A stretch of 63,971 nucleotides of DNA, the filler included, from Reticulomyxa filosa (Eukaryota; Protista; Foraminifera): the NCBI GenBank assembly GCA_000512085.1. It is 16 parts of 16 records of this genome, joined end to end, with 100 filler letters (N's around TTAATTAATTAA, not from the genome) between each part and the next. Parts side by side here need not be neighbours in the genome. Positions count along the whole stretch, not along the records: positions 43,602 to 55,148 come from ASPP01002585.1; 15 more parts are not named here. One strand, given 5' to 3'. Of the stretch, positions 1 to 63,971 are shown piece after piece. The notes beneath the pieces were generated by a model, which saw only the letters and a list, made by a program, of their open reading frames with translations, ran no database searches and had not been told where the DNA came from. A program made the translations under genes and the position numbers. The stretch's first letter is position 1. Each line of letters starts with the position of its first letter.

Positions 1-1426
1 TCACAAAAGGATTGAATCACTTGCAATCGCTTGGAGAAATTCGAGTTGATTGTTCTGCATTGTGTCTAAGTATATTTTTGTATGATCGAACCATAACTAC
101 CATGTGATGTTTGTGTCTCGGTTAACTGATTGAAGAAATGTTTTCAGTCATATTTTTTGGAAAAACACTCAAAAAAGCGACTGTTTTTAAAAACATTGCG
201 CGACAGTATCTCGTGTGGGACCATTCCATTTCCTTTTACAACGAATCTCCAGCAAGTGGGTTCTGTTGTTCACAAACAAATAAACAAACAAACAAATAAG
301 CAATTGTGAAAACGAATAATAATGGAACTTAGATCAAAAGAAACTAGTTGACAATTGACAACCACAAAAACAAAAACATAACGCTATTGATAAAGCCAAC
401 ATCTTTACCGAATTCGATAGTGATTTTTCAGGAAAGCTTTGAATGACTCTGGAAAAGATTTGCAAAATACACAATATAATGCAATACAATTCCAACAGTA
501 ACAATGGATCGTTTTGTTTGTTATTATTATTTATATTTTTTTCGATCTTTTTTTTCCCCCTAGTGCTATTGGATGAGTCAACATATTGTTGAACTGCTGC
601 TGCTTCTGCTGATGACAATGTGGCTGATAAAGCGGTGGACGCAGCGATGCCTGGCTGCAAAACAATCTTCTTTTCTGCGAACAAGAAAACCTTAAAGTCA
701 TGTGTGGCCACAATTGGGATGATGACGCTAAATGTGAAGCAGTTGTCTTCTGACTTTTCGAGGATGCCATCCGACTTTATCTCGCCAATGGCATATGTTG
801 CACACGAGGGTCGTACTTGGAGCTCAACCTATCGTAGTTAACTTGAGTGCGATCGTTGGCGCTGTCCAATTCGATCACTGTTGTCTTGTACCATTTGCGC
901 ACTTTGTCCAAGTAATCCACGTGACTGCCAATGGCAATGCCCCAAAACTTGGCATTGAAGCTCTTATACTCGGTGATGTTCGCCGACTGACTCGATACGC
1001 ACTCGCAAAACATTATTTGGTGCGACTTCGGCAAAAGCGATGTTTGCTTCATCACTTTCTATGCTGTTCAATTCTCCGCTGCTTTGGTTGTGCACGCCGC
1101 GCAAATGTAATGCTTTTTGCCATCTTTCAACGTGATCTTGTACCACCGTTGGTTCAAGCTGCGTTTGCAGGTCACACAATAACAAACAGATCCCCTGTTT
1201 CGTGTAGCAGATTATTTGAGTGTATTGCCCCATGACATATTGGCTGTCAATGCCTGCCGCTCAAGTGTCAATTGGCACATTTACAGCCTTTTTTTTCTTA
1301 TTGCATTTATAATGTCCCTACATACAATTTTATCTATTTTGTAAATAAATGACAAAGTGCATATCAACTACATACTACAGTGGGCGATGGTGAAAATGGT
1401 GGAATGCTTGAACGTCATATGATCGA

Positions 1427-1526
1427 NNNNNNNNNNNNNNNNNNNNNNNNNNNNNNNNNNNNNNNNNNNNTTAATTAATTAANNNNNNNNNNNNNNNNNN
1501 NNNNNNNNNNNNNNNNNNNNNNNNNN
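1427..1526. other. Artificial contig spacer (N44-TTAATTAATTAA-N44); recurs at 3975, 5440, 6659, 9628, 13056, 15328, 21294, 23068, 26597, 31282, 39302, 43502, 55149 and 56249
   Basis: An identical 100-nt cassette with six-frame stop linker occurs 15 times, and base composition changes abruptly across some copies. Confidence 0.98.
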
Positions 1527-2448
<922 letters not shown>

Positions 2449-2450
2449 CC

Positions 2451-2858
2451 ATGCTGAGCCTCACCACCCCTGCCCTGCTGTTCCCCGCCATTTCGCTGCT
2501 GATGCTGGCCTACACCAACCGCTACCTGGCGCTGGCCAGCATCATCCGCGGCCTGTACGACGACTACCAGCAAACGCCCAACGACAAGCTGGTACAGCAG
2601 ATCGGCAACCTGCGCCGCCGTATTGCGCTGATCAAGGGCATGCAAAGCCTGGGCGTGGGCAGCCTGTTCCTGTGCGTGGTGGCAATGTTCATGATCTACA
2701 CCGGTTGGCCGCTGGCGGCGCAGTACATCTTCGGTATCAGCCTGTTGCTGCTGATCGGCTCGCTGGCGCTGTCGCTGCTGGAACTGCGCATGTCGACCGA
2801 CGCGCTGAACATCCTGCTGTCCGACCTGGCCGCCGCCGACGCCGAACGCCAGCGCTAA
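2451..2858 (+). CDS. DUF2721-like inner membrane protein
   Basis: N-terminal LTTPALLFPAISLLMLAYTNRY motif, three hydrophobic segments, 2 nt downstream of the previous stop. Confidence 0.8.
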   Translation: MLSLTTPALLFPAISLLMLAYTNRYLALASIIRGLYDDYQQTPNDKLVQQIGNLRRRIALIKGMQSLGVGSLFLCVVAMFMIYTGWPLAAQYIFGISLLLLIGSLALSLLELRMSTDALNILLSDLAAADAERQR

Positions 2859-2935
2859 GTTGGCCGCACGCTGGATAAACCATCCAATCCGCCGCCCGTC
2901 ACCACTGGCACGGTGACAAGGCGCGCGCCACAAAC

Positions 2936-2968
2936 AAAAAAAATGCCTCTCCCGCAGTGGGAGAGGCA
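2936..2968 (-). terminator. Intrinsic terminator with U-tract on the minus strand (possibly bidirectional)
   Basis: Perfect 10-bp stem TGCCTCTCCC-gcagt-GGGAGAGGCA preceded on + by an A8 tract. Confidence 0.75.
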
Positions 2969-3334
2969 AACACCCGTGTCGTACCTGCAAGGTTCCCTGA
3001 GGAACACGCAATAGCTTTCACTATCACTCTTGAAGCAGCTGTTCAAACAAGCACCTTGCGAGCCACTTTGTAGTGTTAGCCCCTGATTCCCTCGCGCGGC
3101 CTCGCTTAAACAAGCGTTTGAATAGTACGGGTTTTCCCTGATCCACAGCAAGCTTTGTCCGTTTGCGTCACCGAGTGGCTGATGGCTTTACACAACACCC
3201 ACCAACGCTACCTGACTGAATGTACAGGTTTTCCCGCCGTATCCCCGTGCTGCCGGGCAGTGCTAGAATCCGTCCATGGTCCGATTGCCGGACAAAATAA
3301 AGACAACGATAAAATGCATCCTCAGGAGGCCGTC

Positions 3335-3974
3335 TTGAGCTTCAAGGCTAACGACTCATTAACCGAACAGATTGCGCGCTATCTGGGCAACAAGATCGTC
3401 ACCGGCGACATCGCGCCCGGCGCCCGCGTGCAGGAGCTGCGCATTGCCGCCGAGCTGGACGTCAGCCGCGGCTCGGTGCGCGAAGCACTGCTGATCCTGC
3501 AACGCCGCCATCTGGTGGAAATTTACCCGCGCCGCGGCGCCATCGTATCCAGCATCAGCCGCGACGACGTGCGCGAGCTGTTTGCGCTGTGGTTCCTGCT
3601 GCTGGAGGAAGTGGCCGTCCATTTGTCTGGCCACTGGCAGAACGACGACCTGGCCGGCTTCATCGAGCTGATGACCGAGCTGGGCGAGCAGCACCGCAAA
3701 GGCGATACCGAGGCGTTCTACACCAGCGGGGTCAACTTCCTCAGCCTGCTGTACCAGCACGCCGGCAACCGCTATACGCAACAGACGCTGTTCGATCTGC
3801 TGCCGCAGGCTCAGCGCTGCCTGTACGCCATCCTGCGTACAGGCAAAAGCCAGCTGGAGCGCACCCACAGCTTCCTCGACAACCTGCTCAAAGCCATCAT
3901 CGCCCGCGACGAAGCGGCATTGCGCCAGATGGTGCCGGCGTTCGGCGCGGCGTACAGCCAGCTGGCACAGGCTG
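3335..3974 (+). CDS. GntR-family transcriptional regulator (FCD-type), 3'-truncated
   Basis: SD AGGAGG at 3324-3329 then TTG start; GntR wHTH IAAELDVSRGSVREALLILQRRHLVEIYPRRGA. Confidence 0.9.
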
Positions 3975-4102
3975 NNNNNNNNNNNNNNNNNNNNNNNNNN
4001 NNNNNNNNNNNNNNNNNNTTAATTAATTAANNNNNNNNNNNNNNNNNNNNNNNNNNNNNNNNNNNNNNNNNNNNAAAAAAAAAAAAGACACTGTTTGCAT
4101 TA

Positions 4103-4556
4103 ATGGGAGCGAACTTGACGGCGGAGCAGTATTTGATGGTGGAAAACACGACACTGGCGGAAGTGCTGAAGGAAGAGGGACTTCTTCCGAGCACACTGCC
4201 GTCTCTGGGCTTGAGTTCGAAGCACAAGTCTCACGACGACAAAGTAGGAGAAGGAGGAGGAGGAGGAGGGGAAGAAAGAAGAAGCAAGGCAAAGACAAGG
4301 AAGACTGCGAAGAGAGCAGCAGATCACACCAATGAGCCTGACGCGGAGGATATGGACGACATAGACAACATAGACGATATGAACGAAATGGAGGATATTG
4401 ATGATATTGACAATGTGAATGCCGACCTCGACCTCGATCTCGATCTCGACCTCGACCTTGGGCTTGATGGCAATGTGGCTGCACTCTTAAAGTCTTTGGA
4501 AAGCACTTCCGTATCAGACAAGAAAAAGAAATCTTTAAAAAAGAGATCTGAAGATG

Positions 4557-4600
<44 letters not shown>

Positions 4601-5382
4601 GATAAAGAAGAAGAAGAAGAAGAGAAAATTGAACAATGGAATAATGATAAAGTAAAAACAAAGCCTTTGGATGGCAGACTGGAAGCATACAGCGACGACT
4701 TGGAATATTTACAAGACTTCTTCAAGGTCATAGAACTGCGCATCTTAATCTTTATGAGCAACTTGGAAGACATGGACAGCATGAAGTTTGAAAAGAAGAC
4801 GCAAAAGACCACGCTGCGCGAGCTGAAGAACAAGGAGAAGCAGGCGTACAGAAAGTGCATGGCGAGACTGCATATTACGACGGAGCAGACAGACTGGACG
4901 CCGAGGATGGAGAGATTGGTGCAGAATAGACACTTGGAAGAGTTTGAGCGATGGGTGGTATTAACTTTGATTGGTTGCATTCTGTCCGTCGACATCCTAA
5001 AAGCCACGCAGCGACAGCAAGGGGCCGTCACTGTCGGCGAAATGCTTGCCATCCATTGCGAGGACCTACGTAGTCAAATTGCATGTCGCAAGTATTTCTA
5101 CAAAAGCGCGCGTCTCGTCAAAGAAGACATTGTGCACGTGGAGGCCCCGCGCTTTGTGCGAAACAGCGACTTGATGCACTACAGTCTGGAGATCGATCGC
5201 AGGATGGTGGACTACATCGTCGGTCTGGACAGCGAGTTCGGCGCTTTGGTGCAAGGCTCGTGTCTATACTCCCCGAGCATTCGACTTGAGGAAGTAATCA
5301 TCCCGCAAACTAAAAAAGATCTGATCATTAATACCATTTCGTCCATGGATGAGTTGCGACGCACCATACATAAGTTGGGTTT
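4103..5382 (+). CDS. AAA+ ATPase, N-terminal part (winged-helix region and start of the AAA module); partial
   Basis: Long ORF with acidic/Asn low-complexity start, then RLVQNRHLEEFERWVVL...LEIDRRMVDYIVG...SPSIRLEEVIIP, typical of sequence just before an AAA domain. The contig ends before Walker A. Confidence 0.6.
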
Positions 5383-7099
5383 GGTTCGTACTGACAAGCC
5401 ATCTCCTATCGCCACTACTATTACTACTACTACTACTACNNNNNNNNNNNNNNNNNNNNNNNNNNNNNNNNNNNNNNNNNNNNTTAATTAATTAANNNNN
5501 NNNNNNNNNNNNNNNNNNNNNNNNNNNNNNNNNNNNNNNCAAAAGAGCGAAAACCTTTCGTATTACAGTTTGCACACCTCTTTCAGCAGCAGGAAAACCC
5601 ACAGTTGTAATTATCATTGAGATCGGACTAACAGCATTTAGTATTTTCCTCCCCTTCTTTAATAAGAACAAAGTAAAACAAACAAAACAAAAATAACAGT
5701 GATCAATGAATGTTTATTAAGAACGAGTTTACCTTCTACCTCTCCTGCTTGTTAAAAACAAATATAAGTTTTACGGCTGTCAACATTAAAAAAAACGATT
5801 TTTTCTTTTTTTAGAAAAAAAAATTATGTTATTACCCAAACTTCAGAATTGGATTGATATACTTAATCATTATATAAATCTTTTTTTTTATGAAAAGACT
5901 TTTTACAATAACATAATTAATATTCTCGAATTTGCATAAAATAAAATGCTAAGTTTTTTATTATTCTTCAAAAAAAGGATTGTAACGCGTGAAAACTGAA
6001 ATCGGTAACGTACGAACTAGAGCAACAGTACACTTAGGTACTACCTCGTTAAATAATAATTGACAGGTGTTGTGGGGTACCACCTCCTATGAGATGCGCA
6101 TGTAGTGGCATTTGTTGTTGATATGGGACCTGTTGTAAGCCCGGGTCCTGGGGGTGTGTTGCTCGTAGGCTTTTTTTTTAATTAAAAAAAATATTAGTTG
6201 GAGAATGTTTTTTCTTTAAAACTCAAAGAAATACTAAGATCGAATTTGTGATATGTCTATAGATGAAGACAAAGCACGAATTTTTTTTTATCAATTCGTG
6301 GATGTGCTTCAATGTGGTAGTTTTGCATCAAACACTTGCATTTTTAACTACGTTTCAAATTTTGGAGGGAAACGAGAAAAAGAAACTTGTTATTTTTTGT
6401 GATAATCTAATGTTGAATAAATAAGAGCGAGTGTTCAAAATGGGGATGTTATATCGCAAAAGTTTTCTAACGATTTTTTTTTGGGTCATTTTTTACTTTT
6501 ACAATTTGTTTTCCAGCCTCGAACTAATTCTAAATTTGAAAAGAGCCTATAATTCGCTTTTCAACACTTTGTTTTAATTTTAAATTGAAAAAAATTTTAG
6601 AGATGCTGTTTTTCAATTTTGGTAAAGATAGCATTCCATTATTTTCACGTCGTTAAAANNNNNNNNNNNNNNNNNNNNNNNNNNNNNNNNNNNNNNNNNN
6701 NNTTAATTAATTAANNNNNNNNNNNNNNNNNNNNNNNNNNNNNNNNNNNNNNNNNNNNTGAAATGCATGTCGCCGATTCCGGAGACAATCCAGCAAAAGT
6801 AACCAGTGCTGCTTTTGCAGCAATCCATAAACTAGCTTCAATTTCCACAACAATCATTTTTTTTTTTTTTCGTCAGTAGTCATTGGTCGTCTTGCTGTTC
6901 CGATTCTGATTTCACTATTTTATTAGCTCTTTCTTTCGGCGCCGTTGGAATTGGATGACGTACTACCACCACTGTTTCCACTATTTGAGCCCATGGAAGA
7001 AGTCTGCGTCTTGGCTGTGCCTGTCGTCATGGTCGTTGTTGTTGAACGTTCGCTATCACGTTTCAAAATAGAGATACATCATTGTCAACAAAAATCTAC

Positions 7100-9370
7100 T
7101 TACAATCACTACTATTGCATACGAAATCAGCAAAATCAGGTTACCACAAAATACTATTACCACTACCAACAACAGCTTTCGCTTGATTGTCCATCTGTCT
7201 CTATATACACATATACACACATATCCCATTATTGTTTTTTTATTTATTTTAATAAAAAAAGATCTTGTATTGTGAGTAGGTGTGAACACACGTGTAAATT
7301 GTTGAATTTGTGTGCAGTGTTCATTGCATGAAGTACAAATGAATGTAAATCGCAAATAACCAAAATGTCGTACATAAGCCATTGATATTTTTATCCTATT
7401 TTTTTTTTGTTGGCTATTTCACAATCTTGCTATACTTGGCCCCGATAAATCGCAATTCCGCTCCCTCTTTGATGCTGTGCCATCCCACGTAAAGTTGCAT
7501 TGACATATTGAATTCCATTTGAACTACCCCTTTGTTTTTATCGGAGGATAATCATTCGTGGAGACTCGTCTACGTATACGTTGATGGCGAACAAATCTTT
7601 CCAATGATTTAGGTTGCTACTACATTGATATTGCCATCTCGTCCAGCAGTTCCATTGTGCTCTATGTGAAATTCGTCCATATCTGACAACTCGCAAAATC
7701 GCCAACTCGTGTTCATAAAGAACCATTCCATAATTAAACGCAGCAACGCCTACAAACTTTAAAAACAAAAACAAATCCAACGCTGTATAGCCTCCTGAAC
7801 TCTTGGGATCTCATTTCTTTGCTTCTTCCTATCCTTTTTGCCAATCTTGGCTTTGTTTCGCATACTTCCTCAACCAAATTAGACCATTATCACATCGATT
7901 CTTCGAATGTCGTGATTTGCTCGCCACTAATATTAATATTTTCTAAACGTGATCGTCATCTTATTCATTATCTTCTACTCCTTCGGTTCATCCAATCGCA
8001 GCCGCCACAATGTTGATATCGTTGCCACTTTGCTCAAGATCATCAAGTCTTCATTTTCTTTTATCTTGGAAGCTTGATTTTGTGATCATTCGCACCAAGA
8101 TTCAGTTTATCCTGGATTAATTTGATATAGCTTGTCCAATTATGCCGACGCTTTCACCGAAGCCATCCGCTCTCGTCGCTCTTGTAATGAGAGCATTTCC
8201 AATAACGATCATATCCGACGTTTGAATTGGCGATTCAATGATAGTATCATTATTATATCCTTCTTCAGTCTTGATCGTATTAGTCGTTCTGCAAATGCTG
8301 GATAATGTAGCGAATACAAGTATTGCATTGCATCTAACAAATCGTCCATCAACTTATAGACAGTCCAGAGAAGATATCATAACGACTTTTGCAGCAATCC
8401 ACTGTTTTCATTTTTTGAGCACGTGAAGGGTGTTTGAGTCTGGCTGCATGTCGTAGTAGTAGTTGTTTTTGAAGCGTGATAGCGAACGCTCAACAACATT
8501 ATCAAAGAAAATCCACTTCCAATCACCTCCATTGTACACGAACTCAGCAAAATCGCTTGAAAAGGCCACGCTTTTCCCGTTACGCAAATATCAGATGCAT
8601 ACCACGAACAACTCACAAAATTCGATTACCGCTACCAACCAGTTTTCGATTTATTGTCCGCATCTGTATATGCATACACACATACACATAGTTTTTTTTA
8701 TTTTAATAAAAAAAGATCATGCTATGTGAATATGTATGGACACACTTGTAAATTGTGTAATGTTCAATTCCTCTTTCTTTGATTTTGTGCCATCCAATGT
8801 AGAGTCGCAGTAAAGACTGAATTCCATTCGAACTGCTCCTACTGTTGTTGAGGAAGAATCATCCACAGATATTTGTTCACCATCAACGTATAAATATACA
8901 AGTCCTTCAAATTGTTCAGATTGCCACTTCCTTGATATTGCCACGCTCGTCCTGTAGTTTCATTGGTGCGATATGATAAGTTATTCTATATAATAATGCG
9001 CAAAATCGTGTACTTAAACAGTCATTCGGTAATCAAACACAGCAAAGCCTAGAAACATTTTTAAAAAACAAACAAAAACAATATCAATATAGTCCCCGAA
9101 CTCTTATGATCAACTTTTTTCGCATCTCCATCTTTTTGCCAGTGATCTTAGCTTGTGTTTCGCAGTTCATCCAACAAACTATATAGAGAAATTCTTCGAA
9201 CGTCGTGATTTCATCTACTGGTGTTACCACTTTCTAAGATTGTCTCTGTCGTCTTCTTTGTTCAATCGAATCGCTTCCGCCTTAATGTCGATATCGCTGC
9301 CACTTTGCCGAGATAAAAGAAAACGAAGACTTTATGATCTCGAGCAGTCTTGATTTTTTAGTCAGGCGAC
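7100..9370. repeat. Diverged tandem segmental duplication (about 7100-8080 vs about 8540-9370), degenerate coding-like DNA
   Basis: Collinear shared blocks, e.g. TTTTAATAAAAAAAGATC (about 7247 and 8701), GATATTGCCA (about 7627 and 8934), TTCTTCGAAxGTCGTGATTT and GATATCGxTGCCACTTTGC; no intact ORF. Confidence 0.7.
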
Positions 9371-9739
9371 ACCAAGGTCAATGTCGTCGATCCATGAGAC
9401 AGCACACAAATACTCAATGTCTCTCGTGCATTCTCCATCAACTTTTTGTTGCGATTTTGCGGGATATTTTCCCGTCTTTCTTTTTCCACTTCCTCCCCTT
9501 TTTTTCCCTTTTTTTCAACTGTCATCTTTTTTATTTTTTTTTCCTTTTTTACAATTGTAATCTTTTTTTTTCTTTTTCATTTTTTTATTTTCTAGTTATA
9601 TATTTTTTCATTTTTTTCATTTTCTAANNNNNNNNNNNNNNNNNNNNNNNNNNNNNNNNNNNNNNNNNNNNTTAATTAATTAANNNNNNNNNNNNNNNNN
9701 NNNNNNNNNNNNNNNNNNNNNNNNNNNGCCATTTCGAGC

Positions 9740-12502
9740 ATGGTTGGCCGTTACAAATCAGCAATTCATAATTTAAGGCCACACTACGGGCACAGCCACA
9801 CTACGGCACATCAACATCAACAACCAGCCATTCTCGTTCGCATCATATTCGTTATAGTCTGGCGTCGATCAACGACAGTCACAGGTACCGAAAAGACCGT
9901 CGAAGAGACCGCAATCGCCACGGGAACAGCCGTAGTCGCAGCCGCCATCGAAGCCGCAGTAGAAGTAGGAGCAGAAGCAAAAGCAAGAACAGCAGCGGCA
10001 GCAGTGCGAGTCGAAGTAGCCGTCCTTCCAGGTCACACAAGGAAAGAAAAGAAAAAGGACACAAGCATAAATCCAAAGATAAGGAGAAAAACAAATCGAA
10101 AACCAGTGACAAAAAGAGAGAGAAAGACAAGGATAAAGACAAAAGAAAGGAATCAAAAGATGAAAGAAAAGGCTATGACCAAAACGTTACGAACAATGAC
10201 GCAATAGCAAACTCCAATGGCACTTTGGGAAATGAAAAAAATAAAGATGTGAACGGAAGTGACAAACATATGCCCAACTCTTCCAATGGCACAAGTAAAG
10301 ATAATAAAGACTTGAATAATAGTTCCAATGCCAATGGTGGTAATACCACAAATAATAGTTCTGCTGGATCTTCTTCCCACGCGCTTCCACATAACCTCTT
10401 TAGTGCGGCTGCCAAGCCCGCTTTGCTGATGCCAAACCCGGCAACTCTTGCTGCCTTTAGTAATCCACTGCTTGGTAGCTTGGCTGGATTGAATATGGCC
10501 GCTGTAAACCCCTTTGGGTTAATGAACCCTTTGCTCAATCCTCTTTTGTTGCTACAAAACTCCATGGCCAATCCTTTGGCTTCCTTACCCTCCACCGATG
10601 GCAATGCCTCAAATGCTCCAATGCCAGGTTTGTTGTTCGTCTCTTTGTGTTGATGACGCGGCTAGTTCGTTGTTTGCTATGCTTGGAATAGGGGTGGTAA
10701 AGGAACAAATGGAAGCAATGTATCCACAAATGACAAGACCCGCCAGAAGACTTTATGTTGGAAATTTGCCAATTGATATGCCTTTCACAGAACAAATACT
10801 ATGTGAATTTTTTACTCAATGCTGCAAAGGCCTAGGGTGAAACACCTAATCCAATATTGTCCATTTGGATTCATAGCGAACGTACGTTTGGTTTTATCGA
10901 ATTGCGAAGTGTTCGTGACACAACACTCTGTTTGTCGTTGTTCGAAGGCTTGCAATTAGGAGGGCGTAATTTGCGCTTTGGTCGGCCCATGGACTACAAA
11001 TTGCCGAGCGAAGAGCTGCGCACCTATTTGGTCCCAGGACCTGATTTAAATGATGAAAAAGATGGTGTGCAAACTTTTCTTTTTTTTTTTCCTTTTTTTT
11101 ATCTTTTTTTGTTTGTTTGTTTTTTTGTGTTTGTATTTTGTCTTTTTGAATATGACTTCACTCCCATGGAAGAGCCTCTAATGAATCCAACAAATTTTAA
11201 AAATATTATCGCACAACACAAACATTAAATATTACTTGCTTTCTTGATTTTTTTTCTTTTTTTGTCATGTCCCCTCGACACTCTTTTTGATCGGTGATGT
11301 GCCACTTTCAAAAAAAATTATCAACGTAAAATGAAGGAAAGAAAAAAAAAAAGAATTATTTGCACTTAAACAACAACAATTGGTTTTTTTTTATTTTTTT
11401 TTTTTTTTTTTTTTGTCTTTTTTTTTTTCCTCCCTCTTTTCCGCTGTCACCACGGGTTGCAGTAAACCTATTGTGAAAAATGAGCAAAAACTTACTTCGT
11501 GTGACCGCCGCGTCAGGAGAAGAACATCGCATTGAGTGGAATTTAACAAAGACACATCGAGAAATCTTTGGTCGCCTGAAAAATCTTTTTTTTGTCTTTT
11601 GTTATTTTGTTTTTGGTTGTTCTTTTTTCCCTCCAAAAACTCCTTCAATATCTCTTTTGAATATCTTCAAAAACAATACAATGGTTCAAACCCTTCCACA
11701 ACTGAACACACAAATATTTTTTTTACAAAAAAGAAAATAAGTGAATAGGTTTTTTTTTGGTTTGTTGTGTTTGGCAATATTTGTTATTTGTGTTAAAAAT
11801 GAAAGAAGAACAACAAGGATGAAAATGTGCACAGATGGATGTGACCCTTACTTGAGGTTTTTGGATCCAGGTTCCCCTGCCGAATTGTTTGCCAAAGTTC
11901 AAATGCAACAAGCGACTCCACAAATGGCGGCAGAAGCTGCTGCTGCCGCAGCTCAAGTGAACGCAAACACCAACGCAACTAGCAGCAATGTTCAAACAAC
12001 CACTAATGAATCTGCTATCAAAAACGGTGAAATAAATAGTGGAGGCATCGAATCATTGAGACATGAAAATGATGGAACAGCAAATATGGGCTCGAATGAA
12101 ATAACAAAAGAAAATATAAGATCATTGGATATGAATGAAAACCAAGCAGATCAATCTAAAGGTAATCCAAATGATTCTGCCAATGAACAATATCCAAGCT
12201 CACGAATCATACTGTTGCTTAACATGGTCAAAGAATCAGACTTAGAAGATCAGAAGGAATATCAAGACATAATGGGAGATATTGCCGACACATGTCAGGA
12301 ATATGGCAAATTGTTGTCCATTGTCATTCCTAAAAGAGGTGAAGAAGGCTGCGGGCGTGTGTTTTTAGAATATCAGACCGTTGGTGATGCAAAAATTTGC
12401 GTGGAAAATTTGGAAGGGCGAACATTTAATAATAATGTAATTGCTGCACATTTTTTCGATGAAGCTGCTTTTGAAAAATCAGAATTTGGCAAACAGCTGT
12501 GA
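9740..12502 (+). CDS. U2AF2: U2AF large subunit (U2AF65/U2AF2)-like splicing factor; multi-exon with apparent frameshifts
   Basis: RS-rich N-terminus; RRM1 (TRPARRLYVGNLP...TFGFIELRS...LRFGRPMDY); C-terminal UHM (SRIILLLNMV...EYQDIMGDI...GCGRVFLEY...GRTFNNN). Phase-compatible GT-AG introns at 10628-10691 and 11065-11834; one extra G near 10835-10837. Confidence 0.82.
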
Positions 12503-14352
12503 TTTTCTTTCTCTTGTTTGTCATCACCACATTTTTTCTGAGGCCAAAACAAAAATTTAATTAAATCACAAAAAGACTACAAATTTGCTATTTCTGTTGA
12601 GGATTTTAAAAATTACTTTTTTGTCTATTGAATGGCAAAACCTTATTTCATAAATCATCATTTCTTTTATGAATGTCGCTTGTTGAACCAAAACTTAATA
12701 TTCTATTAAAATTTATCTCAATATTTATCAACCAAATGTTATTAATTAATGTCATTCTTGAAGAAGAAAGTCATTGCGACAAGATCTCTCAAAATAATTT
12801 AGAATACCGTTGAATAAACCAAAAGATTAACAGCCATTTTCTCTATTTCTTAACAAGAGCAAGCCGATCGAAAGCTTTGCAGTTTGTCGTCCTTATGAGA
12901 CATTATTTGAATTGGTTTGATAAAATAACTAATTAATTTATTCGTTTTCACAAAAGTGACTGAAATTATTCAAAGAGACATTTGTTGATATTATAAAATC
13001 GAAAATTTATTAAAATAAAAATTATTGTTATATGAGATTTTCTTTATGAAAAAAANNNNNNNNNNNNNNNNNNNNNNNNNNNNNNNNNNNNNNNNNNNNT
13101 TAATTAATTAANNNNNNNNNNNNNNNNNNNNNNNNNNNNNNNNNNNNNNNNNNNNGATATGTTTTAGGCGTTCAGTTTTCTTTGCAACTTACTGTATATA
13201 AAAGTTATTATGAATTACTATTATTTTAGACAAAAAACAAAGTACACAACAAACATATTTATATGAAATAGTACAAATGCTCTTGACAAAATAAATATTT
13301 TTTATTAATCTAATTATTAATATACAATTCTTCAAATTAAAGAAAGTATAATTATAATAATCAAAAGCATGACTTGAATTTGCAATTATTACCTTATTTG
13401 AAAGCTGTTTTATTTGATATTATAATTTGTTTCTGATATTCTGCTTTTTATTGCTTATTTCATCATATTGTGGGACGTTTGCTACTGATAAGAGACTTCA
13501 CTAAATGTAATATGAACAGGTTTACTCAAAAATAGATCGATTTTCGACAAAACAAAAGTAAATTAAATAAATGAAAGATGAATGATAAATAAAAGAAAGA
13601 GAAACAAACAAAGATTGAAGAAATTAGTGGAGAAGTTTAACACACTGGTGGCTCTCAACTATTTCATATTTCAGCTATCTGTAGTATACTTGCCATACAT
13701 ATTATTTTTTAATTGTATGTTTGAAAGTTTTCAAGTGCCTTTTTTTGAGATTTTGCTTAGTTAATTGTCATTTTGAAGTATACTTGCACACATATTATAT
13801 CATTTTGATTATTTAGTTGTAATCTTACAATATGTAGGAGAAGCTCCTATAAAGTAAAAGGGGCTGATTAGCCCCTGGTGGGTAAACTTTCCCCACTCTT
13901 CACAACAACCTTTCTTGTGTTTTCCTTTTACTCTTTCGTTATTGTTTTTGCCATTTCTTCTTTCTTTATTTAAATTACTTTGAGTTGTTGAAAATCTGCT
14001 CGAAAGAGTTTATCACTTTTCGTATTACATTTAGTGCAGTCTCCTTCCGCAGCAACAGCTCTTACAAATATACAAAATGTTCAACTAGTATAAAAATTTT
14101 ACTGGAAAAAAATTTATGTTCACAGACGTTATTGTTATAAACTTTGTTTTCAGATAACATTATCATTTTGTTTTGTTGAATTTAATCGAAAATATCACTT
14201 TTGAATAAATCTACAAAAACTTAACTATTTGCATTAGAACCAAGCTATTCTTTTTTTCCAAATATTTTTTGTTTGAAAACTTTTTGTCACGTTAACAAGT
14301 GACTGAAAACCTTTCGGGATATAGAAGTTCATTTTTTTTTTGCATTTCAGCC

Positions 14353-15262
14353 ATGAATTCACAACAGACATATCCAGGAGTTGCAAAAGTTCAATTCCAA
14401 GGAGAGCAAGGAGAAGTAGTGGCTTTTCCTTTCCGTTGTCCAGTTTCAGGTTCTTACCAAGCGCTGCTAAAATTTGTGAGGTCAAGAAGACCTAACTTGC
14501 CCCCTAATTTTTCGATTGAGTACAAGAATGAAAAAGTTTGGTTGGAAGGAGCGACATTTTATTCATTTATTTATTTATTTTTTTCATGCTGATTTATTTC
14601 TCTCCCCGCCTGTTTATAAAAGTGGGCAACAACGTGGTGATAATTGCACAAACAGGGAAGCATGGTGGCATGCAACAATAATGAAGACATTAAAGCGGCG
14701 TTTAAAGGAGCACAAGCATGTGGCAGGTCAACCCACTTTGTTGTCTGCATTGGAGCAGCAGTAAGTGATAGAATTTTTTTTTTTTTTTTTTGTATACGTA
14801 AAATGCAGTGGTCATAATTTTTTTTTAAAAAAAAAAGATTATTAATTTGTATAGTTTTATTATGAGAAATTGAACACATGCACTCGTACATACTACAACA
14901 GAACAAAAGCCAAGCAGATATTTCTGTCAAAAAAGAAAAAGCAGAAGGAGAAGAAGAAGACAAGAATGAATGGATATTGGATGAGTTCCAAGAACTTGGA
15001 AAGAACAATATTGATCAAAATAAAAAATGGGCCACTTCATCACAAATTGCCAATGCGACTACGATGAAGACGGAATTGAGGAACAACGATCAAGTCGGTG
15101 TGAAATCCTCCCACAATAGTAATCATTCATTATTGTCGTCCACAAGCAAAGCAAACAAAGATAACGTCGAACGGCCAACAGATCTAAACATCCAACCCAC
15201 CACGAACCAAGCGTTCGTCTCTGCAAATAATTTTTTGGATGGGCTGTGGGAGATTAACAGTG
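14353..15262 (+). CDS. PB1-domain protein, 3'-truncated; exons 14353-14535, 14656-14760, 14902-about 15262
   Basis: Spliced product ...VAKVQFQGE...FSIEYKNEK|GSMVACNNNEDIKAAF matches PB1 (basic K plus OPCA-like YxDxxGDxVxxxxxED); phase-0 GT-AG introns. Confidence 0.7.
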
Positions 15263-15479
15263 GTACACTACTTTATTAAATTTTTTTTTTTTTTTTGGGC
15301 TCTTCCCCTCTCAAAAAAAAAAAAAAANNNNNNNNNNNNNNNNNNNNNNNNNNNNNNNNNNNNNNNNNNNNTTAATTAATTAANNNNNNNNNNNNNNNNN
15401 NNNNNNNNNNNNNNNNNNNNNNNNNNNTAATAATATTAATAATAACAATAAAAACAAACGATTAAAACAAGTTCGACAC

Positions 15480-16157
15480 TTGTCGTGGGGAGATGGACTG
15501 TGGGATAACTCCAAAGTGAGCCAAATGTTTGATGTATCTCATGCTCGGCCTTGCTGTGACGGCACTCCACTCGTGTATGGCAATGGCATGGTCAATCCAC
15601 TCCAACCGCAAATGCACGCGCAAACGCAAGTGCCTTTTTCGCTGCCATGGCCCTTGCCACTTCCTTACCAGCAACCACCGCAGCCGCAGCACTTGAGTCA
15701 TCGTCACAATGCAAACTCCACACATCTTGCACAGAGCAAGAAGCTCTCCACATCCAATTACAATAACAAAGCCAAACTCAAACTCAATGGACGTACTCGC
15801 GCTACTTTGACCAATTCTTTCCATGTCAATACCAATACCAATACCAATACCAATACCAATACCAATACCAATACCAATGCCAATGCCAATAATACCAATG
15901 TCAATAATACCAATGCCAACGCCAAATCTTCTGTCATTGGGTCCACTCCTGTTCCGCAATCCAAAACATTGCTGACGTTTGCCAATGCCAATGTCAATGC
16001 CTCCAAGCAGCGACAAGAACATGACAGCGCAGATATCAATGGAAATGACACCACGCACAATTATGAAAGCGATGAAAAGAGTGACGGCGACAATGATTCA
16101 CAGATCTCTTTTCAAAATTCAAACGACACTGTTATCCGTTGCAAACAGCCCGTCTAA
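15480..16157 (+). CDS. Hypothetical low-complexity protein exon (Pro/Gln-rich and Asn-Thr/Asn-Ala repeats); possibly continues the PB1 gene
   Basis: Open frame of 225 aa with (AATACC)n coding repeat at about 15828-15880. Confidence 0.5.
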   Translation: MSWGDGLWDNSKVSQMFDVSHARPCCDGTPLVYGNGMVNPLQPQMHAQTQVPFSLPWPLPLPYQQPPQPQHLSHRHNANSTHLAQSKKLSTSNYNNKAKLKLNGRTRATLTNSFHVNTNTNTNTNTNTNTNTNANANNTNVNNTNANAKSSVIGSTPVPQSKTLLTFANANVNASKQRQEHDSADINGNDTTHNYESDEKSDGDNDSQISFQNSNDTVIRCKQPV

Positions 16158-19100
16158 CCTTTTTTTTTATTACGTATATGTGTGTGTGTGTGTGTGTGGT
16201 GTGTTTTGTATTTGTGGTGATTCACAACTCTCTTTGGAACAAATCAAGTGATTTTTGTTTGTTTTTTTTTTGTTCTCTTCCCTCTCCCCCTTTATAAACA
16301 ACTTTCAATTGTGTTCACGTCAATTTCAAATACTATTCTTTTTTTTTTGTTCATGTTTTTTTTACCTGTTTGAAATGTTTTCCAGTCAAGCATTTTCATC
16401 TTTACTCTCTCTTTTTTTCGTTGCTGATCCACGCACATTGCTCATAATCTTTTTTTTTTGATTATGAATTTTTATGCATGATATGTTTTTTTTTTTTTGT
16501 AGTAGTGATAAATGACTACAAAAAAAAAAGCAAGCCACATATTTAATTTTTTTTTTTAAAAATTAGACATATCGACTTTTTTCTTGACTTTTTTGCATTG
16601 TATGTGAGAGAAAGCAAGTTAAAAAAGACTTTTTATGTATGAGAAATAATCGCTCTTTACTATAATTGAAACGAAAAATCACGTGACTCCTTTTTTTCCC
16701 TTTTCAATAAACATTCGACCAAATGACAAAAAAAAAGAAAAAACTTGGATGAAGTTGATGTCTTGTTCCACAGGGGGTTGACGTTGGGTATCAAGCTTGT
16801 AAACTCTCCTTTTCAGGTGTCATTTCAATAACCACACAATCTCCAAACATTTTCATCTGCTATCTCTAGGCAATAGTTTGATTTATTTGTCGTTTTTTGT
16901 ATTGTACTTCAGTACGACATTGCACCGAAAATAAGAAATTGTCGACTTCAAACGGCTGTTTGAATCCAGGACATTATATTTATGGTAACTTGTCTGTATC
17001 TGAATTAAATCAGTCAATATCTTCATTTGTGCTAATTTGACCAAACCAACGATGAAACAATTGTTCTTTCACATTCCAGCTACGCAACTACATTGTTTGC
17101 AAGTACAATTTTTTTTTAAAATTGTGTAAATATTGAAGACAATATACACTTTATACAAAAATATAGATATATAATAATATGTCACAAGAAAAGACATAAT
17201 GTATAATTTAGTCAATGTTTGACAATAAAAATGAAGTTTATTTTTGACAGTTTTTTCAAAGAATTCTTATTTAAATCAAGCGAAGCGAAGCAAGCTATAA
17301 CTGGTAGTCGCTACAAACGTATCGTTTAGTATGAAAGACTATATAATATTCAAATTAGTAACGAGAATTTGTACATTTAAGTCTTTGATTCAAACTATAC
17401 TAGACAATATGTTTATTACATTTTGAAAAACTGAAAGTAGAAATATTCATTTTGAACACTGATCGATGTAATAGATATTGTTATTTCAATGACTTGGTAT
17501 TTTCGATTATCAAATTGGAAAAAGCAAGATAATACATTTCACTTAATCGCATAATACACAAATAGCAATCTCGCAAATTTATCTAACATTATATGTACAT
17601 ATATGTTATGCATCATAAAATAAAACGAAACGTAGTAAAAAAAGACTAGCTTGAAGAAAATTTTGTGTGGATGTCAAAATGCATTTATTATAAATCGTGA
17701 CATTGCTGACATAAATGCAGGTGACACATAATAACATTAGTATATTGACAGCAACTGAAGTGAACGTCCATTGGAAATTTCAGATCGAACTTTGGACTAG
17801 AATAGTCTTTGCGAAAGGCACAAGCGTTTTCAGAAAAGAAGTTTTTAACTATCGATTTTCCAAAGATAGCTGCAATATGTTCGTCAATACATTAGTCGTA
17901 CTTATGTAAATACATGACACTTGTGAACTGTTGTCCAACAACTCGTTCTAATAGATTGTTATTGTTACTCATTTACACTGGATATGAAATGGATAAATCT
18001 TTTTTTTTTGTATTTTCTGTCATTATTACAAAATCATACAAATACATAAAAAAAAAAATGGAAAAAGCATTTATGGAAATTTCATTATCGCTGCTGACTT
18101 CAATTCAATATAAACCACTTAGCTGTTGTTGTCACTAATAAAGCAATCTTGTAAGGTTATCGTTATATTTTCGTCATATCCTGGGTCAAGAATCAAATTC
18201 TTTTTTTTAAAAAACAAAAAAAACAAAACTGCAGGAAAACAGTGTTGAACGAGGACTCGATTTGAAGTGAAGTTGCAATGGTTGAGCTGCAGCCGAGCGA
18301 CTTGAGTGTCAAAGGGCAGCACAACAATCGCCCTGAGAATGAACACGTTGCCAACAAAGTGGGGTTTTCAAACAACATCACAACTGTTCATACATTGGAG
18401 AATTTATCCAAAATTGATTGTCTACCAAATGCATAGCCAAAAAAATCTCCTGCGTCCAGAGGCTATTCAATCACTTGAAACAAAAACTTGGACAGACACA
18501 TCACTTGACCTTCTAAGTGTTGGAGGATACACAATTTCAATTGTGTCAGTGGTACTGTCGAAACTTATGCTGGCTCTCCACATACACAAGGGTCCAGTGC
18601 CTCTAAAGACGAACTTTCAACATGTTTAGTCACATTTGCGAGAATACCAAGCAAAACGTACACCTTCAACAACAGGGCGTTTTTTGCAAAAGTGTTCATT
18701 GTTTTTACACTTTTAATCCAGTTTATTTTTACTGTTAAATTTTAAAAAACTCAAACATCATTCCGCTAGGGAAATACTTTTTTAAAGATTTTTTCTTTTT
18801 GTTGTGGGCGCGTTCAGTGTGTCGATTGTGCAACAAGGCAAAAAAAACAACTTAATTGACTTAAAAATACTATTCTTTGTGATAGACACATTTTGTTTGA
18901 TCAGGACGCTGTATTGAATTTTATCAATGCCCTTTTGCTGCTTCAGAACGCGACTGCGCTCACGGGGGGGGAAACATCAAATGCTATATCCATTTTTGAA
19001 AGACTTGATTAAGAGAGCAAAATTGAAATGGGGTGTTATAATGCCGCATCATCAGAAATAATCGAACCACTAGAGTCAATTGAAACTGAGGATGAACTAC

Positions 19101-19206
19101 CGATATATCTGGTAACAGCACTAATCTCACGAGGCAAACAAAGCGTGCATTAAATTCCGAATTATGACTTTTTTTTCCCCAAACAACATAAAAACAATAA
19201 AATAAG

Positions 19207-20280
19207 GCAAGCAAAGAGATAAATTTGATATTGGATAATTGGATCCGAGATCTGTCAATACAACAGGGATGGATTGACGAATTCGATCACATAGTCACAA
19301 AATATGTTGTATGTAATTATTTGTCTTTTGTTTATTATTATTATTTTTTTTCTCCCCTTACTGGCCGTGTCGTTGTTAATACCTAAAAATTGCAATAGAT
19401 TAAATGTTTTAGACATTCAAAAGCACTTCAAGGCCATTCGGATGCAGTGTTAAGCGTGAAGTTTTCATCAGATGGAACAAAACTTGTATCTTCATCATGG
19501 GATAAGACAGTTCGAGTATGGGACGTGGAATCAGGGAAACAAATTCAATTATTGGAAGGACATTCGCAATTTGTGTTTTATGCGCAATTTTCGCCAGATG
19601 AAACAATGATTGTTTCAGGGTCTAGCGACACCACAATTCGACTGTGGGATGTAAAATCAGGACAAACTGTAAAAATCTTAGAAGGACACACATGGATTGT
19701 CCTCAGAGCGCAATTTTCACCAGATGGAAAAACTATTTTGTCATCGTCATTTGATGGCACCGTTCGATTGTGGGATGCAATATCTGGGGAAGAAATTTTA
19801 CAGATTGAAGGATTCTCTTGTATCAATGATGTGAAATTTGCGCATAATGGCCTATCATTTGTATCGGCTTGTGATGACAATACAATCGGTATATGGGATG
19901 TGAAATCTGGACGAAATATAAGAAGATTGAAGGGCCATTTAGCAATGGTAAGTGCAGTAATATATTCTCCCGATGGTCAATTTATTGCATCTTGTTCAAA
20001 TGATAAAACTATTCGGATTTGGGATGCGGAATCGGGCAATCAATTGAAAGAATTAGAAGGACATTCAGAGGCTGTGTTGGATATCCAATATTGTCCAGAT
20101 GGTCGCACTATTGTATCTTGTTCAAGTGATAAAACAATACGTTTGTGGGACGTTGAGTCAGGGGCTCAGCTACAAGAGTTAGTTGGACATTCTAATCGTG
20201 TGTTAGGGCTAGATGTTTCACCAAGTGGTGATTTGATGGCTTCATGCTCTAATGACCGAATCATCCGACTATGGAAATGA
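19207..20280 (+). CDS. 7-bladed WD40 protein with lineage-specific leader exon (19207-19305) and WD exon (19399-20280); first exon uncertain
   Basis: Seven GH...WD repeats; upstream exon encodes EINLILDNWIRDLSIQQGWIDEFDHIVTKY; phase-0 intron 19306-19398. Confidence 0.9.
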
Positions 20281-21499
20281 CAGAAATTACACAACAGAAT
20301 ACATTCATGTTATCAATTTGCACAAACAGTAAAATATCAATAACAAGGTCAAACATCAGTTTGTGTGATTTCGAAACATTTTTTTGGTAGCATGCGCTTT
20401 CAACTATTACACTATCTTGAATGGCTAAAGTTTTTCAGAATTAAGTGAGAAAAGAGCAATAACAACTTACCAAGCACTAATCATCAAAACCAAACTAGCA
20501 TTGTCTTTTATGTCGTTTTTTGTATTTGTGCAAATAAAAATGATATTATATTAAAATGCAATCTCATATTGTAATATGTTATTTTTTGTGGAAAAAAAAA
20601 TTGTGTGATATATTTATTTTAAGGGTAAGTTTAATGCAAGGTGAAATAGTTTTGCTTTTTTAAAAAAATTTTAAATTTTATTACAATAGGATACATAACT
20701 TGGGCGTGTATAAAAAAAGGGATTCAAATATTGGTAGAACATTCACATAGAGTAGCAAGAATGAGCGACTGCTCGCTAGGATGTACAATTGCCTTGCGTT
20801 ACTCAGCAGCAATTATTTTATAACGATAATAATCTTCTCTAGATATACTTATTCACAATATTTCTCATAACCGAATTATCATTATCAATTCTTCTAATTT
20901 CTGAATTTTTGTATAAATGCTGATGAAAATATATGGTGTTTAATATATAATCTACAAAAAAATTTCCCTAAATCGATTCTTGAAAAAATTGAAATTTTTT
21001 GATAAAACATTAATCTTGAAGAATCTGTAACGTATTGGCTTTTAATAATATTCTTTTGGTTCTTGATTTACCATTTAATTGAACTTCAATAATTTATAGT
21101 GTTTGTCCAAATTATACTGTTAGACGATTTTATTCTATTGAATTGCTTTTGTATTAAAATCTGATCTCTTTTTATATTTCATTCCAACAATAATACAGTA
21201 AGATAAAAAAGAAAGTTGACACCTAAAATGCCACTTTTAGAGATGATTGTGTTTCTCCATGAAAAAACAACATTTAATCAAAATTTTTTTATTNNNNNNN
21301 NNNNNNNNNNNNNNNNNNNNNNNNNNNNNNNNNNNNNTTAATTAATTAANNNNNNNNNNNNNNNNNNNNNNNNNNNNNNNNNNNNNNNNNNNNATATATA
21401 TATATATGTATATGTGTATATATACCTACACATAAATATGTACATACAACTATAAATATATGTATACGTATAAACATATATGTATATAAGTTGAAACTG

Positions 21500-22331
21500 T
21501 GCCTTTGTGATTGAAAATGCCGACTGTAATGACCAAACATAATCAATGGCTGGGCGATGCACACCACGCCGACGATGGCGACAAAGAGCGACAGGAAATG
21601 TATGCGTGTGATAGGCTCGTGTAAGAAGAGCTTAGCGGTGAAGGCGGTGAAAATGGGGGCGAGCCCCCAAATGGCGAGAGCGTCTCCAATGGGCAGTACA
21701 CTCACGCTCAGGAAAAATAACAATGCCACAATTCCGCCAAAAGTGGTCAGCGCGAGCAGATAAATGCCGATCTTCCAAGTCATTTCCTCTCGAATGAACT
21801 TGAGGTGACCCCGTTCCGGGTTCAATTGATCATTTGATTGATTGCCTTCGTCGTCCTCATTGTCGTCGTCACTCTCATCGTTCACTACTGCTCTTCCGTC
21901 CTTTGAACGGCTTGTTTGAGCTGCTGATTTGGATTGGTCTTTTTTTGTTTTGCAATAATTCTGTTTTATGTCGTTACTCACTACTGATAGTGTCACTAGT
22001 AGCACTTGAATCACACTTTTTATACCAGTTGATTCGATACTTCCGTAGTTATAGCTGTTGTGCGCTACTGCTATACATACACTCATCCACGAATAGATAA
22101 ACCCGCTAAATAACATTACTGCTACCCCGTAAAGCGTCCCCTTTTCCTTTTTTTTATCTTTCTCTTTTTTTGTGTCTCCTCTATCCGATCTAAATCTTTC
22201 TCTTTGTCCTTGTCTACTTCTGCCGCTCCTGAAGGCTTTGACGATACTAGTTCGATCCCATTCCTTATATTTCCATCCAATTCCGAAGGCTGATGGGGTG
22301 ATCCAGATTTATCTGAGGAAGGAGAACGCAT
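21500..22331 (-). CDS. EamA/DMT-family (SLC35G-like) transporter, 3'-truncated; frameshift near 22125
   Basis: LPIGDALAIWGLAPIFTAFTAKLFLHEPI...GVVCIAQP is the EamA signature; one extra G joins ORF 22122-22331 to ORF 21346-22116. Confidence 0.82.
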
Positions 22332-22567
22332 TATTAGTGTTTAAGGGGCAGGACGAGATCGGAAAAAAATTTAGAACTACACGGTAGTCCGATTTTCCTT
22401 TGTTAAAAGTGAAAATTCAATTTTAATGGAGAACATGTTTTGAAAAAATTGTTAACAGATCCAAAGATACATAGTTTTGCAATCGAAGCTGTAAATAGTT
22501 TTAAACAATTTCTTTTCCAAACAACACTGCTACCCTTTTTTTTCTCTCCCCCCCCCTCAAAAAAAAG

Positions 22568-22991
22568 ATGAATAGATCTCAAATTCTATCGGTACCTACA
22601 GTGTTTTTATCATTATTATCAATATTTTGTGCGTTTTATGTCTGTATTTCCGCAATCAAACTACTTCGAAGTTCGAGAATATATCAAAATAAAGGAATGT
22701 TTCTACAAAACGTGTTGCTGATGTCACTGTGCGATGGATTGAACTCACTATATTTTGTGGCAAACTGGATACCAAGTGCACTGACAATTTTCGGGAAAGA
22801 AAAAGACGCGTGGTGGCATTACAGAGGGGGAGTTTGTAAAGGGATGGCAATTTTCCATCAGTTTATGAACGTAGTGAGCGCACTATTACATTCGCTCGTG
22901 GCCCTGTCATTGTTGTATTTGATATCAGGGCGTCCATTGTCCAAGCTCGTAAAAAACAAATTCAAATTATTTGTCTTTATTGCGATTATCG
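22568..22991 (+). CDS. 7TM G-protein-coupled receptor, cAMP-receptor/Git3-like; first exon, partial
   Basis: TM1 (LSLLSIFCAFYV), TM2 with SLCD, Cys at the start of TM3 (VCKGMAIFHQFM), start of TM4; donor GTAAAA at 22992. Confidence 0.68.
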
Positions 22992-23032
22992 GTAAAAAAA
23001 AAAAGCTGTACATACATATATAAATATATACA

Positions 23033-23067
<35 letters not shown>

Positions 23068-23216
23068 NNNNNNNNNNNNNNNNNNNNNNNNNNNNNNNNN
23101 NNNNNNNNNNNTTAATTAATTAANNNNNNNNNNNNNNNNNNNNNNNNNNNNNNNNNNNNNNNNNNNNAACAAAAAAAGATCCAAGTTTAAAAATGTGTAA
23201 TGTTTCGTGTTGTTTG

Positions 23217-24626
23217 TTAAGATTCTTCAGAAGTAGTCATTCTACCAATGACGGATTGAATTTGCTTTGAATCATAAACAGTCCATTTTTTGCTTTCGGC
23301 GGACACCAAAGCAAATTCAATGTTATCAGTTCCAATTTTAGCCTCCATGACTTGTTTCAGTATTTCAGCAGCCAAGTCTTCGGCTTCTCTCAAAGACATA
23401 GATTTGGCGTATCTTTCACGCAATACTGTCATAGCACTTTCTCCACCAGCGCCAACAGCTACTGCCAAATATTTCACAATTGTTCCCGATGGGTCAATGA
23501 CATACAATGAAGGACCATTTTCATCCACTCCTGCCAAGAGTATTGCTACGCCAAAAGGACGGGACTAGTTGGACAAAAGTAATAAACAAACAAAACAAAA
23601 AACCCCCTCCCTCCTTGTTATTCAATTTCGAGATCTGCAATTGTATACATACACATATACATGTATATATATATATGTATATATATATTATACATTTAAA
23701 TCTATTATATTATATCCTATCCTATTTTTATTTTTTTTTAATAAAAAAGCATACCATTTTTTTATGGCCGTTGTCATCGTCATCATCATCGTCATCAGTG
23801 CCAGCAAAACTCATCATATAATCAGCAACCGTGCGAGTGAGCGATTTGACGGGCATAGGTTCATCATATGTGAACCAGTAATTCTATTTCATAATCAGAG
23901 ATTGATTTATTTATAACACTCCAATCAACATCAACAAATAAAATAAAAAAATTTTATAAACTTGTGCTTGAACACGGGCAAAATCCACCAAAGTTCGCCC
24001 GTCTGCTTGCAGGCCAGAATACACAGCTCCAACATCTGTTTTTTTATTTAATTAATTTATTTATTTAGAGCTTGCCATGTGGAAATAACGTTTTCACATT
24101 TTTTTTATTCAAGGAGTTTTATCTTTGCATACAAACAACAGCAGGGAGTTTTTGCAACCCCCCTTCTCTCCTAAAAAAAAAAAAGTTCTCACAACAAAAG
24201 AAAATACAACATAACGCTTGTCAATTTCAAATACTTTCGGCATGGAGGAACTTACCATTAGCTTCGATTCAACACGCTTTTCAACTGCTAATAACACACC
24301 ATCTTTGGTTTGAATACCGATTGCAGTGGAACCCAACTGGTTACACAATTATAAAAAAAAAAAAAAAATTTTTTTTTTGTAGTTGTATTTGAGCAAAATT
24401 TTTTTGTCATGCCAAAATTGATGCATAACTTTTATTGCCTCCAATGCATACTCGACTTGAAACAAACGCCCCTCGGGACTGAATGTATTGACACCGTAGT
24501 CTAATCTTTATTGTTGTGTGTTTGTGTATGATATTGTTTTCTCATCCCCTTTATTGTTATTTTTTTTGCTCCTTGACCCTCCCTAGAAGTCATAATTCCA
24601 TACACTCACCTATTGGAAGTGAACAT
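23217..24626 (-). CDS. PSMA5: 20S proteasome subunit alpha type-5, multi-exon
   Basis: [22 protein letters not shown]|[22 protein letters not shown]...[21 protein letters not shown]...ILKQVME are alpha-5 motifs spread across GT-AG-bounded exons. Confidence 0.93.
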
Positions 24627-25104
24627 GTTTCAATATTCCCAGTTGATGATATTTTTTTTTGTTGTCTATGTCCCCTTGTACTTTTTTATTAAACTTTAAA
24701 ATATTTCTGTACAATTGTACATACTTTTTCAGACAAAAAAGTATATTTTACCCATGTTGATAAAAAAAATCTGTTTGTGTAATCTTAGGAATGGAAATAT
24801 TTCTTTTGTATTACTTTAGGAGATTAAAAAGGATACCGCGCTAGAAAAACAAACATAAAAAAATTTACAAAAAGAGATTATTACAAGCAATAGAATTTTT
24901 TTGAACATTTATTAAATTTTTATACGCTTATGTTTATATACTGCTAATACTTCTCTTCATCTAACATCCAACTATTTTTTTTTACAAGGAAATTAAAAAA
25001 AAAATTAACGAATGTGATGTCTTTCGTTTTCTTGGATATAAAATTCAAATTCTTTTGAAAATATATATATTATTCTTTCAAATAGAAATTTTATCATTTT
25101 AATT

Positions 25105-26163
25105 TCACATTTATAAAGTCTAATTTATTTTTATTTTATTTTTTCAAATATTACTTTTTATATTATTTAAACAACGTCGTTTAAGATATATTGATTTTTG
25201 AGAAAAATTGACGGAGAATAAATTTTCACAAAGCGCCTTGCAAGCGATCCAAATTTTGTTTTTATTTTTTTACGAAGATGGGTTTGAAGACAGTTCGAAA
25301 CTTAAAATTTAAAAATTTTATTTTTTAAAATTTTCTTGCCAATTAAAAAAAAGTGAAAATGTTTTCATATAGGGGATTGTAGAAAAAAAAAAGAATTTAA
25401 CTAAAAAGGAAAGACGAATAAAGAAGATATAGCAATATAAAGAGCGCATGACCGAATCAAATAGGAAAAGCGAATATGTGTTGTCAAACATCTTTGTTCT
25501 CTCCATACATGTGTGTATGAACAAAGAGGCAGGTCATGCCATTATATATCAATCATCAAATTTAAGCACATATCCCCAAAGGAACAAAATCAATTGCCAC
25601 AAGAAAAAAATGACATAAAAAAAAGTAAAAAAGAAAAAGCAATCAATTTTAATGTCTGTGTGTATGTTGTACACAAAACATAGATTGACTCTAAAGTCAC
25701 CGTGCAATTGTAGCGTCTGTAAGAAGGGTTTTGGATCTGTTACGTTGCTACATTGTTCACAAGTTTCTATCTGTTGATCATTTACGACAGTCTTTGACTG
25801 GTGCGACGAGTTACATTTACAATACATATAAATGTTTTTTTCTTTTTTAGTGTGTAAAATATTCGAATGATAATTTTTAATAGCTTTTTTCTATGTATTT
25901 TTTCAATGATTAATGTGAAAATTCAATTTCTGACATAAATTCCATCAACTATTTCACTATTTTATGTTTTAAACATTTTTATTGCTATTCCTCACTTTTA
26001 TTCATTAGCACACGCTTGCAAGACGCTTTGTGAAAATTTGTTCTCCTTCAATTTTTACGGATTTGCCAAAAATCAATTTATCTTAAAAAGCGTTGATGTT
26101 TGAATAATATCAAAAGTAATATTTGAAAAAACAAATAACAATAAATTGGAGTTTATACATTTG
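25105..26163. repeat. Long imperfect inverted repeat (about 25105-25246 and 26013-26163) enclosing about 770 nt; possible MITE/foldback element
   Basis: TTTTCAAATATTACTTTT...AAATTTTCACAAAGCGCCTTGCAAGCG is matched by the reverse complement of CGCTTGCAAGACGCTTTGTGAAAATTT...AAAAGTAATATTTGAAAA. Confidence 0.75.
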
Positions 26164-40368: not shown

Positions 40369-41365
40369 ATGATTGTAAAAAAATTCCTTGAAAAGCTTCC
40401 AATGACAAAAAAGATTAAACCATTTTTGGGGTCCTCCAACAGCTCAAGTAAATTGGTGCGAGCAAGACTACCGAAATTCAGATATATTAGCGGAATATTG
40501 GAATTCATTGACGTCATTATGCTTTGTCGCCAGCGGTGTGAACATATTGTTCCGCATAAGCGCAATGAAAAGAAAAAACGAAACATTTTTTAAGATGGCA
40601 CATATAAACGCATTGCCGATGCATCTCTACATGCTATCATTAACAATAATAGGCATCGGGATATTTTCATTTCTATTTCACATGTCACTGCGTTGGGAAT
40701 TTGAGTTTTTGGATGAACTATTTCAATCATTGTTCATAGTAACTTCATTCCATTTGTTTTTTTCGGAGTCGAGACTTTACATGTTGCACGTGTTGTGCAG
40801 CATAGCGCTATTATGTTACGCCTGCTTTTGCGACAATGACTCAAATGAATCGGAAGAGTTTGAATCAATTTCATTGTTGGCATGGTTTGATTTTTACAAA
40901 ACGTATTATTTATGCGAATTGCACTTTGTTTGTTTGCTTGTGTTGAATATTTATCAAATGGCAAGTTTTAAGTTATCGTCTTTTTGCTCCTTTGCACATG
41001 CCAAGTTTTTCATGTGGAAATGCATCGCATTTTTATTGATTGCTCTCTGTACTTGCTTTTTTGATTTTTTCTATTGCAATGCAAATATCACTCACTTCAA
41101 TGTGGAGTTGCATGCGTTTGGATGGCATCTATTCTTTCTCTTCATGTTGAACGAATTGACGTGGTGGAATATCATTGTCTTTTTTCTTGATCAAGTGGAC
41201 CATTGTTTTGTCTTGCAACAACTACCGCACAGTTTTCAATGCCATTATGCCATCCGAGACCTGCTTGGCATCACTTACGATGTTGTCTACTATGTTGACA
41301 CTACAGCAAAAAAAATAATTGAGGCGCTTGGGAGACTGTGTGCATTTTTGTTTTTTTTTAAATGA
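40369..41365 (+). CDS. Alkaline ceramidase (ACER3-like, CREST superfamily); frameshift in T-run at 40423-40427
   Basis: Removing one T gives KPFWGPPTAQVNWCEQDY...AEYWNSLTS; also SFLFH, LDE and HAFGWH zinc-ligand motifs and multiple TM segments. Confidence 0.88.
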
Positions 41366-41693
41366 TTGGTGTTCCATTGGGATTGCTCACTCTCCAAATT
41401 TATTGATCTGATTTTTTAAATATTCTATTAAAATTGCTTTTATCAGTTTTTTGATGAATTTCTCAGTGTCGTTTATTCATTGCAATAGTTACAAAAACCT
41501 CGTCATTGGTATGTATGAATATAAGTATAACCAGTTTACATTTTAAATTCCAAATACCGAATTGAAAAACTCAATCTCACAAACTAAAAGTATCTGGCCC
41601 AGCAGTGCATACTTTGGTGTGAGCTGTTCGCGACTGGTTGCCCCTTGAAACTCAAATAAAAAAATTTCAAGCTACACATTTATGTCAGGATAA

Positions 41694-43415
41694 ATGTCCA
41701 CTTCGACAATCCTTTCATTGAAATCTCCAAGTCAAGCATCAAAGGAATTCTTTGATTCTTCACCTTCAAAAGGTCAGAGCATGTTAAAAACAGAGTCTTT
41801 TTTTTTGAGGAGAAAAGTTCTTTGAGTTGGAATTTGAAACGACAAAACAGCACAAATCTGGGAGCGTTTGGAGGTGTTGCTATGGTCACATCAAGACCAG
41901 GAGGACTACACACGTTTTTTTGAATGTTTGCGAGAGTTGGCAAGTGGAGGACGAGGGTTTGAGGAGATGTTTATAAAGAATCAGCCAAGTGGAATGTGTG
42001 GAAAAGAAGTGAGACAGGGAGAGCCAATATACACATGTCTCACCTGTGCAACAGCAGAGACGAGTGTGCAATGTGTGGAATGTTTTGATCATGCGGACCA
42101 CACCGGACATGAAGTAACGCTTCATTGTGCAAATGGTGGATGTTGTGATTGCGGAGATCCAGAGGCTTGGAATCCGATTGGTTTTTGTAAGTTTCATCAA
42201 GGATTTGAAGCAGAACTCAATTACATTAGTTGAGTGACTTTTCAATATTTTGTCTATGCACATTACGAATATATATATATATATACGTATACATATGCAC
42301 ATTTACATACCCATTTACGTATACGTGAATGTAAGAGTTGGAACCAGAAGTTGAAAGGTCTGGTCGATTGGTATGCGGCTTTTTGATATATCTATTAAGT
42401 CATGCGTTCAGTAGTGATCACGACGATGTCGTGCATTTGCCGTTGGCTATATCTCGTCACTCTTTTTTTTATCGTCTCTTTGCAAAGCAGAAGAAGAAGA
42501 AGAAGAAGGAGATTGGCGACGCATTTGGCCACTCTAATTTTCCCTCTTTGCAACAGTTGCAGCTGCAGCTGCAAGACTCTGCCGAACAACACGATAAAAT
42601 TCTCGTGGGTTACGGCGATGATAAAGACAACACGGACCAAAGTTTAGGCTCTTTTCTCCTTATCTCCCTCTCTCTCTCTTCTAGTTTTTTTCTCTTTCAA
42701 TCGCAACATACAAAAAGAGAGGCACTCCAAATCTAACGCACTTTTTAAATAAAATAAACTCATTCAGTGATAGCCTTTGCAAAGGAAGCATTAAGTTGCA
42801 ATGACGACGAAGGACATGAAATTGCATGGAGATTGCAAATGTTGGGGAAAACATATTTCGCGGTCGCGCCTGATGATATTGTCCAATCCATTGGCTCTGT
42901 TTTGTTTTTTTTTTTTTTATAATTTTTTGTTTGAATTAACAATAATAATAAATAAATAAATAATAAATAATAAGTAAATAAATAAATGATAAACATGGTC
43001 ACTCAACAAAAAGATATGGACGAGCAAAGGACTGAAAACTTCCGTTCAAACAACAGAGTCGACATATGTTCGCGTCTTATCGACAGAGTTTGTGATTGAG
43101 ATGATCAAATGCATAGCGTCGTGGACGAGCAGTGCCGTGTTACGACGTATAATTTCGCAATGTCTGATGCAAGACACAGACAAGCTGGGCAACTGTGACG
43201 ACAAGTTTTACGACACGACATGTTTGGTGGTGAGCATTCCAGGATGGGTGGACGACGGTAAGGAGCGGACGGAAGAGCCAACGCACTCCCCTTTGGGCGA
43301 GTGGGTGGAGAGTGACTACCATAACCGTTATAAAACGTCCGAGTTTGTGCATGAGACAAAGACGCCTTTGTGGTATTTTATGATGAGCGATTATTCAATG
43401 AGAAAGTTTCATTAA
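41694..43415 (+). CDS. UBR-box E3 ubiquitin ligase (N-recognin, UBR1-like), N-terminal exons; partial, frameshifts near the 5' end
   Basis: CGKEVRQGEPIYTCLTC...QCVECFDHADHTGHEV...GGCCDCGDPEAW...FCKFH is a complete UBR zinc finger (about 41995-42197). Confidence 0.88.
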
Positions 43416-43467
43416 AAAAAATTGATTATAAAAATATATACACATATAAATAAATTAATATATACGT

Positions 43468-43501
<34 letters not shown>

Positions 43502-43601
43502 NNNNNNNNNNNNNNNNNNNNNNNNNNNNNNNNNNNNNNNNNNNNTTAATTAATTAANNNNNNNNNNNNNNNNNNNNNNNNNNNNNNNNNNNNNNNNNNN
43601 N

Positions 43602-44185
43602 TGAAATCCCAAAAACGAATGGTTTTGTCAAATGATGAAGAACAAATGACATTTTGACGATGATTATGATAATGATATGATGAAAATTTCACACAATACA
43701 CACCACTTGAATGTTCATTGAATGATTGAATTTTTTTGTTATTATCAACATCCCATACACGGACTGTGTTATCCTCTGATCCAGAACAAATGAATTGATA
43801 ATCATCAAATGTTGAATAATCAATTCTCCACACAATGTCGGTATGTATAGCAAATTCGTTGATTAATTTAGACGATGAACGAAATGTTTCAAACAAGACA
43901 GTAGATATCTATTGTAAATAGGATTTAAATATTTTGGTTAGTATTTTTTAAAAAAATAGAACAAATGAGCTAACATAATTGACAACAAGTTTGTCAAAAT
44001 CTTTGATCCATCCTAATTTAATGTTTAATGTTCGAATCCAATGATGGATAATTATTTGGGTCTCTTCTTCTGTTGACTGTTTCAATTACATGCAACGCTA
44101 AATAAAATAAAGAATAAAAACTTAAAAACAAATTGGACTTAACTTTCATTGTAACTTTTTTAGTTTTCTCTTGAGATACTCTCAT
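43602..44185 (-). CDS. WD40 protein, 3'-truncated; exons 44185-44144, 44076-43975, 43908-43602
   Basis: Leader exon EEETQIIIHHWIRTLNIKLGWIKDFDKLVVNY followed by WD repeats (SGSEDNTVRVWD, SSFDKTIRFWD). Confidence 0.88.
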
Positions 44186-44863
44186 GATGTAAGATGAAAA
44201 AAATGTTTGAACTCTTGTTGATAGAAGGAAAAGCTGAACTAAGATTTATATAATAAACATTTTGAAAGATAAATGTTAATCAGTAACAGCAATTTTACAA
44301 AGCAAAAATCTTAAAATAAAAAATAGTAATCATAGAAGGGCAATATAATGTTACTTATTTTGTGAATTTTTTATTAGATCTGTGTAAGCACTCAATTGTT
44401 CAAAAACAGAATAAAATAAGTATATATTTATGATTATTTATTTGATGTGAAAATAGCTGTTAAATCTTACATATTTGTCTTTCTTACAACAAAAAATTTG
44501 TTTATGATAACTTTGTAAATTTGATCCAAAAGAAAAGATATTATGTAATTTTATTTGAATATTTCAATAAATATACAACAATGTTAATTTCCATAAATGT
44601 TCTTAAGCAGATTTTGTTGGCGTGGAAAGGTTCTCATGATTGAATCAGGAATGCCAGACACACTTCAAATTATATTTGAATTTTTGGAAAAATAAATTCT
44701 TCATAATGTGGCATTTTATATTCAGTTTTTTCTGCAACTACTGTAAGAGAATTTTCGAAGAAAACGTTATTTTTCACACAAAAAAACATTTAATGATGTT
44801 TTATTTGCACAAAAACAATAGCCAATAAAAAAAAAATTTATAATATTACATCTGCACAAAAAA

Positions 44864-47800
44864 TCAAAATTTTCCACCACGTTGTTCAACAAGTAATTTT
44901 TGTTGAGTTGTCAAACCATTTGTATCTTTCCATATACTATTTTTCATTGATAGACCACAAATTTGGGCGCCTGCTTGCCAAATACATTTGAATTCATCTG
45001 GTTCAGCAACATTTATTTTATTGTCTACACTACCCCATAATCGAACTGTTCTATCCTGTGAACATGATACAATTGTTTTACTATCTGGTGAAAATTTTAC
45101 ATCACATACAGTCGAAAAGTGTCCTTCCAATATTTGGATTCGGCGCCCTGAAGATGCATCCCACATTCGAATAGTATTTTCCATAATTGAAATGATTTTA
45201 GATCCGTCTGATGAAAATTGTAATGCCGAGATATTTTCCCCATCCTCTAACGTTTGAATTTGTTTTCCAGATAATGCATCCCATAATCGAGCTGTTCTAT
45301 CCATGGAACATGATACAATCTTGGAACCGTCAGGCGAAAAATATACTTCCTTGACTGCATCCGAATGTCCTTCTAGTAGGAGAAGTTGCTTTCCAGATGA
45401 TACGTCCCATAATCGAATTGTGTTATCTGTGGAACATGACACAATTTTAGACCCGTCTGGTGAAAATTTCACACGGTGTACTCCCTCTGAATGCCCTTCA
45501 AATAATTGAAGTTGTTTCCCAGACACTACATCCCATAATCGAGCTGTGTTATCACCAGAGCAGGAAACGAGTTTGCAATTATCGGGCGAAAATTGTAAAT
45601 GCATTATCCAAGAAGTGTGTCCCTGCAATAAATGAACTTGTTTTCCTGATGAGGTGTCCCATATGTAAATATTTGCATTATATGTGGACGATGCAATTTT
45701 TGTTCCATCTTGTGAAAATTGTACAAGATTTATATAAAGTGAATGTTCCAACAGATGTTCTCTTCTGGTTGTAATGTCGAATATTCGAGGTGTATTATCG
45801 TCTACGAAGGATACAACTTTAGAGCCATCGGGAGAAAAGTGTACTTCACGTATACCAGGCAAATGCCCTTCCACTACTTGAAGTTGTCTTCCTGTTTGCA
45901 CATCCCACACTTGAACAGTTTTATCTAATGAACAGGACATAACTTTGGAGCCATCGGATGAAAAATGTACATTCGTTGCAATATCTTGATGCCCTTCAAT
46001 TGACTGGTTTTTTCTTTCTAAAGTAATATCCCATACTCGAATTGTTCCATCATGTGACCATGACAATATTTTGGGATCCTTTGGAAAAAATTCTATTCCA
46101 GATACAGTTTGGGAATGCCCTTCTAATATATGTAACTGTTTTCCTGATGACACATCCCATATTCGAATTGTATTATCTTGTCCACCAGATACAATTTTAG
46201 AACAATCAGGGGAAAATCTTGCTATTACAACATCTGATGAATGTCCTTGCAATAATTGAATTTGGTTTCCAGATGATGCATCCCATATTCGAATTGTACA
46301 ATCTTCTGCACATGAGACAAACTTTGAACCATCTGGTGATAATTCAACACTTTTTATTGGAGCTGAATGTCCTTGCAAAACTTGCACTTGTTTACCTGAC
46401 AATACATCCCATATTCGAATGGTTTTATCTGTTGAATATGATATAACTTTCGATCCATTTAACAAAAATCTTGCTTCGGATACAAATTCTGAGTGTCCTT
46501 CAAACATTTGAAGTTGTTTTCCGGATGACACGTCCCATACTCGAATAATATTATCTTCCGAACATGATAAAATTGTAGAGCCATCTGATGAAAATTCCAT
46601 AAGTATAAGTTTCGGAAGACATGTTATTGATTGAATTCTATTAGAAGATGATATATCCCAAATGTGAAGAATATCATCCTCTCCACATGACGCAAATTTA
46701 GAACCATCAACAGAAAATCGAGCATTACCTGAAAAAATTGGATGATTTTCCCATATTTGAATTTGTTTACCTGATAACACATCCCATATTCGAATTGTCT
46801 TGTCTGATGAAGCAGATATAACCTTGGAGCCATCAGTTGAAAATTGAACTCTGACTATATCACCACTATGTCCTTGCAATAATTGAAGCTGCTTTCCAGA
46901 TGATGCATCCCATATGCGAATTGTTTTATCCCATGCATAGGACATAATTTTTGATCCGTCTGGTGAAAATTGAGCTCCTTTTACTATGTGAGAATGTCCA
47001 TGCAAATATGCATATTCACCAAAATAAATTTCGTTCATTGACGTGTTTGTAAAATTAACATTGTTTAAACAAGTTCGAATAAAACTAACGTGATCTAAAT
47101 TAGCATTGCTAAGATCAGTTCCTTCGAGAAAAGCACGATCTAAAATTGCATGAGGAATTTTGACATTATTCCAATTTTTATTATTCATATTAATATTTGC
47201 TACATTAAGTATGGTAGCTGTATTTGCGGCTGCAATACTAACGTTTTCATTGTTCTTTGATGATTCGATAATACGAAATAATCTTGATTTTAAATTTTTA
47301 AATATTGGATTAGTGTCATAAATTCTGTCCGCAATAAATTGAATTAATCCCAATTCCTCATTTAATAATTTGCGATTAATAAAGAGTTTCGAAACATTTG
47401 CTTCAAATTGTTGTTGAAATTGCTGATTGTCCATATTGACAGAACCAACAACAGATTTGGGTTTCCATGAAATGATATCAAATATAATTTTCTGTGCAGC
47501 ATAATATTCTTGACAAGATTTATGTAAAAATTGATATTTGTTATCGCCTACTCTTCTTAATACATATTTCGCAATGCTATCGCCATTGAAATATTTTTCC
47601 CAAACATCAGCAATACCAGACATTTCATCGGCTGCTTTTATTTCTGTTTTTTCATCTGCAGTATTACTTTTATCCTCATTTTCCATTATTGAATCTAATT
47701 TATTTAATATTTCATTGTCATTCTGATACTGAAAATCTCGTTCGATTGCAACTTGATTTCCTTGATAAAACATATCAAATCCTAAATCAAAGCAATATTG

Positions 47801-50419
47801 TCTTAGTGTTGCTTTGATTTTATTCACGTTCATTTGAATTCTTAATTCTGCCAGTTTAGATATGATATTTTGGCTATGAATATCAATCCATTGCTCATTA
47901 AATACTTCATACACTTGTGCTTTTGAAATCCTACTTCCTGCACCATATTGTTTTACTAATGATGGTAATACACTTAAAATTAATTGAAGAAGAAAAGGCT
48001 CTTCTACCATTTTCTGTAAATTTGGATAATTATTTAATGTTTCCTCATATGTTTGTGGTGTCCAATCATCGGCATCATCTCCCTTTTTTTTATTTTTAGC
48101 TTTCATTTTTGCAAATTTTTCAATGTAGCTATACATTTGTTGTTTTGTAAAGGGCCATAAATACATCATCCATGTATCATTTTGATTTACACCAATTAGA
48201 GAAGTAGTAATTTCATCTTCGTGCAATACATTGCTTCTACAAGTGACAATAACTTTTGCATTCCACTGTTTCAAATTAAAACGATCATAGAAATATTTAT
48301 CATTTTCATTTTTACGATAAAAATCGAATATTTCATCAAATCCATCCATAATAAATATAAATGGCACTTTTTCACTAATTACATCTAAAATTTCCTTGTT
48401 TATATTTTTACTTTGTAATGATTGCAAAATAATATCTCTTTCATTATTTTTGTTATAAACTCTTGGCAATGAAATATAAACTGGGATAGGATTTTTTGAG
48501 TTGGATATATAGCTATTCCATAATGCCTGTTCTAAATGTCGACAAAAGATGCTTTTTCCAGATCCTGATTTTCCTTGAATTATCATTATAGATTTTTTTT
48601 GATTGTGTTGTTGTTGTTGTTGTTCAATGTGTTCCTTTTTTTCTTCTTTTTCTTCTGTTTTCAAAAATTCGGTTACATATTGATAACAATCAAATGTCTC
48701 TTGTTTCTCATTATCATTGGTATCTATGTGTGGATAATTATTGGCCTGTAATGGGATATATGTTTCAAGTGCTTGCGCTATAGCAATATCTTCTTCCATT
48801 TCTTGCTTTCTTGCTTCTTGCAATAATAATGCAAAATCGGCACAACTTGCTGGATATTTATCTCCAATAACATATTTTTTGTAATACTCGTATAAAGTCA
48901 CATAAATGGCCTTTCCTTTCTTTTTTTCTGGAGCAAATTTACAAAGTTGTTCATACACAAAATGTGCCATTTTTAATGGTACATTGTCATTAATTTCTGC
49001 TTCACTCTTTTTGGATAATTGAGGTGGTTTCAATATTCCAATATCTAAATGAGGTTTATAACGATTTGCTATTTTTTGTATTCCCTTATCATCAACCCAT
49101 TCACAGATAATATCATTGATCTTGGTCAATGTTTCATCACTTGCCTGTTTAAATTCTTCTTCAATTTCAGAGTCATTTGGTTGCCATGCTCGAATGTGTT
49201 CATAGAATAAATGACTTAATTTTGGGTTTTCAATTACAGTATATCCCTCCAATGTTGTAAAGCTTTTCAGTGTTGCTTGCATTTCGACATATACATCATG
49301 TTTTGGAACATACAATTTGATATTGTGAAATCTGTGATGTGTTTTTGATTGTTTTTCAAAGAAGTCTTTGTCTTCAGAAACAATCAGATTAAATTTTTCC
49401 GCTTTCTTCATCACGGCCACTGCTGTTTGCAATTTGGTTGAATTATCGCACAAAATAGTGAATCTCCCAACGTCAAATACTTGATTGTAATCTCCATTAT
49501 AATCACATTGAATCTTTTCCAGTAATCTCACCTTATCTTTTACTTTTGGTGGTTTTACTACCGTTATCAGATATTTTTGCAGCTCGGCCACCAAATTTAT
49601 AATTTCCACACTTGTCATTGCAGCTTCGCTTCGCGTGATTAAGTCCTCCAAACTCGTTGCATGTTGTTTAATTTTTTTGGCTTTCAGTTCATAAGATAGC
49701 CCAGATTTGATTTGATAAAAGCATTGATAATGATTGTCCGTTGCAGGTGTCGGATCGTTGCTTGCAGAAATGGAATGCTCTGCATTGAATATCATGGTCT
49801 TGATGATGGACGCGACAGTAGATTGTCCACAGTCTGGACAGTAATAAAGTGTGTTATCGGCATGAAATGAAATAGCGCCAAATCCAAGATTTACCCATAC
49901 GGGCAACTTTGCCTTTGCGGCTAAGCAATCTATATTTGTGCAATAGCCTTGCAAATTTATTCCAGGCTTTGTTGTTCCAATTTCTACTTTTTCATCTTCC
50001 TTTTTTAATTTTTCTGCCCTCTGTTCCGCTTCGGCATTTACGTCTTTGTGTTCCGACTGCTGTGCGATCAAGTCTTGCGTATTACTGTCCTGTCTCATTA
50101 ACGTGGCTGTCATCTGTTCAATCACAATCGATACATTGCCATTGCTTTCTTCGAGTTTTTTCTTCAATTCCTCTTCTTTGACCATGTCACCATATAATCG
50201 TATCAAGGCTTTCATTTCCATTTCATATTTTTCTGATCCGATTCGCTTGTCCATTCCTCCTACCATTTTTACACATCCTTGAGGAATATCGCGCAACTTT
50301 TTTTCATCGCCCTTTGTAAACGTATATCTTATTTCTTCAAATTTTATAAACACCTCATTTTGCGTCTCTGTCGCTGACACATGGTCTCTGTTTCCAACAT
50401 CACTGGTATTGAATGCCAT
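44864..50419 (-). CDS. NLR/STAND-like protein: CUE-like, Zn-binding, RelA/SpoT-like nucleotidyltransferase, NACHT NTPase, pentapeptide repeats, 16 WD40 repeats
   Basis: Uninterrupted 1851-aa ORF. Walker A GKSGSGKS (about 48551-48574), Walker B FIFIMDGFDE (about 48332-48362), sensor-1 VIVTCR, PFLL, winged-helix YQFLHKSCQEYYAA, pentapeptide run (about 47030-47150), WD40s (about 45037-46990), RelA/SpoT-like motifs (about 49190-49570). Confidence 0.93.
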   Translation of the reverse strand: MAFNTSDVGNRDHVSATETQNEVFIKFEEIRYTFTKGDEKKLRDIPQGCVKMVGGMDKRIGSEKYEMEMKALIRLYGDMVKEEELKKKLEESNGNVSIVIEQMTATLMRQDSNTQDLIAQQSEHKDVNAEAEQRAEKLKKEDEKVEIGTTKPGINLQGYCTNIDCLAAKAKLPVWVNLGFGAISFHADNTLYYCPDCGQSTVASIIKTMIFNAEHSISASNDPTPATDNHYQCFYQIKSGLSYELKAKKIKQHATSLEDLITRSEAAMTSVEIINLVAELQKYLITVVKPPKVKDKVRLLEKIQCDYNGDYNQVFDVGRFTILCDNSTKLQTAVAVMKKAEKFNLIVSEDKDFFEKQSKTHHRFHNIKLYVPKHDVYVEMQATLKSFTTLEGYTVIENPKLSHLFYEHIRAWQPNDSEIEEEFKQASDETLTKINDIICEWVDDKGIQKIANRYKPHLDIGILKPPQLSKKSEAEINDNVPLKMAHFVYEQLCKFAPEKKKGKAIYVTLYEYYKKYVIGDKYPASCADFALLLQEARKQEMEEDIAIAQALETYIPLQANNYPHIDTNDNEKQETFDCYQYVTEFLKTEEKEEKKEHIEQQQQQHNQKKSIMIIQGKSGSGKSIFCRHLEQALWNSYISNSKNPIPVYISLPRVYNKNNERDIILQSLQSKNINKEILDVISEKVPFIFIMDGFDEIFDFYRKNENDKYFYDRFNLKQWNAKVIVTCRSNVLHEDEITTSLIGVNQNDTWMMYLWPFTKQQMYSYIEKFAKMKAKNKKKGDDADDWTPQTYEETLNNYPNLQKMVEEPFLLQLILSVLPSLVKQYGAGSRISKAQVYEVFNEQWIDIHSQNIISKLAELRIQMNVNKIKATLRQYCFDLGFDMFYQGNQVAIERDFQYQNDNEILNKLDSIMENEDKSNTADEKTEIKAADEMSGIADVWEKYFNGDSIAKYVLRRVGDNKYQFLHKSCQEYYAAQKIIFDIISWKPKSVVGSVNMDNQQFQQQFEANVSKLFINRKLLNEELGLIQFIADRIYDTNPIFKNLKSRLFRIIESSKNNENVSIAAANTATILNVANINMNNKNWNNVKIPHAILDRAFLEGTDLSNANLDHVSFIRTCLNNVNFTNTSMNEIYFGEYAYLHGHSHIVKGAQFSPDGSKIMSYAWDKTIRIWDASSGKQLQLLQGHSGDIVRVQFSTDGSKVISASSDKTIRIWDVLSGKQIQIWENHPIFSGNARFSVDGSKFASCGEDDILHIWDISSSNRIQSITCLPKLILMEFSSDGSTILSCSEDNIIRVWDVSSGKQLQMFEGHSEFVSEARFLLNGSKVISYSTDKTIRIWDVLSGKQVQVLQGHSAPIKSVELSPDGSKFVSCAEDCTIRIWDASSGNQIQLLQGHSSDVVIARFSPDCSKIVSGGQDNTIRIWDVSSGKQLHILEGHSQTVSGIEFFPKDPKILSWSHDGTIRVWDITLERKNQSIEGHQDIATNVHFSSDGSKVMSCSLDKTVQVWDVQTGRQLQVVEGHLPGIREVHFSPDGSKVVSFVDDNTPRIFDITTRREHLLEHSLYINLVQFSQDGTKIASSTYNANIYIWDTSSGKQVHLLQGHTSWIMHLQFSPDNCKLVSCSGDNTARLWDVVSGKQLQLFEGHSEGVHRVKFSPDGSKIVSCSTDNTIRLWDVSSGKQLLLLEGHSDAVKEVYFSPDGSKIVSCSMDRTARLWDALSGKQIQTLEDGENISALQFSSDGSKIISIMENTIRMWDASSGRRIQILEGHFSTVCDVKFSPDSKTIVSCSQDRTVRLWGSVDNKINVAEPDEFKCIWQAGAQICGLSMKNSIWKDTNGLTTQQKLLVEQRGGKF

Positions 50420-50984
50420 CGACTTTGTCGCTTCTTTTTTTTTTTACCAGGTACGTATAATTTTTTAAGTGGGAAAAAAAAAAAGGGGGAGAGCATGTAT
50501 GTGTCTTCTCTTTTGCTTCAGGTTTTTTCCTTTTACCGTTTTGATTCTTAAATCCTTTTTCTCCGCTTAGTCTCCAACGTGTGCATAGACGAAGATCGTG
50601 CACGCTGTCTGCGTTTTGTGTATGTCTTTTAAAGTAAAAAAACGGCCAAAAAAAAAGAAAAGAAAACACATTTCTGACCTAATTGTCCTTCAGACATAAA
50701 AGTCATGGTCGCAAAAAAACAACTTGTGATTAAGCAGCAAAAAAAAGAGCCAAATTTGTAAAAAAGGATTTTTCAAGCACAAAAAAACTTGCAACCGTAA
50801 ACCAGTTCATTTCGTTTAAAATCCGAAGAAAAGTCATTGTTTGAAAAAATAATAGGACAAACTGCTTGTTTTTTATTAAGGGAAACTGCCTCCAGAAGAC
50901 TATCTTTCGAGCTTTTGCAATCTGCACCAGTTAGTGTAGAACGGGTTGTTTCGTATTTTTTGTTTGAACGTTGTTTAATGCGAA

Positions 50985-52081
50985 ATGGCTTTCGGAGCAA
51001 CAAAGATCTCCCTAGCTCTCCAAAAGCGTGATAATCCAGGTTTTTAAAATGCAAAAAAACAATTAATTTTGGCTTGCTTTAAAAAATGGTCATAATGTTG
51101 TAGCGCTGTGCTCGTGTGTACGTGACTCTCAAAATAAATAAATAAAAGGTGCGCTTTCGCCACTCTCCCCAATAAACCCAGCTCAAGTAGTGGCCACAAA
51201 TCCAGCTCCGAGTGTGGTTGGCGCAGCCATGGGCGGCCACATTTACAATGCGGCAGCAAGTGGAGTAGAAATTGTGGGCGAAACGATCAAAGTTGGCGGA
51301 TGTTCGGCAGCAGCAGTAAGTGGTTGTCAATGCGTAGCGGACACTGCGCGCTGGTGCCGAGGCAAAATATCGTCACAAGAACTCGGAAGAAGGACCCTGA
51401 AAAACGCCACAGTCAACGGAACCGCCGTGGTTGGGGGTGCCGGCGGATCCACTGTTGGTGCAACCATTGGCACTGGTCATTTCACTTTATTGTTATTATT
51501 ACATGTATTTTTGTCCCCTTTTTTTTTTTAAAAAAAAAAAAAAAAAACGGGGAGAGGAAACGAACTATAAAAGATCTGTTCAAACTTGGTTCATTTTTTT
51601 TTTTTTGTTAGCAATACTCCCTGGAACTGGAACGGTGGTAGGATCGATAGTGGGTGGTGTTTGTGGAAGCATTGGCGTTGGGAAGTTAGTAAATGATAAG
51701 TTTGACGATTGGTGGGGCCCGCGTGGCAGTGACGACCCAACTCAAAGTCAAGACACAACAACAACAACAACAACAACAACGACAGCGACAACGACAACGA
51801 CGACGGCGGGAAATAAGGCGCTGCCAATGTCAACATCGACAACAAATGGATATGTTTGTGATGATGCACTCTGCTCGTCTTTGCAGTTCTTTGGCTTTTT
51901 GCCGAAAGACTTTGGCCGCACAGAGGTTGTGAATATGGATATTCTGGTCGAGCGATACAGGGAATACTCACGTGTATATCACCCACAAAAAGGAGGGACC
52001 AAAGAAGAGTGGCTTTGCTTGATCAATCATTTCGCTGTTGCTGCAAATGCTATTCGCGATAGAGATGGAGCTGGGGTTTAG
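50985..52081 (+). CDS. Glycine-zipper protein with C-terminal degenerate J-domain (HPQ); exons 50985-51039, 51149-51475, 51612-52081
   Basis: Phase-compatible GT-AG introns. GxxxG array GGAGGSTVGATIGT|AILPGTGTVVGSIVGGVCG, then a poly-Thr linker and YREYSRVYHPQKGGTKEEW (J-domain helix II-loop-helix III pattern). Confidence 0.72.
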
Positions 52082-52934
52082 TTTTTATGTACTTATACAT
52101 ATATTCATATTATATACATATATATATATTTTTTTTTTTATGTAAATATGGATATTGTGTGGTTAAAAAAAATAGACGACGGGGAGAAAAAGAGCTGCTT
52201 CTTCTTCCTCTTCTTCTGCTCGAGAGACAACGCAAGGTGGAGGTGGCGGCTCTTTAGTCGGCGTTAACTCGGCCCTGTTTGCTGTTTCGTTTTCCGTTTC
52301 TTTTGGAAACATCAATTTGCAATTGTAAATTGCCTTGTCGAAAATTTTTCATGTTTGAGTTGATGTGAGATAAAGAAAGCAGAAGCTTGTTTTCATACTC
52401 ACCTTTAGTCATTTCTATTTTGTTTGGTTGTTTTTTTCTTGCAGCTTTGGAGTTGAAAACATTTTTCGAGAATTGTTGTCTTCATAGCATATAATATAAA
52501 GCGACCCTCCACTTATTTTTTCATATCAAGTGATTGTGAACTGACTTAACCAAATCGTTTTGCAAACGCTTTTGGTTTTACCAAATTAAAAATTTATCAT
52601 AAACTTCTTAAAAAATACTAGAAATAATTTAAAAACATATTGTTGCATTGTCATATGATTTCTTTTATAGCGACATTAAACTCGTAACAAAATACAATGC
52701 TAATTTTTTAAATAAAACACATTCCATTTCGGACATCTTAAACAATTTATTTTAAAAATAATTTTCAATCTTCAGTGATTTCATTTGGATGCTGCAATCC
52801 AGTGCGGATCACGGAGTCCAAAAAAGGATGGTCATCTTGAAAATCGTCAGGATTTTCTGTCCAGTTGCTGAGTGCAGTGGCAAAGGGGAAATCACAACTT
52901 ATTAAAAAACTCTTTACTTACGTATTTTTGGTAT

Positions 52935-53290
52935 TTAAGAAATGCACCTGTGAAGGAGTATGACAAGTAATATGACCACAACTGTCAAAGTGATCACCAA
53001 TGCTAGAAATCCGGCATCTTCATACCAACTTTCGTTAGCGTGTTTCTCAGTTTTTGTTGTTGAAGTTTCCTCTTGTCCTTTTAAAAGGTTGGTTTCTGGA
53101 TCAACGATATCAAAATAACTTTCTGTCTGCAAATATACAGTGTTCGTTTCCAATATCTTTTTTTGAACTTATAAAAACAAAAGCTCACTCGGTCAGCTTC
53201 GTCAAGTTGAGTGTGAACATAAGAAACGATGTGTTGATAGCCAGGACGATTTTGTGGTTTTGTTTGATTTTCGTGCATGTCCGTTATCAT
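52935..53290 (-). CDS. Small single-pass membrane protein fragment, frameshifted
   Basis: C-terminal TM segment GFLALVITLTVVVILLVILL; the upstream part is in another frame across an A-run. Confidence 0.35.
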
Positions 53291-54420
53291 ATCTGTCTTA
53301 AAAAACAGGACCCAAAAGAATTATTTCAATTTTCACGGCAAGTGATTGACGTCAAAACATTTCTACTAAAATAGTTTTAACTTTATTTAATTCTACACAT
53401 TTTTAGTTTCACAAAAGGAGACAATATACAAACAACAGGAAATTTTCTACAAAACTTTCAAAGTGAATTAATTTTCTTTATTCATTTTCCAATATATGCA
53501 AAACTTTAAGTTTGTTAATTAGAGTTAAAAAATTATTTGATTATCTTTTTGCTCTTGCTTTGTCAATTTTAACTTATCAAACCCGATTCATCTGCAAACT
53601 ATCTCTTCATTTCAAATAAATAAATAAAAATAAAGGATATAACTAATTGTGCCATCAATTCTGATCTGTGAGCATATTTATTCAAAAAACAAATTGAAAT
53701 AATAACAAATATCTAACAAAAATAGGCAAAGTTAACTAAGCGATAAGTAGCTGTTTTAGAAAATAGTTTTTCTGGCTTCAACAGTCTTGAGTACGTTGTG
53801 TGTTCCATAAAGGTTCGTAATACTTGTACTTTATAAAAGAAAGTGTATCGAATTATACATAAAATTTATTACATATAATGCAGTCGTTACTAATACAAGC
53901 AATGGCAAGCTATGCTCAGTAAATATTTATTTCTGAATGATGACTGTAATAAAAGATCTATTCTTGCAGTGAAATATCAATAAAAACGAAAGCAAACTTA
54001 AATGAAGAAATTAAAAAAATAGAAATTGTATTGTCAATGTATGTTATTGTGAACAAACATTTAAAAAGGTATTTTTATTTCACCTTTGCACGACAAAACA
54101 CACTACAGACATGGATAAGTCAAATTGTGAAAATCTATTATTGATGAACCAATTCAGTTGGCCTCACTAAAGAAACTTACAAGAGCGATTTTTCATAAGA
54201 AAGACAAACTACACCCAAAAATATCATAATAAATTGAGCAACTTTCAAAGTCTTACTGCGAAACAAGAACAAAAAGAAGAAAAAAAAGAGTTTGTGTTCC
54301 CAACTTAAAAAGGCAAGAGTTACAACCTTTTTTCTTTTTTTAAAAATTTTATTAATGCAATATTGAAATCACAAAAAAAACAACTCACATTTCATATCAA
54401 CGCGACTTGAGGTTGTGGAC

Positions 54421-54674
54421 TCAGAGAGTGGCCTGAACGGAGATGCGAGCAATTCGGACACGTTGAGGAGGATAAGACGCGAACATTTCATCCATGACAC
54501 TGTTCATGTCCCAGCCAGAGACAAATTTGGTTATCGGTTTTTCATTGCCATTATCTGTTATCTCGATCAGCTTCACTTCAAATATCTAATTTCATTACAA
54601 CAAATAAGCAATTGTGTTAGTTGTAGGTGTGTGATTATCAGGTTTTTATTTATACACATATATGTATATATTTA

Positions 54675-54714
<40 letters not shown>

Positions 54715-55148
54715 CACGTGAATGCATTTTCTTCGTTTGGGCAACACATCCGATTCCTTGTCATCTGTAGTGAGACATGTGAAGGGACGCTTTACTGGAA
54801 CAGGTCCCAGTTTTGTGCCCTTTGTCGGATTTTTTGCAGTTGAGCCTTTTGTTCCCGAACAATCATTGCCCTTACCACTGGCATTTTTGTTATTGTTGTT
54901 CGTGTCGTTATTGGTTTGAATAACATCCAACCCATTTTTGTTCGCACGTGGTACTACCTTTGCCACATCACTTTCATTCACATTGTTGGCATTTGTTATC
55001 GGGTTGCTATGACTAGTCTCCGTTTCTGATTTATTCGCTTTCTTCTCATTATTTGCTTTGTCATCATTTACTTGCTCTTTTTCTTTTTCTCGTTCTTTTT
55101 CATTAGTTTTAGTCTCAGTCTTCACTTCAGCTTTAGTTTTTTTTTTTT
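54421..55148 (-). CDS. Hypothetical protein, last two exons (55148-54718, 54585-54421), 5'-truncated
   Basis: Charged low-complexity exon spliced in phase 0 to IFEVKLIEITDNG...RISVQATL-stop. Confidence 0.6.
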
Positions 55149-55248
55149 NNNNNNNNNNNNNNNNNNNNNNNNNNNNNNNNNNNNNNNNNNNNTTAATTAA
55201 TTAANNNNNNNNNNNNNNNNNNNNNNNNNNNNNNNNNNNNNNNNNNNN

Positions 55249-55700
55249 TAATTCTTGCTCGAATGCTTGTATATTAAATTGATTACACTGCAAGTTTCGA
55301 TAGAAGCTGCAGAATAACAATGGCCTTTTTTGATCAGAGCATGATAGTTCCACCCAACACGATTCATAACCAAATATCAGGGATAGTAGTGAATGATCGT
55401 GAAATTTAGTGTAAATCTCTTCGACATAATTAATCAAATAACTTAAAACCTTTTTGATGAATGAGTGTTTACATTTTTTTTTGTTTTAGTTTTCTTTAAT
55501 TTGTTGAAATAAGTTTTTAGAAAGATAAAATATTGTCAGTTGAATGAACAAAAAAAAATAATTTGCACAAGCACGTTACTTAGATCTTTCAACAATTCCC
55601 ACGTCTTTAGCTTCGATTGTAGATAATAATCTGGCGCTTGTAGTGTATTTGTAATCTTTGGAAACATATTCTTTCCAATGATGAGTATTTTCACAACATT
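55249..55700 (-). mobile_element. Possible degenerate non-LTR retrotransposon APE-endonuclease fragment
   Basis: ESCWVELSCSDQKRPLLFCSFYRN resembles the LINE endonuclease ExxWVE....(l)xxGxxYRP segment; the surrounding frame is broken. Confidence 0.35.
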
Positions 55701-56946
55701 GTTCAATCAGTGATCGTAAATTGTCTTAAAATGTTAATCTATCCAGATGTATTACTGTCTTTGTACCCAAAACTTCATTTTTGTATATTCATTTATAATC
55801 GACGTTTTGATATTATTGTTCTTTTGTTTCCACTTTTTTATATTATTATTTAAATAGTTGCGTGGATGAAGCCAAATCTCAACTTCTTATATTGTTTCAC
55901 TTGATTGGCTTGATAAACAGATTTATAATATATTTAGATTACGTATTGAGACTTCTTTAAACAATAAGTTTTCTAATCATTCTTCAATTCTGATTTTATG
56001 TCGTCAATGTATTATTCATGACCAATTCATTACATAACAACTCTTTCAGCTTGTATTTGCTATCAGATGAACAATACAATATATTTCAAATAGTTATATC
56101 TATACATAATTATTTGTCAAAATTCCAAATATATCTTTTTATTTAATTTCTAAATTTAATACAATCGTCTTATCAGCTTCAAGTAACATATTCCATTCAT
56201 TTGATCAAATGTGTAATTTATACATATTGTTGCAATTATTTCAATTTGNNNNNNNNNNNNNNNNNNNNNNNNNNNNNNNNNNNNNNNNNNNNTTAATTAA
56301 TTAANNNNNNNNNNNNNNNNNNNNNNNNNNNNNNNNNNNNNNNNNNNNTCAATTCGATACGTTGATCGTGTACCATTTAAATATATCTTCCTGTGTCTCC
56401 GAACAGATCAGCGACTTCCTCTTTGAACTCTTGTTTTTGCAACATATTAACTCCAACTCCCAAATGTGTCAATGCTTTCATGTTGACTTCGACATGGTCT
56501 TTCTCATCAAACTCCCTTCCAAAAAACTCTTCTCCTTATTCTTTTCTGTCGCCCAATTTCCCACTACCTACGTCACCGTTCAAGCCGCTGGCAGAATCGC
56601 CGTTGCTACGAAATGAATATTTGAAGATAGATAAAAAAAATCCATTCAAATGGAAACACAATATTACGAAATCGATAATTGACATGGCTCAAGTATTGTG
56701 CAAAACGTCAATAAAACGACATTAAACTCAGTTCGAGCGAAAAGAGTATGAGAGCCGAAAGCACTGGCCAAGAAGAGTTTTATTTGCGCAAAAAATGGCA
56801 TTATTCCAATGATGCTTGTTTTTTGGTTGATCAAGATGGCAATTATTTATAATATTTGTTTATATATCAAAGCTAATACTATTTTTGTCTGCTTTCTTTC
56901 ATACAAAAAAAAAAAAAACAAGTCAATTTACAAAAGTAAAGTATGA

Positions 56947-59200
56947 ATGGATGGATTTGTTTGTGTTGGAAAGAAACACTTTCAAAGCAAGAAAAGGAAC
57001 AATCAAGAGTACCAACAATTTTTTGAGATGGCTCTGAGCAACAGCGAATTAGTGCCAATGAAAACATCGACTATCACGGTGAACCAGCTGTTGTTAGTCG
57101 CCATTGAGCCAGAGCTGTACATAGTCCGAGCGAGGACCAAGTCGTTATTTCCATTTCCGCATTGCATCCACAAGTGGTGTCAACAGCAATTTTCGTCGAG
57201 CAAAGAACTGCCATCTGTTGAAATCGTGCATCGCGTGATGATATTGGAGCAAGTGTCTATTGGAAATGTCAAAGACAGTCTGAAGCAATGGGAGTCGATA
57301 TGTTCTGAAAAGGCTAATGGCATCTACGCGATGGATTTAATCCGAAAGCACTTTTCCCAGTCCTTGTGCAAGTGCAAGCAGCGACGTATATTGTTGCTAT
57401 GGCGCAGCTGTTGTGTGGCAAGACCTCCATTGTTGCAATCGAGATGGTCATGCACTATTTGCATCGACTCATTTCTTATTACGCACAGATGATCGCTACG
57501 TACTTTTTGTTTTGCAAGGCAAAGAAAAGGAATTGGGGAAAAAAATGAATGATTACAATGGAGGAGATGCTAACAATGCAGGACAGTTGTTGGTGGATGT
57601 GACGCAACAGTTGTGAAGCTCGATACTATTGACGGATGCATTACCCCCACACTGGACACTTATCTTTTCCTCAATCGACTTCGTTCCTTGTCAATTGTAT
57701 GCAAACATAATTGCTGTCGCAACACTCGACGATGATCACACAAGACTGACCGATCAGCTGTTGCAGAGCGCTCAACAATTGGAGTTACGACATCTCGGAA
57801 TACAATATTTGAAAATGATCAATTTCATTGACAAAAAGGAGCATTTCACGGATTTCAAACAGAGTCTTTTGGAAAATGAACAGTGTGCTCGGGATATTAT
57901 TTCCCAGTTATTCGAGCAATCGCAATAATATCCGACGGAGAGTATCCTATGTTTGTTCGAGACTTGCTTGCTGCTATCAAACGCATCGAAAGCATATGTA
58001 AAAACAACAACAGCGTACGTATACTGCGCTGCTGCGCTCTTTATATAATGAGAACAAAGAAAATGTCATACTTCAGATGCAACTGTTGAGATACATGTTC
58101 GTCCATCAATGTGTGAACAACGACACATTGTTGCTACACTCCAAGGATGCCTTGCTTCTTAATCGCTGTCTGGAAAAAATACTGCTGGAAGAAAACACGA
58201 ATGCAAACAATGCCCTAATCACTAATTGGGCACAATGGTGTCACGAACAGGGCCATGATCAACTCGAATTAGTTCTTCGCATTTCGCAGTTGAAAACGGA
58301 TCTCAGCAAACACATCTGGAGTTTGACTAACATTGATATTTGCATGTCCAAAGTTGAACAAGGAGATAGTGCGTACAATCTGATCAAACAAATGATTGCA
58401 CTGCTGTCGTCGGTCTTGATCTCCAACAGCTCGCACGAACATATGCTGCACGTGCTCAAGGGCATCCATTGAATCGAAATCCTATTCACACAACCGGCAA
58501 TTCGACAAGCAATGCCTCTTTCCGACAAAACAAAATCCACAAATACATTTGCAGCTCTGGCTTCAAGGCCACTATATTGTGATTTTTACAATCACTTGGT
58601 TGGCGTGTATGGGCCTCATTCCATGGACAAAATACACAACATTTTAACTAATAAAAAGTGTCAGTCCATTTTGAAAAATTTGTGTCCAATATCAACTTGT
58701 GTTGTCTCACTTACACATAGCCTCAATTGAAACTCAAGATATATACATATACGTATACATACATATACACTTATACATATATATATATATATGTATATAT
58801 GCAATAATAACAAATATTGATAGATTTACGTACAGTGATTCAAGCGCAAGACGTAGTCGGACTGGTGTTTGAACAAATTGTCAATCACCTCACATCGCGC
58901 AAGACGAACTCGAGGTTCTATTGAGAGTCGATTAGAGACACACTAGATCACATTGTGGCCAGACTTTGCTTTCATTTATTTTCCATTCAGCAGCAGCTCA
59001 AATACAACCCCTTCCGATTGCTATTTGAGGACTCGGGGTTATTCTTGTCGCAGGATGCCTAGTCGTCGTTGTTATCTACGAAAGAACCTGTACTGTGCAA
59101 ACAGACACCCACTATTACTCGAAGATGAGTCTATGTCTTTGTGCAAAGAGGCAACCTGTCAAATGGACGGATGCGTAGCCAAATACTAACTTTTTTTTCT
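56947..59200 (+). pseudogene. Degenerate fragment of a large helical protein with many stops and frameshifts
   Basis: Chain of short overlapping coding-like ORFs in alternating frames (56947-57492, 57366-57548, 57629-57928, 58077-58472, 58512-58730). Confidence 0.55.
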
Positions 59201-60609
59201 ACACTGACAAGCTTCAAAAAAAGTGTTGCCACATTTTTTACACCACATCAACTGTATGGTGTTTTATATATATTGATTTTGGAGACTGAAAAACTCAGAC
59301 ATATTTGTGAGCATTAACAGCTTACAAATTCTTCTGTTTTCTTTCATAGTGCATGGATATTCATACTGAAACTTTTGAATCTGAAAAGGCAAACAAAGAA
59401 AATGAAAAGAAACACTTGAATTCGATATTTGTCTTATTTTTATGAAAACAAAAACTTTTTATGTTTCATCACAAAAAATTGTCCTAGTTTTTGCTGCAAA
59501 AATTTCAACTTTAAATATCAGTCATATTTGAAAAATAAAGGAAATTGAGCAAGCAAATAATACTTATTGAACATACAATTAGATAACAACAAGTTAATTT
59601 TTTCTTTTCTACAAGTATTGACGATATATAATATAAAATTTTATCATAATTTCCAGAATTTCGAAAAAAACTAATAATTTTTTTCTATTTCTTTCTTTTT
59701 TTCAAAGTTAATGATAAACAAAATTGTATGTAATGATACTAAAAATATAACAAGAGTTTTTAAGTCTTTTCTAAATTGTGATCTTTTTCCTTACCCATAC
59801 AGATGAAAATATAAGGCATTTGCCGAATGCTTTTAAAAAACAGTGGCTATTTTTATGCAATAGTAAGCAGTACAAGTCATAATCCAATTATTTTGAATGT
59901 TTTCTTTTTTCGTTGTCGCTAAAAAAAGGTAAAAAAAGTATCATGTATTTTTTCCTGAAGAAAAAAATTTGTAGGATTTTCCGTTCCTTTTTGAAGCACA
60001 AACTAAAAATAACTTTTTGTGTTCAATATATCGTGTATATAGCATAATAATCTATTAAAAGATTTAATACAATCATTTAATTTAGAAAAAGGAATGAATT
60101 TTTTTTTAATCATGGGAATTCCAACATCATCGCCATCAGTAGAACACATGTATATGATTTTTTTTGGTTTGCCCTTCTTAAGTTACTACATATTTGTTGT
60201 ATCATGTCACTTAACATTGATTGATGGATGAAATGTCAAATGTATTTTTTGTTTTAGAACAAATCATTCTTCAAGTTGTGAGAAATCTTTTATTACATTC
60301 GCTCTTCATTTCGTTTACTGTTGTAGACTGGGCTAGTCAATTTCTCTTCAAATGTATCGAAGAAGACAAACTATTGGAAATATTCTTTGGCCCAAAGTCT
60401 CTCTGCAATTGATGAACAAGCTATGGACATTTTAGAATGTATTTGTTCGGAAAGCGTTTTGACTGTCAATCATTTGGCTATTATTTGGGTACTTTAGAAG
60501 TTACAAAATGAGAATAATGAATATATATATATATATATATTCATTATTAATTTATGTAATCGGCCCCTTTTTAAAAAAAAGTATTTAATGGATATGCCGT
60601 GTATGTGAA

Positions 60610-61300
60610 TGGATGAACAGAGAGCAGCAATAACAGACGTACAAGCAATCGATGACGCGGAAGACAATTGAAAGAAAAAGAATACAACTTGCATTTTACT
60701 CCGTCTTTGACCGATGAGGAGCAACGTCTGTATCGAATCGAGCAAACATTTATCTTGAAGTTGGGCACGGTTTCGAAGGACAATCAAGCCTTTGTTCAGC
60801 CCTTCATTCGCACCAAAACCATGGAAAAACGCTTGAAAGACCTACGCTGTGTGATCGGCAGTGGCAAAAACTATCCCGTGCTATTGGAAGGTCCTACGTC
60901 CAGCGGAAAGACCTCGCTCGTCGAACACAAATGGTGCTCATCAACAATCATGAACACACCGATATGAACAAGTATATCGGATGCTATGTCACCGATCCAT
61001 TGAGCGGCAAATTAATCTTTAAAGAAGGTTTTATATACAAATATATATGTATATGTATATATATGTATATGTGTCAATATGTTTTTTTGAAAAAAAAAAG
61101 GTATATTGATCAAAGCCATGCGAAATGGCTGGTGGGTAATCTTGGACGGATTAAACTTGGCACCGAGTGAAGTGCTAGATGCACGACAACAGAAAACTGG
61201 TCATAACGGAAACACAAGAAGTGGTGCGCTCTCTCCTGATTTTATCGGTTGGTGTCGATGAAATTCCACCTAATGAATTAATCGACATTTACGCAAAAGG
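60610..61300 (+). pseudogene. MDN1: Midasin (MDN1/Rea1) AAA-module pseudogene fragment
   Basis: PVLLEGPTSSGKTSLVE, INNHEHTD...YIG.YV.D..GKLIFKEG, AMRNGWWVILDGLNLAPSEVL and ETQEVVR are midasin-type motifs; there are internal deletions, a frameshift and Walker B DE->DG. Confidence 0.85.
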
Positions 61301-61499
61301 TTAGTTTATTATATGATAACAACATATATGTATATGTATATTATTTTGTTGCATTTGATTGGAACAGTTGTGAAGTAGGACCCTTTGCTAGCTGCATGTA
61401 TATAGTTTTTGTTTTTTTTTTTAAAAAAGGTTGATTTCTGATACATACTCTTGGGAAAAAAAAAATAGGATAAGAAACCGCTTGACAGTTGAGAAATAC

Positions 61500-63260
61500 G
61501 CAGACGAATTTAATGGCAACTTTGACTGACAACTCCAAGACATAAATCAAGTGATGGACATATGGAATTATTTGTGGAATGTAATGTTAAAGTTAATGTT
61601 GACAGAGACCACTCCGAGTGGCAACAACAACCAAGGAGTTGGCAATAGCACTGAGAAATGCTATCATTTGGGACAAGCCAGAGTATTGGGAGTCATTCGC
61701 TTGAGACAAAGTTTTTTTTTTTTGTTTCCCCCTTTTTTTTTTGAATAACATGTTTTTTTTGGGGGGGGGGGGAAAAAAATTAATTCGCAATAAACCAAAG
61801 AGTTGTGCAATTGCGAAGGACTCATTTCCTCAATGCCGGAGCATAACAACGGACACGTCATATTTTAATGGCAACGGCGAAGGGTATTTCCCGGCGTACA
61901 AATACCAATCATCGTCGGAATTGGAAGAAGTGTCGTGGCGAGCGAAATACGAATCATACGAGGGAGGAGGCTATGTGCAAGAATTTGCATTGAACTACTC
62001 GCAGGCGATAACCGAAGCGCAGAACCTGTAGAAAGGCGATTGGATCGATCGAAGGACTGCGTTTGTGTGTGTCGGCTTCAACTTGTATAACTCGACAACC
62101 AATTATCGTACCATTGGCCGAGTTGCATTTGAAATGCCCGTATGCGGAGTGTTTCCGTACTTTGACATCAAATCGTGAAAGTTTTTTGAGATATGCGGAT
62201 AGTCAGGGTTCTGCCTTGATTGCATTGCAAATCATTTGGTCAACTTCACTGTCATCATAGCCGTTGAAATGTTTCGCAAAGGCTGTGGCTGCACAAAGAC
62301 ATTGTACTGGGGCAAAACACGCTGGCGAATCTTGGGCTTTCTCAATTACAGCTTTTTGTATGGAGCCATCTTCCTTTTCATTTATAACGAAACCTATCGT
62401 CATAAAGCAGGACACGATCGGAAAAATATCGACAAGTATCAATCCTTCCGAAAACTACAATATCTCTTCTTGTCCGAAACTTATATTATCGCACTCAATG
62501 GATTCTTTTCGTTCTTTAAATTGTTCAAATACTTTAGTGTCAATCGTCGACTCACTATGCTTGTTTAGTTTTATATACATACATATTTATATTGTATTCA
62601 TTTTTTTTAATTATTTGAAACTTAGGCAAAGATAGACAAGACATACTCATGTTTATACTCGTATTGGTAATATAGTCTTCTGCGGATTTATGGCTTTTTC
62701 CAGTGATGTCGATGACTTTCGATCATTGATATTTGCATTCTTCAATATAATTCGATTTGTGATTGGAGATGTGAATTATGATGCCTTGCAACTGAGCAGT
62801 CATACATGGGGGGTCTGTATATTACGTGGCGTGGTCCATCTTAATGCTCTTGCGAAGCCTATGGCGAAACAATTGAAGAAATGAGCGAAGAAGATAAACT
62901 TAGCTTGGGATTATTTTGAATGCGATGAACTATGGCGTGAATACAACAAATCTTTAAAAATATAAGAAGAGTTGCACTTGCTGATTCGGATGAAAATGAA
63001 GATGGACAACTGGATACACACGAGTTGACAAACAAAACAGGATGGACTGTCGAAGATGCATAAAAGTTTATTGATGAACATGACAAAGATAAAAAGGAAA
63101 ATTATCCGAAAAAAAATGTGAAGCTTTGATGAAAGAAGCAGAAGAAAAGAAACAGCAAACCAATATGGAAGCTCGTTTGGCAACAATATGTGTCACTACA
63201 CCTTCTTCGGCTTCTGTATTGGTGCTACAAATACACAAGTATCTGTTCAACAATATCAAC
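61500..63260 (+). pseudogene. PKD2: Polycystin-2 (PKD2/TRPP) channel pseudogene
   Basis: RVLGVIRLRQ, YEGGGYVQEF...L*KGDWIDRRTAFVCVGFNLYN, FKLFKYF, pore region IRFVIGDVNYDAL and EF-hand remnant DENEDGQLDTHEL; in-frame TAG at 62029-62031 and several frameshifts. Confidence 0.85.
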
Positions 63261-63971
63261 AATTAATCACAACAAAAAAAGTTATATATACATATATATA
63301 TTATGTGTACAAATCTAGTATGCCATAATGTGCTATATTTTTAATTTATTATAACACTTTTGCATATAGGTACACGCAAAATAACAAAAATTGATTCGAT
63401 TGATGGCACACAAACAAGGAAGACTAAACTTGGTATGTTTTACTTTTTTTTTTACGTTAATAAAAAAACAAGACAAAGTGAAACAAGGATGGAAACAATT
63501 AATTCTACAGAAGTTTTAATTGACATTTTTCTTTCGAGTAATTGTTTGGTATGTTTAATTTTTTAAAGAATTTTGTTTTGCAGTATGTGTTGATAAAATC
63601 TTTTATTGCAATCTTTTTTTCTCGCCAGTCACCTAGACGGCCGTTTCATCAATTTGATGGAGAAATCACTTAGTCCTGATCTAATACTAAGCTAAAGTAA
63701 GGATCTGCAGTGCGACTTTTAACATAAATAATATCTCAAAAATTACTGATATTAATGGATATTAAAGTCAGAACAAATGTTAAAACTTTGCAATTGAAGT
63801 TAAAATTCTGGGGTGCTTTTGATCCACAGATTATAATTACAGAAAAACATTTTTATCTACTTTTTTATAATACAAATTTTTTATAGCAGTCCAATACAAA
63901 GGAGACCCTATCCACAGACTTGTTGTTCGCCTTTTTTTTTGGTAAAGCATGAACGACATGAAAAAAAAAAT

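Follow-up and report, generated by a model that had tools for sequence, protein, structure and literature searches.

A Tas1/Apk1-like RSH synthetase domain upstream of NACHT and WD40 repeats in an expanded family of NLR-like proteins from Reticulomyxa filosa

In the rhizarian foraminifer Reticulomyxa filosa, an RSH (RelA/SpoT homologue) alarmone-synthetase-like domain, the presumed effector, is found at the N-terminal effector position of a STAND protein with NACHT and WD40 repeats. A preliminary description of this DNA had proposed such an arrangement, and both sequence and fold tests support it. Judged by its closest sequence relatives and the signatures shared with them, the domain belongs to the Tas1/Apk1-like clade. 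Our preferred reading, to which we assign a probability of about 0.5, is that the protein is an NLR-type STAND receptor whose Tas1/Apk1-like RSH effector, once activated, would make a (p)ppApp-type product in an immune, allorecognition or cell-death role.

The gene lies in the window, i.e., the whole stretch of 63,971 nucleotides that was analysed. The open reading frame (ORF) proposed at 44,864 to 50,419 on the minus strand is borne out, with 1851 amino acids and no internal stops. The intact NACHT domain that had been placed downstream of the RSH motifs was likewise found by Pfam (E 1e-9), and its Walker A (GKSGSGKS, aa 616–623) and Walker B (FIFIMDGFDE, aa 687–696) motifs are both intact. 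From the N- to the C-terminus, the protein consists of a variable N-terminus, a four-cysteine module, the RSH domain, NACHT, pentapeptide repeats and 16 WD40 repeats; RSH (aa 255–426), NACHT (aa 611–769) and WD40 (aa 1131–1796) follow each other in the tripartite order of NLR/STAND proteins. The features are as follows:

44864–50419, minus strand: gene for the NLR-like STAND protein of R. filosa, a complete intronless ORF of 1851 aa plus stop.

50033–50419, minus strand: leader, aa 1–129, variable and partly coiled-coil-like, without family assignment.

49769–49978, minus strand: four-cysteine zinc-ribbon-like module, aa ~148–217, with C160, C165, C194 and C197, directly upstream of the RSH domain.

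49142–49657, minus strand: RSH synthetase-like pyrophosphokinase domain, Tas1/Apk1-like, aa ~255–426, the presumed effector, recognised by PF04607, profile-profile and fold matches.

48113–48589, minus strand: NACHT NTPase, aa 611–769 (PF05729, 38.9 bits, cutoff 26.7).

47042–47197, minus strand: pentapeptide-repeat segment, aa ~1075–1126 (PF00805, E 3.8e-6, above cutoff), which separates the NACHT-associated region from the WD40 array.

45032–47029, minus strand: 16 WD40 repeats, aa 1131–1796, the presumed sensor (Pfam WD40, E 2e-133, 16 stretches), enough for two propellers.

Bacterial contamination was rejected as a source of the gene because the low G+C content is common to the ORF and its flanks, the contig is from R. 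filosa and dozens of paralogues occur in this species. A search of every part of the 1851-aa protein against NCBIfam gave no matches. PADLOC returned a single weak match to mad8 (E 0.0025), which we judged to be meaningless. The literature on Reticulomyxa in combination with NACHT or NLR yielded no reports.

The leader differs in length between paralogues, its sequence is common to only part of them, and it matches nothing in Pfam or NCBIfam. The four cysteines of the adjoining module are invariant or nearly so in the 28 paralogues compared. For this module, all Pfam matches are sub-threshold and the Atlas matches are unnamed eukaryotic clusters only, which leaves it without a known family.

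The RelA_SpoT family PF04607 matches the present copy at aa 293–381 with 20–22 bits and E values of 2e-4 to 8e-4; at 21.5 bits, the gathering cutoff of 27 bits is not reached. Among the paralogue domains, 36 of 37 match the same family at E ≤ 0.01 (best 4.4e-7). A profile built from the paralogues only had Tas1 as its sole significant match among PDB sequences (E 0.0029), and searching 1.84 billion representatives with the paralogue profile retrieved about 55 non-Reticulomyxa proteins, 19 of them with PF04607. These bacterial and protist relatives align with the R. filosa profile in hhalign over 160 columns (probability 99.7%, E 3.1e-26). Their profile E value is 1.2e-36 against Tas1, compared with 8e-11 for YwaC, 4e-7 for RelP and 1e-5 for RelSeq (YwaC, RelP, RelQ and Rel span 1e-10 to 1e-4). 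Since these intermediates link the sub-cutoff copy through its paralogues and relatives to Tas1 and the SAS enzymes, its RSH homology is established, and the resemblance far exceeds chance. Whether the single protein, the paralogue profile or the family profile was used, Tas1 was the best or sole significant PDB sequence match. CapRel and FaRel2 were absent from the results of every sequence search with the R. filosa domain.

The fold comparison is based on two AlphaFold2 models, i.e., predicted structures. For the first model (pLDDT 72), the best Foldseek match was Tas1 (E 2.7e-7), and the top 37 matches were all RSH proteins. The second model reached a pLDDT of 81, with a core above 90 and poorly predicted C-terminal helices of the domain. 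In VIA, this model gave Z scores of 14.8 with SAS2, 14.7 with RelQ, 13.3 with Tas1 and 12.9 with CapRel. The top 29 VIA matches were all RSH synthetases (Z 8.8–14.8, 114–172 aligned residues), whereas other nucleotidyltransferase folds scored 8.7 at most. Hence, the domain is predicted to adopt the SYNTH fold, with its nucleotidyltransferase-like alpha/beta core and N-terminal helical pair. The comparison by AlphaFold and Foldseek that had been suggested as a check thereby points to an RSH synthetase fold, with only RSH proteins at the top and Z scores of 13–15.

The SAS-like motifs quoted in the preliminary description lie where it had placed them, at aa 292–410:

49514–49546, minus strand: KVKDKVRLLEK, aa 292–302, the basic motif that binds the phosphates of the donor ATP. 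K294 and K302 are invariant, and R298 and E301 are nearly so. The counterpart in FaRel2 is the R64/K66/S70/K74 motif (PMC11782079).

49460–49477, minus strand: FDVGRF, aa 315–320. Asp316 is the equivalent of the Mg-holding Asp and forms with Arg319 a D-x-x-R motif as in Tas1, where it aligns with DLAR. D316 is invariant in the 37 paralogues, and R319 is nearly invariant in the family alignment.

49325–49342, minus strand: THHRFH, aa 360–365, the G-loop equivalent. H361 and H362 stand in place of the family Gly-Tyr; in the family alignment, they fall on the Gly and the Tyr of the GYRD motif. At position 362, 33 of the 37 paralogues have His and 4 have Tyr, and the G-loop Gly-Tyr of RSH synthetases is not found here.

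49268–49288, minus strand: VEMQATL, aa 378–384, with the catalytic Glu379-x-Gln381 (ExQ), which never varies among the paralogues or the distant relatives.

49190–49216, minus strand: SHLFYEHIR, aa 402–410, with the distal H403-x-x-Y406-E407 and R410. In the family alignments, the H, Y and R hardly vary, and the motif aligns with GHKYYEDWR of Tas1.

K294, K302, D316, E379 and Q381 are identical in all 46 sequences of the family alignment. Mapped on the FaRel2 residues (PMC11782079), the catalytic and ATP-binding set is complete, i.e., the basic R/K-x-K-x3-(S/R)-x3-K motif, the Mg-binding Asp and E-x-Q. Conservation of the catalytic D and E across paralogues, which had been named as a check, thus extends to all 37 paralogues and to distant relatives, and the substitution of GY by HH is real, with the base-stacking Tyr replaced by His in most copies. 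In bacterial toxSAS, the FaRel Y175A variant at this position is described as enzymatically compromised, and FaRel2 Y128F was used for structural work (PMC11782079, PMC7229694). The activity or specificity of the R. filosa domain may therefore differ.

Replacement of the Tyr in 33 copies would also fit an RSH fold that is dead or nearly so and serves as a scaffold, as an interface for oligomerisation or as a regulatory module that binds nucleotides, the true output lying elsewhere, such as in the N-terminal region or in a recruited partner. The PF04607 score below the Pfam cutoff points in the same direction, and the conserved four-cysteine module and leader, being further N-terminal, could be the real signalling end. 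We consider a dead domain improbable because all other catalytic and ATP-binding residues are invariant in 37 paralogues and common to distant active relatives, and because no other part of the protein is as constrained as the RSH domain. In pseudoenzymes, it is usually the metal-binding Asp or Glu that is lost.

Alternatively, an active domain might modify the 3'-CCA end of tRNA, as CapRel, FaRel2 and PhRel2 do, and its output would then be translational shut-off rather than an alarmone. The unusual HH in the G-loop could reflect such a non-nucleotide acceptor, CapRel is among the structural matches, and it serves anti-phage defence as a fused sensor-effector protein (PMC11782079). Even so, a tRNA acceptor seems unlikely to us. 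The sequence is nearest to the Tas1-type enzymes, and CapRel and FaRel2 share no sequence-level match with it. Moreover, the basic residues K358, H361, H362, R363, H365 and K369 around the G-loop, read from the sequence and not from a structure, would resemble the large positive patch of alarmone synthetases and not the small patch of FaRel2 (PMC11782079). Because the domain is closest to (p)ppApp synthetases of the Tas1 type and not to CapRel or FaRel2, the odds shift toward a nucleotide product.

What CapRel(SJ46), FaRel2 and other toxSAS have in common with the R. filosa protein is the RSH synthetase fold and, on the R. filosa side presumably, a toxic pyrophosphokinase that stays silent until an invader is recognised by a sensor within the same protein (PMC11782079). 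In CapRel, however, the sensor is a pseudo-zinc-finger antitoxin domain instead of NACHT-WD40, and the substrate is tRNA.

At least 48 paralogues of the 1851-aa protein are present in R. filosa. Their mean identity is 80% in the RSH domain, 62–65% in NACHT and the linkers, with 62% for NACHT itself, and 50% in the WD40 repeats; the RSH domain is therefore the most conserved part among paralogues and WD40 the least. The gradient RSH > NACHT > WD40 is as expected for an effector combined with a sensor, and an expanded repertoire with the sensor repeats diverging fastest is characteristic of NLRs. In a maximum-likelihood tree of the RSH domain, calculated by quick search only, the R. filosa sequences form one clade with a support of 96. 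The neighbours of this clade are unresolved in that tree, and hence no donor lineage is inferred. In the WD40 region, Tandem Repeats Finder detected a weak periodicity of 126 nt (2.4 copies, 75% matches); with a periodicity this weak, there is no sign of near-identical, concertedly evolving repeats as in fungal HNWD genes.

Not all STAND/WD40 proteins are immune proteins, and this receptor might instead have a housekeeping or developmental role, e.g., in cytoplasmic streaming or starvation via a nucleotide messenger. The size of the family and the fast divergence of its WD40 sensor speak against this reading, and so do the effector's closest relatives, which are bacterial toxin cargos. Such expansion and toxin-cargo patterns are typical of immune and allorecognition NLR repertoires, as described in PMC4986451, PMC12258605 and bioRxiv 10.1101/2022.07.19.500537, and we accordingly consider a housekeeping role improbable. 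By analogy with other NLRs, the receptor role is probably immune or cell-death related and would act on the nucleotide pool of the cell.

Among known systems, the closest solved relative by sequence and top fold match is Tas1/Apk1, the (p)ppApp synthetase toxin of the Pseudomonas aeruginosa type VI secretion system (PDB 6OX6). Both share the signatures K-x3-R-x2-EK-x3-DY-x-GD, D-x-x-R (versus D-x-x-G-x-R), E-x-Q and H-x-x-YE. They differ in overall sequence (~18–20% identity) and in the G-loop, which is HH in R. filosa and GY in Tas1. Furthermore, Tas1 passes between cells and is restrained by an immunity protein, whereas the R. filosa domain is part of an intracellular STAND receptor. Many of the bacterial relatives are toxin cargo, including eCIS_core/DUF4157 fusions and one to a phage SPP1 gp7-like part, in keeping with a killing effector. 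The product of Tas1 is (pp)pApp, and ATP is depleted (PMC11782079, PMC7229694). Specificity within the Tas1-like fold spans adenine to guanine nucleotides, SaEAS being promiscuous and VpEAS GTP-specific (PMC12691689), and clade membership therefore does not fix the product.

We infer that the RSH domain is enzymatically active, that its acceptor is an adenine nucleotide and that it is activated by oligomerisation. In the mechanism that we propose, the WD40 propellers would sense a ligand, upon which the NACHT NTPase would switch and oligomerise, and this activation would free or assemble the RSH domain. The domain would then move the beta-gamma pyrophosphate of ATP onto the 3'-OH of a purine nucleotide. 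The likeliest acceptors would be adenine nucleotides, giving (p)ppApp as with Tas1. With ATP consumed and purine metabolism poisoned, the affected cytoplasm would cease growth or die.

R. filosa feeds on bacteria, and a product aimed at bacterial prey, symbionts or pathogens could be (p)ppGpp, which might equally serve as an intracellular signal. A bacteria-directed role was raised for the fungal domains by Dyrka et al. (PMC4986451), the domain is clearly homologous to the canonical synthetases YwaC, RelP, RelQ and Rel and matches them in fold, and among the exported Tas1-like enzymes there are GTP-specific and promiscuous ones (PMC12691689). Nevertheless, most copies have lost the Tyr that stacks on guanine, (p)ppApp is the product of the nearest relative that has been characterised, and it is not obvious how an NLR effector in the cytosol would reach bacteria. 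Hence, we regard synthesis of (p)ppGpp as quite unlikely, and a (p)ppApp-type product remains our preferred reading.

The preliminary description knew of no characterised eukaryotic NLR with such an effector. In biochemical terms, this holds for the literature that was searched, in which no biochemical characterisation of any RelA_SpoT NLR was found. The architecture itself, however, was already known in fungi. Fungal NLRs with RelA_SpoT, those of the RelA_SpoT-NACHT-WD40 type among them, have been catalogued since 2014, and the domain counts as a 'canonical' effector at their N-terminus (PMC4986451, PMC12258605). Dyrka et al. (2014) list RelA_SpoT-NACHT-WD40/ANK NLRs, e.g., from Gaeumannomyces graminis (PMC4986451), and a survey of Sordariales contains 17 RelA_SpoT NLRs in the whole set, 14 of which (82%) are T-NACHT (PMC12258605). 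Like these, the R. filosa protein leads from an RSH-type domain through NACHT to WD40 and can be read as an NLR that carries its own enzyme as effector. Unlike them, it comes from a rhizarian foraminifer with at least 48 copies in one genome, its domain is below the Pfam cutoff and Tas1-like, and it has two additional elements, the four-cysteine module ahead of the RSH domain and the pentapeptide repeats that precede WD40. Thus, the RSH-NACHT-WD40 architecture is not new in kind; what is new is that the host is a rhizarian, that the family is so greatly expanded and that the domain is of the Tas1-like clade. Among the proteins that the profile search retrieved from 1.84 billion representatives, none could be recognised as a fungal NLR, but in a database this large even Tas1 would fall short of the threshold, so that this absence carries no weight.

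Several modules of bacterial defence systems and toxins are known to recur in eukaryotic immunity, as exemplified by TIR, cGAS/STING, gasdermin, viperin and NACHT. To our knowledge, bench work on toxic RSH pyrophosphokinases has so far been done in bacteria and phages only, and RSH domains in eukaryotic NLRs are known to us only as a Pfam label of fungal surveys. Here, a free-living foraminifer has the RSH-NACHT-WD40 fusion expanded to about 50 copies, with a domain of the Tas1 toxin clade and its catalytic residues intact, which adds to the protist lineages in which NLR-like repertoires occur. Tentatively, and with more doubt than for the preferred reading as such, we suggest that the roughly 50 receptors may kill or arrest the cell via (p)ppApp-type nucleotides, that the domain may have been captured from the toxin cargo of bacteria in an event separate from the origin of the fungal RelA_SpoT NLRs and that the His-for-Tyr G-loop may give a new acceptor specificity. 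If true, this would be the first eukaryotic Tas1-like toxic alarmone synthetase serving as an NLR death effector. The domain of ~180 aa is easily expressed and allows one to ask if (p)ppApp-like nucleotides are made in eukaryotes and if draining ATP is a way for an NLR to kill.

Two further comparisons concern NACHT proteins. Bacterial NACHT (bNACHT) proteins that act against phages, like further STAND proteins with an effector, NACHT and repeats (Kibby et al., bioRxiv 10.1101/2022.07.19.500537), also combine an effector, NACHT and a variable, fastest-diversifying sensor; the R. filosa protein differs in being eukaryotic, and a Tas1-like RSH effector is not among the examples accessible in that preprint. 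A homologous-protein search with the RSH region of the metagenomic Ank-RSH-NACHT protein P0115 returned P0115 itself only; its RSH domain belongs to the same clade as that of R. filosa and is also located upstream of NACHT.

The piece at 43602-55148 is a single contig of 11,547 bp. Its largest feature, an ORF on the minus strand (44864-50419), runs for 1851 codons without interruption. G+C content is low in this ORF and its flanks (26-40%), and no tRNA genes were found anywhere in the piece. The motifs quoted in the preliminary description of the encoded product (here, the main protein) all lie where they had been placed, and the NACHT domain called intact there has a Pfam match above cutoff and both Walker motifs. 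From N- to C-terminus, the domain order is as follows.

Domains and motifs of the main protein
aa ~148-217 (window 49769-49978), minus strand: four-cysteine module, C-x4-C ... C-x2-C, consensus GINLQGYC-N--CLA ... CPDC
aa 293-381, minus strand: RelA_SpoT (PF04607), Pfam 20-22 bits (under the gathering cutoff, 27), E 2e-4 to 8e-4
aa 611-769, minus strand: NACHT NTPase, Pfam E 1e-9
aa 616, minus strand: NACHT Walker A motif, GKSGSGKS
aa 687, minus strand: NACHT Walker B motif, FIFIMDGFDE
aa ~1075-1126 (window 47042-47197), minus strand: pentapeptide repeats (PF00805), Pfam E 3.8e-6
aa 1131-1796, minus strand: 16 WD40 repeats, Pfam E 2e-133

RelA_SpoT is the sole Pfam match N-terminal of NACHT. 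The four-cysteine module adjoins this RelA/SpoT homologue (RSH) domain on its upstream side and is conserved in at least 27 paralogues. It has only sub-threshold overlapping Pfam matches (Zn_ribbon_NOB1, E 0.07-0.1), falls in the Atlas into unnamed eukaryotic clusters only, and could be a zinc-ribbon-like, regulatory unit. In the paralogue P0001, there are two matches to the N-terminal region of the main protein (residues 26-102 and 390-484). The pentapeptide segment, which follows the NACHT-associated region and precedes the WD40 array, carries the same Pfam label in many paralogues. The canonical C-terminal repeats in fungal NLR surveys are ANK, TPR, WD40, and HEAT, a list without such a spacer (PMC4986451, PMC12258605).

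The RSH resemblance is real by four independent routes: paralogue scans, a paralogue profile, distant relatives, and fold models. Scanned separately, 36 of 37 paralogue domains matched PF04607 at E ≤ 0.01 (best 4.4e-7). For a profile built from these 37 R. filosa domains only, Tas1 (PDB 6OX6) was the only significant solved sequence (E 0.0029); it also ranks first among PDB sequences for the main protein as a single sequence (E 0.06). Against 1.84 billion representatives, the profile gave 112 matches at E ≤ 0.001. About 55 are not R. filosa-like, 19 of them with PF04607 and four with the toxin-cargo domain eCIS_core; among the named sources are Polyangia and Kofleriaceae MAGs, an SPP1 gp7-like phage protein, and the protists Guillardia theta, Triparma laevis, and Proboscia alata. 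An alignment of 34 domain segments from 33 of the non-R. filosa relatives, free of R. filosa sequences, matched the R. filosa alignment with a profile-profile probability of 99.7% (E 3.1e-26, 160 columns). The same relatives matched the solved RSH enzymes Tas1 (E 1.2e-36), YwaC (8e-11), RelP (4e-7), and SaSAS (1e-6), as well as RelSeq/Rel/RelA (1e-5 to 3e-4). DY-x-GD and D-x-x-R (in place of D-x-x-G-x-R) are signatures specifically common to the R. filosa domain and Tas1. A quick tree supports one R. filosa clade, whose neighbours are poorly separated.

The predicted structures point the same way. For an AlphaFold2 model from paralogues only (pLDDT 72), the best 37 Foldseek matches in the PDB are all RSH synthetases, with Tas1 first (E 2.7e-7). 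A second model, from a mixed alignment with distant relatives (pLDDT 81, core above 90), matches SAS2 (Z 14.8), RelQ (14.7), Rel (14.0), Tas1 (13.3), and CapRel (12.9). RSH synthetases fill its best 29 rows; for other nucleotidyltransferase-like folds (RsfS, Cid1, and Pol mu), Z does not exceed 8.7. The fold comparison proposed earlier placed both models with RSH synthetases.

K294, K302, D316, E379, and Q381 are invariant among 46 sequences from R. filosa and distant relatives, and R298, E301, Y307, G309, R319, K351, H403, Y406, and R410 are nearly so; all are invariant or nearly invariant in the 37 paralogues too, including the D and E positions singled out at the outset. Mapped on FaRel2 (PMC11782079), the basic motif corresponds to the donor-ATP motif R64, K66, S70, and K74, D316 to the Mg-holding Asp, and E379 to the strand-5 Glu. 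With these residues in place, a dead scaffold is a very unlikely role for the domain. Only the G-loop departs clearly: H361-H362-R363-F364 stands opposite G-Y-R-D of the family, as the GY to HH replacement noted before. Of the 37 copies, 33 have His at position 362 and four have Tyr. The G-loop Tyr of RSH synthetases stacks on the acceptor base, FaRel Y175A is described as enzymatically compromised, and FaRel2 Y128F served structural work (PMC11782079, PMC7229694). The HH G-loop could therefore alter rate or specificity.

Architecture, homology, predicted fold, and residue conservation are the observed side of our proposal, from which we infer the remaining mechanism. The WD40 propellers would act as the trigger-binding part and NACHT as a nucleotide-exchanging, oligomerising switch; the RSH heads, freed from autoinhibition or brought together, would move pyrophosphate from ATP onto a 3'-OH. 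We place this chain with a (p)ppApp-type product first (probability about 0.5), because the nearest characterised enzyme, Tas1, makes such products (pApp, ppApp, and pppApp, with depletion of ATP; PMC11782079, PMC7229694) and because toxin cargos are numerous among the bacterial relatives. Specificity is not readable from clade membership, since exported Tas1-like enzymes span promiscuous and GTP-specific forms (PMC12691689). Among other outputs, pyrophosphorylation of tRNA-CCA is unlikely and (p)ppGpp synthesis quite unlikely.

Mean identity to the paralogues, from BLAST of each region, is 80% for the RSH domain, 64% for the linker, 62% for NACHT, 64% for the post-NACHT region, 65% for the pentapeptide segment, and 50% for the WD40 array. 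A strongly constrained enzymatic head with a fast-diverging repeat tail would be the expectation for an effector-sensor receptor family, and Kibby et al. (bioRxiv 10.1101/2022.07.19.500537) describe it for NACHT proteins of bacteria as well. A non-immune signalling role is, next to this pattern, very doubtful.

The protein homologue search returned an identical copy (P0002) and 48 relatives with 60-88% identity over aa 230-470, all from Reticulomyxa filosa, a freshwater foraminifer. Further family fragments in the 1.84-billion-protein library are mostly R. filosa; those labelled otherwise are a single protein from an ENA metagenome and a single whole-genome-shotgun/metagenome record (AAFX01). 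The gene model of the paralogue P0057 (1017 aa, "vcbs repeat-containing protein") has its RSH domain close to the C-terminus (aa 691-922), suggesting either another architecture or a model that is fused or wrongly joined.

From Dyrka et al. 2014 onwards, RelA_SpoT appears among the N-terminal effectors listed for fungal NLRs, and that paper gives explicit cases of RelA_SpoT-NACHT-WD40 (PMC4986451); in Sordariales, RelA_SpoT counts as a canonical N-terminal domain (PMC12258605). As these surveys catalogue it, this kind of fusion is already known; the initial reading of an RSH-like effector in a NACHT-WD40 protein is supported by homology, predicted fold, and conserved residues, but its implied novelty was too large. 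Our literature search found no biochemical characterisation of an NLR RelA_SpoT domain, no such domain outside fungi, and no work on Reticulomyxa NLRs; a published survey of Tas1/Apk1 homologues is confined to bacteria. Compared with the fungal proteins, new are the rhizarian host, a family that reaches at least 48 copies within a single genome, the placement in a Tas1-like toxin clade with an HH G-loop, and the extra four-cysteine and pentapeptide modules. With this domain, it can be tested in a simple way whether toxic alarmone synthesis serves as an NLR output in eukaryotes.

R. filosa is not alone in joining this RSH clade to NACHT, since P0115 (2745-6257, plus strand, on the 6.5-kb ENA metagenome contig L001) carries a differently built fusion. 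It begins with ankyrin repeats, which are followed by a Tas1-like RSH domain (aa 341-555, G-loop THYRD) and then by NACHT (aa 737-899). Its closest relative is P0101 (444 aa). P0095 (3127 aa, NCBI/JGI) combines eCIS_core (aa 204-280), a tandem pair of Tas1-like RSH domains (aa ~2276-2461 and ~2592-2780, 92% mutual identity), and, at the C-terminus, a calpain-type protease. The protein resembles a toxin cargo with several warheads and is presumably bacterial, given eCIS_core. Two Tas1-like RSH segments each occur in P0109 (Guillardia theta) and P0155 (Triparma laevis, with TPR and C1 domains), and a borderline match (E 8e-4) lies inside an NPHP3_N-WD40 protein of the diatom Proboscia alata (P0154). 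Among eukaryotes, this clade may have a wider distribution than recognised.

Elsewhere on the contig, 51190-52081 (plus strand) has the highest G+C of the piece (46-47%) and probably represents an adjacent gene that an intron or a frame change divides. In its overlapping ORFs there are hydrophobic segments of glycine-zipper-like character, a poly-Thr tract from an ACA/ACAACG repeat (51755-51805), and a faintly J-domain-like C-terminal stretch (HPQKGG; best PDB match DnaJ homologue dnj-2, E 0.36, not significant). A VbhA-antitoxin Pfam match in ORF 51190-51528 (23.8 bits, cutoff 25.9) is probably spurious. At 54647-54711 there is a (TA)n microsatellite with about 32 copies, and at 52094-52130 a short repeat of the TATACA type.
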